A stretch of DNA of 64,000 nt from Thermodesulfovibrionia bacterium (GCA_020053105.1 JAGVNU010000076.1:72005-136004), one strand, 5' to 3'; shown: positions 1-64,000, counted from the first letter of the stretch. Program-made: numbers and translations. The notes: generated from the letters alone by a model not told the origin.

Positions 1-1
1 T

Positions 2-3000
2 AAGGTAAATGGTCAGTATGATAACCGGATCTCCATCATCTCGGCCGCCAGGCATTTTCATGACAAGATCGGTGCCATTTTAATAGTCGGGGGTGAAAGG
101 TTCGGTTTGATAACATTTGATGAGAACGGCAATTACCGGAATTTCAAGTCAAACAGTTCATGCGCGGCAGGCACAGGCAGCTTTCTGGACCAGCAGGCAA
201 GGAGGCTGAACTTAAGCGGGATAGAGGAACTGAGCCGGATAGCGTTCAACAATAAAGGCATCATACCGAAAATCGCCACAAGGTGCGCGGTATTTGCTAA
301 GACAGACCTTGTCCATGCCCAGCAGGAGGGTTACTCATTAGAAGAGATCTGCGACGGCCTGTGCTACGGACTGGCAAAAAATATAGTGGATACGCTTATG
401 AAAGGCGAACAGACAAATCCTCCCATTATCTTCACCGGCGGCGTGTCAAGGAACAGGGCTGTTGCCAGGCATATACAGTCAATTATCGGCTTAAATATTA
501 TCGACGATGAAATGTCTTACCTCTACGGCGCTATCGGAGCGGGATTAAACCTTCTTGACGAATCGATCAGGCTGGATAAGACAGATATAAATTCCGTAGA
601 CGATATCATTATTCACATGCCTCTGGAGAAGAAGCATTACTATGAGCCGCTCAGGCTGAAGCTCTCTGACTATCCTGATTTCAGCAGTGACAAAAAATAT
701 GAATATATCGCAATTGGTCCCGAAGACATGTCCCCGGTGGAAGTCGATATTTACGAACATATTGTACCTTTAAATAAATATGAAGTTTATATGGGGATTG
801 ATATCGGCTCTACAAGCACTAAGGCGATACTGATGGACAGGCACAGGAAAGTCCTGGCGGGGTTTTATACAAGGACCGCCGGCCGGCCGGTTCACGCGGT
901 CCAGAAATTATTCGCGTCCATTGATGACGTTATTAAAAAGAATGAGATTCATCTAAAGATCATCGGGGCCGGGACAACCGGCGCAGGAAGAAAATTCTCG
1001 GGAAAGATAATCGGGGCGGACACTATCGTAGACGAGATCACGGCCCATGCCCGCGCGGCCTTTGAGCTTAATCCTGAAGTAGATACCATAATCGAGATCG
1101 GTGGACAGGACTCTAAATTCACCACCTTGAGAAAAGGCATAGTTACCTTCTCTGCAATGAACAATGTGTGCGCTGCCGGGACCGGAAGTTTTATCGAAGA
1201 GCAGGCCCTGAAATTAAGGTGCCCCCTTTCTGATTATTCCTCAAAGGCCGAAGGCAAGAGGGCCCCGATAGCAAGTGACCGCTGCACGGTGTTTATGGAG
1301 AGGGACATCAATCATTATTTAAGTGAGGGCTATTCAGTGGATGAGGCACTTGCGTCCGTCCTTCACTCCATAAGGGAAAACTATCTGACAAAGGTCGCAA
1401 TCGAAAGCAGTATAGGAAACACCATATGCTTTCAGGGCGCGACTGCAAAGAACAAGGCGCTTGTTGCCGCCTTTGAACAGAGGCTGAATAAACCGATACA
1501 CGTATCCAGGTATTGCCATCTTACCGGAGCGCTAGGCGTAGCGCTGATGCTGATCGAGCAGGATGCGGAAGAAAGCAGGTTCAAGGGACTGCGGCTTTAC
1601 AAAAAAGATATACCGGTAAGGTCTGAAGTATGCGAGCTTTGCACCAATCACTGCAAGATAACCATTGCCGATGTTGATGGCGAAAGTGTCGCGTATGGGT
1701 TTCTGTGCGGCAGGGACTATGACACAAAAACATTCATTAACAATAATCTCTCGGGTTTTGACCTGCTTAAAGAAAGGAAGAAGGTCCTTTCCTTTAAAGC
1801 TTCCAGGGAATTCGTAACTATCGGAATTCCGTCAGCGCTCCACCTGTATGAAGATCTTCCTATGTGGAAATATTTTTTTGACCGGCTGTCTGTAAAAACC
1901 ATGACCAGTGATTCTTATACTGACGCGGTAAAAGAGGGAAAGCGTATGGCAGGAGCTGAATTCTGCGCGCCGCTGACCGCGCTTCACGGCCATGTAAAAT
2001 ACCTCCTGGACAGGGCGGATTATGTATTCATGCCCTTTTATCTTGAGAAGAAGCAGGATGAAAAGAATGTAAGACGTCAGTTCTGCTACTATACCCAATT
2101 TTCATCTTCACTTGTTTCCAATCTCAGTTCTCCGGGCACGAACAGGTTCCTTATGCCCCTGGTCAATTATCTATACAATCCCATCTACACAAAGGTCCAG
2201 CTCTATAATATTCTGAAGCCCGTCATAAACCATGATATCAGTTATTTTGATGTCTCCAAAGCATATGACAGGGCGCTTGAATTCAAGGAATCATGTACAT
2301 CCAGGCTGAAAGGGATGTACAAAAAAGAGTCTCTCAGCGCCGGCGATATTCACGTTGTGTTTATCGGCAGGCCTTATTCAATACTCCCTGTGTCCATGAA
2401 TAGCGGCATCCCCGGGATATTTGCCTCACAGGGCATTAAGGCGTTCTATCAGGACATGCTTTCATATACTCAGGAAGATGTTACGTCAATCGAGCCGCTA
2501 TGCAATGAACTGCCCTGGCATTATGCCTCGGAGATACTCAAGGCAGCAGAGGTCGTTGCCAGGACAAGCGGGGCATATCCGGTATATGTGACATCTTTCA
2601 ACTGCTCACCTGATTCCTTTGCCATTGAATATTTTAAAAAGCTTATGGACTCCCATGAAAAGCCCTATCTCATCCTGCAGCTGGATGAACATTCTTCAAG
2701 TGTGGGTTATGAGACCAGGATCGAGGCCGCGGCCCGGTCGTTTAGAAATCACCATTCAGCTCATTCTTCAGACATGACAAAAGCGCCTGTCATATATGCG
2801 CCGTCACTAATTCCGGCCAGAAAAAAACCTTTCATTGATAAAACACTTCTTATCCCCAACTGGGACAACATCAGTCTGCCGCTGATCATTGCCAACCTTA
2901 AAAGTGAAGGCATCGACGCAAGGCTTCTGGAAGAGACGGACACGAGTATCCAGAAAAGCCTGCGGCTTAACAGCGGTCAGTGTATCCCTCTTAACATCAT

Positions 3001-4036
3001 TGCCCAGGAATTTATAGATTATGTGGAAAAGCATGAGCTTGATCCAGCTAATACCGTATTGTGGATAATGACCACTACCCTGGCCTGTAATCTCAGGATG
3101 TTCCCTCATCATATAAAGAACATATTGCATTCCTACGGGCACGGCCTGTCGGCAGCAGAGGTATATACAGGCAGTATGTCATTTGCAGACCTGTCAATAA
3201 AGCTCCCGATAAATTCATATTTCGCATACATGTTCGGAGGGCTTGTCAGAAAGATGGGATGCAGGATACGGCCTTATGAAGTGGAAAAGGGAAAGACAGA
3301 CAGGATGATCAAAAAGAGCATCGATGTCCTGGCAGATTCCTTTCTCGGAAACCGGTCAAAGGAATCTGCTGTTGCCCAGGTGGTATCATATTTTGAAAAC
3401 ATCGAGGTAAGCTACGAACCAAGACCGAAGATAGCAATATTCGGCGATCTTTATGTGCGGGACAATGAAGTCATTAATCAGGGCCTGATACAATTTATTG
3501 AAGACAACGGCGGCGAGGTCATTACAACCCCCTTCAGTTCTTTCCTCAAGATGATATCCGGGCAATATTTCAGAAAGTGGTTTATTGAAGGACAATACTT
3601 AAACGTCCTGTCCACAAAAACCTTCTTTGCCACGGCAACGATGCTGGAGAAGACATATTATAAATACTTTGAACGGGTCCTGAAGGAACCTGATCCGGAA
3701 TATGATGAATCACCGGAGAAGATCCTGTCGGAATACAATATCAGGGTAGAGAACACCGGAGAGTCGATGGACAATATATTAAAGATCTACTATATAAAGA
3801 AGCACTATCCTGATGTCGCGCTGTTTGTCCAGACAAGCCCGGCCTTCTGCTGTCCGTCGCTGATTACGGAGGCGATGGCAAAGGAGATCGAGAAGAAGAC
3901 GGGGACTCCGGTGGTTTCGATTACGTATGACGGGACTGGGGGGAATAAGAATGATATTATTATTCCGTATCTCAGGTACTCGTCATATAAGCGCCCTGCT
4001 CCGGAGTCTTTAATCCTGCCTTGCGCGCTGCCGTAA
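2..4036 (+). CDS. Acyl-CoA dehydratase activase-type protein (tandem BadF/BadG/BcrA/BcrD-type ATPase modules plus dehydratase-like C-terminal region); 5' end outside window
   Basis: Frame 2 is open from base 2, so the listed start at 107 is not the real start. Actin-fold ATPase signatures are present (DIGSTSTK; CAAGTGSF twice), followed by about 800 aa of Cys-containing C-terminal region. This is the usual architecture of CoA-substrate-specific enzyme activases. Confidence 0.8.
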   Translation, partial: KVNGQYDNRISIISAARHFHDKIGAILIVGGERFGLITFDENGNYRNFKSNSSCAAGTGSFLDQQARRLNLSGIEELSRIAFNNKGIIPKIATRCAVFAKTDLVHAQQEGYSLEEICDGLCYGLAKNIVDTLMKGEQTNPPIIFTGGVSRNRAVARHIQSIIGLNIIDDEMSYLYGAIGAGLNLLDESIRLDKTDINSVDDIIIHMPLEKKHYYEPLRLKLSDYPDFSSDKKYEYIAIGPEDMSPVEVDIYEHIVPLNKYEVYMGIDIGSTSTKAILMDRHRKVLAGFYTRTAGRPVHAVQKLFASIDDVIKKNEIHLKIIGAGTTGAGRKFSGKIIGADTIVDEITAHARAAFELNPEVDTIIEIGGQDSKFTTLRKGIVTFSAMNNVCAAGTGSFIEEQALKLRCPLSDYSSKAEGKRAPIASDRCTVFMERDINHYLSEGYSVDEALASVLHSIRENYLTKVAIESSIGNTICFQGATAKNKALVAAFEQRLNKPIHVSRYCHLTGALGVALMLIEQDAEESRFKGLRLYKKDIPVRSEVCELCTNHCKITIADVDGESVAYGFLCGRDYDTKTFINNNLSGFDLLKERKKVLSFKASREFVTIGIPSALHLYEDLPMWKYFFDRLSVKTMTSDSYTDAVKEGKRMAGAEFCAPLTALHGHVKYLLDRADYVFMPFYLEKKQDEKNVRRQFCYYTQFSSSLVSNLSSPGTNRFLMPLVNYLYNPIYTKVQLYNILKPVINHDISYFDVSKAYDRALEFKESCTSRLKGMYKKESLSAGDIHVVFIGRPYSILPVSMNSGIPGIFASQGIKAFYQDMLSYTQEDVTSIEPLCNELPWHYASEILKAAEVVARTSGAYPVYVTSFNCSPDSFAIEYFKKLMDSHEKPYLILQLDEHSSSVGYETRIEAAARSFRNHHSAHSSDMTKAPVIYAPSLIPARKKPFIDKTLLIPNWDNISLPLIIANLKSEGIDARLLEETDTSIQKSLRLNSGQCIPLNIIAQEFIDYVEKHELDPANTVLWIMTTTLACNLRMFPHHIKNILHSYGHGLSAAEVYTGSMSFADLSIKLPINSYFAYMFGGLVRKMGCRIRPYEVEKGKTDRMIKKSIDVLADSFLGNRSKESAVAQVVSYFENIEVSYEPRPKIAIFGDLYVRDNEVINQGLIQFIEDNGGEVITTPFSSFLKMISGQYFRKWFIEGQYLNVLSTKTFFATATMLEKTYYKYFERVLKEPDPEYDESPEKILSEYNIRVENTGESMDNILKIYYIKKHYPDVALFVQTSPAFCCPSLITEAMAKEIEKKTGTPVVSITYDGTGGNKNDIIIPYLRYSSYKRPAPESLILPCALP

Positions 4037-4073
4037 CAGGGACTAGGGGCTGCCATCCGCTCTGACCTCCGGA

Positions 4074-4232
4074 TTACTTGACCCTTCTTATGCCGCCTAA
4101 CATTAATGCCGCCTGAAGCTCGGTCCTGTCTTTTTTAATCCTCTTTGCCTGAATATTTCTTATGACGTTCTCGTATTTTCTTACTGCAATTCCCATTAGT
4201 TTGGCTTTAATGCCATTTCTCGTTGCGAGCAT
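4074..4232 (-). CDS. Small basic protein (52 aa), unknown function
   Basis: Only the last 52 codons of the 110-aa track ORF have start signals. An ATG at 4232 lies 6 nt after AGGAGGT, with a sigma-54-type promoter about 40 nt upstream. The protein is Lys/Arg-rich; no family recognised. Confidence 0.45.
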   Translation of the reverse strand: MLATRNGIKAKLMGIAVRKYENVIRNIQAKRIKKDRTELQAALMLGGIRRVK

Positions 4233-4271
4233 CGATTTACCTCCTGGCGTATTAAATGTTTCTGCTTTATA

Positions 4272-4287
4272 TGCAATATTGTTGCCA
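4272..4287 (-). promoter_or_regulatory. Sigma-54 (-24/-12) promoter candidate
   Basis: The minus strand reads TGGCAACAATATTGCA, which is TGGCA-N7-TTGCA with the canonical GG-N10-GC spacing. It is positioned to give a 5'UTR of about 30 nt for the 4232 ATG. Confidence 0.55.
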
Positions 4288-4404
4288 AGTTGGAAGCGCT
4301 TAAATTTTAATGAAGTTGGAGATTGGTGATATATGTTTATGCATGGATTTCCCTTCATAACGAGACAGAAAAGGGCAGTCTTCTCTCCCCAATCCAGCCT
4401 CTTC

Positions 4405-4426
4405 AAACCTGCATTGTTGCAGGTTT
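4405..4426. other. Perfect 9-bp inverted repeat with 4-nt spacer (AAACCTGCA-N4-TGCAGGTTT)
   Basis: Seen directly. It lies about 50 nt downstream of the leuD stop (possible terminator, but no U-tract). It also lies about 125 nt upstream of the sigma-54 promoter at 4272-4287 (possible enhancer-binding-protein site). Confidence 0.4.
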
Positions 4427-4476
4427 CCGCAGTACCTTTTCTTTAAGCTCTTTCCTGGAGAGAATGAGGCAGGAGG

Positions 4477-4974
4477 CTATGAAGCCTTTATCCGCTTCCT
4501 GGTCCATTCAATCAGTCCTCCTGCGGAGATCAGTTCCTGCATAAATGGGGGAATGGGCTTTGCCGTATATGTTTCACCTTTAGTGATATTTCTGATAACT
4601 CCGCCGTCAGCGTCTATTTCTATCACATCGCCCTGACTGATTTTTACGGACGCATCGTCAGATTCAAATATGGGAAGACCGATGTTAAATGCGTTCCGGT
4701 AGAATATCCGGGCAAAACTCCTGGCAACCACTGCCTGAATGCCTGCAGCTTTAAGGGCTATCGGCGCGTGCTCCCTTGAAGAGCCGCAGCCGAAGTTTGA
4801 GTCAGCAACGATCAGATCACCCGCCTTCACCTTTGACGGAAAGTCCTTGTCCGCATCCTCCATCACATGTTTTGCGAGCTCAACAGGGTCGGATGTATTG
4901 AGATAGCGGGCGGGTATTATCGCGTCCGTGTCTATATTATCGCCGAATTTCCAGACCTTGCCTTTTAATATCAT
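4477..4974 (-). CDS. leuD: 3-isopropylmalate (or homoaconitate) dehydratase small subunit, short archaeal-type form
   Basis: 165 aa with the [17 protein letters not shown] and [10 protein letters not shown] motifs of the aconitase swivel domain. The start overlaps the large-subunit stop by 4 nt. Confidence 0.85.
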
Positions 4975-6227
4975 ATTACCTCCTCCGGAATTGCAATCCG
5001 TCCCTTAACAGCAGATGCCGCGGCAACAGCAGGGTTTGACAGGTAAACTTCACTCCCGGGATCTCCCATCCTGCCGACAAAATTCCTGTTCGTTGTAGCA
5101 ATCGCCTTCTCACCCTTTGCGAGTATTCCCATGTGACCGCCGAGACATGGCCCGCATGTAGGGGTTGAAAATACCGCTTCAGCGTTAACAAATATCTCTG
5201 CCAGTCCCTCCTTTACGCACTGCAGGTAAATCTGCTGTGTAGCGGGAATAACTATCATCCTTGTATTGGGACTGACCTTTTTACCCTTTATAATTTCCGC
5301 CGCCTCTCTTATGTCCTCTATCCTTCCGTTTGTGCAGGAACCCACAACAACCTGGTCGATTGAAACAGAAGAAAGCTCTGCCGCAGGTTTTGTATTTGAC
5401 GGGAGATGCGGGCACGAGACCGTCAGTGGTATCTTAGAGCAGTCATACTCTTTCACCTCAACATACCCTGCATCTTTATCGGATGCATAGAATTTGTATG
5501 CCCTCTTCGCCCTGCCCTTCACATATCCTTCAGTAATATCATCAGGGACGATGATCCCGTTCTTGCCCCCTGCCTCTATCGCCATGTTGCACATGGTAAG
5601 CCTTCCTGACATGGACATTAAGCGTATAACCTCGCCCTCGAATTCCATGGCCCGGTACAGGGCGCCGTCAACCCCGATATCGCCGATTGTATGAAGGATG
5701 AGGTCCTTGCCGCTGACCCACCTGTTTAATTTCCCGTAATAAATGAATTTCATGGATTCAGGGACTTTGAACCAGCACTCACCTGTTGCCATTGCCGAGG
5801 CCACGTCCGTGGAACCGACGCCGGTAGAGAATGCTCCGAGCGCTCCGTACGTACATGTATGGCTGTCAGCGCCTATTACAAGATCCCCGGGACCTACAAG
5901 TCCCTGTTCCGGAAGAAGCGCGTGCTCCACACCCATTCTTCCCACTTCAAAATACAGGCTGAGGTCGTATTCCCTTGAGAATTCCCTGAGCATCTTGCAC
6001 TGCTCTGCGGCCTTTATATCTTTCTGCGGCGCAAAGTGATCGGGGATGAAGGCTACCCTTTCTTTATCAAAGACATTCCCGGCCCCTATCTTTTTAAACT
6101 CTGTGATTGAGATGGGCGCTGTAATATCATTTGCAAGAATAAGGTCGACCTTTGCGTTAATCAGCTCCCCGGCTGATACCTTGTCCCTGCCTGAGTGTGC
6201 TGCAAGAATTTTTTCCGTTATAGTCAC
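4971..6227 (-). CDS. leuC: 3-isopropylmalate (or homoaconitate) dehydratase large subunit
   Basis: 418 aa aconitase-family protein with GADSHT, GSCTNGR and CGPCLGG Fe-S ligand regions. GTG start preceded by GGAGGA. Confidence 0.85.
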
Positions 6228-6262
6228 GATTCCTCCAGAAATAAAAAAAAGGTGTAATGGAA

Positions 6263-6292
6263 ATACTACAAAATACTATTTGAAATAGTCAA
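6263..6292 (-). promoter_or_regulatory. Sigma-70-type promoter candidate for leuCD with embedded palindrome
   Basis: The minus strand reads TTGACT-18 nt-TAGTAT. A 7-1-7 palindrome, ACTATTT-N-AAATAGT (6275-6289), spans the -35/spacer region. TAGTATTT occurs twice, 10 nt apart. Confidence 0.45.
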
Positions 6293-6365
6293 TTAATAGC
6301 GCTCCCATCAATTATCATTTTCTTACTGCCTGCACTATCCTGCCAAGCTGGATTATAAACTGATT

Positions 6366-7010
6366 TTGCAGTATAATTTTTACTGCATCTCAAATGGTGC
6401 GGTTGTACATATTATCCAGGAGGTAATTCCCATTAAAAAAAGCAGAAAGCTGTCAAAACTTTTAAAATTGCATTGCGCGCAATGCGGCACCTGCTGTAGT
6501 GATCCGGTTATCGAACTGACCGATAGCGACATCAAGCGGCTGGTCAAACACACCGGTCTCCCTACTGACAGACTGATAAGATTGTACGCGAAATCCGACT
6601 TCACAGTTGTTAATGATACTGAAGACTGGATAAATTTATCATATGGAAAGCGTCAATTAGGATTGAGAAAGAAACTGGACGGCTCCTGTTTATTTCTCTC
6701 TGACGACAAGAAATGTTCGGCATATGTGGCAAGGCCCATGGCATGCCGGGTTTTTCCGATTGACGTTTATCTTGATGAGGACAGTAAGGCGTCCGACTTC
6801 GAGCTGTCAGATGTCATACGTGACAAGTTTATCAAATGCAGGCAATATTCCGGAAAACCCAATTCCTTCAGTCAATTCAGACTAAAAGCTGATCAATCCG
6901 GAAAAGAGACTGCATTGTTCTGCCGGAAAATCAAACAGTGGAACAGGAAGGCGGAACATGGGGGGAAAGATGACTTCCTTAATTTTCTCGGTATTAAAAC
7001 CGCTGAATGA
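6366..7010 (+). CDS. YkgJ-family CxxCxxCC cysteine-cluster protein
   Basis: Has the CAQCGTCCSDP motif plus downstream Cys residues typical of this family. The start is uncertain: the listed start is TTG, and an AGGAGG at 6417-6422 inside the ORF suggests a downstream, possibly non-canonical, start. Confidence 0.6.
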   Translation: MQYNFYCISNGAVVHIIQEVIPIKKSRKLSKLLKLHCAQCGTCCSDPVIELTDSDIKRLVKHTGLPTDRLIRLYAKSDFTVVNDTEDWINLSYGKRQLGLRKKLDGSCLFLSDDKKCSAYVARPMACRVFPIDVYLDEDSKASDFELSDVIRDKFIKCRQYSGKPNSFSQFRLKADQSGKETALFCRKIKQWNRKAEHGGKDDFLNFLGIKTAE

Positions 7011-7055
7011 TTGATGAATATTTCGTATATATTGACACAATTCGAAAGGATTACC

Positions 7056-7081
7056 AGGTGCGTAGCATGCGCTGCGCACCT
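7056..7081 (+). terminator. Hairpin downstream of the ykgJ-like gene
   Basis: AGGTGCG-12 nt-CGCACCT, a 7-bp stem. No U-tract follows, so terminator function is uncertain. Confidence 0.3.
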
Positions 7082-7122
7082 ACAACAAACGACCCCGCAT
7101 CTGCATGCCTTGCCATTATTGA

Positions 7123-7131
7123 TGATATAAT
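7123..7131 (+). promoter_or_regulatory. Extended -10 promoter (TGATATAAT)
   Basis: TGnTATAAT lies 39 nt upstream of the ATG at 7171. The gene has its own GGAGG SD. Confidence 0.45.
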
Positions 7132-7170
7132 GTACTCAACAGCAGGTCAAAAATATATGGAGGCGTTCCA

Positions 7171-7899
7171 ATGAAAAAAAACAATTATATATACTATGCA
7201 TTAATATCCATACTGCTCCTTTATGCCTGCACAACATATGAGGCCAAACCTTTGCCGTTTAAGGCCCCGGGAGCTTATCCCAATGTCATGTCAGTGGCCG
7301 ATACAGAGATAGCTGCAAAGGCTTATGTCAATTTCACAGAGGCAAAAGAGGCCTTCGGCTTTAACGTTCGCGAGGCCGGGATGCTGCCTGTTCAGGTAGT
7401 TTTTGATAATAAGGGCACACACTCATTTGAAATTGATCAGTCCCAGACTTTTCTGGAAGACGCTAACGGTAATCTCTGGCCAATCCTTGAAAGGAACATG
7501 GCGTATGAAAGGGCCTCCAAGTACACTCAGACGAAAGAGATATTCAAGGAAGGGGCTTATCACGGGTTCCTCGGAGCAGCAGCAGGGGCGTTGATAGGCG
7601 GGGCAATAGGCATTGTATCCGGTGACAATGTGGGTTCAGCCATAGGAAAAGGCGCAGCAGCAGGAACAGCCATAGGGGGAGTAATAGGCGGCACAAAAGG
7701 GGCCACTTCAAATGAGGCAAACAGGGCTGTTATGGAAGACCTGCGTCAAAAGTCCCTTCAGGCAAAAACCATTGAGCCCAAAGCACTGGCATACGGCTTT
7801 ATATTCTTCCCGGGCGAGGCAAAATCGGCTAAACAGCTTCGCCTGAAGATAGTAGAAAAAGACACGGGCTCTTTCCACGTTATCTTTTTGAATTTATAA
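7171..7899 (+). CDS. Lipoprotein with glycine-zipper segment, unknown function
   Basis: Signal peptide ends in a lipobox-like LLLYAC. A Gly-zipper stretch is present (GAAAGALIGGAIGIVSG...GTAIGGVIGG). GGAGG SD upstream. Confidence 0.6.
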   Translation: MKKNNYIYYALISILLLYACTTYEAKPLPFKAPGAYPNVMSVADTEIAAKAYVNFTEAKEAFGFNVREAGMLPVQVVFDNKGTHSFEIDQSQTFLEDANGNLWPILERNMAYERASKYTQTKEIFKEGAYHGFLGAAAGALIGGAIGIVSGDNVGSAIGKGAAAGTAIGGVIGGTKGATSNEANRAVMEDLRQKSLQAKTIEPKALAYGFIFFPGEAKSAKQLRLKIVEKDTGSFHVIFLNL

Positions 7900-7935
7900 T
7901 ATTCCGAATAATACTTCTGTAAAAGGAGATCAGAA

Positions 7936-8391
7936 ATGAAAATAATCCAGACAATAGCAGCCATGATATTATCGGGCCTGATCTTTATCGGGTGCTCTGC
8001 GACAGGCCGCGTCCAGGAGAACGGGGGCAGCTCCCTGAAATCCCACGAACAAAAGAGCGTGTCAGTATCATTGTTCACCTGCTCAAATCCTGGGACAGCC
8101 CAGGATGTGCAAAACGCCATTATCGGGTCTTTACTGGACAGCTATTCAGTCACAACTGGCGGAGAGGCAGGGGTTGTAATCAACGGCGCCATAATCCTTA
8201 CAGGTGATGCCGTTTCTCCGGAATCGTCTGAAAGCAATATATCAGCAATAAAAGCGACTGTATTAATCAACAATAAAATAGCAGAATCCGTAACCCTGAC
8301 CCGCGCAGACGCCGCTTTATCTTCCGATACTTCTCCTGAAGCAATGGGCAGGAAACTTGGCATGAAAATAAAAGACATATTGTCCAGGTAA
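7936..8391 (+). CDS. Lipoprotein, unknown function
   Basis: Signal peptide with lipobox LIFIGC and an AAGGAG SD. Lies immediately downstream of the previous lipoprotein gene. Confidence 0.55.
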   Translation: MKIIQTIAAMILSGLIFIGCSATGRVQENGGSSLKSHEQKSVSVSLFTCSNPGTAQDVQNAIIGSLLDSYSVTTGGEAGVVINGAIILTGDAVSPESSESNISAIKATVLINNKIAESVTLTRADAALSSDTSPEAMGRKLGMKIKDILSR

Positions 8392-8419
8392 AAGAACATG
8401 TGATTAATAAGGAGGGCCT

Positions 8420-8599
8420 ATGTTCGCCGAAGTGCAAGTCATAGAGGGCGGTCAGTTAATCCGGAAAGAAAATATGAAATTAAAGCTTGTAAAGGAGTTT
8501 AGCGATAACATCATCATATACGAAAATGAAGATGGAGGGGCCGTCATCTATTTCAGGGAAAAAAATGACTATATTTTAATATCAATCGATATGGCATGA
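8420..8599 (+). CDS. Small hypothetical protein (59 aa)
   Basis: This ORF is below the track threshold and was found by eye. The ATG at 8420 is preceded by AAGGAGGG, with TGA at 8597-8599. It is third in the same-strand lipoprotein cluster. Confidence 0.4.
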   Translation: MFAEVQVIEGGQLIRKENMKLKLVKEFSDNIIIYENEDGGAVIYFREKNDYILISIDMA

Positions 8600-8657
8600 G
8601 GAACATGGGATTGCCCGATTGCAGATAATATTAATTAAAGCTCCTGACAGACACAAA

Positions 8658-9800
8658 TCAACCGGTATTATCAATCAACCCGCAGGAACATTTCTGAGAC
8701 CACCTCAAAGGGAGTTTTATCCTGAAAGTGGTGCCCTCTCCCGGAATACTTGCCACCTCAATTTCACCCATATGCTCATTAACAATCCGCTTTACCAGAG
8801 GAAGACCCATGCCAAACCGTTTATCTTTTGAGCTGAACATGGGATTGAATATTTTATTTATATCTTCCGGGTGAATGCCATGCCCGGTATCCGACACTTC
8901 AAGTACACAGGCATTGTCACTTTCATATGCAGAAACAGTTATCCTGCCTCCCTCAGGTATTGCATCTATGGAATTTTTAATCAGGTGTGAGAGAGCAATC
9001 TGAAACAGGTTTTTCTGGATATTGACTTTCAGCGGACAAGCCCAACGATTGAATGCCACTTCAATCTTTTTACTGGCGACCATGTTTTCAATAATGGGCA
9101 TGATGCTGTCAACAACTTCATTAACATCCTCATATCTGAACATTGACTTCCTGTCCTTCAGCAGAGACTGGAAGTCTTTGACTATGGCGTCCAGTTTTTC
9201 AGCTTCATTGATAATGCCCTGGATTTTGGGTATCAGCCTGTCCGGCACTTCCTCTTTCTCAAGCATCCTCCGGCATGTTAATCCGATGACAGACGCCGGG
9301 TTTCTGATCTTGTCAGCAAGGGTCAATGACATCAGCCCCATGGTCCTCTCCGCCACAAGGGTCTCTATTTCCTCATTATATTTCTCCAGTAAATGTTTAT
9401 AGTCTTTTTCCATCAGAATCAATTTATTGTAATGCACTGCTTTTTCAACAGAATGCACCAGCAGTTCCGCGGTAAACGGTTTGATTATAAAATCAAAGGC
9501 GCCCATTTTCAGTGCGCCCAGCACCTTCTCCATATCTGCATACGCCGTCATAAGGATTACCGGGGTCGCAGAATTTATATCGTGGATCTGCCTGAGCAGT
9601 TCGATTCCTGACATAGACGGCATGACAATGTCCGTCAATACAACATCAATACTGTTCTCCTGAAATCTCCTGATCGCATCCTCAGCGTTTGAAGAAGATG
9701 TAACATTATATCCGTATTCTTTTAAAAGCAGAGAGGATGATTCCAGAACAGAAGGTTCATCATCAACTACAAGCACTGCCCCATATTTCCGTATGTTCAT
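8658..9800 (-). CDS. Receiver domain fused to histidine-kinase-like DHp/HATPase core (H-box His apparently replaced)
   Basis: N-terminal REC domain (VVDDEPS...TDIVMP). C-terminal N box (LIKNSIDA), G1 (DTGHGI), F (FNPMFSSK) and G2 (GMGLPLV). The H-box position reads LADKIRNPASVIG. Confidence 0.8.
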   Translation of the reverse strand: MNIRKYGAVLVVDDEPSVLESSSLLLKEYGYNVTSSSNAEDAIRRFQENSIDVVLTDIVMPSMSGIELLRQIHDINSATPVILMTAYADMEKVLGALKMGAFDFIIKPFTAELLVHSVEKAVHYNKLILMEKDYKHLLEKYNEEIETLVAERTMGLMSLTLADKIRNPASVIGLTCRRMLEKEEVPDRLIPKIQGIINEAEKLDAIVKDFQSLLKDRKSMFRYEDVNEVVDSIMPIIENMVASKKIEVAFNRWACPLKVNIQKNLFQIALSHLIKNSIDAIPEGGRITVSAYESDNACVLEVSDTGHGIHPEDINKIFNPMFSSKDKRFGMGLPLVKRIVNEHMGEIEVASIPGEGTTFRIKLPLRWSQKCSCGLIDNTG

Positions 9801-9822
9801 TTATTCGGTCCTCATACCGGAA

Positions 9823-9851
9823 AGTATAATCCAAGTTTCACCGCTTAGCAA
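9823..9851 (-). promoter_or_regulatory. Sigma-70-type promoter candidate for the REC-kinase gene
   Basis: The minus strand reads TTGCTA-17 nt-TATACT, about 20 nt upstream of the ATG at 9800. Confidence 0.4.
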
Positions 9852-9883
9852 CTGATTGCGGCCTGTCTCTGCATTACTTTCCC

Positions 9884-9913
9884 TTGACACCTTCTTTGCC
9901 TGTATATTAATAT
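9884..9913 (+). promoter_or_regulatory. Sigma-70-type promoter candidate, probably leaderless transcript
   Basis: TTGACA-18 nt-TAATAT. The -10 box ends 8 nt before the ATG at 9922. Confidence 0.4.
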
Positions 9914-9921
9914 CTCCCAGG

Positions 9922-10119
9922 ATGACCGAACTCGAAAAATTAAAACACCTGCTCGAACACTGGATAGAACATAATGACGCCCATGTAAAAACTTACAAAG
10001 AATGGGCGGTCAAGGTTGATTCCCTGGGTGAAAAAGAATTGGCCGGGATACTCGGCAGGATTGCGGCTGAAAGCAAGAAACTGGAAGAGTTGTTCAACGA
10101 AGCATTACACAAAATATAG
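9922..10119 (+). CDS. Small helical hypothetical protein (65 aa)
   Basis: The first ATG in the 87-aa track ORF sits at the expected distance from a TTGACA/TAATAT promoter. The protein is predicted helical and charged; no family recognised. Confidence 0.4.
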   Translation: MTELEKLKHLLEHWIEHNDAHVKTYKEWAVKVDSLGEKELAGILGRIAAESKKLEELFNEALHKI

Positions 10120-10176
10120 AAATTAACTGAAACCTCTTGGTCTCATTCAACTTTAACAAATCATCTGAAATAGGTC

Positions 10177-10200
10177 CTGCCGTCATTCGGCAGTCTCTTT
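10177..10200 (+). terminator. Intrinsic terminator candidate
   Basis: CTGCCG-tcatt-CGGCAG hairpin followed by TCTCTTT. Confidence 0.45.
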
Positions 10201-10255
10201 ACCTGCAGTACATTCTGTATTGCAGTCGGTCCTGCGATAGTATAAAATACTTCTT

Positions 10256-11695
10256 ATGAAACCCTGCTTCAACGTGTTGATGAGATGGTATTACCTGATA
10301 ATTTTCATTTCCCTGTACTCCTGCGCCGTCAATCCTGTTTCAGGAGAGAGGGAATTTATGCTCGTCAGCGAGGACCAGGAGGTGAACATCGGCAAGGAAG
10401 CAGCGCCGTCACTGAAATGGGAATTCGGCGGTCCTTATGAGGACAAAGCACTTGAAGCATACCTTGACACGGTTGTTAAGGATTTGTGGAAGAATTCCGA
10501 AAGGCCTGGTCTCCCTGTAAAATTTCATATACAGAATACGTCATTGCCAAATGCCTTCGCCCTTCCCGGGTATGTTGCTATTACAAGAGGACTTCTCAGT
10601 GATATGGAAAACGAGGCCCAGTTTGCCGCGGTCATGGGACACGAAATCGGTCACGTAATGGCCCGTCACACGGCCCAAAGAATATCCCGGATGCAGATGC
10701 AGCAGTTAGGCATCGCGATTGGCGGCGCTGCGCTTCAGGGGAAAAAAGGCAGTGACGCCTTACTCGCCATAGGCGCAGTGGGCAGCAGTCTGCTGCTTTT
10801 AAAATACGACAGGGACCAGGAAATCCAGGCGGACAGACTTGGAGTCAAATACATGGCAGCGTTGGGGTATGAGCCTCATGAAGCGCTGTCCGCCCATAAG
10901 GTGCTTGAGGAGTCCGTGGACAATTACGTAAAGAGACTCGGCAAATCACGGAGTGAGGACAGCTTTGTATCAAACCTGATGTCAACTCACCCAAGGGCTG
11001 AAGTCAGACTTAGTGAAATACAGGACATGATAAATCAGCTCCCGCCCTATTCAATAAAAAGCGATGGCAAGTTCGGCAATAGATTTCAGACGGAAACAAG
11101 GAAAATGAAGGAACTAAATAAAATCTATCATATTTACGATAAGGCCGAGCAGGATTATAAGGAAAAGAAATACAGTGAGGCTGAAAAAGGTCTGCTGGAG
11201 GCCATAAGACTTAACAGCTCACAGCCCCCTTTTCATAACCTTTACGGCTTTATAAAGCTCCAGCAGAAAAATTATGAGGAAGCGGACAGGTCCTTTGCAA
11301 AGGCGCTGTCTATAAGCGCGGGCTACCAGCCTTCAATTTATGGAAAGGGACTTGCGTATTTTTATAAAGGGAATTATGAAAAGGCTGTTCTGGAGTTTAA
11401 AAAGAGCCTTGATGAGTTTCCCGGACACGCACAGACGCATTTCGGATTAGGCAAAAGTTATTACAAGATGAATCAATATTCTGAAGCCCTGCCCTATCTG
11501 GCGAATTTCGCACAGGCTTCGCCTGAACATCCCGAGATTCACGGCCTGCTGGGAATTTGTCTTGATAAAACAAATGATACTAAATCAGCTGTAATAGAAT
11601 ATAAAAATCAATTACAGGTAGCGCCTGATACCGAACTTGGTCAGCACGCCAGAAAAAGGATTGAAGTGCTTGAACCGATTCAGAAAGCGCAATAA
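10256..11695 (+). CDS. M48-family zinc metallopeptidase with C-terminal TPR repeats (BepA/YcaL-like)
   Basis: HEIGH zinc motif (MGHEIGHVMARH), an N-terminal signal/lipobox-like LYSCA, and several TPR-like repeats in the C-terminal half. Confidence 0.8.
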   Translation: MKPCFNVLMRWYYLIIFISLYSCAVNPVSGEREFMLVSEDQEVNIGKEAAPSLKWEFGGPYEDKALEAYLDTVVKDLWKNSERPGLPVKFHIQNTSLPNAFALPGYVAITRGLLSDMENEAQFAAVMGHEIGHVMARHTAQRISRMQMQQLGIAIGGAALQGKKGSDALLAIGAVGSSLLLLKYDRDQEIQADRLGVKYMAALGYEPHEALSAHKVLEESVDNYVKRLGKSRSEDSFVSNLMSTHPRAEVRLSEIQDMINQLPPYSIKSDGKFGNRFQTETRKMKELNKIYHIYDKAEQDYKEKKYSEAEKGLLEAIRLNSSQPPFHNLYGFIKLQQKNYEEADRSFAKALSISAGYQPSIYGKGLAYFYKGNYEKAVLEFKKSLDEFPGHAQTHFGLGKSYYKMNQYSEALPYLANFAQASPEHPEIHGLLGICLDKTNDTKSAVIEYKNQLQVAPDTELGQHARKRIEVLEPIQKAQ

Positions 11696-11756
11696 TCATC
11701 ATCCGGCACCCGGCTGCCTGATTCCTCTTCCCCCGCAATCAAATACACTCAGTATC

Positions 11757-12083
11757 TCATTTTTTTCGAACAAGCATTATATCCGGTATCCGTTCTTTAA
11801 AAGCCACCCCGATGCAGTCCGTTTCGCATCCGGTGCAATGTCCGACGCAGCGGATGAGCACCTGGTTGCCCTTGATTTTAATTAATTCAACATGGCTGTC
11901 ATGAGCTTCCAGAAGCCAGTTTAAATTATGAATAACCTCTAAAACCTGTTTCTCGATCTGGTCCATCAATATCAGCGGTTGCTTTAATTTCAATGCAGCT
12001 CCTGGAAGAACCCGGTCTTTACGCGTTAAATAAATAATATTGACATCCCGTAATCGGGATACAGAGCATTCCTTTATTTGCAA
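11757..12083 (-). CDS. NifU-C-terminal-like small Fe-S scaffold-type protein
   Basis: The C-terminal 70 aa resemble the NifU C-terminal domain (VELIKIKGNQVLIRCVGHCTGCETDC). The start is ambiguous, 12083 or an internal ATG at 11966. TGATATATG just upstream of 12083 would fit the leaderless pattern seen elsewhere in the window. Confidence 0.5.
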   Translation of the reverse strand: MQIKECSVSRLRDVNIIYLTRKDRVLPGAALKLKQPLILMDQIEKQVLEVIHNLNWLLEAHDSHVELIKIKGNQVLIRCVGHCTGCETDCIGVAFKERIPDIMLVRKK

Positions 12084-12233
12084 TGAGCATATATCAGCAG
12101 AAAAATCCGGCTGACCGTAATCTATAGCGCATAATTATAACATTATTAATATTTATCTGACATGCGTGCGCGAAGAATTGAGAGGAGCAGCGCTGCTTTC
12201 CGCACATACTATCGGGAAAGCACGGGCACAAAA

Positions 12234-12764
12234 TCAATGCTTATTTGTATTGTCTCTTATCCACTTTTCTATATTGTCATAAATCTTTTCACAAAATTCA
12301 TATGGAGCTGAAAATTCATCTGTAAATAATATATTTTCTTTTACTATCTTTTCTTTCAACTCAGTGACCTCATGTACTTCTGAGGCAGAGAAACCTTCAA
12401 TGGAGGCGTTGACCTCCTTGAAATAAAACATGACATACGGTTTTTTCAGGGATTTCCATGAATCATATGATAACAAAAATTTGTTCAGATTATCGGATTC
12501 AATTCTGCCGGACTGAGTGTAAAAACGTTTATAAAAAATACAGACAAGAACATCGCACTCATCAGCAACTCTGTTTATAATCGTCTGAGGATCTTCAACG
12601 GAAGGAAAAACATCCTCCCACATTGCCGTGCGAATGGAAACCCCCAGATGACGCAGCAATTCACCTTCATTCAGACCCAGACAGACTTCACGAACTATCT
12701 TTCGTTCAATTACTACATCACCGGGTGAAGCGATTAAAACATTCATGATTCTGCTCGTGTCCAT
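12234..12764 (-). CDS. Stand-alone DUF4062/TIR-like-fold protein (176 aa), unknown function
   Basis: The pattern VLIASPGD..ER...(loop)..WED....P.....ECDVLVCIF.KRF...(PYVMFYFKE) resembles DUF4062-type flavodoxin/TIR-like domains as I recall them. The gene and its flanks are markedly AT-rich. Confidence 0.4.
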   Translation of the reverse strand: MDTSRIMNVLIASPGDVVIERKIVREVCLGLNEGELLRHLGVSIRTAMWEDVFPSVEDPQTIINRVADECDVLVCIFYKRFYTQSGRIESDNLNKFLLSYDSWKSLKKPYVMFYFKEVNASIEGFSASEVHEVTELKEKIVKENILFTDEFSAPYEFCEKIYDNIEKWIRDNTNKH

Positions 12765-12895
12765 TAATATCCCCGAGGCCGAAATATTTTTACAACAGGC
12801 GTGATATTTAAGTATAGTAAATTTTTGATTTTTACTGTTATTAATTTTTTTAAAGATATTATAAGACTGGAGACAGAGCGTTCCTGTAATGGGGG

Positions 12896-13546
12896 TTACA
12901 GTATATATTCTTTAACGTAAATTTCTTCAGCAATCAGGGAGTCGACAGCAAGAGTGGTTTCATCGATCTCCAGTACGAACGAAGGCCTTTTCTGCTTCAA
13001 TCTTACGATACTGCCGGGGACAATGCCCATAGTGGCAAGACGCTCAAGCCGAGTGCTTTCAGAAGGTCTAATAAAGACAATCCTGCCCTTTAAGCCTACT
13101 TCAAGCTCTTTCAACTGCATTACAAGTGGCCTGTATTCAGAACTGTATTTAGAACAGCATTCGCCCCTTGGAATAGGTTTGCCGTGAGGGCAGGTCGGCG
13201 GGTGCCCCAGGAAAGAGCAAACACTGTCCGTTACGGATGGGGAAAGAAAATGCTCTATTTCACACGCGGTCTCTTCACTTTCTTCCATCCCTACTTCAAG
13301 CACATCATGAAAGAGTCTTTCGGCAAGACGATGACGGCGTGTCAGGTCCCTGCCTCGGGCCTCACCTTTATCTGTAAATTCAATGTCAGCGCCTGAAATG
13401 TTTACATAACCCGATTTTTCCATTTTTCGAATCATGTCAGAGGTATCCTTGTCAGCGATTCCTTCAATAACATCAGAGTAACTTTTTAAACCCTTTTCTC
13501 TTAACGACCACAGCAATTCCAGGATTTCATCTCTTAATTTGTTCAC
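12896..13546 (-). CDS. DtxR/MntR-family metal-dependent repressor with C-terminal FeoA-like domain
   Basis: N-terminal winged helix, an RRHRLAERLFHDVL dimerisation/metal-site helix, a CPHGKPIP segment, and a C-terminal SH3-like FeoA region. Confidence 0.8.
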   Translation of the reverse strand: MNKLRDEILELLWSLREKGLKSYSDVIEGIADKDTSDMIRKMEKSGYVNISGADIEFTDKGEARGRDLTRRHRLAERLFHDVLEVGMEESEETACEIEHFLSPSVTDSVCSFLGHPPTCPHGKPIPRGECCSKYSSEYRPLVMQLKELEVGLKGRIVFIRPSESTRLERLATMGIVPGSIVRLKQKRPSFVLEIDETTLAVDSLIAEEIYVKEYIL

Positions 13547-13575
13547 TATTATTACACCCCCATATTATCAACAAG

Positions 13576-14583
13576 TTACTGCCAGACACCGTCTATTATG
13601 ACTGAACATTTAGAACATTTGCCATCCTTTATTTTATTCTGTAATATCTGATATCCGACCCGATGAATGAGAAGCTCCCCGCAGTCCGGACAATATGTAT
13701 TTTCTCCCCCTTCGCCGGGAACATTACCTTCGTATACATACTTAAGGCCCTTCGAGAGGCCCATGTCCCTGGCCCGTCTCAAAGTCTGCACCGGTGTTCT
13801 CGGCTGGTCCAAAAGCTCAAACGTAGGATAAAATTGCGACACATGCCATGGGATGGCAGCATCAACTGATTTAATAAATTCGACAATGCCGTTCAGATCT
13901 TCTTCTGAATCATTATGTGACGGGATGATAAGGGTCGTAACTTCCACCCATACTCCCATTTCTTTCATCAATTTAATAGTGTCCAATACAGGCTGCTGCC
14001 TTGCTCCGCATATTTTTTTATAAAATTCATCACTGCCTTTTAAATCAATATTGTTCCCGTCAAGAAAGGGCGCTATTGCCTTTGTCGCCTCCGGACCTGT
14101 ATACCCGTTACTGACAAAAACATTCTTAAGTCCCTTCTCATGCGCAAGCCTGGCGCAGTCATAGGCAAATTCAAAAAAAATAGACGGCTCGGTATACGTA
14201 TAAGAGATGCTCCTGCAGCCTGCCCTTTCAGCGGCCTTGACCACCTCCTCAGGAGAAATACTGTCACCGGGAATATCCGCGTGTTTTTTTGGATACTGGG
14301 ATATGTCGTAGTTCTGGCAGTGCCTGCATTTAAAATTGCAGCCTGCTGTCGCTATCGACATGGAGGTTGACCCTGGAAGAAAATGGAACAGTGGTTTTTT
14401 CTCAATGGGGTCAATATTCATGGATATTAGTTTCCCGTAGACCAGACTGTACAGGGTCCCCTCTCTGTTCTCCCTTACCCCGCATATGCCTCTCTTGTCT
14501 TCAGAGATAATACAGTGGTGAGCGCATAGGAAGCATCTTACATTCTGCTTATCAAGTTTTTCATAAAACATGGCCTCTTTCAT
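13576..14583 (-). CDS. AmmeMemoRadiSam-system-type radical SAM enzyme (PFL-activase-like)
   Basis: CNFKCRHCQN radical-SAM cluster motif. The N-terminal VRCFLCAHHCIISEDKRGICGVREN and C-terminal YCPDCG...CSKC motifs are typical of this family. Confidence 0.75.
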   Translation of the reverse strand: MKEAMFYEKLDKQNVRCFLCAHHCIISEDKRGICGVRENREGTLYSLVYGKLISMNIDPIEKKPLFHFLPGSTSMSIATAGCNFKCRHCQNYDISQYPKKHADIPGDSISPEEVVKAAERAGCRSISYTYTEPSIFFEFAYDCARLAHEKGLKNVFVSNGYTGPEATKAIAPFLDGNNIDLKGSDEFYKKICGARQQPVLDTIKLMKEMGVWVEVTTLIIPSHNDSEEDLNGIVEFIKSVDAAIPWHVSQFYPTFELLDQPRTPVQTLRRARDMGLSKGLKYVYEGNVPGEGGENTYCPDCGELLIHRVGYQILQNKIKDGKCSKCSVIIDGVWQ

Positions 14584-14589
14584 AGCATC

Positions 14590-14598
14590 ATTATATCA
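14590..14598 (-). promoter_or_regulatory. Extended -10 promoter (TGATATAAT), probable leaderless start
   Basis: On the minus strand, TGATATAAT ends 6 nt before the ATG at 14583. No SD lies in between. Confidence 0.45.
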
Positions 14599-14712
14599 TA
14601 GGGATTGGTGGCAACCTAGGAAGAATAAACGCAACATCTCCCCCTCAGTATGCACTAAAATTTGTCCTCATAAGGTATAATTGAATGATTTTAGAAGGAG
14701 ATTATTTAAGCT

Positions 14713-16065
14713 ATGGCTAAAGCGGCAAAAGCGACGATACTGCTGGTTGATGATGAAAAGAGCATACTCGAAGCGTTAAGCGGTATTATCGAGGATGAAG
14801 GGCACCAGGTCATCACGGCATCTTCGGGCGAAAGCGCTCTCACAAAATACTCCGAGTCTTCGCCTGACATCGTGTTTCTCGATGTATGGATGCCGGGTAT
14901 GGACGGCATAGAGACCCTCAAGGCCCTGAAGAAGAAAAATAAAGATGTATGCGTAATAATGATTTCCGGTCACAGCAATATAGACACGGCAGTCCATGCA
15001 ATTAAGCTGGGGGCCTATGACTTTCTTGAGAAACCCCTCTCGCTTGACAAGGTGCTGATCCTTACAAGAAGGGCAGTTGAGAAGCAGATGCTCGAGAAGG
15101 AAAACATTGCCCTTAAAAGCAGCATATCCCAGCAGTGGGAAATTATCGGGGACAACCACAAGATGATCGAGCTGAAAGACAAGATATCAAAGGCGGCGGT
15201 TTCTCAGGGCAGGGTCCTCATTTTAGGTGAAAGCGGCTCCGGCAAGGAACTGGTCGCAAGGGCCTTACATGAGGGAAGCAGCAGAAAAAATAATAATTTC
15301 ATAGAAGTAAACTGCGCGGCAATTCCTAATGAGCTTATCGAGAGTGAGCTGTTCGGCCATGAGAAAGGCTCTTTTACAGGGGCCTTTGAAAGTAAGCGGG
15401 GAAAATTTGAACTGGCGCATGAGGGGACCCTCTTCCTTGATGAAATCGGCGACATGTCCCAGGTCACACAGGCCAAGGTGCTCAGGATAATCGAAACACA
15501 GGAATTTCAGAAAGTCGGAGGCAGCAAGAATATTAAAGTGGATGTACGGATAATCGCGGCTACGAACAAAGACCTGGAGGAACAAATCCGGATAGGGAAT
15601 TTCAGGGAAGACCTGTATTTCAGATTAAATGTCATTCCCATTGAGGTCCCTCCGCTCAGGGGGAGAAAAAGCGATATCCCGATCCTTGTTGAACACTTCC
15701 TTGATAATTTCTCCAAGCAGTACGGGCAAAAGAAAAAAAGCGTAAGCAGGACCACTTTACGCGCTTTAATGGAATACGACTGGCCCGGCAATGTCAGGGA
15801 ACTTAAAAATACAATTGAACGCTTTGTCATTATGAATCCCTCAGACATTATCGACGTTACAGATGTCCAACCTGTCAGGGTAGTGAAATCGGATTATACG
15901 GCATTTAAGACATTAAGAGATGCGAGGGAAAATTTCGAGAAGGACTTTATTCTGAAAAAACTTCAGGAAAACAACTGGAACGTTTCAAAAACAGCAGAAG
16001 ACCTGGACATCGAGAGAAGCAACCTCCACAGAAAAATTAAATCACTCGGTATAGAAACCCCTTAA
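14713..16065 (+). CDS. Sigma-54-dependent response regulator (NtrC family: REC + AAA+ + Fis-type HTH)
   Basis: REC domain (LLVDDE...LDVWMPGMDG), Walker A GESGSGKE, a GAFTGA-region variant GSFTGA, an ESELFGHEKG segment, and a C-terminal HTH. Confidence 0.9.
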   Translation: MAKAAKATILLVDDEKSILEALSGIIEDEGHQVITASSGESALTKYSESSPDIVFLDVWMPGMDGIETLKALKKKNKDVCVIMISGHSNIDTAVHAIKLGAYDFLEKPLSLDKVLILTRRAVEKQMLEKENIALKSSISQQWEIIGDNHKMIELKDKISKAAVSQGRVLILGESGSGKELVARALHEGSSRKNNNFIEVNCAAIPNELIESELFGHEKGSFTGAFESKRGKFELAHEGTLFLDEIGDMSQVTQAKVLRIIETQEFQKVGGSKNIKVDVRIIAATNKDLEEQIRIGNFREDLYFRLNVIPIEVPPLRGRKSDIPILVEHFLDNFSKQYGQKKKSVSRTTLRALMEYDWPGNVRELKNTIERFVIMNPSDIIDVTDVQPVRVVKSDYTAFKTLRDARENFEKDFILKKLQENNWNVSKTAEDLDIERSNLHRKIKSLGIETP

Positions 16066-16081
16066 AATCCCTTTTGTCGGG

Positions 16082-16789
16082 CTACTGAGCTTCTTCCTGG
16101 TGCGGGTCAACGGTTTCAGGCGCTTCAGGCGTTTGCAGTGTCTGAGGTGCTTCAGCAGGCGGAACACTTGGCGGAACGGCCCGTGTCGGCCTTCTGCGAG
16201 GGGGGACAGGCCTTGCACGACGCTGTGGCGCGGTCCCGGGACTTCCTATCTGGCGCCCGGGCTGGGAAGGCTGGGTCACAATCGGAGGCCTGGTTATGGG
16301 CCTGCTTGGGGCCTGAACTCCCTTATCGTCCCTTAATCTTACTTCAACTTTTTCGTCATTTCCCAGTAACACGACTTTGTCTTCATGGATTTCCAGGACC
16401 TTATACCCGGAAATAGTGTCATTTATACGATACACCTTTGTTGTCTTTGTATCAGACTGTTCAAGGATCGCGGTTTTATTGTCATTAAGTATGACCGTTC
16501 CAAACAGCTTGGGCGGACTGGGAAGCGGAGGCTTTTCAGCAGCTTTATTTTCAACTGACGGCGCTGTCCTCGAAGGCCTGAAAAGATCCAGAACCGATAT
16601 CGGCTCAAAGGCATTCTCATCAAGAGTCTTTTCCGTATGCCCTGCAGCGGTATCTTCTTTCCTGACCTCTCCGGGGACTGCTTCTGCCGGCATCTCCGCC
16701 CTGTATTTAACGACATCATATAATTTATTGCCGAGAAATCCGATGACTACTATAAGAAGAAGATTTAACAGGAAATAATTACGTATCAT
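16082..16789 (-). CDS. T2SS GspC/PilP-like inner-membrane component with Pro-rich C-terminal tail
   Basis: N-terminal TM helix and a central beta-rich segment (TAILEQSD...YRINDTISGYKVLEIHEDKVVL) like the GspC HR/PilP domain. The C-terminal 80 aa are Pro/Arg-rich. It is the last gene of the gsp operon and overlaps the gspM stop. Confidence 0.5.
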   Translation of the reverse strand: MIRNYFLLNLLLIVVIGFLGNKLYDVVKYRAEMPAEAVPGEVRKEDTAAGHTEKTLDENAFEPISVLDLFRPSRTAPSVENKAAEKPPLPSPPKLFGTVILNDNKTAILEQSDTKTTKVYRINDTISGYKVLEIHEDKVVLLGNDEKVEVRLRDDKGVQAPSRPITRPPIVTQPSQPGRQIGSPGTAPQRRARPVPPRRRPTRAVPPSVPPAEAPQTLQTPEAPETVDPHQEEAQ

Positions 16790-17382
16790 TTCTTATCCTC
16801 TTTCCCGGCGGGCGCCTTGTCTCCGGCCTTCTTTATAAAACCTGTTACAACCAGAGTCGTATATATTTCATCCGGCTTGCTGATATTGGTGACCCTTACC
16901 TGAATTTCAGATACGTTAAGCAGAAACGGCGACTTACGCAGTTTTAATAGAAGTTCCTTTAATCCCTTGGTGTACGAGGTAAATCCTATCTCAACGGGAA
17001 TTCCAAGATATAACGGGCCGTCAACCGGATTCAGGGTCCTTTCCTGTTTAATTTCAATCTGGAGAGAAGCTGCCGTTTCCTTGAGAAATCTCTGCAGCGC
17101 CGCAGCCGCCACCGGAGGCGTGTTTCCGCCCAGCAGCGCCTTCTCCTGCCTGTCGAGTTCCTGCGTAACGGCCTCTAACCGTTTTTGAACAATATCTTTC
17201 CCTGATATCTTTTCCATCTGCTTCTGCAGCATAAGAAGCCTGGCCTCTGAAAACTCCTTTACATTTTTTTTAGTATCACTGTACCAGGAAAACATGTAGA
17301 ATGCCAATATCAGCAGCGCAACAATTCCGCCGATAATAAGGGCCCTCTTTTCTCTCTCATTCACCTTGATCGGCAGGTTCAT
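16786..17382 (-). CDS. gspM: T2SS protein GspM/PilO-like
   Basis: Single N-terminal TM helix, a coiled coil, and a C-terminal alpha/beta domain. Position and 4-nt overlaps place it within the gsp operon. Confidence 0.55.
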   Translation of the reverse strand: MNLPIKVNEREKRALIIGGIVALLILAFYMFSWYSDTKKNVKEFSEARLLMLQKQMEKISGKDIVQKRLEAVTQELDRQEKALLGGNTPPVAAAALQRFLKETAASLQIEIKQERTLNPVDGPLYLGIPVEIGFTSYTKGLKELLLKLRKSPFLLNVSEIQVRVTNISKPDEIYTTLVVTGFIKKAGDKAPAGKEDKK

Positions 17383-18890
17383 TTGGCCCCACTTTCCACG
17401 CCCGGCGGCAGGACAACCTTTGCGCTGAGTTTAAACTGCTCGTTGTCTTTGGTCTTTTTTATGGGCCCCACAAATTCAACCTTTTCGAAATACGGGGAAT
17501 CTTCCAGAATGGAAATCAAGTTTGATGAGGAAGCGGCATAACCGCTGATAATTAATTCACCGGTGACCTTCTTCTTATCGGCAGCATCCATCCCCTTATA
17601 ATTAAGACTGGTGACCCAGGAATCCTTCGGCATCAGTTTCGCAAATTCGGCAAGAATTTCAAGGGCGATCTCATTGTCCTTATATCTGTAAAGCAGATCG
17701 CTTCTCTCCTTAAGAGAAGATATGTCCTTCAACATCGCTTCCAGCGCCTTTACTTCAGGTTCATTTTTGTTAATTTTTTCTTCAACTGTTTCAAGATATT
17801 TCTTCTGCCTGGCAGCTTCAGTAGCGAAGATCCCCACCAGCAGGACGAGGATTGCAACAAGAAATATTTTAGTAGTTAAGGGTGCGATTCTCCTGATTTC
17901 ATAATCCGCCTTGTGCGGCAGAAGGTTAATTTTATATGTTCCCAGCCCAAGTCCCGCAAAACAGGCGCCGATGGAAGAAGACGCTCCGTTCATATTTACG
18001 CCCCTCAGTTTGCCGGACAATTTTTCCACCTGTTTGACAGTAATAACGTCGACCCTGATCTTTTCGTTCAACTCATCCTTCAACGCCTCAATAGAAGGCA
18101 AATCACCGGAAAGCAGGAGTTTGTTGAAATGCTCCAGCAGCAGTGAAGACTGTATCTCGGCCAGGTATTGAGATATATCATTTAAAAAGACCTCAGGCGC
18201 CCCGGACAAATCAAGCGTAAAAGACCTCATATGCGTACAGAGACCGTCCCTGATAATCGCTACACTGGCGTGTTTCTTGTCGATATAAACTGAAATATTG
18301 TTTTCGTCTTTTTTCCCCAGAATGGCCGACCTTCTCACAATCCCTATGATATCCTGCCACCCTCCGACCGACACTTCGCTTAACTCGATTGAGTTTAATA
18401 CCGCGAAAGATGATATGGTGATGGCATTGGCCTGAAGGGACAGCTTCCCGAGATAGTCCTTAACTATGTTTATCTTATCTTTCTGGACCGCGGCGAATAC
18501 CACAGAGTTTCTCGTGCCCTTCGTATCCATCACCAGAAAGTCAAATGCAACGTCGTCTATTTCAAACGGGATATGCCGCTCAATTTCAAACTTCATGAGA
18601 TTGGCAAGCGCGCCCTTGCCCTTCCCCTTCATCGAAGGTATGTCGATGAACTTCGTGATCGCCCATCTGTCGGGAACGCTGACAAAGACCTTGTTTACAT
18701 TTGTTCCATGCCGGCTGATGAAGCCCCTGACATCATCAGAGACATTCTCCTCAAATTTCAGCGGAAATGCCGAAGAGGACAGCAGGCTGATTCCAGACAA
18801 TCTGTTTTTGAGATACGTAATTACGATAGTATCTTCCTTAAACTCTATGCCAAGATACGTGCCGAATACATTATCCAATAATGTTGTCAT
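17379..18890 (-). CDS. gspL: T2SS protein GspL-type (PilM-like cytoplasmic domain, TM, PilN-like periplasmic domain)
   Basis: 503 aa with an actin-like N-terminal domain, a central TM (IFLVAILVLLVGIF) and a periplasmic C-terminal domain. Operon position lies between gspK and gspM. Confidence 0.6.
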   Translation of the reverse strand: MTTLLDNVFGTYLGIEFKEDTIVITYLKNRLSGISLLSSSAFPLKFEENVSDDVRGFISRHGTNVNKVFVSVPDRWAITKFIDIPSMKGKGKGALANLMKFEIERHIPFEIDDVAFDFLVMDTKGTRNSVVFAAVQKDKINIVKDYLGKLSLQANAITISSFAVLNSIELSEVSVGGWQDIIGIVRRSAILGKKDENNISVYIDKKHASVAIIRDGLCTHMRSFTLDLSGAPEVFLNDISQYLAEIQSSLLLEHFNKLLLSGDLPSIEALKDELNEKIRVDVITVKQVEKLSGKLRGVNMNGASSSIGACFAGLGLGTYKINLLPHKADYEIRRIAPLTTKIFLVAILVLLVGIFATEAARQKKYLETVEEKINKNEPEVKALEAMLKDISSLKERSDLLYRYKDNEIALEILAEFAKLMPKDSWVTSLNYKGMDAADKKKVTGELIISGYAASSSNLISILEDSPYFEKVEFVGPIKKTKDNEQFKLSAKVVLPPGVESGAK

Positions 18891-19923
18891 TCCAGTACAG
18901 TGTCTCCAATTCCCTGTCTTTCTTGTGCACTACGGTTTTAATCGACCTTTTAATTTTACCATCCGCGACGGTCCCTGTAGAGATAATTGTAAAAAATTCA
19001 GATGAGACCTTCCCATTAGCCATCGGCGCAACAATTGGCGCGACCTCTCTTTGAGTGATTATGTTGGATGCCGCATCAAGTCCGAATATCGCTTCCAGGA
19101 CCGCCCTGGAGGCGGTATTAATATTTATTCCGTTTGTGCCATACACAGTAAAATACTTTTCAACTCCCTCGTAAGTTTTTTCCTCTTCGGGGTTTTCTTC
19201 CGCTGCAGCGGCTTCCCCTTCCTTTTTCGAGCCGGAAAGGTATTCTTTATTCATCCCCTTCACCAGCAAAAGCTCCTCCAGGGAATCCAGGGGGCCGTCT
19301 TTGCAGCTATAGGGTCTGTCCAGAGAACGGTAGTAGTCTTCCTCCGCTCCGTTAAGCATGTGCAGATCATCCGTGTCCCGCCAGTCAGCAATTGAATCGG
19401 CTATTGTATCTACTTCCGTGATATCAATGCCGGTATCGAGAAAAACGTATTTCAATCTTTCGATGGACTCAATATTAATGTTCATTTTTCCATCCTCATC
19501 AGTGATGATATACGTGAAGCTCCCCCTGCCTACTTCGTCCTTTCTCTCCATTTTTTCTTTATCTTCAGTCTCCACTCCAAATACAAGCATTTTGTCTTCA
19601 TTAAGATAAACAATCTCATTGGTCTTGGCGGAAAAGAGTTCAAGCTTTGCCTGTTCAATCCCGGCAAGGGCCATCTGATACGCCTCTTCTTCCTCCTTGA
19701 AATTTCTTGCAATATTTATCTCGGTCCTCATTGAATAGGAAAATTCCCCGACAATTGCTATAAGGACGACTATGATCCAGATGACGATAACAAGCGCGAC
19801 CCCTCCCCTTTCATTATTTAATATTTCCGGGCGTCGTATGGTACAGGGAGACAGGCTTCCTGTATGAATACACGCGCCTTGCAGGCTGTTCCGGAAATTG
19901 CGCATAAAATTAAAGGGGCTCAC
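18871..19923 (-). CDS. gspK: T2SS minor pseudopilin GspK
   Basis: N-terminal hydrophobic helix (GGVALVIVIWIIVVLIAIVGE), large size, and an HhH-like segment (ININTASRAVLEAIFGL) typical of GspK. Confidence 0.7.
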   Translation of the reverse strand: MSPFNFMRNFRNSLQGACIHTGSLSPCTIRRPEILNNERGGVALVIVIWIIVVLIAIVGEFSYSMRTEINIARNFKEEEEAYQMALAGIEQAKLELFSAKTNEIVYLNEDKMLVFGVETEDKEKMERKDEVGRGSFTYIITDEDGKMNINIESIERLKYVFLDTGIDITEVDTIADSIADWRDTDDLHMLNGAEEDYYRSLDRPYSCKDGPLDSLEELLLVKGMNKEYLSGSKKEGEAAAAEENPEEEKTYEGVEKYFTVYGTNGININTASRAVLEAIFGLDAASNIITQREVAPIVAPMANGKVSSEFFTIISTGTVADGKIKRSIKTVVHKKDRELETLYWNDNIIG

Positions 19924-20548
19924 TTTCCAGCTCTTCCTTTTTTTGGGCCAGACCCATGGGTATTGTAATTAAAAACGGCTCAAAATGAGAAATCTTGACC
20001 CTGACCGCGCCGGGCAGTTTCTCGCCATAATCCCAGGAATCTTTCCATTCATTGTCCTCAGCTGATAAATACGCAAATTTTATTTCTTCTATGTCTGTAT
20101 CGACAATCTCTTCATCACCCGTGATACTATCATCCAGTTTTTTGTCGGGCAAAAGGCCCTCTTTCAGAAAAAGGGTCCCGTCCTTATAAGAATACCTTAC
20201 CCATTTAAATCCCCCGAAGCCTGCATCAGTTAACGAAGTTACAAACATGACAGAATCAGATTTGCCTTCAAACACCGCAACCTTTTCATCTTCGACCTCC
20301 ATTATATATGGATATGCTGATTTGATCTGCTGTGACAGCAGGCCGGACAATACCCGGAACCTCTGGGTCCATACTGTTTCCTGTTCACCCTTTTCCCAGG
20401 CGTTCATACCAAGACGGAAACCGTTGCCGATAATCAGGATAATAAGCGGCAAAATGGTCAATGCAATAACAAGTTCAAGTAGCGTGAAACCTGAATCAGA
20501 AGAGCGGGTCCCTTCCACCATCTGCAGTCTGCCCTTTGGCGTTCTCAC
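19910..20548 (-). CDS. gspJ: T2SS minor pseudopilin GspJ
   Basis: Prepilin-type N-terminal motif GFTLLELVIAL. Size and position match gspJ. Confidence 0.6.
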   Translation of the reverse strand: MRTPKGRLQMVEGTRSSDSGFTLLELVIALTILPLIILIIGNGFRLGMNAWEKGEQETVWTQRFRVLSGLLSQQIKSAYPYIMEVEDEKVAVFEGKSDSVMFVTSLTDAGFGGFKWVRYSYKDGTLFLKEGLLPDKKLDDSITGDEEIVDTDIEEIKFAYLSAEDNEWKDSWDYGEKLPGAVRVKISHFEPFLITIPMGLAQKKEELESEPL

Positions 20549-20919
20549 AGTTTTTCTTCTCCTGTAAGCATCTTAAGACTGACCATCTCAATAGACTTCT
20601 GCTGTTTCAGGGCATCCGGCCATAATATCTTCACTATCATCTTATTCAGCTTATAACCCGATTCATCAAGCTGCTTGTAATCCTGTATCTCCATTTCCCA
20701 TTTAAAGCCGTCTTCAAAGGTGCCGCTGTCATTGGCAAGGGTCTGAGACAGCTCCTCCATTTTGTCCTTGGCATGGACAATAGCTATTGTGTAGTCACAG
20801 GAGGCCTTTGCGGATCTAAGACCTGCCGAGAATAGCTGCATGATGAGTACCAGGCTTATGCCTAAAATGGCCATTGCCACAATTACTTCGATAAGGGTAA
20901 ACCCTTCGCCCTTTCTCAT
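20545..20919 (-). CDS. gspI: T2SS minor pseudopilin GspI
   Basis: Prepilin-type motif KGEGFTLIEVIVAMAILG. 124 aa, in the gspI position. Confidence 0.65.
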   Translation of the reverse strand: MRKGEGFTLIEVIVAMAILGISLVLIMQLFSAGLRSAKASCDYTIAIVHAKDKMEELSQTLANDSGTFEDGFKWEMEIQDYKQLDESGYKLNKMIVKILWPDALKQQKSIEMVSLKMLTGEEKL

Positions 20920-21449
20920 TCAGCTTTCTCCACATCCACCTTTCCGGTTATTCTGTTTACTGTGATCAAATACCCTGCGCCGTCTTCGCGGACAATTTCA
21001 ATCACTCCTCCGGAGGCATTCCCTCTCGGGAAGAACTCCACGTTGGGAGATTCCTCATCACTGTCCCGCAGAGTCATTTGAAGTTCATCGGGAACAGGTA
21101 TCTCAGAGACAAGATCAATCTTATTATAATCGGTGTCTTCCGCGTACAGTCTGTATTTCTGTTCCTCTTTATCAATTACAAAGCAATAAATCTTTTTTTC
21201 ACTTACCGCCCGTGTCCTTGCATATCTGAGCGCCGCAGATACTTCCTTGGTAAATTTCCTTATCTCAAGAGTCCCTGACCCTCTATTGATCCAGACTCCG
21301 ACAAGGCCGGATGCAATCCCTATAATAAAAAGCACTATGATGACCTCTACCAGAGTGAACCCCGACAAAGGATGAGAGATGAAGGATGAAGGATTAATAC
21401 TTTTATTTTCTGCCTTCCGCCTTCTGCCTTCCATCTTGCTCATGGTCAC
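20916..21449 (-). CDS. gspH: T2SS minor pseudopilin GspH
   Basis: Prepilin-type motif SGFTLVEVIIVLFIIG, located directly after gspG. Confidence 0.6.
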   Translation of the reverse strand: MTMSKMEGRRRKAENKSINPSSFISHPLSGFTLVEVIIVLFIIGIASGLVGVWINRGSGTLEIRKFTKEVSAALRYARTRAVSEKKIYCFVIDKEEQKYRLYAEDTDYNKIDLVSEIPVPDELQMTLRDSDEESPNVEFFPRGNASGGVIEIVREDGAGYLITVNRITGKVDVEKAE

Positions 21450-21886
21450 TTCCAGCTTACGACGTCCGCGTTTTCTCCCTCTCCGCCTTCTGCCTTGTCA
21501 GCGCCGTATGAATAAATATCATAATCGCCGTTCTTCCCCGGTGACTCATAAACATACGGATTGTTCCACGGGTCAAGGGGGATCTCGATCTTCTTCAGAT
21601 ACGGCCCGTTCCAGTTGTCAGTTCCGGAACTCTGGGTAATGAGCGCAGCCAAACCTTCAGCAGTTGTCGGATACCGTCCGGTGTCAAGACGAAATGAATC
21701 AAGCGCCGTCCCGAAAAGCTCTATTTGCGAGCGGGCGGCGCTGCCCTTTGCCTGCCCTATCCTGCCGAACATCCTGGGGACTACGAGCGCAGCCAAAAGG
21801 CCAAGGATGATCATGACCACCATCAGTTCAATTAAGGTAAAACCCCTTTTACATTTTAAAAAATTTGTTTCCCTTTTATTACTCAT
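21446..21886 (-). CDS. gspG: T2SS major pseudopilin GspG
   Basis: KRGFTLIELMVVMIILGLLAALVVP leader and helix, plus the C-terminal DPWGNPY-like segment (DPWNNPYVY) typical of GspG. Confidence 0.9.
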   Translation of the reverse strand: MSNKRETNFLKCKRGFTLIELMVVMIILGLLAALVVPRMFGRIGQAKGSAARSQIELFGTALDSFRLDTGRYPTTAEGLAALITQSSGTDNWNGPYLKKIEIPLDPWNNPYVYESPGKNGDYDIYSYGADKAEGGEGENADVVSWK

Positions 21887-21943
21887 TAGACCTCCTATTA
21901 AGCAGGGGCACGGCGCGCCGCGCCCCTGCAGTTTGATTGTCCT

Positions 21944-23161
21944 CTATAGCGGCAATTCATTGATGCTGAATATTGCCAGAAGCATTGACACAACGATAAA
22001 TCCGACCACGATACCCATGATGAGAATCAATACCGGTTCCAGCAGTGAAAGCAAACGTTTCACGGTGGTCCTTACCTCTATGTCAAAGCGGTCTGCAATC
22101 TTGATCAGCATTTCGTCGAGTTTCCCTGTTTCCTCGCCGACGGTCACCATATGGACGGCAAGGGGAGGGAAAATATCGCTGTTTTTTAACGGCTCCGAGA
22201 TCCCCCGGCCCTTCCTTACGGATTCTCTGACTGAAGCTATAATTTCTGATATCTTGTCACTTTCCAATGTGCCTTTAACTATCTGGAACGCATTCAATAT
22301 AGGCACACCGCTTGCGAGGAGCGTGCCGAGTGTTCTGGCAAAGCGCGACACAGCAGCTTCCTTGTACAGTTTACCGAAAACCGGAAGCCTGAATTTTATC
22401 TGGTCCCACTTACGTCTTCCCTTGTCACTCTTCAGGTACCGCTTCGCCGCATAATAGACTGCCGCGAAGAACCCCACAAACAGCCACCAGTAGTCAACTA
22501 GGCTGTTGCTTATGGCAAGCAGAATTAACGTAGGCAAAGGAAGCGCCCCGCCCATATCAGCGAATATCTTGGTAAACTGGGGGACAACAAAAGTAAGCAG
22601 CAATATTACCGCGGTCCCGCCGACAAAGCTGAGGAGTGCAGGATAGATAAGCGCTGAGCGCACGTCTTCTTTCAGGCTTTGGGAGTTTTCAAGATACGTA
22701 GCCATCCTTGAAATTGAATCCTCTATAAACCCGCCGGCTTCTCCTGCCTTTATCATGTTCACGTAAAACATGGGGAAGGCATCCGGGAACCTGGCCAGGG
22801 CATCAGAAAAAGACTTGCCGCTTCTGACCTGGGCATGAAGTTCATCCAGAAGTTCTTTGAATTTCTTTTTCTCAGTCAGCTCCGCCAGGATTGAAAGGGA
22901 CTTGTCAAGGGTAAACCCGGCATCGAGAAGCACGCCTATCTGATATGTAAAAGTCATTATATCCTTATCTGTTACGCCGCCTTTAAGGGACGACATGAAA
23001 CGGTCAAAAAACCCCTCCCGGTCAATAGCCTTAACAATCTTTAAAGGGAAATACCCCATGTCCTGGAGACGATCAATGGCAGAGCGCTCACTCGGAACAT
23101 CAATGCTGCCGGTCACGATGTTCCCTTCCCGTGTAGTTGCCTCGTAATGGTAAGTGTCCAT
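21944..23161 (-). CDS. gspF: T2SS inner-membrane platform protein GspF
   Basis: 405 aa with a duplicated T2SS-F domain and three TM segments. Confidence 0.9.
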   Translation of the reverse strand: MDTYHYEATTREGNIVTGSIDVPSERSAIDRLQDMGYFPLKIVKAIDREGFFDRFMSSLKGGVTDKDIMTFTYQIGVLLDAGFTLDKSLSILAELTEKKKFKELLDELHAQVRSGKSFSDALARFPDAFPMFYVNMIKAGEAGGFIEDSISRMATYLENSQSLKEDVRSALIYPALLSFVGGTAVILLLTFVVPQFTKIFADMGGALPLPTLILLAISNSLVDYWWLFVGFFAAVYYAAKRYLKSDKGRRKWDQIKFRLPVFGKLYKEAAVSRFARTLGTLLASGVPILNAFQIVKGTLESDKISEIIASVRESVRKGRGISEPLKNSDIFPPLAVHMVTVGEETGKLDEMLIKIADRFDIEVRTTVKRLLSLLEPVLILIMGIVVGFIVVSMLLAIFSINELPL

Positions 23162-24891
23162 TAAATTCCTTCCTGAGACACTCTCAAGACTTCCTCAATG
23201 GTTGTTATACCCTCTCTGACCTTCTGCCAGCCGTTGTCCCTCAGGACCTGCATCCCTTTAGAGACCGCCATTTGCCTGATAACATCAGAGCTTGCGCTTT
23301 CAAGGATCAATTTTCTAATTTCCGTGGTTATTACCATTAATTCAAAAATCCCTGTTCTTCCCCGGTATCCCGTACCCCTGCAAGCCTCACAACCTTTACC
23401 GTGGTAAGCGATGAAGTTCTCGGGCAGATAATCAATCTTTTCAATAATGTCCTGCGGAGGGGTATAAACCTCTTTGCATTCCGGACATATGACCCTCACG
23501 AGTCTCTGGGCCAGAACACCTATTAATGATGACGACACCAGAAAGCCCTCAATACCCATATCAAGAAGCCTTGTCACAGCTCCGGGGGCGTCATTGGTAT
23601 GGAGCGTGCTGAACACAAGGTGTCCGGTAAGGGCCGAATGGATGGCTATTTCAGCAGTCTCAATGTCCCTGATCTCGCCTACCATGATAACGTCCGGGTC
23701 CTGACGTACAATATGCCTCAGACCATTGGCAAAGGTAAGCCCTATCTGCGGTTTAATCGGTATCTGGTTTATCCCGTCAATCTGATATTCAATGGGGTCT
23801 TCCACGGTGATGATCTTTTTATCGTCTGAATTAATCTTGTTCAGCGATGCGTAAAGCGTTGTGGTCTTTCCGCTGCCTGTAGGCCCTGTCACAAGGATCA
23901 TTCCGTATGGAGTCGTGATCAGCTTTTTATACGTATCCAGTATTTCCTCAGGAAAACCGATATGGTCAAGAACAATAAGCGCGCTGCCACGGTCCAGTAT
24001 CCTCATAACAATACTTTCGCCGTATATAGTCGGTATCGAAGAGACCCTGAGGTCGATGTCCCTGCCCGACACCCTCAACTTTATCCTGCCGTCCTGGGGG
24101 AGTCTTCTCTCTGCAATATTGAGACGTGACATTATTTTGATTCTTGATATAACAGCAGGCTGAATGCGTTTCGGCAGGGATTCAACCTGGGTGAGAGCTC
24201 CGTCAATCCTGTACCGTACCTTGACGCTGTTTTCAAAAGGCTCTATGTGTATATCACTGGTCCTGCCCTCGACCGCCCTTGTGATCAGCATATTGACGAG
24301 CTTTACGATCGGCGCCTCAAAGGCCATGTCACGCAGGTGATGTACGTCCTCCTGCAATTCATCAATCTCCTCGGTTTCGCTCTCTTCCTCTCTCATCCCC
24401 TCCATAATGCTGGTCATCTGGACATTGCTGCCGAAGTACTGCTCTATGGCCTCCATGATGTCATTCTCACTGCTCAGAAAAATCTCGACGGATTTACTCG
24501 AAAAAAACTGCAGGGTGTCGGTGACATATTCATTGAGTGGATCGGATACAGCGATTTTCAGTACATTGTCCTCCGCTCCGATGGGGACAAACTTGTACTG
24601 CTTCATAAACTTGACCGTTGGATAGGGGACGTTCGGTATCGTTTTCGGGAATTCGTTAAACTTGAGATATTGCAGGCCAAGCTGGGAGCTGAGGGCGCCG
24701 AGCATTTCATCTTCCGAGATGAAACCCAGGCCCACCAGTACATCACCCAGACGCCGGTGGCCTGTCTTGTTAAAAGAAGCCTGTTCCTTTAACGCAATCT
24801 CAAGTTTTTCAGGTGTAATGAGCTTGAGGTCAAGCAGGATAATGCCAAGCATGCCTGCTTTATTGATCTTCTTTACTGCTTCACGGCTCAT
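23161..24891 (-). CDS. gspE: T2SS ATPase GspE with N-terminal T2SSE_N/MshEN-like domain
   Basis: Walker A GPTGSGKTTT, Asp and His boxes, Walker B (IMVGEIRD), and a tetracysteine CPEC...CEAC. The N-terminus carries two LG..LL..G.I....L...L..Q-type repeats. Confidence 0.9.
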   Translation of the reverse strand: MSREAVKKINKAGMLGIILLDLKLITPEKLEIALKEQASFNKTGHRRLGDVLVGLGFISEDEMLGALSSQLGLQYLKFNEFPKTIPNVPYPTVKFMKQYKFVPIGAEDNVLKIAVSDPLNEYVTDTLQFFSSKSVEIFLSSENDIMEAIEQYFGSNVQMTSIMEGMREEESETEEIDELQEDVHHLRDMAFEAPIVKLVNMLITRAVEGRTSDIHIEPFENSVKVRYRIDGALTQVESLPKRIQPAVISRIKIMSRLNIAERRLPQDGRIKLRVSGRDIDLRVSSIPTIYGESIVMRILDRGSALIVLDHIGFPEEILDTYKKLITTPYGMILVTGPTGSGKTTTLYASLNKINSDDKKIITVEDPIEYQIDGINQIPIKPQIGLTFANGLRHIVRQDPDVIMVGEIRDIETAEIAIHSALTGHLVFSTLHTNDAPGAVTRLLDMGIEGFLVSSSLIGVLAQRLVRVICPECKEVYTPPQDIIEKIDYLPENFIAYHGKGCEACRGTGYRGRTGIFELMVITTEIRKLILESASSDVIRQMAVSKGMQVLRDNGWQKVREGITTIEEVLRVSQEGI

Positions 24892-27307
24892 CGGTTTTGG
24901 ACGGGTTTGTCCCCTCCGTGCTGGAAGTGGATGGAACGGTCAATCCTACTTTGGGATATTTAATATCACTTTCATTGAGATAGTTCTTGACATTTTTCAA
25001 CTTCCTGAGGAATTCGCTGGTTAAAGCTTCCCCTTCAGACCTTGTAGCTATGACTTGAGGGGTTATAATAATTACCAACTCTTTCTTTTCCGTTGAATCT
25101 ATCTGGTAACGGAAGAGATTACCGAGCAACGGGATATCCATCAAAAGGGGGATGCCGCTGTAATCACTTTTCTTTTCCTCCCGCATGATGCCGCCGATAA
25201 CTATTCCCTGCTTGTCCGGTACGACAATGGATGTTTTTGCCTTTGTTGTGCTGAATGAGGGGAATGTGTTCCCTTCTTTTCCGACCTGTATGTTGGCTCC
25301 CCGATCAGATACCTCCTGCTCAAGGTCAAGCACGACTGTTTTATCCTCGCTTATTGTAGGCTTGATCTTCAGTTTAATGCCGACAGTCTTATATTGTATG
25401 TTTTGCGTCAACGTGTCGGATGTTGTGCTTGAGGCCGTAGAGCTCGTTGCTGTAGGTATCTCTGAGCCAACTTCAATACTCGCCTCTTCCTGGTCTCTGA
25501 CAAGGAGCCTGGGGCTTGAGAGAATGTCTACTTTTCCTTTTGATGCCAGAGCATTAATAAGCGCCGTGAACTTGTCCGGCTGAAATACGATATAAGATAG
25601 TCCTCCTAACCCTGCTCCTAAAGTAGCATCTGCCGCTTTGGTTATAATATCGCCGGTCAGAGAACTCCCAACAATTTCGGTGACTTTAGTATTTGGGTCA
25701 CCAGGAGTACTTTCCAAGAATCTGTTGTTTCTGTATCTGCTATTAAGAACAGACCACTGGATCCCGTGCTCATCCCCGGTAGTAAGTGTCACCTGCGCAA
25801 CAACGGCCTCGATCAGCACTTCCCTTGGGTATGTATCTATTTTCTTTATGGTCTTTACAATCTCCCTGTATATCCCCGGAGGGGCAAAAATAATAAGTGA
25901 ATTAGTAGGCTCAAAAGTAATAATCTCAATCCTGCTGCTGCCGTCTGACGGCTGTGCCGACCTTGGAGCGACGGAAGGTTTTTTGGGCGCGGCTTTTGCG
26001 TCTGTTTTTTGAGCAGTGACTTTTGGTTTGCCGCCGTCCCCTGCTTCATAAAGCGTCTTTAAAATATCCGCTATCTTCTCCGCCTTGACATTCTGCACAG
26101 GGTACACAAAAATATTCTGTCCTGTCACAATCTCTTCATCGAGTTTCATGATCCACCCCTCAACTGTCTGAAGGAGGGTCGGACTCGCCGAGAAAACCAC
26201 AAGGCTGTTGATTCTTTCAATGGGCACAAGCGCAATGCCTTCACGCGTCAGGTTCAGAGCATTAAGCACCTCAGTCAATTCATTTGTGAGGGTCTGCACG
26301 TCAGAATATTTGGGTTTGAAAAAGACCATCCTCGTATTCTGGAAGGCATTGACATCGATTTCATCCAGTATTTTCATGAGGCGGATAAGATTGGATGAAA
26401 GTTCATTAATAATGAGAAGGTTGTTCCTCGGGTTCGGGATGATGCTGCCGAACTGGGAGAGCATCGGGGTCAGTACCGTAGTTATTTCATTGACCGGCAC
26501 ATACTGAACTGGGACGATTTGCGTTACAGGCCTGTCCACGTCCCTGAGGGTATCGACCTGATCGTCCTTTCTGAACTCGATAGGTTTCTGTTTGGCAGTG
26601 GCGCCCGTGACTATCTTGAGGAATTCTCCGGACCTGACAACCGCCATTCCGTTCGCTTCAAGAACGGACTCAAATACATTCATTACCTCACTGACCGGGA
26701 TCTTCTTGGAGGAATGTATTGTTACCCGCGCATCTATTCCGGGGCTTATGATAAAATTCTCGTTTGTAATTGATCCTACAGTGTTTATAACATCCTTCAA
26801 ATCAGCATTGTCGAAATTTAGAATTATGAAATTCTCTTCCCTGGGTTTAGACATAAAGGCCTTTATCTGTTCAGGAGTGACTGCCCCTGAAGGAATATTC
26901 TCCTGCGTATCAGGCGCAATATTATCTGATGCCTGTTGAGGCGCGTTTATATTTTGATTATCAGCCGGCAGCTGTGTTCCGGCTGGAGGCTGATTTACCC
27001 GCAACTGGGGTCTCTGCCCCGCTCCCTGAATATTTGCAGGCCGCTGTGTCCTGACAGGAGGCTGCGGCACAGGGGCTGCTGGTTGACTCTGAACATTCAC
27101 AGGAGGCTGTGTCACGGCTGGAGGTTGCGGTACAGGTACAGCGGGTTTACTCGGCCCACTCTGAACAGTCGCGGGCTGATTTATCACGGCAGCAGGCTGT
27201 TGAGAAGGAACCGGAGATTGTTGCGTTTCTTCAGCATATATATTGCTGAAACAGGACAATAAGCAGGTAAATATAACCAGTATCTTTTTCATTTTTGTTC
27301 TTCTCAA
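24881..27307 (-). CDS. gspD: T2SS secretin GspD with Pro/Gln-rich N-terminal extension
   Basis: Signal peptide, N0-N3-type repeats and a C-terminal secretin domain (VVPDKQGIVIGGIM...GIPLLMDIPLLGNLF). Residues about 30-140 are low-complexity PQ-rich with an internal tandem repeat (PVPQPP..TQ.P.N.Q twice). Confidence 0.9.
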   Translation of the reverse strand: MRRTKMKKILVIFTCLLSCFSNIYAEETQQSPVPSQQPAAVINQPATVQSGPSKPAVPVPQPPAVTQPPVNVQSQPAAPVPQPPVRTQRPANIQGAGQRPQLRVNQPPAGTQLPADNQNINAPQQASDNIAPDTQENIPSGAVTPEQIKAFMSKPREENFIILNFDNADLKDVINTVGSITNENFIISPGIDARVTIHSSKKIPVSEVMNVFESVLEANGMAVVRSGEFLKIVTGATAKQKPIEFRKDDQVDTLRDVDRPVTQIVPVQYVPVNEITTVLTPMLSQFGSIIPNPRNNLLIINELSSNLIRLMKILDEIDVNAFQNTRMVFFKPKYSDVQTLTNELTEVLNALNLTREGIALVPIERINSLVVFSASPTLLQTVEGWIMKLDEEIVTGQNIFVYPVQNVKAEKIADILKTLYEAGDGGKPKVTAQKTDAKAAPKKPSVAPRSAQPSDGSSRIEIITFEPTNSLIIFAPPGIYREIVKTIKKIDTYPREVLIEAVVAQVTLTTGDEHGIQWSVLNSRYRNNRFLESTPGDPNTKVTEIVGSSLTGDIITKAADATLGAGLGGLSYIVFQPDKFTALINALASKGKVDILSSPRLLVRDQEEASIEVGSEIPTATSSTASSTTSDTLTQNIQYKTVGIKLKIKPTISEDKTVVLDLEQEVSDRGANIQVGKEGNTFPSFSTTKAKTSIVVPDKQGIVIGGIMREEKKSDYSGIPLLMDIPLLGNLFRYQIDSTEKKELVIIITPQVIATRSEGEALTSEFLRKLKNVKNYLNESDIKYPKVGLTVPSTSSTEGTNPSKTDEP

Positions 27308-27664
27308 AAAAATTCCCCTTTATCCCTTTGTCAAAAGAGACCAGGGAAAAGTTTGACTTTCACCTTCCTTGGTCCAGCCTTTCTTTCAATATATTTCATT
27401 GATCGTCAGAATTCCTAAAAAAGTATAACAAATTAGAGGTACTATAGCAATTATCGGCATTAGTGAAAAAATCATTAATAATGCCTAATTCCTGTATAGC
27501 TTTTCCTCTCTCCAGCTTATGGGGAAAAGCATCTCAAAAGCCGTCCTCCCCCGTCTTACCCTGTAATTATTGACAGGTTATTTTTCATATAACAATGTTT
27601 CATAATGACTGCATTCGCTTAGGGGACATGACTGAAAAGCCTTTCTTGCCTGGCTATTGTTATT

Positions 27665-35898: not shown

Positions 35899-37797
35899 CT
35901 ACAACCCCATAATCAACCCATATAATTCCGGATAATCATCCTTTACATAACAGGCATCGTCCTTCAGCAGCCTCAATCCCTCAGGCACATGTCTCTGAAA
36001 ATACCTCTTACCTTTCACCAATGACAAAAAGCCATACGCCCCGAGGGCCTGCATGTGTCTCTGCAGCCTGCATAAAACAAGCGAGGACTTAAAGATATTT
36101 TCATCAAATTTCCCTGAGTAATAAGCTTTCATCTTATCCATATAATGATCCAGCAGACGCGCTCTCATCCTATCCTCAAGATGGTAATACGGGTCCCATA
36201 ACAGCGACGCCACATCATAAGCCGGCGGCCCGAGCCTGGCGCCCTGATAATCTATCAGACGCAGCTCCTGCCCTTTCATTACCATGATGTTCTGGGACTG
36301 AAAATCCCTGTGTATGACCGACTTGGGAACAGCGTCCGCCTTCACTGCCAGTTTATGAAGCTCCGCATCAAGCACTGAACGGTTACTGATATTGATGTTC
36401 CTCACATCCTCCGCGAACCTCTTGATGAAATAATCAGTCTCCCATCGAAAATGATCGTAATCGAATATCCTGCCGTTAAGAAGCGGGCATGACGATATAT
36501 CATCAGTTACCTCTGTATGAATAAGAACGATTATATTCAAGACCTGTTTGTAAATGTTTTCAATTTCCATCCGGCCACGGGGGCACTTCAGCCAGCTGTA
36601 AAGAGAAATGTCCCCGGCGTCTTCAAACAAGGCATTCTTCTTACCGATGTCCGCTTCTATCAGTTCAGGAACAGGAACAGAATGCTTCAGAAAATATCTT
36701 ATATATTCAATTTGCCGCTCAAAGTCAGGGTCATCAACTTTACACTGCATGAGCACGACGGATTTATTGTCCCTTTGAATCCTGTAATATTTTCTGTCTG
36801 AGCCTCCGGTCCCGATCAATTGTCTCTTGTCCTTATCAAAACTCAATATCTCAGAGCGGGAGAGGTCGATCTTGAAGCCGGGGCCAAGGATACAATTTTC
36901 ATATAATGATGCGTCCTGCAGGGGTGTCGAATACTTCCCGACATCGCTTCCAGGCAGCACAATGCAATTCTTTAATGATATTCTGCCGCCGAGCGTACAC
37001 CCCTCTTCAATCACAACATGGCCCTGTATATCCGTATCAGCGCACCTGCCAATCGAAGGATGAATGTATACCGTCTCCCCTTCCCTTCTCAACAGCTCAA
37101 AGGCAGCGGCAGCATAAGCATCAGGTGACCCTATGTCGCTCCAATAAGGACGTGAGTCAACCCAGCCGCTGCATACATCAAATGTCCCGATCTTATTGCC
37201 TCCCGCGCCTGCTTTGAACCATGCGTCCACAACACTGGACACGCCCTCAGGCAGAAAATCAAGAAACGCGGGCTCACAGACCGCAATCCCGGTAAAGGCC
37301 CATCGTCGAACATCATCCGTTGACTGGCCTCTGGCTATACCTGACAGAGATCCATTTTCATCAACGATAAGACTATTAAACTTCGGATAGTCATGAACGG
37401 CTAGTGTCACAAGGTTATTTGATGCATGATGATGTTCAAGCAGGCCGGTCAAATCTATGTCAGATAATATGTCCGAGTTGTGCACAAGAAAGGTCCCTTC
37501 CTGCAGAAAGTCCTGAGCATTCTTCAGCGCCCCGCCTGTCCCGAGGATATTTTCTTCCGGGAAAAGAACAATCTTATCATTCAGGGGGCAACGCCTCACC
37601 CATTCTTCAATCACCTCTTTTTTGTAATGGAGGTTTATCCCGATCCGGTTAAACGGCAGGGCCGATATTTTATCAAGAACACGCTCAATAATCGGTTTGC
37701 CAAGGGCCGGGATTAACGGCTTGGGGATATGGTTTGTAATCGGGCGAAGTCTTTCCCCGAGTCCTGCGGCCAGAATGAAGACGTTTATTTTATTCAT
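35899..37797 (-). CDS. Fusion of MurU-like sugar-1-phosphate nucleotidyltransferase (N-terminal, plus LbH region) and AmgK-like anomeric sugar kinase (C-terminal)
   Basis: The N-terminus ILAAGLGERLRPITNHIPKPLIP is the NTP-transferase signature. The middle carries left-handed beta-helix repeats. The C-terminal aminoglycoside-phosphotransferase-fold motifs are VIHRDFQSQNIMV and LIDYQGARLGPPAYDVASLL. Confidence 0.7.
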   Translation of the reverse strand: MNKINVFILAAGLGERLRPITNHIPKPLIPALGKPIIERVLDKISALPFNRIGINLHYKKEVIEEWVRRCPLNDKIVLFPEENILGTGGALKNAQDFLQEGTFLVHNSDILSDIDLTGLLEHHHASNNLVTLAVHDYPKFNSLIVDENGSLSGIARGQSTDDVRRWAFTGIAVCEPAFLDFLPEGVSSVVDAWFKAGAGGNKIGTFDVCSGWVDSRPYWSDIGSPDAYAAAAFELLRREGETVYIHPSIGRCADTDIQGHVVIEEGCTLGGRISLKNCIVLPGSDVGKYSTPLQDASLYENCILGPGFKIDLSRSEILSFDKDKRQLIGTGGSDRKYYRIQRDNKSVVLMQCKVDDPDFERQIEYIRYFLKHSVPVPELIEADIGKKNALFEDAGDISLYSWLKCPRGRMEIENIYKQVLNIIVLIHTEVTDDISSCPLLNGRIFDYDHFRWETDYFIKRFAEDVRNINISNRSVLDAELHKLAVKADAVPKSVIHRDFQSQNIMVMKGQELRLIDYQGARLGPPAYDVASLLWDPYYHLEDRMRARLLDHYMDKMKAYYSGKFDENIFKSSLVLCRLQRHMQALGAYGFLSLVKGKRYFQRHVPEGLRLLKDDACYVKDDYPELYGLIMGL

Positions 37798-38963
37798 TTA
37801 TAAAGCAGATGTTTCTTGCGTATCTTTTTATTAAACTCCAGACACTGCGCCTTCCACCATTCCTCCATACGGTTCAGAGGCCTGCCCCTTTCAATATCTT
37901 TTCTCAATCTGTCCGTACCGGCAAGGATGTCTATCGGCAGTCTGTCCGTAACATATTCATAAGGAGGCTGTTTCCACTCAAAGTGTTCAGGATAAAGATC
38001 ATGGACCGCCTTGATAATCGCGACCCCGGTCATGAAGGGCCTGAATTTGTCCCTGCTTGTGACATGTATCTGGGCCCCGCCGCAGAGCGTCCCTGAATGT
38101 TTCTGAAAGGTGGGTTGAAAATACATCGGCCTGAAGACTACCCCCGGGAGTTTAAATGCCGTCAGTCTTTTCACCAGAATGTCAGGATCTATAAAAGAGG
38201 CGCCGAATATCTCAAACGGCCGCGTCGTGCCGCGTCCTTCGCTTAAATTGGTAGCTTCGAGAAGACACATGCCGGGATAGACGACAGCGGTTTCAAGTGT
38301 CGGCATGTTAGGCGAAGGCAAAACCCAGGGCAGACCTGTCTCATCAAACCACATTTCCCTTGTCCATCCCTTCATAGGGACAATGTGAAAATCCAGAGAA
38401 GGATAGAATTCATTTTTCACATAACTGCCGATCTCCCCTATTGTCATCCCGTGTCTAACAGGAACAGGACGCTGGCCGACAAAAGACGCGTAATTCATAT
38501 CAAGCACAGGCCCTTCCGTGTGAACACCACCGAGGGGATTCGGACGGTCAAGGACCACAACTGATTTCCCCGCTTCATCACAGGCCTGCATGCATAATTC
38601 CATGGTCCAGATAAATGTGTAATACCGTGAGCCCACGTCCTGCATATCAATTATCAGTACATCGACATCGCTGAGCATTGACAGTTCGGGCTTACGCGTC
38701 CGGCCGTAGAGGCTGAAAACAGGAAGCCCCGTCTTTTTGTCCCTGAACCCTTCCCACTCGATCATATTGTCCTGGGTCTCTCCCCGGATTCCATGCTGGG
38801 GCCCGAAGAGCGCCTTCAGCTCAATCTTCAGGGATTTAAGAAGGCAGTCAGATGCATGCTCAAGCCTTCTGTTTACAGAGGCCGGATGCGCCAATAGCCC
38901 TGCCCTTGAGCCTTTGAGTTTCTTCGGCCAGTTTTTTTCGAATGTGTCGAGTCCTGTTTGCAT
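37794..38963 (-). CDS. DUF1343-family protein (NamZ-like exo-beta-N-acetylmuramidase)
   Basis: The conserved blocks are those I recall for DUF1343: LFGPQHGIRGE, PVFSLYG, DMQDVGSRYYTFIWTM and VLDRPNPLGG. The stop overlaps the start of the downstream fusion gene by 4 nt. Confidence 0.75.
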   Translation of the reverse strand: MQTGLDTFEKNWPKKLKGSRAGLLAHPASVNRRLEHASDCLLKSLKIELKALFGPQHGIRGETQDNMIEWEGFRDKKTGLPVFSLYGRTRKPELSMLSDVDVLIIDMQDVGSRYYTFIWTMELCMQACDEAGKSVVVLDRPNPLGGVHTEGPVLDMNYASFVGQRPVPVRHGMTIGEIGSYVKNEFYPSLDFHIVPMKGWTREMWFDETGLPWVLPSPNMPTLETAVVYPGMCLLEATNLSEGRGTTRPFEIFGASFIDPDILVKRLTAFKLPGVVFRPMYFQPTFQKHSGTLCGGAQIHVTSRDKFRPFMTGVAIIKAVHDLYPEHFEWKQPPYEYVTDRLPIDILAGTDRLRKDIERGRPLNRMEEWWKAQCLEFNKKIRKKHLLYK

Positions 38964-38970
38964 GTAGTTA

Positions 38971-38996
38971 TAAAAGAGTGGCTTTATTTTTAACAG
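38971..38996. repeat. Left copy of an approx 24-26-nt direct repeat flanking the HicB-like/MNT/HEPN cassette
   Basis: TAAAAGAGTGGCTTTATTTTTAACAG versus TTAAAGGTAGCTTTATTTTAACAG at 39935-39958. 22 matches over 26 aligned columns, counted by hand. Confidence 0.5.
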
Positions 38997-39014
38997 ATCA
39001 AGCTGGACAACCCG

Positions 39015-39413
39015 CTAATCTTTTCTTGAAAGGTAGTTCTCTATTTCATTTATAAAATCCTGCGCCTTTGGCAGAATTTCATCAATATCCAGCTTTGTAA
39101 TTTCTGTCTGTTCCATATAATCACCTTTTTGGCGAAGCTCAAAGGCGCGATGCAGAGTTTTCGAAAAACTGCTGTCAAATATGCCGGTCTTTATAAATTC
39201 TTTGTCAAAGAATGAGATAGCTCCGATATGTTTGGATGTGCCGATTTCTTTCTCCTGTAGAAGTGCAAGCACTGCATAAAACATTGCATAGTACAACCGG
39301 TTAATTACCGACCGACTGCTCATTCCCTCCCGTAAAAGAAGGTCTGCCTCTTTCATGGAATCTTTTGCCTGTAACAATCGGTATTGTATTAGAGCTTTTT
39401 TTTCTTCACTCAT
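39015..39413 (-). CDS. HEPN-domain protein (toxin partner of MNT, type VII TA-like)
   Basis: 132 aa helical protein with LYYAMFYAVLALL and ELRQKGDY segments typical of HEPN proteins paired with minimal nucleotidyltransferases. 4-nt overlap with the upstream MNT gene. Confidence 0.75.
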   Translation of the reverse strand: MSEEKKALIQYRLLQAKDSMKEADLLLREGMSSRSVINRLYYAMFYAVLALLQEKEIGTSKHIGAISFFDKEFIKTGIFDSSFSKTLHRAFELRQKGDYMEQTEITKLDIDEILPKAQDFINEIENYLSRKD

Positions 39414-39727
39414 ACGCTCACGCCTTCACGATAAACATTACGGATAAAGACCGATTCCCGGAGTGGTGTATTCTTCAAGACATCCAGACTGATCGCCACC
39501 GGCATAATGATAATATCCTCAGGGAACCCAGCTTCCCACGCGCAATCACTGATGTGCTTTTCTATCGCGTGATCGAGATGATCTACCACAATAAGCACAT
39601 CAAGGTCTGACTCCTTGGTCGCATCGCCGCGCGCACGCGAGCCAAACACTCTTACCTCATGCACGTGGACCTTTCGAGATACCATCTGCTTGAATTTTTC
39701 TACAATCTTACGTTCTTTTTCCTGCAT
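39410..39727 (-). CDS. Minimal nucleotidyltransferase (MNT) antitoxin-type protein
   Basis: Carries the GSRARGDATKESDLDVLIV (GSxxxGxxxxxSDxD) Pol-beta-type NTase motif. Confidence 0.8.
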   Translation of the reverse strand: MQEKERKIVEKFKQMVSRKVHVHEVRVFGSRARGDATKESDLDVLIVVDHLDHAIEKHISDCAWEAGFPEDIIIMPVAISLDVLKNTPLRESVFIRNVYREGVSV

Positions 39728-39733
39728 TTTCAG

Positions 39734-39919
39734 CTATCCTCTCCGGGCTTGTATATCATTGTAAATATCTTCTCCCTTGTCTTCCAGGTGGAGAGCCACA
39801 GCCTCCTTAATATGCTTCAATAATTCATCGTATGTCGCGCCCTGAGTGAATATATCTTCACTAATACCCCGCGCGCACCAAAACTCCCCATCAAAATATG
39901 TATCAATTTTTACCAGCAT
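39734..39919 (-). CDS. HicB/DUF1902-like small protein (61 aa)
   Basis: WCARGISEDIFTQGATYDELLKHIKEAVALHLED fits the HicB-N/UPF0150 fold pattern. AAGGAGGA SD. It ends 6 nt before the MNT start. Confidence 0.5.
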   Translation of the reverse strand: MLVKIDTYFDGEFWCARGISEDIFTQGATYDELLKHIKEAVALHLEDKGEDIYNDIQARRG

Positions 39920-39934
39920 ATGTTTATCCTCCTT

Positions 39935-39958
39935 TTAAAGGTAGCTTTATTTTAACAG
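39935..39958. repeat. Right copy of the direct repeat flanking the HicB-like/MNT/HEPN cassette
   Basis: See 38971-38996. On the minus strand both copies contain TGTTAAAA(A)T, an extended -10-like box. Confidence 0.5.
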
Positions 39959-39965
39959 GAATTAT

Positions 39966-42833
39966 TTACTTCCCCTCAATTAATTTCCTCTCCTCCTCCG
40001 TCACCCCATAAAGCCCATAAACAATCTCATCCATCTTCTCATCCGTGACCGCAATCTCGCGCTCTACTTTCTCACGCTCAGCCGACGGCGGAAGGGAGTT
40101 TTTCTTTTTGTGGAGTTCAAGCATCAGATCAACGAGGAAGACGATCTTGTCGTGAATGGCTTTTTCGGAAGGGTTGTTGAAGTCGATAGTGCAGATTGGG
40201 AGTTTCTTTACATCTCTGACTGACAGCCTTGGGAAGCTCGTAGCAACCATCTTATTTGAAACAAATGGGTATAAGAATGACATTAACCGTGAATTCATTA
40301 TCCCGGCAAGATATTTCATTGACAAAGTTGTTGCTTCAGAAGGATTCACGTTCAAAATAGTCTTGTAGTGACAGTAAGTTTCTTCAACATAACAAGCATG
40401 AATGCGATAGGGTTCTTTGCCCGCAATCTCACGAATCAGAATTCGCGGACCTTGCAGCCAATCAATCGTTCGGTAATCGTGGAGCCATGGTCCATATTTG
40501 ATCCATACCCCTTTCGTGCGGGCGATGAGGTAACGAGAAACATCGCTTCCGGCCAACTCTGGAAAATAGTCATCGTCGATCTTTGTCGCAGCATGAAATA
40601 TACGCTGTTCGATTTGTGCAAGGGTGTGCTTTGATCGATTGTATGCTTGACAGCCCAACGAAGCACGAGCAACGGTATCAAGACGAGAGAATTGCGATAT
40701 TAGTCTTTCTGCTAAAGCCCCATCATCACCAACCAGTCGTGTTTCAAAACGGTAACCCTCCGCTGACTGCCACAACTTCTGTGATACTTCATTTACCGAC
40801 GCAACTTCTAGATCTGCTATGTTATCAATCTGCCGTGGTCTTTTTACACGAACTTTATGTTTTACTCCTACTCGGCGCTTTTCAAGAAAAACCAACGCAG
40901 TGTGAACATCAGCACCCGCAAAAACACGATGCTCAAATAGTACAAGTTCTGAAACAGCTGTAGTGTCCAGAATATATTTTCGAAGCTTTTCTGTGTATTG
41001 AAGGGTTAACCAAGTATTAGGGACTATGTAACCAAATCGCCCATTACTCGTCAGTAAATCGATACCGCGCTGAATAAAGAGATGAAACAGATCAGTTTTA
41101 TACTGCGCAACCGCAAAGCGGTTTAAATAATCTATTACATCTTTTGGATAAATATCACCACCAATTATCACATACGGCGGATTTCCAATCACGACATCAA
41201 ACCCGCCATTCCCCATAATCTCCCCAAACCCAACCGCCTTTGAATTCCAGTCAAATGGATTGATCCTGCTCTTTGAGTCATCGTCAAAGAGTTTGCCTTC
41301 GAGGATGTCATAACCGATAAGGCTGTTGCCGCATTTAATGTTATTACCGAGAGACGGCAGCAAGTGCTGTTTCTTCGGTAACCTTCCCCTCTCACCTTCC
41401 AGCGCCTTGAGATAGAGGCTCATCATGGTTATCTCTGTTGCCTGCGGGTCAATATCTACACCGAACATATTGTTCTTCAGTATCCGGGCCTTCTCATGAA
41501 TGGTCAATCCCTCTTCAAGAATATCTCTCTTGAAAATAGGATGTTCAATGGTCATTCTGTCTTTTGGATGATCACGATAGTAAGCAATGTGAAAATCAAT
41601 CAAGTATTGATACGCACCGAGAAGAAATGAGCCGGAACCGCATGCCGGGTCGAGAATCTTTATCTTCTCTATCTGCCTCGGCGTCTTGCCTTCAATGACT
41701 TTGCCGACTGTGTTTTTAACAATGTAATCGACAATATATTTTGGTGTGTAGTAAACGCCTCCTGCCTTTCTTACCTCCGGCTTTTCGTCAACCTTGACCC
41801 TTTGAGGCGTCACCCGTATCGTACTTCCGAGATAGCGTTCATAGATGCTGCCGAGAAGCTCAACGCCGATTGCGTCAAAGCGGTAGCGGCTTTTGGGAAA
41901 GTAAAGGCTCTCGATTATTTCCGCCAGGATACCCGAATCGACATCAGCCGTTTCACAGGCATGAGGTTTGAAAATATCTCCGTTCAGGTCGTCGTTGATC
42001 TCGTGGAAAAGGTCTTTCAGATGCGTCATGATAGACTTCCGTCTGCCTTCCTCTTTCCACTGAGCAACGATCTCCCAAAGCTCTCTGTCAGGCCTAATCC
42101 TCCTGTCTTCCGCGATACGAATGAATACAATTCGGTCAAGGAGTCTCTGAACAACGTCATTCAGCAGCTTCACATCTAAGTCAGGATTCCGTTTGTGAAT
42201 ATCCTTTGCAAGATCCGTCCGCCAGTTTGTGAGGTCTTCGAGGAATGATTTATCAGGCGGAATTCTAAGCCGCTTACTCTTTGTGTCTCTGGGGAGAAGG
42301 GCTTCCAGCGAACCTTTTTCAACTCTTTCTTTTGAAAGCTCCCACAGCTTCTCAAACTGATCAAGATATTCAGTGTATTTGAAATCAAAGATAAGCCCCT
42401 CGTCCGGGAACTTCGGATTAGGTTTAAGCGAAGCGTCATAAAGCCTGAACTCTTCAAAGTCCGTGAGGATTACAAAATAGACCTCTTTGGTGGACCATGC
42501 ATAGCTCTTTGCCTGAAGGATGTGGTCAACGTTATCAAGCGCAACAGAAGGGGCCTTTGCCTCAACGAAGAATTTCGTGGCCCCGTTTATGCGGAAATTG
42601 TAATCAGGTCTGCCTGTTGTCTCCGGGGACAATTCAACGATAACATCTCTTTCATGCGGAGGCTTATGGGCCTTATTCTCAATATCCCAGCCAAGCGCTT
42701 TAAAGATTGGATTCAAGAAATCAAGCCGGACTTGCGCCTCAGGATAGCCTTTTGAGAGATAGTGATGCCTGTCCTTCTCAAACTTTGAAATCAGAGCCCA
42801 TAGTTTTTCCCTGAATGAATCGATATCAGACAT
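39966..42833 (-). CDS. Type IIG restriction-modification enzyme (N-terminal PD-(D/E)xK nuclease, N6-adenine methyltransferase, C-terminal specificity region)
   Basis: The nuclease motif is RPDY...FFVEAKAP. AdoMet motif ILDPACGSGSFLLGA and catalytic motif VVIGNPPYV are present. 955 aa in a single polypeptide. Confidence 0.85.
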   Translation of the reverse strand: MSDIDSFREKLWALISKFEKDRHHYLSKGYPEAQVRLDFLNPIFKALGWDIENKAHKPPHERDVIVELSPETTGRPDYNFRINGATKFFVEAKAPSVALDNVDHILQAKSYAWSTKEVYFVILTDFEEFRLYDASLKPNPKFPDEGLIFDFKYTEYLDQFEKLWELSKERVEKGSLEALLPRDTKSKRLRIPPDKSFLEDLTNWRTDLAKDIHKRNPDLDVKLLNDVVQRLLDRIVFIRIAEDRRIRPDRELWEIVAQWKEEGRRKSIMTHLKDLFHEINDDLNGDIFKPHACETADVDSGILAEIIESLYFPKSRYRFDAIGVELLGSIYERYLGSTIRVTPQRVKVDEKPEVRKAGGVYYTPKYIVDYIVKNTVGKVIEGKTPRQIEKIKILDPACGSGSFLLGAYQYLIDFHIAYYRDHPKDRMTIEHPIFKRDILEEGLTIHEKARILKNNMFGVDIDPQATEITMMSLYLKALEGERGRLPKKQHLLPSLGNNIKCGNSLIGYDILEGKLFDDDSKSRINPFDWNSKAVGFGEIMGNGGFDVVIGNPPYVIIGGDIYPKDVIDYLNRFAVAQYKTDLFHLFIQRGIDLLTSNGRFGYIVPNTWLTLQYTEKLRKYILDTTAVSELVLFEHRVFAGADVHTALVFLEKRRVGVKHKVRVKRPRQIDNIADLEVASVNEVSQKLWQSAEGYRFETRLVGDDGALAERLISQFSRLDTVARASLGCQAYNRSKHTLAQIEQRIFHAATKIDDDYFPELAGSDVSRYLIARTKGVWIKYGPWLHDYRTIDWLQGPRILIREIAGKEPYRIHACYVEETYCHYKTILNVNPSEATTLSMKYLAGIMNSRLMSFLYPFVSNKMVATSFPRLSVRDVKKLPICTIDFNNPSEKAIHDKIVFLVDLMLELHKKKNSLPPSAEREKVEREIAVTDEKMDEIVYGLYGVTEEERKLIEGK

Positions 42834-42841
42834 GGTGAAAA

Positions 42842-42850
42842 ATTATATCA
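42842..42850 (-). promoter_or_regulatory. Extended -10 promoter (TGATATAAT), probable leaderless start of the RM gene
   Basis: On the minus strand TGATATAAT ends 8 nt before the ATG at 42833, with no SD. Confidence 0.45.
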
Positions 42851-42902
42851 CATAACTATTTAAATTTAATAAATTAATTAATGCCCGTTAAATAGAAATA
42901 TC

Positions 42903-42931
42903 TTGACAATACCGCTGTTCAATCTTAAGAT
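42903..42931 (+). promoter_or_regulatory. Sigma-70-type promoter (TTGACA-17-TAAGAT) for the MNT/HepT pair
   Basis: Consensus -35 box with exact 17-nt spacer. The -10 box ends 6 nt before the ATG at 42938. Confidence 0.5.
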
Positions 42932-42937
42932 TAAGGA

Positions 42938-43339
42938 ATGAAAATCAGGGGGATTAAAAACTTTTGCAAGGCAACCGGCATTGAGCTTCTGGTTCTATTC
43001 GGTTCCTCTGCAGGTAACAGGCCGGAAACCTCCCGTGATATTGATCTGGCAGTGAAGTTCAAAGAAGGAACAAGTATCTCAAAGCTCGACCTTATTTATA
43101 AACTCGACAACTTTTTCGAAGGGAAAAGAATAGACCTTGTATTGCTTACAGTAGATACAGACCCTCTTCTCCTCTATGAAATATTTCTGAAAGGGGTATG
43201 CCTCTTTGAAAGAAAGAAAGACTTTTTTGAAAAAGAAAAATTACGCGCCTGGAAGCTTTATCTCGATACAGAAAAAATCCGCAATTTGCACGGCAACTAT
43301 CTGAGGAAATTTATTCAAAAGGTCTCTCATGTCGCCTGA
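42938..43339 (+). CDS. Nucleotidyltransferase (MntA-like antitoxin)
   Basis: FGSSAGNRPETSRDIDLAV NTase motif. Overlaps the downstream DUF86 gene by 11 nt. Confidence 0.75.
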   Translation: MKIRGIKNFCKATGIELLVLFGSSAGNRPETSRDIDLAVKFKEGTSISKLDLIYKLDNFFEGKRIDLVLLTVDTDPLLLYEIFLKGVCLFERKKDFFEKEKLRAWKLYLDTEKIRNLHGNYLRKFIQKVSHVA

Positions 43340-43721
43340 AGTCGTAAAGAAAAAACTTGAATCAATTTCAAATTATCTCAATGATCTTCTGCCTTACAAA
43401 AAGATCACATATGATGAATTCCTGCATAAGCATTATGAAATAGAACGGATACTCGAACTACTTGTAATGACAGCCAGTGATATAGTTTTCCATCTGATTT
43501 CAGATAAAGGAGAACCGGCTCCGTCTTCTTACAAAACCGCTTTCCTGCGGGCAGGCGAATTAAGGATAATAAGCAAAAAGTTAAGCAGGAACCTGGCTCT
43601 CAGCGCAGGACTTAGAAATATCCTTGTCCATGGATATGAAGCAATAGATTATAAAATAGTCCACAAAAGCATCCCCGCTGCTGTCAGAGATTTCACGGCA
43701 TTTATTAAAGAGCTTTCCTAG
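43329..43721 (+). CDS. HepT-like DUF86 HEPN toxin
   Basis: The Rx4HxY motif is present as RNILVHGY. 130 aa helical protein, paired with the upstream MNT. Confidence 0.8.
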   Translation: MSPEVVKKKLESISNYLNDLLPYKKITYDEFLHKHYEIERILELLVMTASDIVFHLISDKGEPAPSSYKTAFLRAGELRIISKKLSRNLALSAGLRNILVHGYEAIDYKIVHKSIPAAVRDFTAFIKELS

Positions 43722-43754
43722 TCCTTTCCCGGAATCCAGTAAATTCTTCAACTT

Positions 43755-43763
43755 TGTTAAAAT
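43755..43763 (+). promoter_or_regulatory. Extended -10 promoter (TGTTAAAAT), probable leaderless hemW start
   Basis: TGnTAAAAT ends 6 nt before the ATG at 43770, with no SD. Confidence 0.4.
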
Positions 43764-43769
43764 TACCTA

Positions 43770-44912
43770 ATGTCAATTTCATTATACGTCCACATTCCGT
43801 TCTGTTTAAAAAAATGCATATACTGCGATTTTGTCTCCGGTCTTTATAATCCTGCCAGGGCAGATGCCTATATTGATGCGCTGAAAAAAGAGATTTCAAA
43901 TATTTCAAACGAAAAGCCTCTTTCCACTCTCTTCATAGGCGGCGGCACGCCGACTGCGCTTTCCTCTGATGTATTATCAAACCTTATTAACCACATCTTC
44001 TCGAAGTTTAGTTTTACGAAAGACTGCGAAGCAACCGTCGAGGCAAATCCGGGGACCGTAGATAAAGATAAACTGAAGGCCATCCGCTCAGCGGGTATCA
44101 ACAGGATCAGCATAGGTATCCAGTCCTTTAATGACGATGAGCTTTCATTCCTGGGACGAATTCATAACAAAGAAGAAGCATGTCATGCAGTCAATCTTGC
44201 AAGGGAATCGGGATTTGAAAATATCGGGGTTGATCTTATTTATGGAATTCCGGGGCAAGCGCTTGAAAGCTGGAAAATCAACCTTGAAGAAGCTGTAAGA
44301 CTTAAACCCAGACATATATCTGCATACGAGCTGACGGCAGAGAAAGAGACAGAATTGTACACCTATTTAAAAGGGGGCAATAAATTGACCCTGCCGGATG
44401 AAGACAAGATCATCCAGATGTACGAATACACAATCGATTACCTGACCGCTGAAGGATATATTCATTATGAGATATCCAACTTCGCTTCTCCTGATTATTC
44501 ATGCAGGCATAACCTCAATTACTGGGACAGGGGTGAGTACTATGGCGCCGGTCTCGGCGCTCACTCATTCACAAATGGAAACAGATTTCATAATACCGAT
44601 GACCTGGATGAATATTTAAAACTGCTTTCTGATAATAAAAGCCCGGTCAAAGAATCGGAAACGATAACTGAAGACATCGCGCTGTCGGAAGCTATTTTTC
44701 TCGGATTAAGAAAAACAGAGGGCCTGAATGTGGGGTCCTTTTCAAAGAGATATAATAAAAATATCCTGAGCCGTTTTCGGAAGGAGATAAATGAACTGCA
44801 GGAAGCCGGGTTAATTGCGATAGCATGTTCAAATTGTTCCTATGAGTCAACTATTAAACTTACGAGGAAGGGGCTGCTCCTTTCCAATGAAGTTTTTGAA
44901 AAATTCATATAG
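43770..44912 (+). CDS. hemW: HemN-like radical SAM protein (HemW-type heme chaperone / coproporphyrinogen oxidase-like)
   Basis: LYVHIPFCLKKCIYCDF radical SAM motif and a HemN C-terminal-like domain. At 380 aa it is in the HemW size class. Confidence 0.75.
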   Translation: MSISLYVHIPFCLKKCIYCDFVSGLYNPARADAYIDALKKEISNISNEKPLSTLFIGGGTPTALSSDVLSNLINHIFSKFSFTKDCEATVEANPGTVDKDKLKAIRSAGINRISIGIQSFNDDELSFLGRIHNKEEACHAVNLARESGFENIGVDLIYGIPGQALESWKINLEEAVRLKPRHISAYELTAEKETELYTYLKGGNKLTLPDEDKIIQMYEYTIDYLTAEGYIHYEISNFASPDYSCRHNLNYWDRGEYYGAGLGAHSFTNGNRFHNTDDLDEYLKLLSDNKSPVKESETITEDIALSEAIFLGLRKTEGLNVGSFSKRYNKNILSRFRKEINELQEAGLIAIACSNCSYESTIKLTRKGLLLSNEVFEKFI

Positions 44913-45004
44913 TTTTCATAAATAAACAAAAAAAGGTAAAATATCAACGGTCACAAAAAAACTTTTCCTTACACCTTTAGCGTAGGGAATAAAAAGGATG
45001 GAAA

Positions 45005-46078
45005 ATGATCGAGAAATTTGAACCGAAGTGGATTGCCTGGGAGATTACGAGGAGATGTAATCTCAGATGCGTCCACTGCCGCTCCTCATCAGAAATGGAA
45101 GCAAAGGGGCATCCCGATTTTTCTACGGAAGAGGCTTACAGGATTATCGACGACATAGCAAGTTACGCCAAGCCAGTTGTGGTCCTTTCAGGCGGTGAGC
45201 CTTTATTGAGAAAAGATGTTTTTGATATAGCCAAATACGGCACATCCAAAGACCTGCGTATGTGCATTGCTACAAACGGCGCGCTTGTTACGGAAGAAAT
45301 ATGCGAAGGCATGAAAGCGTCCGGCATCAAGATGGTATCATTGAGCCTCGATGGATCAACAGCGGAAGTCCATGATAATTTCAGGAACCAGCAGGGCGCA
45401 TTTGCCGGAGTTGTAAACGCGACCGAATTGTTTAATAAACACGGCATCAAGTTTCTTATTAATTCATCTTTCACAAAGCGTAATCAGCAGGAAATCCCCA
45501 AGGTGTATAAACTCGCCAAGAAACTCGGCGCTACAGCATGGTATATGTTCATGATCGTGCCTACGGGCAGAGGCGAAGATATAATGAATGAACTTATTTC
45601 CAAGGAAGATTACGAAGAACTGCTTGAATGGCATTATCAGATGGAAAAGAATGAAAAAGACCTTCTAGTAAGACCCACATGCGCCCCGCATTATTACAGG
45701 GTGGTCCTTCAGAAACAGAAGGAAGAAGGCGAAAAATTTGAGCGCAGGAGCCTGAAGTTTTCCACCGGAGGTTCAAAGGGATGTCTTGCAGGCCAGTTAA
45801 TCTGCCTGATAGATGTAGATGGCAATGTCCTGCCCTGCAGCTATTTCCCGAAGCCGGCAGGCAATATCAGGAAGCAGTCATTCAGGGACATCTGGGAGAA
45901 TTCCGAGCTGTTCAAAGATATGAGGAACTTCAAGGCATACAAGGGCAGATGCGGTTCCTGTGAATATGTAAACGTCTGCGGCGGATGCCGTGCGCGCGCA
46001 TACGCGGTAACCGGCGATTATATGGATGAGGAGCCTTTCTGCGGGTATGTGCCGTACAAAATAAAAAAAAGCATGTAG
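45005..46078 (+). CDS. Radical SAM/SPASM protein, AhbD/NirJ-like (tetrapyrrole modification candidate)
   Basis: CNLRCVHC cluster motif near the N-terminus. The C-terminal SPASM Cys pattern is [22 protein letters not shown]...[20 protein letters not shown]. Confidence 0.7.
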
Positions 46079-46100
46079 GGGCGGGGTGCTCCCGCCCTTT
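46079..46100 (+). terminator. GC-rich hairpin plus T-run (attenuator/terminator candidate) before hemE
   Basis: GGGCGGG-gtgct-CCCGCCC followed by TTT. A second hairpin, ATGCTGAA-acagg-TTCAGCAT, follows at 46104-46124. Confidence 0.4.
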
Positions 46101-46148
46101 CAGATGCTGAAACAGGTTCAGCATTACAAACATAGAACGGAGTTTAAA

Positions 46149-47198
46149 ATGAACGATACATTTCTTAAAGCATGCAGAGGCGAAAAAGTTGACTATACCC
46201 CGATATGGATTATGCGTCAGGCAGGGAGATATCTTGCAGAATACAGGGCGGTCAGAGGCAAGGCCGATTTCCTTAAGATGTGCAAAACACCTGAACTGGC
46301 TGCGGAAGTTACGCTTCAGCCGGTTGATATCCTGAATGTCGATGCAGCCATCCTGTTTTCAGACATTCTAATTCCCTGTGAAGCCATGGGGCAGGGACTT
46401 GATTTTCATGAAGGCAAGGGGCCGCTTCTCAGCCCGGCCATTAGAGACAAAGACACTGTTAATAAACTATTTGTCCCTGACCCTGAAGATACAATGAAGT
46501 TTGTTATGGATGCCATACGTATTCTCAGGAAAGAGCTTGCAGGCAGGGTCCCCCTAATCGGTTTTGCGGGCGCGCCTTTTACTACCGCTACATATATGAT
46601 TGAAGGGGGCACTTCAAAAAACTTCCTGAACACGAAAAGGATGGTCTATGAAAACCCTGAACTCTACAAATCCCTGATGGACAAAATAACCGCTACTATT
46701 ACCCTGTATCTTAAGGCCCAGATCAGCGCCGGGGCCCAGGCCGTGCAGATATTTGATACATGGGGCGGCATTTTCTCACCTTCTGATTTCAGGGACCATG
46801 CCCTGAGCTACGTCAAGAAAATCATAAGTGATCTTAAACAGTGGATGCTTGCTGAAAGACGGGAAGCAGTCCCTGTCATCTACTTTGTTGGTGAATCCGC
46901 CGGCCTGCTGGAAGAAATAAAGACCTGCGGCGCGGATGTCTTCGGCGTGGACTGGAGGATCAACCTCGATGATGCAATAAGAAGACTAGGCGGTGATGTT
47001 GTGGTCCAGGGGAATATGGACCCGCTCGCAATGTTCCTCCCCAAAGAAAAGATTGAGCAGCGCGTCAAGGATGTCCTGAACAGGGCCACTTCTGCCCGTG
47101 GGCATATCTTTAACCTCGGGCACGGCGTTGTCCCGGAGACCCCCCGTGATAATGTCATTGCGCTGGTGGAGATGGTCCACAGACTCAGCAGAAAATGA
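46149..47198 (+). CDS. hemE: Uroporphyrinogen decarboxylase
   Basis: MNDTFLKACRGEKVDYTPIWIMRQAGRYLAEYR is the canonical HemE N-terminus. GGAG SD lies before the ATG at 46149. The track start at 46086 would run through two hairpins. Confidence 0.9.
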   Translation: MNDTFLKACRGEKVDYTPIWIMRQAGRYLAEYRAVRGKADFLKMCKTPELAAEVTLQPVDILNVDAAILFSDILIPCEAMGQGLDFHEGKGPLLSPAIRDKDTVNKLFVPDPEDTMKFVMDAIRILRKELAGRVPLIGFAGAPFTTATYMIEGGTSKNFLNTKRMVYENPELYKSLMDKITATITLYLKAQISAGAQAVQIFDTWGGIFSPSDFRDHALSYVKKIISDLKQWMLAERREAVPVIYFVGESAGLLEEIKTCGADVFGVDWRINLDDAIRRLGGDVVVQGNMDPLAMFLPKEKIEQRVKDVLNRATSARGHIFNLGHGVVPETPRDNVIALVEMVHRLSRK

Positions 47199-47325
47199 AA
47201 TTGCAGACTAATTCAGTCTTCAGATCCATCATCGACCTGGTCAAGACGCATGTCATTTTGGCAAGGTTTTGGTCAAATGGCCAGTAATTCACAGAGTAAC
47301 TGCTTGAAATAATAGTATTCTCTTA

Positions 47326-47341
47326 TGGCATAGCTTTTGCT
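47326..47341 (+). promoter_or_regulatory. Sigma-54 (-24/-12) promoter candidate
   Basis: TGGCATAGCTTTTGCT has exact GG-N10-GC spacing and lies about 107 nt upstream of the PAS gene ATG. TGGTCAA occurs twice upstream (47238-47244 and 47270-47276), 32 nt apart. Confidence 0.6.
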
Positions 47342-47447
47342 GTAAAAAATAAGGGAAGTAATATCTCGGCTCTTCAGTATGCAGGCGGATGCAGGATTTA
47401 TGCAGAAATGATTGATGACCAGTTAAATAAATCGGGGAGAGCAACAA

Positions 47448-48722
47448 ATGAGCGAGCCGGCAAATGTCTTTGAAACAGTAACAGACAGCATAGGCGACGG
47501 CATAGTACTTATTGACCGGGATTATAAAATAACCTTTGCCAACGCAGCAGCACACCGCGTCTTTGGAATTAATAGCAGCATCCGGGGCATTACCTGCCAT
47601 TCCCTCTTTCACCGCCTCTCTACAGCCTGTAATAATAATTACGAGTTTAAGCGCTGCCCCCACACTGAGGTCATCAATACCGGAAAGCCGGTATCCATCA
47701 GGTACCCCATAATTTTAAAGAACGGGAAAAAACGGATCTTCGATATAACGGCTTCACCCATAACAGATAAGGCAACTAACGAGGTGACCCATATTGTAAA
47801 AATTCTAAAGGACGTCACTGATAGTACACATACCGAAAATATGCTTAAAGAGGCAGCGACCAAGTATCAGAACCTGGTAGAGAATGCCCTTATCGGTGTT
47901 TACAATACTAATATAGAAGGCCATGTTTTATATGTGAATAAAGCACTGGCTGAGATGCTTGAGTATATCTCACCTGAAGAGATGATCAATAGCGGCGTAG
48001 TGTTACGATGTAACGACCCCGGAAATATGGAGGTCTTGATCAGCAAACTCAGGGAAACGGGCAGCGTCAGTAATTACGAGGTCAACCTTCTCACCAAAAA
48101 AGGCAAGATTAAACCCGCACTCATAAGCGCCAAACTGGAGGGAGATGTTTTGTCCGGAATGATCATGGACGTCACAGACCAGAAAACGATGGGGGAGCTG
48201 ACAAAAAAACAGGAGCTCTTCTTTTCCTCCATACTTGAAGGCATGCAGGACGGCATGGTTGTTGTAAACCGCAACTTTGAAATTATCTATGCTAACAGCA
48301 GTTATGCAAGGCAGACCAAGACCCCGGTCGATGAGATAAGGGGCCGGCACTGCTTCGAAGTGTCTCACCATAATGCCAAGCCCTGCTATCTCGCAGGTGA
48401 AGAGTGCAGCGTAAAAAACGCCTTTGATACAGGCATCAGCAGCAAAATCATACATACGCATTTCAACGGCAATAACAGGAAGATAAATGTCGAAACAGTG
48501 GCCTATCCGCTCAGGGATCTCTCCGGCAATATTGTCTCGGTAGTAGAAAGGGTTTGTGATATTACAGAGAAGATAGAGCTTGAAAACGAACTGAAAAAAC
48601 GGGTCAATGAACTTGAGGCATTTTACGAAATGGCGGTAGGCAGGGAACTGAGAATGATAGAACTTAAAAATGAGATAGAGGCATTGAAGGAAAAATCGGT
48701 AAAACACAACCTGGAAACTTAA
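47448..48722 (+). CDS. Multi-PAS protein without output domain, C-terminal coiled coil
   Basis: Three PAS-like repeats. Two carry Cys/His clusters (CHSLFH...C...CPH; GRHCFEVSHHNAKPCYLAGEECSV). No kinase, GGDEF or HD domain is present. Confidence 0.7.
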   Translation: MSEPANVFETVTDSIGDGIVLIDRDYKITFANAAAHRVFGINSSIRGITCHSLFHRLSTACNNNYEFKRCPHTEVINTGKPVSIRYPIILKNGKKRIFDITASPITDKATNEVTHIVKILKDVTDSTHTENMLKEAATKYQNLVENALIGVYNTNIEGHVLYVNKALAEMLEYISPEEMINSGVVLRCNDPGNMEVLISKLRETGSVSNYEVNLLTKKGKIKPALISAKLEGDVLSGMIMDVTDQKTMGELTKKQELFFSSILEGMQDGMVVVNRNFEIIYANSSYARQTKTPVDEIRGRHCFEVSHHNAKPCYLAGEECSVKNAFDTGISSKIIHTHFNGNNRKINVETVAYPLRDLSGNIVSVVERVCDITEKIELENELKKRVNELEAFYEMAVGRELRMIELKNEIEALKEKSVKHNLET

Positions 48723-48724
48723 TT

Positions 48725-49987
48725 ATGATATCAAGACATTCGGTTTTTATAATACTCTTCGGCTGGCTGATTGTCGGATCATACATTTATTATGATTATG
48801 AATATCATCAAAAAGACCTTTTCAGACATTTACTTTCAGTTAAATCCCCTGCAGACATCTTCTTCCATCTGATTATTATCAGCACCCTGATCGGTGCACA
48901 TGTAACAGCTTATCTGGTAAACGAAAGGAGAAAGCTCCTTATCAAGACCATGATATCCGAGGAGCAGCTGAAGCATGCGGCCCATGAATGGAAGGTAACA
49001 TTTGATTCCATTCCTCATGGAGTTTTGCTGACCGACAGCGACTGTAATATTATCCGGGCCAACAAGTATGTTGAACACATGGCCGGTATCCCCATGAGAG
49101 AACTCATATCCGGCAAAAAATGCAATGACGTAGTCTGTAAGCTGAATAAGTCCGTAAGTGATTGTGCTTCCATGAAAGCTGCCGGTATTCGTGCTACAAA
49201 GGCACAGGAATATTATGATCAAGAAAAGGACATATTTATAAATGAAAGCATCACCCCCATGTCTAACGGCAAAGGGGAAATCAGCTCGTTTGTTCACGTG
49301 CTTATTGATATTACGGACTCCAAGGAGAAAGAAAAGAAACTGAGTCAGTCAAAAGACGCCTTCTTCAATATGCTGAAGGATGTGGACTCCGCCTATAAAG
49401 ACCTCAAGGAAATCCATAACAGCCTTATTGTTACTTTTTCAAACATTATCGACGCTAAAAGCCCATGGACAAGAGGGCATTCCATTGATGTCGCCGACTA
49501 TGCGACCGTCATTGCCAGGGAAATGGGGCTGGATGAACGCGAGATTGAGACCCTCAGGATGGCCGCGCTTCTTCACGACATAGGGAAGGTGGGGACGTAT
49601 GATGATATCCTTGATAAGCCTGATAAACTTGATTCTGCAGAGCGCACCATGATCAGGCAGCATACCCTAAAAGGAGAAGAGATCCTGAAACCTATAAAAG
49701 GTCTCAGAAATATTATCCCGATTGTAAGGTCGCATCATGAAAGAGTTGACGGGACGGGTTACCCGGACGGACTGGCGGGAGATAAAATTCACCCCCTCGC
49801 CAAAATACTCTGTGTTGCTGATTCATATGACGCAATGATATCCGATAGGCCCTATCGTCCCTCACGCAGCCTGGACTTCGCCATGTCCGAAATCAGACTA
49901 TGCGCCGGGACACAATTTGATTTGGACGTGTCCGAAACTTTTCTGAAAATACTGGGACGAAGCCCGGACAATCTTCCTTCCGCATAA
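48725..49987 (+). CDS. Membrane-anchored PAS / HD-GYP phosphodiesterase
   Basis: Two N-terminal TM helices and a PAS domain with Cys cluster (CNDVVCKLNKSVSDC). HD-GYP signatures HDIGKVG, HHERVDGTGYPDG and DSYDAMISDRPYR. The start lies 2 nt after the PAS gene stop. Confidence 0.8.
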   Translation: MISRHSVFIILFGWLIVGSYIYYDYEYHQKDLFRHLLSVKSPADIFFHLIIISTLIGAHVTAYLVNERRKLLIKTMISEEQLKHAAHEWKVTFDSIPHGVLLTDSDCNIIRANKYVEHMAGIPMRELISGKKCNDVVCKLNKSVSDCASMKAAGIRATKAQEYYDQEKDIFINESITPMSNGKGEISSFVHVLIDITDSKEKEKKLSQSKDAFFNMLKDVDSAYKDLKEIHNSLIVTFSNIIDAKSPWTRGHSIDVADYATVIAREMGLDEREIETLRMAALLHDIGKVGTYDDILDKPDKLDSAERTMIRQHTLKGEEILKPIKGLRNIIPIVRSHHERVDGTGYPDGLAGDKIHPLAKILCVADSYDAMISDRPYRPSRSLDFAMSEIRLCAGTQFDLDVSETFLKILGRSPDNLPSA

Positions 49988-50034
49988 CTCAGTTATTTCA
50001 TCGGCATAATGAAGGTATTATTCGGGCAGCCCCC

Positions 50035-50063
50035 TTGACCATTCAGAATACTTTAAAGATAAT
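50035..50063 (+). promoter_or_regulatory. Sigma-70-type promoter candidate for rlmN
   Basis: TTGACC-17 nt-GATAAT, about 37 nt upstream of the ATG at 50100. Confidence 0.45.
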
Positions 50064-50099
50064 ATCTGTAGTCCATCATTTCATTACGAGTCATAACAG

Positions 50100-51170
50100 A
50101 TGAAAACCAACCTCAAGCAATTATCAAAACAGGAACTCCTCCTTTTCATGGAACAGGCCGGCCAAAGGAAATTCAGGACGGACCAGATTATCCGTTGGAT
50201 ATACGATAAACTGGCCACGTCCTTTGATGAGATGACTGATCTCTCCAGTGCATTTCGTGAAGAGCTTCAAAACATTGCTGTCATCAGCAGCCTGACCCTG
50301 CTCCAGAGACAGGTATCAAAGGACGGCACGCAGAAATTCCTCTTTGAACTGGAGGACGGGCAAACTATTGAAAGCGTGCTTATGCCGAACAGCAAGGGAG
50401 AGGGACGGTTTACCCTATGCATTTCGTCCCAGGTCGGATGTGCAGTTGGCTGCAAGTTCTGCATGACCGGCAGACTTGGCCTTAAAAGAAACCTCAAAGC
50501 TTACGAGATCGCTGACCAGGTCATCTCTGTAAAAAGATTTATTGTGCAACAGCCGTCGGGGGAATCAACTAAATCTGGCGGAGATAAACCCGAAATCACC
50601 AATATAGTTTTTATGGGAATGGGAGAGCCCTTCAATAACTTTAATGAGGTCAGCCGGGCGCTCTCGAAATTAACCGACCTCATGGGTTTTTCAAAGAGGA
50701 AAATCACTGTATCCACGGCTGGAATACTACCCGGCATTCAGAAGCTGGCCGAAAGCAAACCGCTTGTAAACCTAGCCGTATCGCTGAACGCGACCACCGA
50801 CGAGGGGAGAAACAGGATTATGCCGATAAATAAAAAATACCCGCTGAAAGACCTTATCCGGGCCTGCAGGGATTTCCCGTTACCTCCTAGGAGGCGCATA
50901 ACTTTTGAATATGTAATGCTGGCCGGCATAAATGATTCAGATGAAGATGCCGGAAGACTTGTTAAGCTGCTTGCAGGCATTAAATCAAAGATAAACCTGA
51001 TCCCTTATAATCAGCTCAATAATTCCGGGGAATTGAGAACGCCTTCAGAAGACCGGGTCCTTGCATTCCAGAACATTCTGAAAAAAGCCGGGATGACCGC
51101 GCTGATCAGAAAAAGTAAGGGAGCGGACATCTCGGCAGCATGCGGTCAACTGAAAGCGGCGTACAAATAA
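50100..51170 (+). CDS. rlmN: 23S rRNA/tRNA adenine-C2 methyltransferase RlmN (radical SAM)
   Basis: FRTDQIIRWIY N-terminal block, CISSQVGCAVGCKFCMTG cluster motif, and C-terminal GADISAACGQL with the conserved Cys. Confidence 0.9.
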   Translation: MKTNLKQLSKQELLLFMEQAGQRKFRTDQIIRWIYDKLATSFDEMTDLSSAFREELQNIAVISSLTLLQRQVSKDGTQKFLFELEDGQTIESVLMPNSKGEGRFTLCISSQVGCAVGCKFCMTGRLGLKRNLKAYEIADQVISVKRFIVQQPSGESTKSGGDKPEITNIVFMGMGEPFNNFNEVSRALSKLTDLMGFSKRKITVSTAGILPGIQKLAESKPLVNLAVSLNATTDEGRNRIMPINKKYPLKDLIRACRDFPLPPRRRITFEYVMLAGINDSDEDAGRLVKLLAGIKSKINLIPYNQLNNSGELRTPSEDRVLAFQNILKKAGMTALIRKSKGADISAACGQLKAAYK

Positions 51171-51200
51171 AATTTCACGGTCCGCATTTGAAATCACTCA

Positions 51201-51230
51201 TTGAACTTTATTCTTTTAAAAAGATATAAT
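51201..51230 (+). promoter_or_regulatory. Sigma-70-type promoter candidate
   Basis: TTGAAC-18 nt-TATAAT, upstream of the ICMT-family gene. Confidence 0.4.
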
Positions 51231-51310
51231 CTAACCTGTCATTTTTTAAAAGCTCGCACTATATCACGGCGCAAATAAGGATATGAAACGCAGCAGAGAG
51301 GTCTGTCAAT

Positions 51311-51931
51311 TTGGAATCTCAATCAATGTATCAAAAGATACAAAAAGTTCTCGCTCGTAACCGCATCAGATTGTCATTGCTGGTCTTCGCTATATTCATA
51401 GCCAATGATTTCTTTATTGAAAATATAGTGCCCCACGATATATTCAGCCTTAGCGACATATGGGGCCCGGCAGGTTTCTTCCTTGTATTGTCCGGAGTCG
51501 GCCTCAGGTCCTGGGCCGCAGGGATTATTCATAAAAGTGAACAGCTGGCAACAATCGGACCATATTCCCTGACCAGACACCCCTTATACATCGGCTCTCT
51601 GTTAATGGCCATCGGCTTTTGCAGTATAATCGGCGATATCAAAAACGTTATTGTCGTATTCGCGATAGTGGTAATATTTTATGTTCCCAAGATACACAGA
51701 GAAGAGACCAGGCTTGCTGATACATTCGGGGAAGAATGGACGCGATATACCCGCCGCACGTCGATTTTCTATCCAAAGACCATCCCCGGATTACGTGCGC
51801 ACTGGTCCTTTAATCAGTGGCTCGGCCACAGGGAATATTATGCCCTGTGTACCTGCCTGATCGTGCTGGCGCTTTTGAAACTGCTCCACGAATTTCCAGT
51901 CCCGGAGATATTGACTGCCTTCAGGTCATGA
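51311..51931 (+). CDS. ICMT/phospholipid-methyltransferase-family membrane protein
   Basis: Multi-TM protein with the LTRHPLYIGSLLMAIG and EE..L...FGEEW motifs of this family. The start codon is uncertain (TTG at 51311 or ATG at 51326). Confidence 0.6.
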   Translation: MESQSMYQKIQKVLARNRIRLSLLVFAIFIANDFFIENIVPHDIFSLSDIWGPAGFFLVLSGVGLRSWAAGIIHKSEQLATIGPYSLTRHPLYIGSLLMAIGFCSIIGDIKNVIVVFAIVVIFYVPKIHREETRLADTFGEEWTRYTRRTSIFYPKTIPGLRAHWSFNQWLGHREYYALCTCLIVLALLKLLHEFPVPEILTAFRS

Positions 51932-52135
51932 CCATATATGCATATAACAGTCGGATGGATATTTACGGGAAACCGGAAAAAAGACGAGGAGACTAAAGAG
52001 AGCTTCCAGTTAAAGTATTGCAAGGAAATGCCGAGAACTATGTTTAGATACGCCATCGGAAATTTCGATGAAACAAAGCTAAACTTCTATTTAAAAAAAT
52101 AAGTTGCCAGGTGTCTCAACATCAATAAATAAATC

Positions 52136-52144
52136 TGGTATAAT
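52136..52144 (+). promoter_or_regulatory. Extended -10 promoter (TGGTATAAT), probable leaderless glgP start
   Basis: TGnTATAAT ends 8 nt before the ATG at 52153, with no SD. Confidence 0.45.
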
Positions 52145-52152
52145 ACGCTGCT

Positions 52153-53868
52153 ATGACAATACTTGAAAAGTTCATCACAGAACCAAAGATAGCTTATTTC
52201 TCAATGGAGATAGGTCTCAGGGATGAAATACCCACTTATTCGGGAGGACTGGGGGTGCTTGCCGGTGATACAGTCAAGTCCGCCGCTGACCTTTGCCTGC
52301 CTTTCATAGCTGTTACACTGATCAGCCGCAAAGGATATTTCCTCCAGGAAATCGATGCCACAGGCCATCAGATAGAACATCCCGCCGTATGGGACCCCTC
52401 AAAGCTCCTGCATAAGTCAACAGAAAAAGTTATGGTTACAATAGAGGGCAGAAAAGTGTATTTACAGGCCTGGGTTTATTTTGTAGAGAGCCCGAGGGAG
52501 GGAAGCAGGGTTCCTGTTATATATCTTGATACCGACCTGCCGGAAAACAGTGCGGAAGACAGGACACTGACGGACCATCTTTACGGCGGTGGAGAGGATT
52601 ACAGAATAAAACAGGAAATAGTCCTTGGCATAGGCGGCGTAAGGATGCTAAAGAAACTCGGATTTCAGATCAAGAAATATCACATGAACGAAGGGCACGC
52701 TGCATTTCTTACCCTTGAACTGCTGCATGAATTCAAAAAAGATATTGAATCCGTCTGGGATGAAGACCATATTTGGGACACCGAGTCTGTCAAGGACTTG
52801 TGCGTGTTTACAACGCATACGCCTGTTGAGGCAGGACATGATAAATTTTCGTATGAGCTGTTCAAAAAAGTATTTGGAGACTATTTCCCTGAAAATATCC
52901 TGAAAAAGCTTGCCGGTGAGAATAAAGTCAACATGACCCTTCTCGGCTTTAATTTAAGTAAATATGTAAACGGAGTAGCAAAAAAGCACGGCAAAGTTTC
53001 ACAGAGCATGTTCCCGGGATATCAGATAAATGCCATAACAAACGGCGTGCATTCGTACACATGGACCTGTGACAGCATGAAAAAAATTTATGATAAATAC
53101 CTTCCCGGATGGGCCAATGAACCTGAAATATTTGTGAGGATTGGCGCGATCCCTGATGAAGAACTGTGGGGAGCGCACCAGGAGGCAAAAAAGATACTCA
53201 TAGATTATGTAAATTCTGTTTCAGGTACAGAGATGGACTGTGAAACTCTGACCATCGGCTTTGCAAGAAGGGCCACCGCCTATAAAAGGGCTGACCTTCT
53301 GTTCTCGGACTTAAAAAGGCTTGAGCAGATCGGCACAGGCAAAATACAGATCATCTATGCAGGGAAGGCGCATCCGAAAGACACGGTAGGAAAGCAGCTA
53401 ATCGAAAAGATTTTTTCTTACAGGGAAAAGTTTAAAGGGAAGATCAGGATTGCCTTCATTCAGAACTATAACATGGAAATAGCGCTCAAACTCGTATCCG
53501 GAGTAGATATCTGGCTGAACACTCCGCTGCGGCCCCTCGAAGCCTCAGGCACAAGCGGCATGAAGGCGACCCATAACGGGGTGATGAACTTCAGCGTGCT
53601 TGACGGATGGTGGATTGAGGGACATATAGAAGGATATACAGGCTGGGCCATAGGGCCCGCGCCGAAAGAGATTGAGTCGGACACCAATATGAACCAGATA
53701 GATTCAGATGACCTCTACAATAAACTCGAACACACCATTATCCCCCTTTACTATAATGACCGCAAAAGGTGGATCAGGATGATGCAAAACGCCATCGGCA
53801 AAAACGCGTATTACTTTAACTGCCACAGAATGATGCGCAGATATGTTACTGAAGCGTATATAAGGTAA
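52153..53868 (+). CDS. glgP: Alpha-glucan phosphorylase (GT35, short maltodextrin-phosphorylase type)
   Basis: The N-terminus is FSMEIGL...IPTYSGGLGVLAGD. The pyridoxal-phosphate Lys region is EASGTSGMKA. Confidence 0.85.
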   Translation: MTILEKFITEPKIAYFSMEIGLRDEIPTYSGGLGVLAGDTVKSAADLCLPFIAVTLISRKGYFLQEIDATGHQIEHPAVWDPSKLLHKSTEKVMVTIEGRKVYLQAWVYFVESPREGSRVPVIYLDTDLPENSAEDRTLTDHLYGGGEDYRIKQEIVLGIGGVRMLKKLGFQIKKYHMNEGHAAFLTLELLHEFKKDIESVWDEDHIWDTESVKDLCVFTTHTPVEAGHDKFSYELFKKVFGDYFPENILKKLAGENKVNMTLLGFNLSKYVNGVAKKHGKVSQSMFPGYQINAITNGVHSYTWTCDSMKKIYDKYLPGWANEPEIFVRIGAIPDEELWGAHQEAKKILIDYVNSVSGTEMDCETLTIGFARRATAYKRADLLFSDLKRLEQIGTGKIQIIYAGKAHPKDTVGKQLIEKIFSYREKFKGKIRIAFIQNYNMEIALKLVSGVDIWLNTPLRPLEASGTSGMKATHNGVMNFSVLDGWWIEGHIEGYTGWAIGPAPKEIESDTNMNQIDSDDLYNKLEHTIIPLYYNDRKRWIRMMQNAIGKNAYYFNCHRMMRRYVTEAYIR

Positions 53869-53889
53869 GTCCCCGGCAAACTCTTTCGA

Positions 53890-54636
53890 TTATTCCTGCG
53901 GCCTGACTGCTTCATCGGAAGGCTGCCCGGTAACATCATCCTGTTCCTGAACATCATCAAATCCCTGTTCATCACCTGGATCGACAATATCTTCTGTCTG
54001 AGGTCCGGCGTCTGTCATTCCCGATTCAACAGGCACGACAACTGATTGATGTTCCTCATCAGCATATTCCGCCAATTCCGGGGCTTCAGATGACCTCTCC
54101 GCAGGTTCCGGGATGTCTACCTCCTGGAATTCTTTAAGAGTTGGAAGCTCTGACAAATCCTTCAGCCCGAAGTACTGCAAAAACTCCTTTGTCGTACCAT
54201 ACATCAGCGGTCTTCCGGGGACCTCTTTCCTGCCGAGGATTTTAATAAGCCTCTTGTCCAGCAGCGTCTTTACGACACCATCAGAATTGACCCCCCTGAT
54301 GGCCTCTATTTCAGCTTTGATAATCGGCTGTTTATACGCGATGATGGCCATGGTTTCAAGGGATGACTGGGTGAGTTTTTTAGGGACTGAAGCAGAAAGG
54401 AGCTTCTTGACCCAGGGGGCACACGCAGGATTGGTGACCATCTGGTACCCTTCAGCTACCTCCACAATAAAAAGGCCGGAATTCCTGACCGAATAATCGC
54501 TGATGAGTTCTCTGGCAAGCCTTTCCATATTATACTTGTCTACGTCTGTTATCTTTCTGATCGTATCAAGCGTTACAGGCTCACCGGCCATAAACAGTAT
54601 CGCTTCAATAACAGACTTGGCTTCCTCGTCTTGCAT
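53890..54636 (-). CDS. scpB: Segregation and condensation protein B with acidic C-terminal tail
   Basis: IEAILFMAGEPVTLDTI plus tandem winged-helix blocks (IRGVNSDGVVKTLLDKRLI...GRPLMYGTTKEFLQYFGL). The C-terminal approx 80 aa are Asp/Glu-rich. Confidence 0.85.
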   Translation of the reverse strand: MQDEEAKSVIEAILFMAGEPVTLDTIRKITDVDKYNMERLARELISDYSVRNSGLFIVEVAEGYQMVTNPACAPWVKKLLSASVPKKLTQSSLETMAIIAYKQPIIKAEIEAIRGVNSDGVVKTLLDKRLIKILGRKEVPGRPLMYGTTKEFLQYFGLKDLSELPTLKEFQEVDIPEPAERSSEAPELAEYADEEHQSVVVPVESGMTDAGPQTEDIVDPGDEQGFDDVQEQDDVTGQPSDEAVRPQE

Positions 54637-54728
54637 GTGGATATCACCCTCTGAAAATGAAATTATTTGCTCTTGAATGAGTTAAAATCGTAGCAGAATC
54701 TATTGAAAATTACAATGCCGGGAAATGG

Positions 54729-55466
54729 TCAGGAGGCCTTTCTCTGGTATCTCCCCAAAGGATGCTCTTTAAGGACTTCCGAATCCCTTCCATTATTCAG
54801 CAGTTCTATCATTCTGGTCAGCGCCTCCTGCTGAAAGGCATAGATGTTTTCAACAGGAATTTCATAGGGGAACCTGTTGTCGATAAAATTGGATAATGGG
54901 GTATAGTTGGGAAGCCTTGATAACACGAGAATTCCATTGAATATTCTCTTGTTTGTCTTAAAAGAGAAAAAGAGGCTTTGGAGTCTTTTCTCAAGAAAGA
55001 TATCGTTTTTCTTCTGCATCGCCTTGTCAAGCCGCTTCATGATTCTTCTGTATTTCTTATCTATAATGCTGTCGGATTTTATCTCAAGGATTGAATGAAT
55101 GAAAGGAATTCTCGACCTTACCATATTATGCGCGACAGTGTCAGCACAAAGGTGCATCAGGTAGCCGTAGGCAAAGGCCTTCTGTCTGTCAGTTCTGGCG
55201 GACCCGAACAATTTCCAGGCAATGTCCCAGCTGTGGGAGTTTGTCTCAAATGCCTGGAACCGCCTGCCGAGAATGATATCAGCGCTCACATTCCCGTAGA
55301 GGAAATCACTTTTATACTTCTTTATAATCGAGTATATTCCGGCAGGTATAAGGGCCGCTCCGAAGTCAATGACCTGATAGCCCAGGTAGATATGTGTGAG
55401 AGGTCCCCATGCGTCCGCAATTGATGGGATAAGCAGCATCGAAAATAACCACATCAAAATCATCAT
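54729..55466 (-). CDS. Zinc-dependent phospholipase C-like family protein (hypothetical)
   Basis: Signal-like N-terminus followed by WGPLTH, plus His/Asp-containing blocks (YGNVSADI, MHLCADTVAHN) reminiscent of the PLC zinc-binding family. Pattern-level call only. Confidence 0.45.
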   Translation of the reverse strand: MMILMWLFSMLLIPSIADAWGPLTHIYLGYQVIDFGAALIPAGIYSIIKKYKSDFLYGNVSADIILGRRFQAFETNSHSWDIAWKLFGSARTDRQKAFAYGYLMHLCADTVAHNMVRSRIPFIHSILEIKSDSIIDKKYRRIMKRLDKAMQKKNDIFLEKRLQSLFFSFKTNKRIFNGILVLSRLPNYTPLSNFIDNRFPYEIPVENIYAFQQEALTRMIELLNNGRDSEVLKEHPLGRYQRKAS

Positions 55467-55558
55467 AATCTTTAATAGTCTATTCTATTTATACAGATAA
55501 AATCTATAGCAAAAATCACATTCAATAATAAGCGGTTATGCATCTCAAAACACCTCAT

Positions 55559-55598
55559 AAAAAAAGGGGAGCGGAGACTATATCTCTACTCCCCTTGA
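55559..55598 (-). terminator. Rho-independent terminator downstream of hao
   Basis: The minus-strand RNA would form AAGGGGAG...CUCCCCUU followed by a run of 7 U. Confidence 0.75.
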
Positions 55599-55617
55599 AG
55601 CAATCCTGATTAATTGT

Positions 55618-57081
55618 CTACTTGTAACGGTCCAGGAACTCCTTGCGGCGTTTGTCACGTTCTGCCTTGGCCACCGGGTCTTCTTTTCCGATAGACCATT
55701 TGTGGTTTTCATCATTCGTTACTTCTGCGAGCATTTTCTCCAGTTCGCCTGCAAGCTTCTTTGCATCGCTGTTTTCGCTCTTCATACCCATTTCAATGAC
55801 TTCTTTGAGCTCAGGCACATATGAGCCATACCAGTTTCTGGCCAGATCATAGTTGCCGTGCCACTGTGTATAATCAGGGGCCTGCATTGAAGCTGCGTGA
55901 CGGACGCGGCGGCCTTCATGGTGCCACAGCTCGAACCACGTATAGTCGATCTTCTGGGCGAAATCGGCATACTCCTTACCTTTCACCGTCTTCAATACCT
56001 CTGTCGCCTTTTTGAAAAGTTTTTCTCCGGGCTTGGCCCATTTTTCGCTGTACAATGTGAGCTGAGCTTCATACTGTGTATAGAACGAATCCACAAAATT
56101 CTGGTTATGACAGGCTACACACACCTTCTGCATATTATTCTTACGCATGTCTCCGGTAACAGCGCCTGACGCCAGGCCCCATTTTACGTCTGATTCATGA
56201 GCAAGCTTTAACTGCGGAGGACGGTTATTCCATTTGATACGCAAACCTATATTATGAGAGACCGGCATATCACTTGTGGCCGACATATGGCACGTTGCGC
56301 AGGTAGGAGCGTCAAAATAGTCTTCACCAACGACCCACTTGGATGAGTCCAGGTTCATCTTGTCCTTGTTAGCGTAATAATTGATTCCATGTTTGGATTC
56401 CTGATAAATCTCGATCTGAGGATGGTCGGGTCCCATATGGCATCTGCCGCAGTTCTCTGGCTGACGCGCCTGGGCAACCGAGAATTCATGGCGCTGATGA
56501 CATGCCGTACAACTGCCCTCCGTGCCGTCAGGATTTACTCTTCCCATTCCTGTATTAGGCCAGGTTGCAGGGTCAAGAGTTCCATCATTGTTGACCTTTA
56601 CAATAGAGCCGTGGCATTGCCAGCAGCCGTTGACGGCAGCGGCGGAAACCCCTTCAGGGAACCCTTCTGTCTTCATGCCCTTGTTGCCTTCAACAACTTC
56701 GGCAAGGGTGTTGTCCAGCGATCCCATGATCCTCCCGGCCTTCGCATGGTGGGAATTTACAAATTCATCAACCTCTTTTTCATGACATTTCGCGCAGTCT
56801 TTCGGCGACACGATTATTGCAATGAACTTGCCTTCGTGTTCAAAAGCATCCGGCTCGCCTTTCTGAGCTTCATGGCATTCATAGCAGCCGATGTTTGCGC
56901 GAAAGTGTTTACTGTAGCCCCACTGCTGATAGATATTGACCGATGACTCCTTGTGGCAGCTTATGCAATCCCTGCTCTCTTTTGAGAGATCCTTCGGGAG
57001 ATTGACTTTTGTTATGGCAAACACGCTGGTACCGAGTGCCAGGATACAGGCTGTTATTGCCAGCGATATAATTTTTTTCAT
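55618..57081 (-). CDS. hao: Octaheme c-type cytochrome, hydroxylamine-oxidoreductase (HAO) family
   Basis: Signal peptide and eight CxxCH motifs (CISCH, CYECH, CAKCH, CWQCH, CTACH, CGRCH, CATCH, CVACH). Also the HAO-type block WHHEGRRVRHAASMQAPDYTQWHG. Strong AAGGAGGA SD. Confidence 0.85.
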   Translation of the reverse strand: MKKIISLAITACILALGTSVFAITKVNLPKDLSKESRDCISCHKESSVNIYQQWGYSKHFRANIGCYECHEAQKGEPDAFEHEGKFIAIIVSPKDCAKCHEKEVDEFVNSHHAKAGRIMGSLDNTLAEVVEGNKGMKTEGFPEGVSAAAVNGCWQCHGSIVKVNNDGTLDPATWPNTGMGRVNPDGTEGSCTACHQRHEFSVAQARQPENCGRCHMGPDHPQIEIYQESKHGINYYANKDKMNLDSSKWVVGEDYFDAPTCATCHMSATSDMPVSHNIGLRIKWNNRPPQLKLAHESDVKWGLASGAVTGDMRKNNMQKVCVACHNQNFVDSFYTQYEAQLTLYSEKWAKPGEKLFKKATEVLKTVKGKEYADFAQKIDYTWFELWHHEGRRVRHAASMQAPDYTQWHGNYDLARNWYGSYVPELKEVIEMGMKSENSDAKKLAGELEKMLAEVTNDENHKWSIGKEDPVAKAERDKRRKEFLDRYK

Positions 57082-57236
57082 TTCTTCCTCCTTATAGGAA
57101 TTTCAGACAGATTTTCTCTTCCTTATGGTAAATTTTCAGGGTTTTACAACATCCATCACCTCCTCTCTCAACTGATTTACTCGTCACGATCTTCCCTTTC
57201 ACGGCTTGCTCTGAGTTTCGGCTTCATAGACAAAAA

Positions 57237-57291
57237 GTAACAGGTTTCTTTGTAAATGTGCTGTTAATATCTGTTAAGAAAAAGTAAATTT
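57237..57291 (-). promoter_or_regulatory. 55-nt regulatory module, copy A: four phased TT(T/A)AC direct repeats
   Basis: In minus-strand sense, TTTAC, TTAAC, TTAAC and TTTAC start 11, 10 and 11 nt apart. They lie 171-207 nt upstream of the hao ATG. 49 of 55 nt are identical to 63946-64000 on the plus strand. Confidence 0.6.
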
Positions 57292-57372
57292 CAGAATGGG
57301 CCACGAATCAGTAACAGGCGGTCAGCGTCATGGAAAAACTGGGAAGCAATGATGATAACTGATCGAATCCGG

Positions 57373-57801
57373 TTATTGGAGGACTGTTTTGCGGACAGGG
57401 ACTTTGTCACTGACGCTGTCCTTTTCCCTGATGTTGAAAGCAGTATATATATAATTTCGAAGGATGTGTAAATCAAACGGCTTAAAGATGAAACCATAAG
57501 CCCCAAAGGAAGTGGCTTTCTGCATGTTCTCCTTGGAAGCATAGGATGTAAGCATTATGACGATGATATCGGGGTGCCCCTTTTTAATTTTTTCAAGCGC
57601 CTCGATCCCGTTCATCCCCGGCATATTTATATCAAGAATAACCAGATCGACTTTGCGTACAGAAAGATATTGGATTGCTCTTAACGCACTGTTCGCTGTA
57701 GCCACGTCATACATAGCTTCCAGAGCTATCTTTACCACTGCGCTCACCGACAGATCATCATCAACTATGAGAATCTTGCGCCTGCTCAAACGCACCTCCA
57801 T
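57373..57801 (-). CDS. Single-domain CheY-like response regulator
   Basis: The receiver fold alone is visible (ILIVDDD...LDINMPGMNG...KP), in 142 aa. Confidence 0.8.
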   Translation of the reverse strand: MEVRLSRRKILIVDDDLSVSAVVKIALEAMYDVATANSALRAIQYLSVRKVDLVILDINMPGMNGIEALEKIKKGHPDIIVIMLTSYASKENMQKATSFGAYGFIFKPFDLHILRNYIYTAFNIREKDSVSDKVPVRKTVLQ

Positions 57802-57985
57802 AGAGAATATTTATAAAATTCAGAAGAGTGAGGATTAAACCCGTGTCCCAATTGTGTATATATTAAGTTTAAATATCTCACATGTCACCTATTAATTCTT
57901 ACAGGTAGCCAATTGATGTGAAGGACAAATCGATGAGTAACTTATATGAAAAGTTGGCTGCTGGCGACTACCTTAAAGAAATGGA

Positions 57986-58669
57986 TCACTCGATGAACCT
58001 GTACCCGGCTCCAGGTACGGTTATAATGTATTTGGGGGCAGAAGGGTCTTTTTCTATCTTTTGCCTGAGGTGCTGAATATGAACATCAATGACCCTGCTC
58101 CAGGAGTAGATCTTTGAATCCTTCCAGATGTTCTTCCTGATCTGGTCCCTGCTCACCGCTTCGCCGCGATGATTTAAGAAGAAACACAGCAGATCGTATT
58201 CCTTCGGGGTAAGGTCGATTTTTTTACCGGACAGGCTTACGAGATGTTTTTTGAAATCCACTTTCAGACTCCCTATCACAATCTTTTCCTCCGTCTGAGC
58301 GGGCATCGTCCTGCGCAGGCACGCCTTGATCCTTGCCACCAGCTCAAGCGTCTCAAAGGGCTTTACCACGTAATCATCCGCGCCGCTTTCAAGTCCGAAT
58401 ACCTTGTCAGAGACCTTGTCCCTGGCTGTCAGCATTATGATGGGCATTTCAGGGAAGTCCTTTCTCAGATCACGGCATATCTCCATGCCGTCTCCGTCAG
58501 GAAGCATAACATCCAGGATGATAAGGTCAGGGGTCCGGGCCGACAGCCTCTCCTGTGCCCCTTCCCAGTTTTCCGCTGTATCAACCGCATAGCCGTAAAG
58601 TTCGAGATTGGCCTTGACAACCTTCAATATGTCTTTGTCATCATCTACGGCAAGTATCCTGTTATTCAT
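57986..58669 (-). CDS. OmpR/PhoB-family response regulator (REC + winged-helix)
   Basis: The REC domain reads ILAVDDD...LDVMLPDGDG...KPF. The C-terminal winged helix reads LTPKEYDLLCFFLNHRGEAVSRDQI...VDVHIQHLRQKIE...I.TVPGAGYRF. Confidence 0.9.
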   Translation of the reverse strand: MNNRILAVDDDKDILKVVKANLELYGYAVDTAENWEGAQERLSARTPDLIILDVMLPDGDGMEICRDLRKDFPEMPIIMLTARDKVSDKVFGLESGADDYVVKPFETLELVARIKACLRRTMPAQTEEKIVIGSLKVDFKKHLVSLSGKKIDLTPKEYDLLCFFLNHRGEAVSRDQIRKNIWKDSKIYSWSRVIDVHIQHLRQKIEKDPSAPKYIITVPGAGYRFIE

Positions 58670-60315
58670 TTAATACTTTCCCCTCTTTTAGGAAGCGTAA
58701 AATAGATTGTGTTCTTTCCCTCCAGCGTTTTGCTCAAGACACCTATCGCCCCGCCGTGGGCTTCGACTATGGCTTTACATATGGCAAGTCCAAGGCCGGT
58801 ACCGTGCCTTTTACCTATTGTATAAAACTTGTCAAAGATTTTCTCCCGGAGTTCATCGGGTATTCCGGGGCCTTCATCCTGAACAGAAACCGTCAGCTTC
58901 TCTTCCGTCTCTGTAACAGCTATCTGAATTTCCGAATCAGCCGGTCCATATGTGAGCGCGTTAGAGACCAGGTTGATCAAAACCTGTCTGGTCCTGTCTT
59001 CATCGGCGTCAACAAAAGTCCCGGGATTTGCCATAATCTTAAAGGTAATATTTTTTTCACCGGAAGTTGACTGAAAGCTTATTGCCACGTCTTTAATAAG
59101 AGACAAAAGATCTATCTGGCTGAAGTGAAGATCAAACATCCCGGATTCAATGCGCTCCAGGTCAATAGTATCATTAACAAGACGGATGAGCCTGTCGGCG
59201 TTATTTTTGATGACATCCAGAAATTCTGTAACTTCCCCTGTGTCCCTGCCGTCCCTGGATAATTTGACAGATATATAATCCATAGCCCCTTTGATTGAGG
59301 TCATCGGGGTCCTTAATTCGTGGGACATCTTCGCGATAAAGTCGGATTTCTTTTCGTTCAGCTCCATGAGTTTCATGTTCGCCTCTTCAAGCCCCCTCGT
59401 GGCCTTCTGCACCTTGTTTTCAAGGTCCTTGTGGTATTCAGCGAGCGCCTGAGACATTTCAACAAATGAGTTACTCAGGTCCTCCAGTTCATCGCCGGTG
59501 CTTACCGTTGAAGTTTGAGACTTCCGGCCTTTTGAAACATCTCCAATGGAGGTCTTCAACTCATTTACCGGACGGACCACAAGCTCCTTCATCATGATAA
59601 AAAGCACGATCATCAGCACTCCGATAGTCACGCTGCTTGAGATAAGCAGGTCTCTCCTGCCGGAGTTTATCATTACCAATGCAGAATCCATCGGTACAGT
59701 TACGCTTATGGCGCCCCTGACATCGCCAGTCCTGTAACCCTGATGGGAGTGGCATTTGAGGCATGTCTCTTCGACATAGAGCGGTGCGATATAACGATAG
59801 AAATAAGATGAATTGACCTTTTCCACCTTGGCAGATTCCTTTGTCCCTTTGGTCTCAAATTCATTGAGGGCAGTCCTTTCAAACTCATCCGGGGCATTCT
59901 CCGGATTTATCAGCTTGAGGCTTGTAATATGAAACCAGTACAGGCCTTTTTCCCTGGCATACCTTGAAAGTTCCTTTGTTACCATGGCAGGGCTTTGCCT
60001 GACATATTTTTTCCCGTGAGAGTCCACGATTTCCGGTTCCGCGAGATAGGGACTTGGCTCTTTCCACGGCACCCTTTCCACGAACACTCCCCCGTGATCG
60101 GATATCCATTTTCTCGTCAGGACAACCTGCCTGAAAAGTGCCCGCGCCTGCTGGTCGAGCTGCTCTATAACGAGTTTCTTATGATTTATGTTTATGAAAT
60201 AAATCGATATCCCGGTCGTAATGGCCAGTACAACGGCTACGCCGATTACAAATTTGAGACTGAGGCTGATCTTTAGCGCCCTGAACTGTCTTAATAAGTT
60301 CTTTAGAGTGTGCAT
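58666..60315 (-). CDS. Sensor histidine kinase with periplasmic/extracytoplasmic DUF3365-type domain carrying a CxxCH heme-c motif
   Basis: TM, then a domain ending YRYIAPLYVEETCLKCHSHQGYRTGDVRGAISV, then TM, HAMP, H-box (SHELRTPMTSI) and HATPase (N, G1 and G2 boxes). 4-nt overlap with the downstream OmpR-type regulator. Confidence 0.85.
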   Translation of the reverse strand: MHTLKNLLRQFRALKISLSLKFVIGVAVVLAITTGISIYFININHKKLVIEQLDQQARALFRQVVLTRKWISDHGGVFVERVPWKEPSPYLAEPEIVDSHGKKYVRQSPAMVTKELSRYAREKGLYWFHITSLKLINPENAPDEFERTALNEFETKGTKESAKVEKVNSSYFYRYIAPLYVEETCLKCHSHQGYRTGDVRGAISVTVPMDSALVMINSGRRDLLISSSVTIGVLMIVLFIMMKELVVRPVNELKTSIGDVSKGRKSQTSTVSTGDELEDLSNSFVEMSQALAEYHKDLENKVQKATRGLEEANMKLMELNEKKSDFIAKMSHELRTPMTSIKGAMDYISVKLSRDGRDTGEVTEFLDVIKNNADRLIRLVNDTIDLERIESGMFDLHFSQIDLLSLIKDVAISFQSTSGEKNITFKIMANPGTFVDADEDRTRQVLINLVSNALTYGPADSEIQIAVTETEEKLTVSVQDEGPGIPDELREKIFDKFYTIGKRHGTGLGLAICKAIVEAHGGAIGVLSKTLEGKNTIYFTLPKRGESIK

Positions 60316-60433
60316 AAGGTAATTTCAGGAAATGAGCGCGTGACGTCATTCCTTTATAAGGATTGTAAAGTCTGCATAAGATCAAGTCAAATCGGGTCAC
60401 GTGATTTGGTGCAACGATAAGTTATGCGGTCTT

Positions 60434-61420
60434 CTATGGGGTTATCTCAACAATCGTGCCATTGGGCACTAACTTTTCAATTTCCTCTATTTCTTCGTCT
60501 GTGACGGCAATACAGCCTTTCGTCCAGTCAACCTCTGTATGAAAATTACCGGCCCACGAGAAACCATTCTTAATGCCGTGGATCATGATGTCTCCGCCCG
60601 GAGAAACACCAAGTTCTTTTGCCCGCTTTTTGTCTTTCTCGTTTGGATAGGAAATATGAAGAGACAGGTGATAACGGCTGTCCCTGTTTCTTGAATCGAT
60701 AATATAGGTCCCCTCCGGGGTTTTGTTATCGCCCTGCCTTTCTTTTGGACCATTCGGGTTTCCCCCCAAGGCTATGTTGTAGGTTTTGAGCGCCTTGTCC
60801 TTTGAGAGCAACGTTAATCGACGCTCTTTCTTTTCTATCAGAATCTTATCTGCCGGTCCCCTCTGGAGCGCAACAACCTCTTTTTGCAGTGTAATAATCT
60901 CATTCTCTTTACTATTGACCTCTTGTTTAAGCTCTTCAATCATTTTTTGCAGTGTAGCAATCTCATTCCCCCTGCTTTTGACCTCTTGCCGGAGAGTCTC
61001 AATCTGTGTTTGCTTCGTGCCAATCGTCTTATCTTTGAAGATGACATTATTGATCTGGAATATCATTATCTCACTATCTTTCCTGTACCCGCTCTCCGGG
61101 TAATCCTTTATGAGTTTCTGAAAACATTCCAGAGATTTCTGATAATCTTTTTGCTCATTCCCGGTATACGCATAAATAATACCCATCTCGAAAAGGACCC
61201 TGTCTCCAGCCGTGGGATATTTTTCAATTACCTGCTGATATTTACTCAGGGAGGCCTCGTAGCTTCCCTGGGTGAAAAGATCATTCGCTTCTTTGAAGGT
61301 TGACCTGGCCTGAGATCTCTCATTAAAGTGACTGCATCCGAATATTAGAATTGGCGCTATTATGATAAGGACAAAGAACAAGTTTAGATGCTCACCTATC
61401 CTGCTTTGCTTTTTACCCAT
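60434..61420 (-). CDS. L,D-transpeptidase (YkuD) lipoprotein with N-terminal TPR and coiled-coil repeat
   Basis: The start is set at the ATG at 61420, because the upstream part of the track ORF runs through a terminator hairpin. Signal peptide with lipobox-like LIFGC. Tandem coiled-coil repeat (LRQEVKSRGNEIATLQK / LKQEVNSKENEIITLQK). YkuD catalytic region IMIHG...WTKGCIAV. Confidence 0.75.
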   Translation of the reverse strand: MGKKQSRIGEHLNLFFVLIIIAPILIFGCSHFNERSQARSTFKEANDLFTQGSYEASLSKYQQVIEKYPTAGDRVLFEMGIIYAYTGNEQKDYQKSLECFQKLIKDYPESGYRKDSEIMIFQINNVIFKDKTIGTKQTQIETLRQEVKSRGNEIATLQKMIEELKQEVNSKENEIITLQKEVVALQRGPADKILIEKKERRLTLLSKDKALKTYNIALGGNPNGPKERQGDNKTPEGTYIIDSRNRDSRYHLSLHISYPNEKDKKRAKELGVSPGGDIMIHGIKNGFSWAGNFHTEVDWTKGCIAVTDEEIEEIEKLVPNGTIVEITP

Positions 61421-61450
61421 ATATCCCTTCGTGTTCGTTAATACATAAGA

Positions 61451-61500
61451 GTGTAGGGGCAATTCATGCCTGTGCCCTTCAGGGTAAATTGCCCCTACAC
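61451..61500 (-). terminator. Perfect 14-bp-stem hairpin downstream of the Lpp-like gene
   Basis: GTGTAGGGGCAATT-22 nt-AATTGCCCCTACAC, followed on the minus strand by a U-rich UCUUAUGUAUU. Confidence 0.6.
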
Positions 61501-61515
61501 TCCCACAAAATCGAC

Positions 61516-61881
61516 TTACTTCTTCATTGATTTCCGGAAAATCTCGTCAGCCTGCTTCGTCTTTTCATCTGCAATCATCGACTTTTCCTCTGCCAGTTTC
61601 TCCCTTTCCTCTGCGAGCTTCATCTTTTCTGCTGCCAGCTTCTCCCTTTCCTCTGCCATCTTGATAGCATCTTCGGCGCGGGTCACGGCAGCCTCTGCCT
61701 TTAACGCGGCCGCATCCGCTGCCGCCTTGGCAGCCTGCGCATCCTGCGCTGCCTGATCAGCTTTCGCACCAGTCAGCATTTGCTGAGACTGGACTTTCTC
61801 AAGGTCACCTGTTGTTGCGCAACCCACCAAAGCAATGGCAAGAACAATCATCATTGAAATCATCAAAAGATTCTTCTTCAT
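61516..61881 (-). CDS. Ala-rich coiled-coil lipoprotein ending in Lys (Braun-lipoprotein-like)
   Basis: Signal peptide with lipobox LVGC and a very strong SD (AGGAGGTGA). The mature approx 100 aa is Ala/Glu/Lys coiled coil with the repeat AEEREKLA(A/E)EK. The C-terminus is ...RKSMKK. Confidence 0.6.
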   Translation of the reverse strand: MKKNLLMISMMIVLAIALVGCATTGDLEKVQSQQMLTGAKADQAAQDAQAAKAAADAAALKAEAAVTRAEDAIKMAEEREKLAAEKMKLAEEREKLAEEKSMIADEKTKQADEIFRKSMKK

Positions 61882-61992
61882 CGTCTAATCACCTCCTTCT
61901 ATGAAAAATTATTGCAAGATATTTCTCCCTGCGCTTAAACCAGGAATCCTGGTATTTTTTGTGATTCTTTAAACCATCATTCTATCGTGCCT

Positions 61993-63630
61993 CTAATATC
62001 GATAGATAACGGATTTGATGCCGTATTTTTGGAGAATCAGTTTGGATTCCTCCGAAGCCTTCTTACTCGTGTCGAACCTGCCTATCAGGACAAGGTGGAG
62101 CGGCCTTTTTCCGTATTTGCGGACCGATGTCCCATATCCCTTCAGCTTCAGTTTCTCTGAAAGGGAAAGCGCGTTCTTTTCCTCGGCAAATGCCCCTATC
62201 TGGAGAGCATAGCCCCCTGGATTTCCTGAGCCGCCTGTCTTTGCAATGTCGGCGACAAGTGGTTCCTCCTTCACTGCTCCAGCGGCAGGAGGCTTTGCGG
62301 CCGCTCTTTCAATCAACATACCATCTATTTCCAAATCAATTTTCAGGCGTTTGATTGCATCTTTGGCCTCTCTGATATCATTGAAAGGACCAGCGATAAC
62401 ACGGTAGCTGTTGTTCTTTGATAACACCCTTGCCGGAATTTGCGGCCCCTGGTGGTTGATAATGGCAGCAAGTCTCACAGCTTCAATCTCGTCACTCACG
62501 TCAGCAGCCAAAACAGACCACGCATCTGTTTTCAGTTCCGGTATCTCCGGTCTGCCATATAATTCACCAGGGTGCTTGAGTTCTACGGGGCCAGCAACCC
62601 CTACTCCGCTTCCTTGCCTGATCTCGAATATGGGGACAGGAATCCCCCGGGCCTCGGCCAATACTTTCTTGACTTTGCTCCAGTCAAGCGTGCGCCCCGA
62701 TTCCTTTTCAATATTTCTCAATTTCGCATATATCTTATCAAACTCAACAGCGTCCAGGTCTTCCGGGGATGCATGGACTTCCAAGTAAACTACTCCGTTA
62801 CTTTGACCTGTGAGATATGGCTGATTGACGATGTATACAGGTGTTTTTGCCGGGGTGTTCTCATAGAGTTTTTTCACGGCTTCCGGATAGAGTCTTATGC
62901 AGCCGTTGGTCGCTCTAAGACCAATGCTTGCCGGTTTATTAGTGCCATGGATCAAATAACTCGACTTACTTAAATATAGCGCGTATTCTCCCAGGGGATT
63001 GAGGGGGCCGGGCAGAACTTTAGCTGGAAGAGGGTCCCCTTTTTTTCGATGGTCCTCAGCAATTGAGGCAGGCACATGCCAGGTCGGACGGACTACCTTG
63101 CGTTCCACATACATTTGACCTGTGGGCGAGGGTCGCTCTTCGGTACCGACACCGACCGGGTAGGTCAACACCGCCAGTGACTCACTATCTCCTTTAAATT
63201 GAAAAAGCCTCATTGCGGCCAGGTTGATCACGATGCCTTTTCTGGGAGCATCCGGCAGTATAAAACTCAGAGGCAGCATGATACGTTCTCCGGCCTTAGG
63301 CGCCCATACATCTACCCCTGGATTAGCTGCACTGACTCCATTGATTCCCAGGCTGAAGTGCCTTGCAATATCCGGCAGAGTGTCCCCCTTTTCAAGACTC
63401 ATGAAGGCCAGCCGGCCAATGACATCATCTCCTTTTGCAACTGAAAACTCATTTCGTTCGATATATTCTTCCAGATGTCTTGGAATGGGCTGGGATTCCT
63501 TTGGAACGGGCCGGGATTCCTCATGAACTCCTTTCGTTGTAGCACATCCATGGAGAGATAAGATACCGATAAAAAAAACTATAAGACGAAGCCTGTTGGA
63601 TAAGGGTGACAGCTCAATGATTCGGCACAT
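61993..63630 (-). CDS. L,D-transpeptidase with LysM, YkuD and C-terminal SPOR-like domains
   Basis: The LysM-like segment is KGDTLPDIARHFSLGINGVSAANPGV. The YkuD catalytic region is YLIHGTNKPASIGLRATNGCIRL. The C-terminal region reads YALQIGAFAEEKNALSLSEKLKLKGY... and looks like a SPOR repeat. Confidence 0.8.
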   Translation of the reverse strand: MCRIIELSPLSNRLRLIVFFIGILSLHGCATTKGVHEESRPVPKESQPIPRHLEEYIERNEFSVAKGDDVIGRLAFMSLEKGDTLPDIARHFSLGINGVSAANPGVDVWAPKAGERIMLPLSFILPDAPRKGIVINLAAMRLFQFKGDSESLAVLTYPVGVGTEERPSPTGQMYVERKVVRPTWHVPASIAEDHRKKGDPLPAKVLPGPLNPLGEYALYLSKSSYLIHGTNKPASIGLRATNGCIRLYPEAVKKLYENTPAKTPVYIVNQPYLTGQSNGVVYLEVHASPEDLDAVEFDKIYAKLRNIEKESGRTLDWSKVKKVLAEARGIPVPIFEIRQGSGVGVAGPVELKHPGELYGRPEIPELKTDAWSVLAADVSDEIEAVRLAAIINHQGPQIPARVLSKNNSYRVIAGPFNDIREAKDAIKRLKIDLEIDGMLIERAAAKPPAAGAVKEEPLVADIAKTGGSGNPGGYALQIGAFAEEKNALSLSEKLKLKGYGTSVRKYGKRPLHLVLIGRFDTSKKASEESKLILQKYGIKSVIYRY

Positions 63631-63707
63631 GGGTCAAACAAGGTCCTTTCTTTAATGAAGAAAATTTAATAAACCATTATTCATTAAAGCACTGGATCGT
63701 ATTTATA

Positions 63708-63723
63708 TGCAAAAGTAATGCCT
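63708..63723 (-). promoter_or_regulatory. Sigma-54 (-24/-12) promoter candidate
   Basis: The minus strand reads AGGCATTACTTTTGCA with exact GG-N10-GC spacing (-24 is AGGCA rather than TGGCA). It lies about 78 nt upstream of the ATG at 63630. Confidence 0.45.
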
Positions 63724-63808
63724 CAAAGTATAAAGCCGTAATAACCTCTTTAATATTAAGAATGTCCTATTCTAACAACATTATTTAATTTTTGGGAGGA
63801 ACACAGGA

Positions 63809-63852
63809 TTTGTATGGTTTCCATAACAACTTTGTATGGTTTTCCCAACAAC
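63809..63852. repeat. Tandem 22-nt direct repeat (2 copies)
   Basis: TTTGTATGGTTTCCATAACAAC and TTTGTATGGTTTTCCCAACAAC share 19 of 22 positions. Copy 1 contains the palindrome TATGG-N3-CCATA. Confidence 0.55.
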
Positions 63853-63945
63853 AATAAACTTCCCCTCCGCAAGCAGACGGGGTATTAATCCATCCTTTGT
63901 AAGACAAGTTAAAACCACCCTCTCCAACGAAATGCAGACAGACCA

Positions 63946-64000
63946 AAATTTACTTTTTCTTTACAAATATTAACATCACGTTTACAAAGAAACCTGCTAT
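63946..64000 (+). promoter_or_regulatory. 55-nt regulatory module, copy B: four phased TT(T/A)AC direct repeats (runs into window edge)
   Basis: TTTAC (63949), TTTAC (63960), TTAAC (63970) and TTTAC (63981). 49 of 55 nt are identical to the reverse complement of 57237-57291. The regulated gene would lie beyond 64000. Confidence 0.55.

Follow-up and report, generated by a model that had tools for sequence, protein, structure and literature searches.

[quoted passage not shown] The genes and the signals between them are as follows.

61993–63630, minus strand: gene C, YkuD-SPOR lipoprotein of 545 aa with lipobox LHGC (Pfam and NCBIfam profiles, motif)
61888–61898, minus strand: SD of gene B, AAGGAGGTGAT, 6 nt upstream of the ATG (anti-SD energy)
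61516–61881, minus strand: gene B, Lpp/OprI-family lipoprotein of 121 aa (NF040598, PF11839)
61449–61502, minus strand: post-lpp hairpin between genes B and A (folding, inverted repeat)
60434–61420, minus strand: gene A, TPR/coiled-coil/YkuD lipoprotein of 328 aa with lipobox IFGC (Pfam, NCBIfam, PDB profile match)

The steps that we infer for this system, including localization and oligomeric state, begin with gene B, which would supply an abundant lipoprotein, probably a trimeric coiled-coil rod with its lipid in the outer membrane and a length of about 14 nm if fully helical (101 mature residues versus 58 in E. coli). Gene C, an L,D-transpeptidase (Ldt) of the ErfK/YbiS/YcfS/YnhG type that may be held on peptidoglycan by its SPOR domains, would link B, through the side-chain amine of its C-terminal Lys, to the carbonyl of the meso-DAP L-centre. 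Gene A, a YafK/DpaA-type YkuD enzyme with a lipid anchor, a TPR domain and a coiled-coil stalk matched to the length of B, would hydrolyze the same Lys-mDAP bond and thereby tune the bound and free pools.

All three open reading frames lie on one strand where the first-pass annotation had placed them, and the features it listed for gene B (lipobox LVGC, an Ala-rich helical region and a C-terminal SMKK) are present. Its description of both flanking genes as YkuD proteins also holds, with Pfam scores of 64.2 bits for gene A and 80.5 bits for gene C against a gathering threshold of 23.4. The lipobox Cys is conserved in all three products and not just two, being found in 121 of 123 relatives of gene A and in all 108 relatives of gene C. 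For gene A, a TTG at 61462 sits within the post-lpp hairpin; translation most likely starts from the ATG at 61420 (MGKKQSR..., 328 aa).

Gene B had been described as analogous rather than homologous to Lpp. This view has to be reversed since the protein exceeds the cut-offs of NF040598, the Lpp/OprI family model (65.8 bits, curated cut-off 43), and of the alanine zipper model PF11839 (29.6 bits, or 30.8 without the signal peptide; GA 23.1), and aligns with E. coli Lpp from the lipid Cys onward. The alignment is in register (BLASTP, residues 1–58, 28% identity, pairwise E = 3e-6) and keeps the AK(A/V)DQ core. By these sequence measures gene B is a true homologue of Lpp/OprI, and the NCBI naming of its homologues is already "Lpp/OprI family". 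The Pfam LPP model PF04728 gave no match in a Pfam scan, even at E-values up to 10, which indicates that gene B is of the OprI type and not of the enterobacterial type. The expectation that Lpp would be foreign to this lineage is borne out only in part: a broad survey based on PF04728 listed Lpp in no more than four orders of Gammaproteobacteria (bioRxiv 10.1101/2021.05.31.446380), but the long Lpp of Geobacter is already in the literature (PMC8824477, PMC13442872) and the family is named by NCBI.

The protein begins at its lipobox with LVGC-ATTGDLEKVQ, the Cys of which is invariant in the homologue alignment, and the 101-residue mature chain ends in FRKSMKK. Its N-terminal half resembles Lpp and its C-terminal half consists of heptads of the EEREKLA/EEKAKIA type. 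Position +2 is not occupied by Asp, and the genome encodes LolA. Among 526 homologues found, the terminal Lys is present in 110 of 120, the exceptions appearing truncated or frameshifted, and all 80 genome loci end in SM[KRMQ]K. Size variation among the relatives occurs in multiples of seven residues.

The SD of gene B was correctly singled out as the strongest in the window, pairing with the anti-SD at -15.3 kcal/mol, the best of 127 open reading frames of at least 80 aa (next best, -12.9 kcal/mol). The SDs of genes C and A are weak (-4.6 and -4.1 kcal/mol, respectively). The inverted repeat after gene B had been read as a perfect terminator with a 14-bp stem; the stem is instead a perfect 16-bp repeat (61449–61464 / 61487–61502) with further pairs and a 22-nt loop, it is followed by the tail UUAUGUAUUAAC with no U-run, and a terminator scan made no call. 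It starts 13 nt after the lpp stop and the surrounding 70 nt fold with approximately -40 kcal/mol. This is a strong hairpin that is not a canonical intrinsic terminator, and its probable role, between lpp and gene A, is to stabilize the mRNA or to terminate transcription incompletely. A very stable hairpin occupies the same site in the relatives (median -34 kcal/mol, 77 loci), in most of which the stem is conserved in sequence as GGAAGUGGCAGGG/CCCUGCCACUUCC and 7 of its 11 pairs show compensatory changes. A very strong SD on B, weak ones on A and C and a hairpin behind B would together make the structural protein plentiful and the enzymes scarce.

Gene A, counted earlier as one of two L,D-transpeptidases, is more likely a releasing enzyme, a predicted Lpp-peptidoglycan amidase, given its hydrolase-type motif, its retention of most DpaA cleft residues and DpaA as its best solved relative. 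Besides YkuD, the Pfam profiles TPR_6 and YfiO were matched; a BamD/CpoB-like TPR domain is followed by a heptad coiled-coil stalk, and the protein ends right behind the YkuD core. The catalytic motif is TKGCIA, with TxGCIA in all 72 complete relatives and the Ala aligned with A145 of DpaA. In a profile search against the PDB, the best match was E. coli DpaA (8ikr, E = 1.5e-12), which is ahead of the next solved relatives, the L,D-carboxypeptidases Bd1075, Pgp2 and Csd6, by at least six orders of magnitude in E-value. The substrate cleft of DpaA is formed by K83, Q86, R108, Y109, K130 and Y131, with Met133 in place of the carboxypeptidase Trp; K83 is essential and the Y131A variant keeps 4% activity (PMC10653827). 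At approximately 41% identity, gene A keeps K83, Q86, R108, Y109, M133, H135, C143 and A145, has G for K130 and D for Y131, carries a 14-residue insert between HG and GC ahead of the catalytic Cys, and is without the DpaA C-terminal tail. An AlphaFold model of the domain was poor (pLDDT = 58). By profile score, gene A does not qualify as an equivalog of DpaA from E. coli: its sole NCBIfam Ldt match, the LdtF/DpaA/YafK model NF040599, scored 46.5 bits, far under the equivalog cut-off of 365. The motif SxGChA was proposed by Winkle et al., as cited in PMC10434034, to be specific for the Lpp-releasing hydrolase. Since the domain family of gene A has 6507 representatives and the Ala of GC-h-A occurs in 139 of the best 150, the motif alone cannot mean "Lpp amidase".

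The stalk of gene A offers a further line of evidence. Across 123 unique loci, its length and the mature length of gene B vary together in heptad steps (Spearman 0.75). In 32 phylogenetically non-overlapping pairs, taken from a FastTree topology with a midpoint root, the stalk changed in the same direction in about 11, in the opposite direction in one or two and not at all in about 19, so that significance reaches only p ~0.02 by a sign test. At least seven pairs differ by exactly one heptad in both A and B, and the single gross outlier is a locus with a frameshifted gene A. The heptad-step co-variation of the stalk of a DpaA-like enzyme with Lpp length is new here.

An alternative is that B is tethered and gene A is a second anchoring or cross-linking Ldt, or else acts on donor stem peptides near the tether, preparing or limiting them as an L,D-carboxypeptidase or by trimming glycine. 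The YkuD fold with its catalytic His and Cys would suit such a role, as would the loss of K130 and Y131, the longer loop before the Cys, as in canonical YkuD enzymes, and the carboxypeptidases found next to DpaA among solved structures; removal of Gly from position 4 is also among the activities of DpaA (PMC10653827). This alternative is nevertheless unlikely, as every complete relative has Ala where the transpeptidase motif has Arg, the aromatic residue of the carboxypeptidase D-Ala pocket (Trp158 of Csd6) is Met in gene A as it is in DpaA (PMC10653827), the E-value lead of DpaA is large, and a stalk whose length follows that of Lpp suits an enzyme acting at the Lpp C-terminus.

With gene A taken as the releasing amidase, a bolder and tentative proposal is a "hydrolase on a ruler", that is, an enzyme anchored in the outer membrane beside Lpp whose stalk co-evolves heptad for heptad with Lpp so that the catalytic domain always reaches the level at which the Lpp C-terminus touches the peptidoglycan. 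The distance from outer membrane to wall would then be heritable, tunable and encoded by two genes, and writer, rod and length-matched eraser might pass from phylum to phylum as one self-contained unit that sets periplasm width.

The sequence of gene C places it in the ErfK/YbiS/YcfS/YnhG lineage (LdtA–C, LdtE, LdtPae2), within which anchoring and cross-linking enzymes are not separable by sequence (PMC10434034). Of the LysM-YkuD-SPOR architecture given to it earlier, YkuD (PF03734) and SPOR stand, the latter as two stretches scoring 79.8 bits; the LysM-like segment falls below threshold (E = 0.054, 13.9 versus 20.9 bits), and Ldt_C is weak (E = 0.099). Its catalytic motif is TNGCIR, with [ST]NGC.R in 74 of 79 relatives and TYGCLR in one other. 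The NCBIfam scores are all below the equivalog cut-offs, with LdtE marginally the best (163.4 against 480), followed by PRK10190 (162.6 against 517) and PRK10260 (151.2 against 583). Gene C is most likely the enzyme that attaches the gene B product, a putative Lpp-anchoring L,D-transpeptidase. The TNGCIR of gene C, together with the TKGCIA and DpaA likeness of gene A, lets the cassette be read as attaching enzyme, substrate and detaching enzyme.

The slight preference for LdtE could be taken to mean that gene C is a 3-3 cross-linker, with B attached by another Ldt or not covalently and the cassette a unit of an envelope-strengthening regulon. E. coli lpp adjoins ldtE, whose product is reported as a cross-linker (PMC10653827), and the SPOR domains suggest a target in septal or denuded glycan, not in a lipoprotein. 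Moreover, the genome holds two further YkuD genes of the GChR type, one of which adjoins a second Ala-rich lipoprotein gene whose product ends in RK. Such a role for gene C is quite improbable when set against its linkage to gene B: in many relatives the two overlap or lie end to end, with junctions of the ATGA type, and in approximately 140 genomes they are never separated, the one rearranged locus having gene C inverted and downstream. A mere cross-linker would also leave the invariant terminal Lys of B without explanation, and the P. aeruginosa Ldt of this lineage is the OprI-anchoring enzyme (PMC10434034). That gene B is no wall tether at all, but a free periplasmic or surface coiled-coil spacer or a septal factor acting with the SPOR protein, its Lys conserved for another reason, is highly improbable: about two-thirds of E. 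coli Lpp is free (PMC10653827), the EEKAKIA heptads and SMKK of the C-terminal half have no counterpart in Lpp or OprI and the genome has two Pal and several OmpA-domain proteins for non-covalent tethering, yet curated models make gene B an Lpp/OprI family member, it is strictly linked to two genes for enzymes whose fold is the one that acts on the Lpp-DAP bond, and its terminal Lys is kept at 80 of 80 loci.

The suggestion of a dedicated, co-inherited module joining a lipoprotein with C-terminal Lys to YkuD enzymes is strengthened by the genomic comparison, in which the order is kept and the flanks are unrelated. Linkage of the three genes, which had been put forward as a check by phylogenetic co-occurrence, holds with the order C-B-A in approximately 140 species genomes of Nitrospirota-labelled and Desulfobacterota lineages, counted wherever the contig allows (80 loci, then 46 more, 40 of them Geobacterales, then 20 more). 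The lone exception to the order is L093, the rearranged locus. The flanking genes form 57 clusters among 63 upstream neighbours and 64 among 67 downstream. Across the 80 loci, Geobacterales included, A and C are approximately 57–90% identical to the window proteins. The cassette is present in half of the sampled Geobacterales, in approximately 5% of the sampled Desulfobacterales and in scattered Nitrospirota-type genera. Within the Nitrospirota-type lineage of the window it is almost limited to one genus, a new observation that suggests horizontal acquisition by that genus.

Covalent tethering by Lpp tends to be described as peculiar to Gammaproteobacteria, and in the main survey across phyla it was not found elsewhere. 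The spread of the cassette suggests that the tether chemistry and its reversal are packaged in an operon that can move among anaerobic bacteria cycling metals and sulfur. Taken alone, the window gives an annotation-level result; the kind of system is known and its operon form is unstudied. The G. sulfurreducens operon, already known to respond to cGAMP, provides a genetically tractable test bed in which to ask how the distance from outer membrane to wall is set and whether the enzyme stalk needs to match its rod substrate in length.

In G. sulfurreducens, the published and uncharacterized GSU0181-0183 genes are transcribed as a single operon under cGAMP-riboswitch control (PMC6456294), and Lpp is an abundant, regulated protein (PMC13442872). 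Its position, its gene content and its tandem GEMM-I aptamers suggest that GSU0181-0183 is this same cassette; at L118, the locus taken to correspond to it, the genes run C-B-A and are preceded by GEMM-I aptamers in tandem. GEMM-I aptamers, mostly tandem, were found in 11 Geobacterales/Desulfuromonadales loci of 14 scanned and in 20 of 20 further Geobacterales; in the 14-locus scan none was found at the two Nitrospirota-labelled loci (L021 and L032). The window operon differs in having no upstream riboswitch (no GEMM-I in 60000–64000 at E up to 1), two SPOR domains in gene C rather than one, a mature Lpp of 101 residues versus 73–94 in most Geobacterales, and a sequence variant of the post-lpp hairpin.

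The Braun system of E. coli comprises Lpp, LdtA/LdtB/LdtC and DpaA (LdtF/YafK) (PMC10653827; bioRxiv 10.1101/2021.02.21.432140). NF040598 is matched by both Lpp and gene B, and in E. coli, too, lpp lies beside an ErfK-type Ldt gene (lpp-ldtE). Unlike enterobacterial Lpp, gene B lacks a PF04728 match, and it ends in MKK where Lpp and OprI end in RK. The dpaA gene is unlinked to lpp, and DpaA is soluble and consists of a single domain plus a C-terminal tail, whereas gene A encodes a lipoprotein with TPR and stalk.

P. aeruginosa has OprI, the anchoring enzyme LdtPae2 and the YafK-like LdtPae3, for which a releasing function is proposed, and so offers a precedent for the three functions (PMC10434034). 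The window differs in that the three genes form one invariant cassette, the lipoprotein has 101 mature residues with a heptad-repeat C-terminal half, gene C carries SPOR domains and a lipobox that LdtPae2 does not, and gene A, unlike LdtPae3, is a lipoprotein with TPR and coiled-coil stalk. Common to both are an OprI-type PF11839 lipoprotein with a C-terminal Lys, an ErfK/YbiS/YcfS/YnhG Ldt with an SxGChR motif (LdtPae2; gene C) and a YafK-like enzyme with an SxGChA motif (LdtPae3; gene A), as well as the predicted logic of attachment and detachment.

The lipoprotein encoded by gene B is, judging from its sequence, a homologue of the Lpp/OprI family, and it lies between a YkuD-SPOR enzyme (gene C, upstream) and a TPR/coiled-coil/YkuD enzyme (gene A, downstream). 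All three reading frames are on the minus strand within 60434-63630, the position given by the first-pass annotation. The genes and the hairpins associated with them are as follows:

61993-63630, minus strand: gene C, 545 aa, YkuD and two SPOR stretches
61914-61932, minus strand: small terminator-like hairpin between the gene C stop and the lpp SD, with tail AAUAAUUUUU
61516-61881, minus strand: gene B, 121 aa, starting MKKNLLMISMMIVLAIALVGC and ending FRKSMKK
61449-61464 / 61487-61502: inverted repeat 3' of the gene B stop, perfect 16 bp, 22-nt loop, no U-run
60434-61420, minus strand: gene A, 328 aa, TPR, coiled-coil region and YkuD

Gene B had been described as looking analogous rather than clearly homologous to E. 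coli Lpp; this view is not supported, since B passes both the NCBIfam and the Pfam cut-offs and aligns in register with Lpp. Against NF040598 (Lpp/OprI family alanine-zipper lipoprotein) B scored 65.8 with a cut-off of 43, and against Pfam Alanine_zipper it scored 29.6 with a cut-off of 23.1, remaining above it (30.8) when the signal peptide was removed. E. coli Lpp was the best solved relative in a family-profile search with the register kept from the lipid cysteine, and BLASTP gave 28% identity across the first 58 residues. The enterobacterial Pfam family PF04728 was not matched by B. A cross-phylum survey that used PF04728 as its sole model placed Lpp in four gammaproteobacterial orders alone (bioRxiv 10.1101/2021.05.31.446380). 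Several of the 526 database homologues of B carry the names 'Lpp/OprI family' or 'murein lipoprotein'. A C-terminal lysine is present in 110 of the best 120 of these, the others appearing to be truncated or frameshifted, and the homologues differ in length by multiples of seven residues within a region of EEKAKIA-type repeats.

The first pass had annotated gene C as a LysM-YkuD-SPOR protein. YkuD (80.5 bits against a Pfam gathering score of 23.4) and SPOR (79.8 bits) were recovered in it, and LysM was found only below threshold (E 0.054). Gene A matched YkuD with 64.2 bits, and its TPR matches were to the TPR_6 and YfiO/BamD-like models of Pfam. The gene A reading frame as listed begins at a TTG (61462) that falls within the hairpin, and the ATG at 61420 provides a normal lipoprotein signal, MGKKQSRIGEHLNLFFVLIIIAPILIFGC; for these reasons gene A was taken as 60434-61420.

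Both enzymes had been regarded as L,D-transpeptidases (Ldts), a description that gene C fits by its motif; gene A, from its sequence features, is probably an eraser. The motif of gene C, TNGCIR, is of the transpeptidase (S/T)xGChR type, and the protein scored 151-163 bits against E. coli LdtE/ErfK-type models, under their equivalog cut-offs. The corresponding motif of gene A is TKGCIA. According to a paper on the P. aeruginosa Ldts (PMC10434034), Winkle et al. proposed SxGChA as a signature of YafK/DpaA, a hydrolase of the lipoprotein-tripeptide bond, known also as LdtF, that releases Lpp from peptidoglycan in E. coli. The sole Ldt-type NCBIfam match of gene A was to LdtF/DpaA/YafK, at 46.5 bits and far under the equivalog cut-off of 365. 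In a profile search, E. coli DpaA (PDB: 8ikr) was the best solved relative of the catalytic domain (E 1.5e-12), followed by the L,D-carboxypeptidase Bd1075 (8.7e-6) and YkuD (5e-5). Gene A is about 41% identical to the authentic E. coli dpaA product and keeps the DpaA residues K83, Q86, R108, Y109, H135, C143 and A145, of which K83 is essential in DpaA (residue roles from PMC10653827). Met133 is also kept, at a position where carboxypeptidases have the Trp of the D-Ala pocket (PMC10653827). Relative to DpaA, gene A is missing K130 and Y131, contains a 14-residue insert ahead of the cysteine and has no DpaA C-terminal tail.

The two motif types are stable among relatives, with TxGCIA in 72 of 72 complete A proteins and [ST]NGC.R in 74 of 79 C proteins (TYGCLR in one more). 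The domain family of A is very large and consists mostly of short exported proteins, with 6507 representatives within an E-value limit of 0.001. The alanine of the motif is present in 139 of the best 150 of them; the GC-h-A motif is a pointer to function and not a proof. An AlphaFold2 model of the gene A catalytic domain, calculated with 37 close homologues, was poor (mean pLDDT = 57.8).

A check on the co-occurrence of the three genes, which the first pass had proposed, bore out their linkage: the order C-B-A is kept across relatives with unrelated flanks. An identity look-up with the window's own lipoprotein gave no match. Other identity look-ups led to two metagenome/MAG contigs, in which the order YkuD-SPOR, Alanine_zipper, TPR(-YkuD) recurs and the neighbours differ. 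When a single genome was scanned for each GTDB species, 80 loci were obtained, from Nitrospirota-labelled MAGs, Geobacterales, Desulfuromonadales, Desulfobacterales, Syntrophales, Syntrophorhabdus and Deferrimicrobia. Wherever the contig allows, C, B and A follow each other on one strand, with the single exception of a locus in which C is inverted downstream. Upstream, the nearest flanking ORFs of 63 loci split into 57 clusters, and downstream those of 67 loci split into 64. A further set of 46 loci, 40 of which are Geobacterales, had the same gene order, as did 20 more from three orders. A lipobox cysteine is a feature of all three proteins (A, 121/123; C, 108/108).

The lengths of B and of gene A may also be considered together. 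Mature B proteins are 73, 80, 87, 94, 101, 108 or 122 residues long. The stalk of A was defined as the stretch from the end of the TPR (DYPxSxY) to the start of YkuD (ADKILIEKK); as a regex-based measure lost 27 loci, alignment anchors were used in its place. Stalk lengths fall mainly into two series differing by seven (63/70/77/84/91 and 65/72/79/86) with one of 113, and the other values (73, 76, 78, 80, 88) are within one or two residues of a series value. The indels sit in a visibly repetitive coiled-coil segment. Among 123 unique loci there was no case of a short Lpp with a long stalk; an Lpp of 73 or 80 was accompanied by a stalk of 63-73 in 35 of 35 loci, and the longest Lpp proteins had the longest stalks (108 with 91; 122 with 113). 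The Spearman coefficient over these 123 loci was 0.75, the relatives not being independent.

To handle kinship, tips were paired along non-overlapping paths on a tree of protein C (FastTree topology, midpoint root). Of the 32 pairs that differed in Lpp length, about 11 had a stalk change of matching direction, 1-2 had an opposite one and about 19 had none (sign test, p about 0.02), and at least seven pairs showed a change of exactly one heptad in each protein. An earlier binary pair test with fewer loci was not significant (p ~0.06-0.25): 4-5 pairs changed in the same sense, none in the opposite sense, and about 4 were unchanged. Given this result and the midpoint-rooted FastTree topology, the co-variation is suggestive and not conclusive. 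One gross outlier, locus L001, combines an Lpp of 102 with a stalk of 63. Its Lpp is divergent, ending SMLK, and its gene A homologue (6364-7279; ENA ERZ25039513, a 686-kb contig) is frameshifted in YkuD, moving to the +1 frame after ...YKIALGG, which is either a pseudogene or an assembly / long-read indel error. The matched lengths fit an enzyme that is tied to the membrane in which Lpp is anchored and must extend to the C-terminus of Lpp. The co-variation is new here and yields a concrete, testable prediction.

The proposal of a tether module is partly supported, with B homologous to Lpp and one of the two supposed transpeptidases probably an eraser. The family of B, the motifs of C and A and the inseparability of the genes stand, and anything further is a working model. 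In that model, B would be produced in quantity and delivered to the outer membrane. C, which would be kept at the peptidoglycan by its SPOR domains, would move a donor tetrapeptide stem onto the terminal lysine of B, and A, on its length-matched stalk, would cut the B-peptidoglycan bond by hydrolysis. The hairpin that follows B, together with the weak SDs of the two enzyme genes, may keep enzyme levels low.

The claim that B has the strongest SD in the window proved correct; AAGGAGGTGAT, at -15.3 kcal/mol, ranks at the top of 127 ORFs, and the SDs of C (-4.6) and A (-4.1 kcal/mol) are weak. High expression of B may be inferred from this SD and from the Geobacter papers. The perfect-stem terminator described after B is indeed a strong hairpin, its perfect stem being 16 bp and not 14; a clean intrinsic terminator was rejected on account of the 22-nt loop and the absent U-run. 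The hairpin at 61914-61932 would fall in, or just 5' of, the lpp 5' UTR. It is a weak call, with 6 pairs, and 5 such sites were found in the scanned region where 4.2 are expected by chance.

In relatives from different phyla, the nucleotide sequence of the lpp 3' UTR is conserved (58-locus alignment, 100 nt past the lpp stop). A variable hairpin is followed by a near-invariant stem, GGAAGUGGCAGGG/CCCUGCCACUUCC, and then UUAUGCUUCCACCGUUC; compensatory changes are found in 7 of 11 pairs of the stem, and no Rfam family matches this conserved hairpin. At this position the window (61449-61502) and two other loci (L014, L059) carry another long hairpin. The 3' UTR hairpin may act in leaky termination or in stabilising the mRNA, or it may belong to a small RNA derived from the 3' UTR.

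The distribution of the cassette is patchy, a new observation here. Within the window's genus, 4 of the 6 other species matched the family profile. In its family, 18 other genera gave one weak match and none besides; in its order, 9 of 64 genomes matched, and of 150 other genomes sampled from its phylum not one did (0/150). Among the Geobacterales sampled, by contrast, the profile matched 62 of 121, and among Desulfobacterales 8 of 151. From the 0/150 and the one weak match in 18 other genera, vertical descent within the phylum was judged unlikely, the simplest reading being horizontal transfer of the entire cassette. Across the 80 loci, which span phyla, identity is 57-90% for A and C. In the C tree, which has no reliable root, the window groups with two Nitrospirota-labelled MAGs beside a large Geobacterales/Desulfuromonadales clade, and the branches are very short. 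With a GC content of 0.47, the module is close to the genome as a whole (0.46).

The window's own genome encodes two Pal proteins above cut-off, several OmpA-domain proteins and two LolA homologues. With these Pal/OmpA-type non-covalent tethers present, the cassette adds to them and does not replace them. Six YkuD genes are present, three GChR and three GChA. Outside the window, two adjacent YkuD genes (G000:C13:13394-14489; L010/L012) have opposite motif types. The first, a 381-aa stop-to-stop frame with TYGCVA, carries a lipobox and is helical over a long N-terminal stretch; the second, directly after it, is a 219-aa frame with THGCVR. By their motifs, they are possibly another hydrolase/transpeptidase pair. 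The catalytic domain of A has a stand-alone paralogue of 183 aa, likewise outside the window (G000:C57:2125-2532); this paralogue has TNGCIA, is without a TPR domain or stalk and is typical of short exported GC-h-A YkuD proteins. A further candidate pair outside the window (G000:C23:45782-47122; L008 1126-2466) includes a 122-aa Ala-rich lipoprotein that ends MKQRK and scores 25.3 bits against NF040598, under the cut-off of 43. Its neighbour, in convergent orientation, is a 323-aa LysM-YkuD-Ldt_C-type gene (motif SHGCIR), an arrangement that is the same as that of E. coli K-12, where lpp and ldtE are convergent neighbours.

In the Geobacter literature the cassette has already appeared, to all appearances, as the operon GSU0181-0183 of G. 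sulfurreducens, which Hallberg et al. place downstream of GEMM-Ib cGAMP riboswitches and which falls 16-fold in a gacA mutant (PMC6456294). In agreement with this published cGAMP control, every scanned Geobacterales/Desulfuromonadales locus (L016-L020, L023, L024, L027-L029, L031, L033, L100-L119) has one or two tandem GEMM-I (c-di-GMP-I, RF01051) aptamers 50-350 nt ahead of gene C. These include 20 of 20 Geobacterales loci in one scan and, in another of 14 loci, all 11 that are Geobacterales/Desulfuromonadales. The aptamers of L020 are sub-gathering c-di-GMP-I-GGC matches only. At L118, where the cassette lies at ~196 kb on a 3,814,128-bp chromosome, two tandem aptamers are found. GEMM-I aptamers were absent from the scanned Nitrospirota-labelled loci (L014, L021, L032, L036, L045) and from the window; the regulation of the cassette has evidently changed along with the host lineage.

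Lpp proteins of 99 or more residues in Geobacter were described by Mandela et al. 2022 (PMC8824477), and a 2026 paper treats the G. sulfurreducens Lpp as a Braun lipoprotein that is up-regulated at low Na+ (PMC13442872); neither discusses the genes beside Lpp. A precedent for the proposed division of labor is found in P. aeruginosa, where OprI is anchored by LdtPae2 and its release is assigned to the YafK-like LdtPae3 (PMC10434034).
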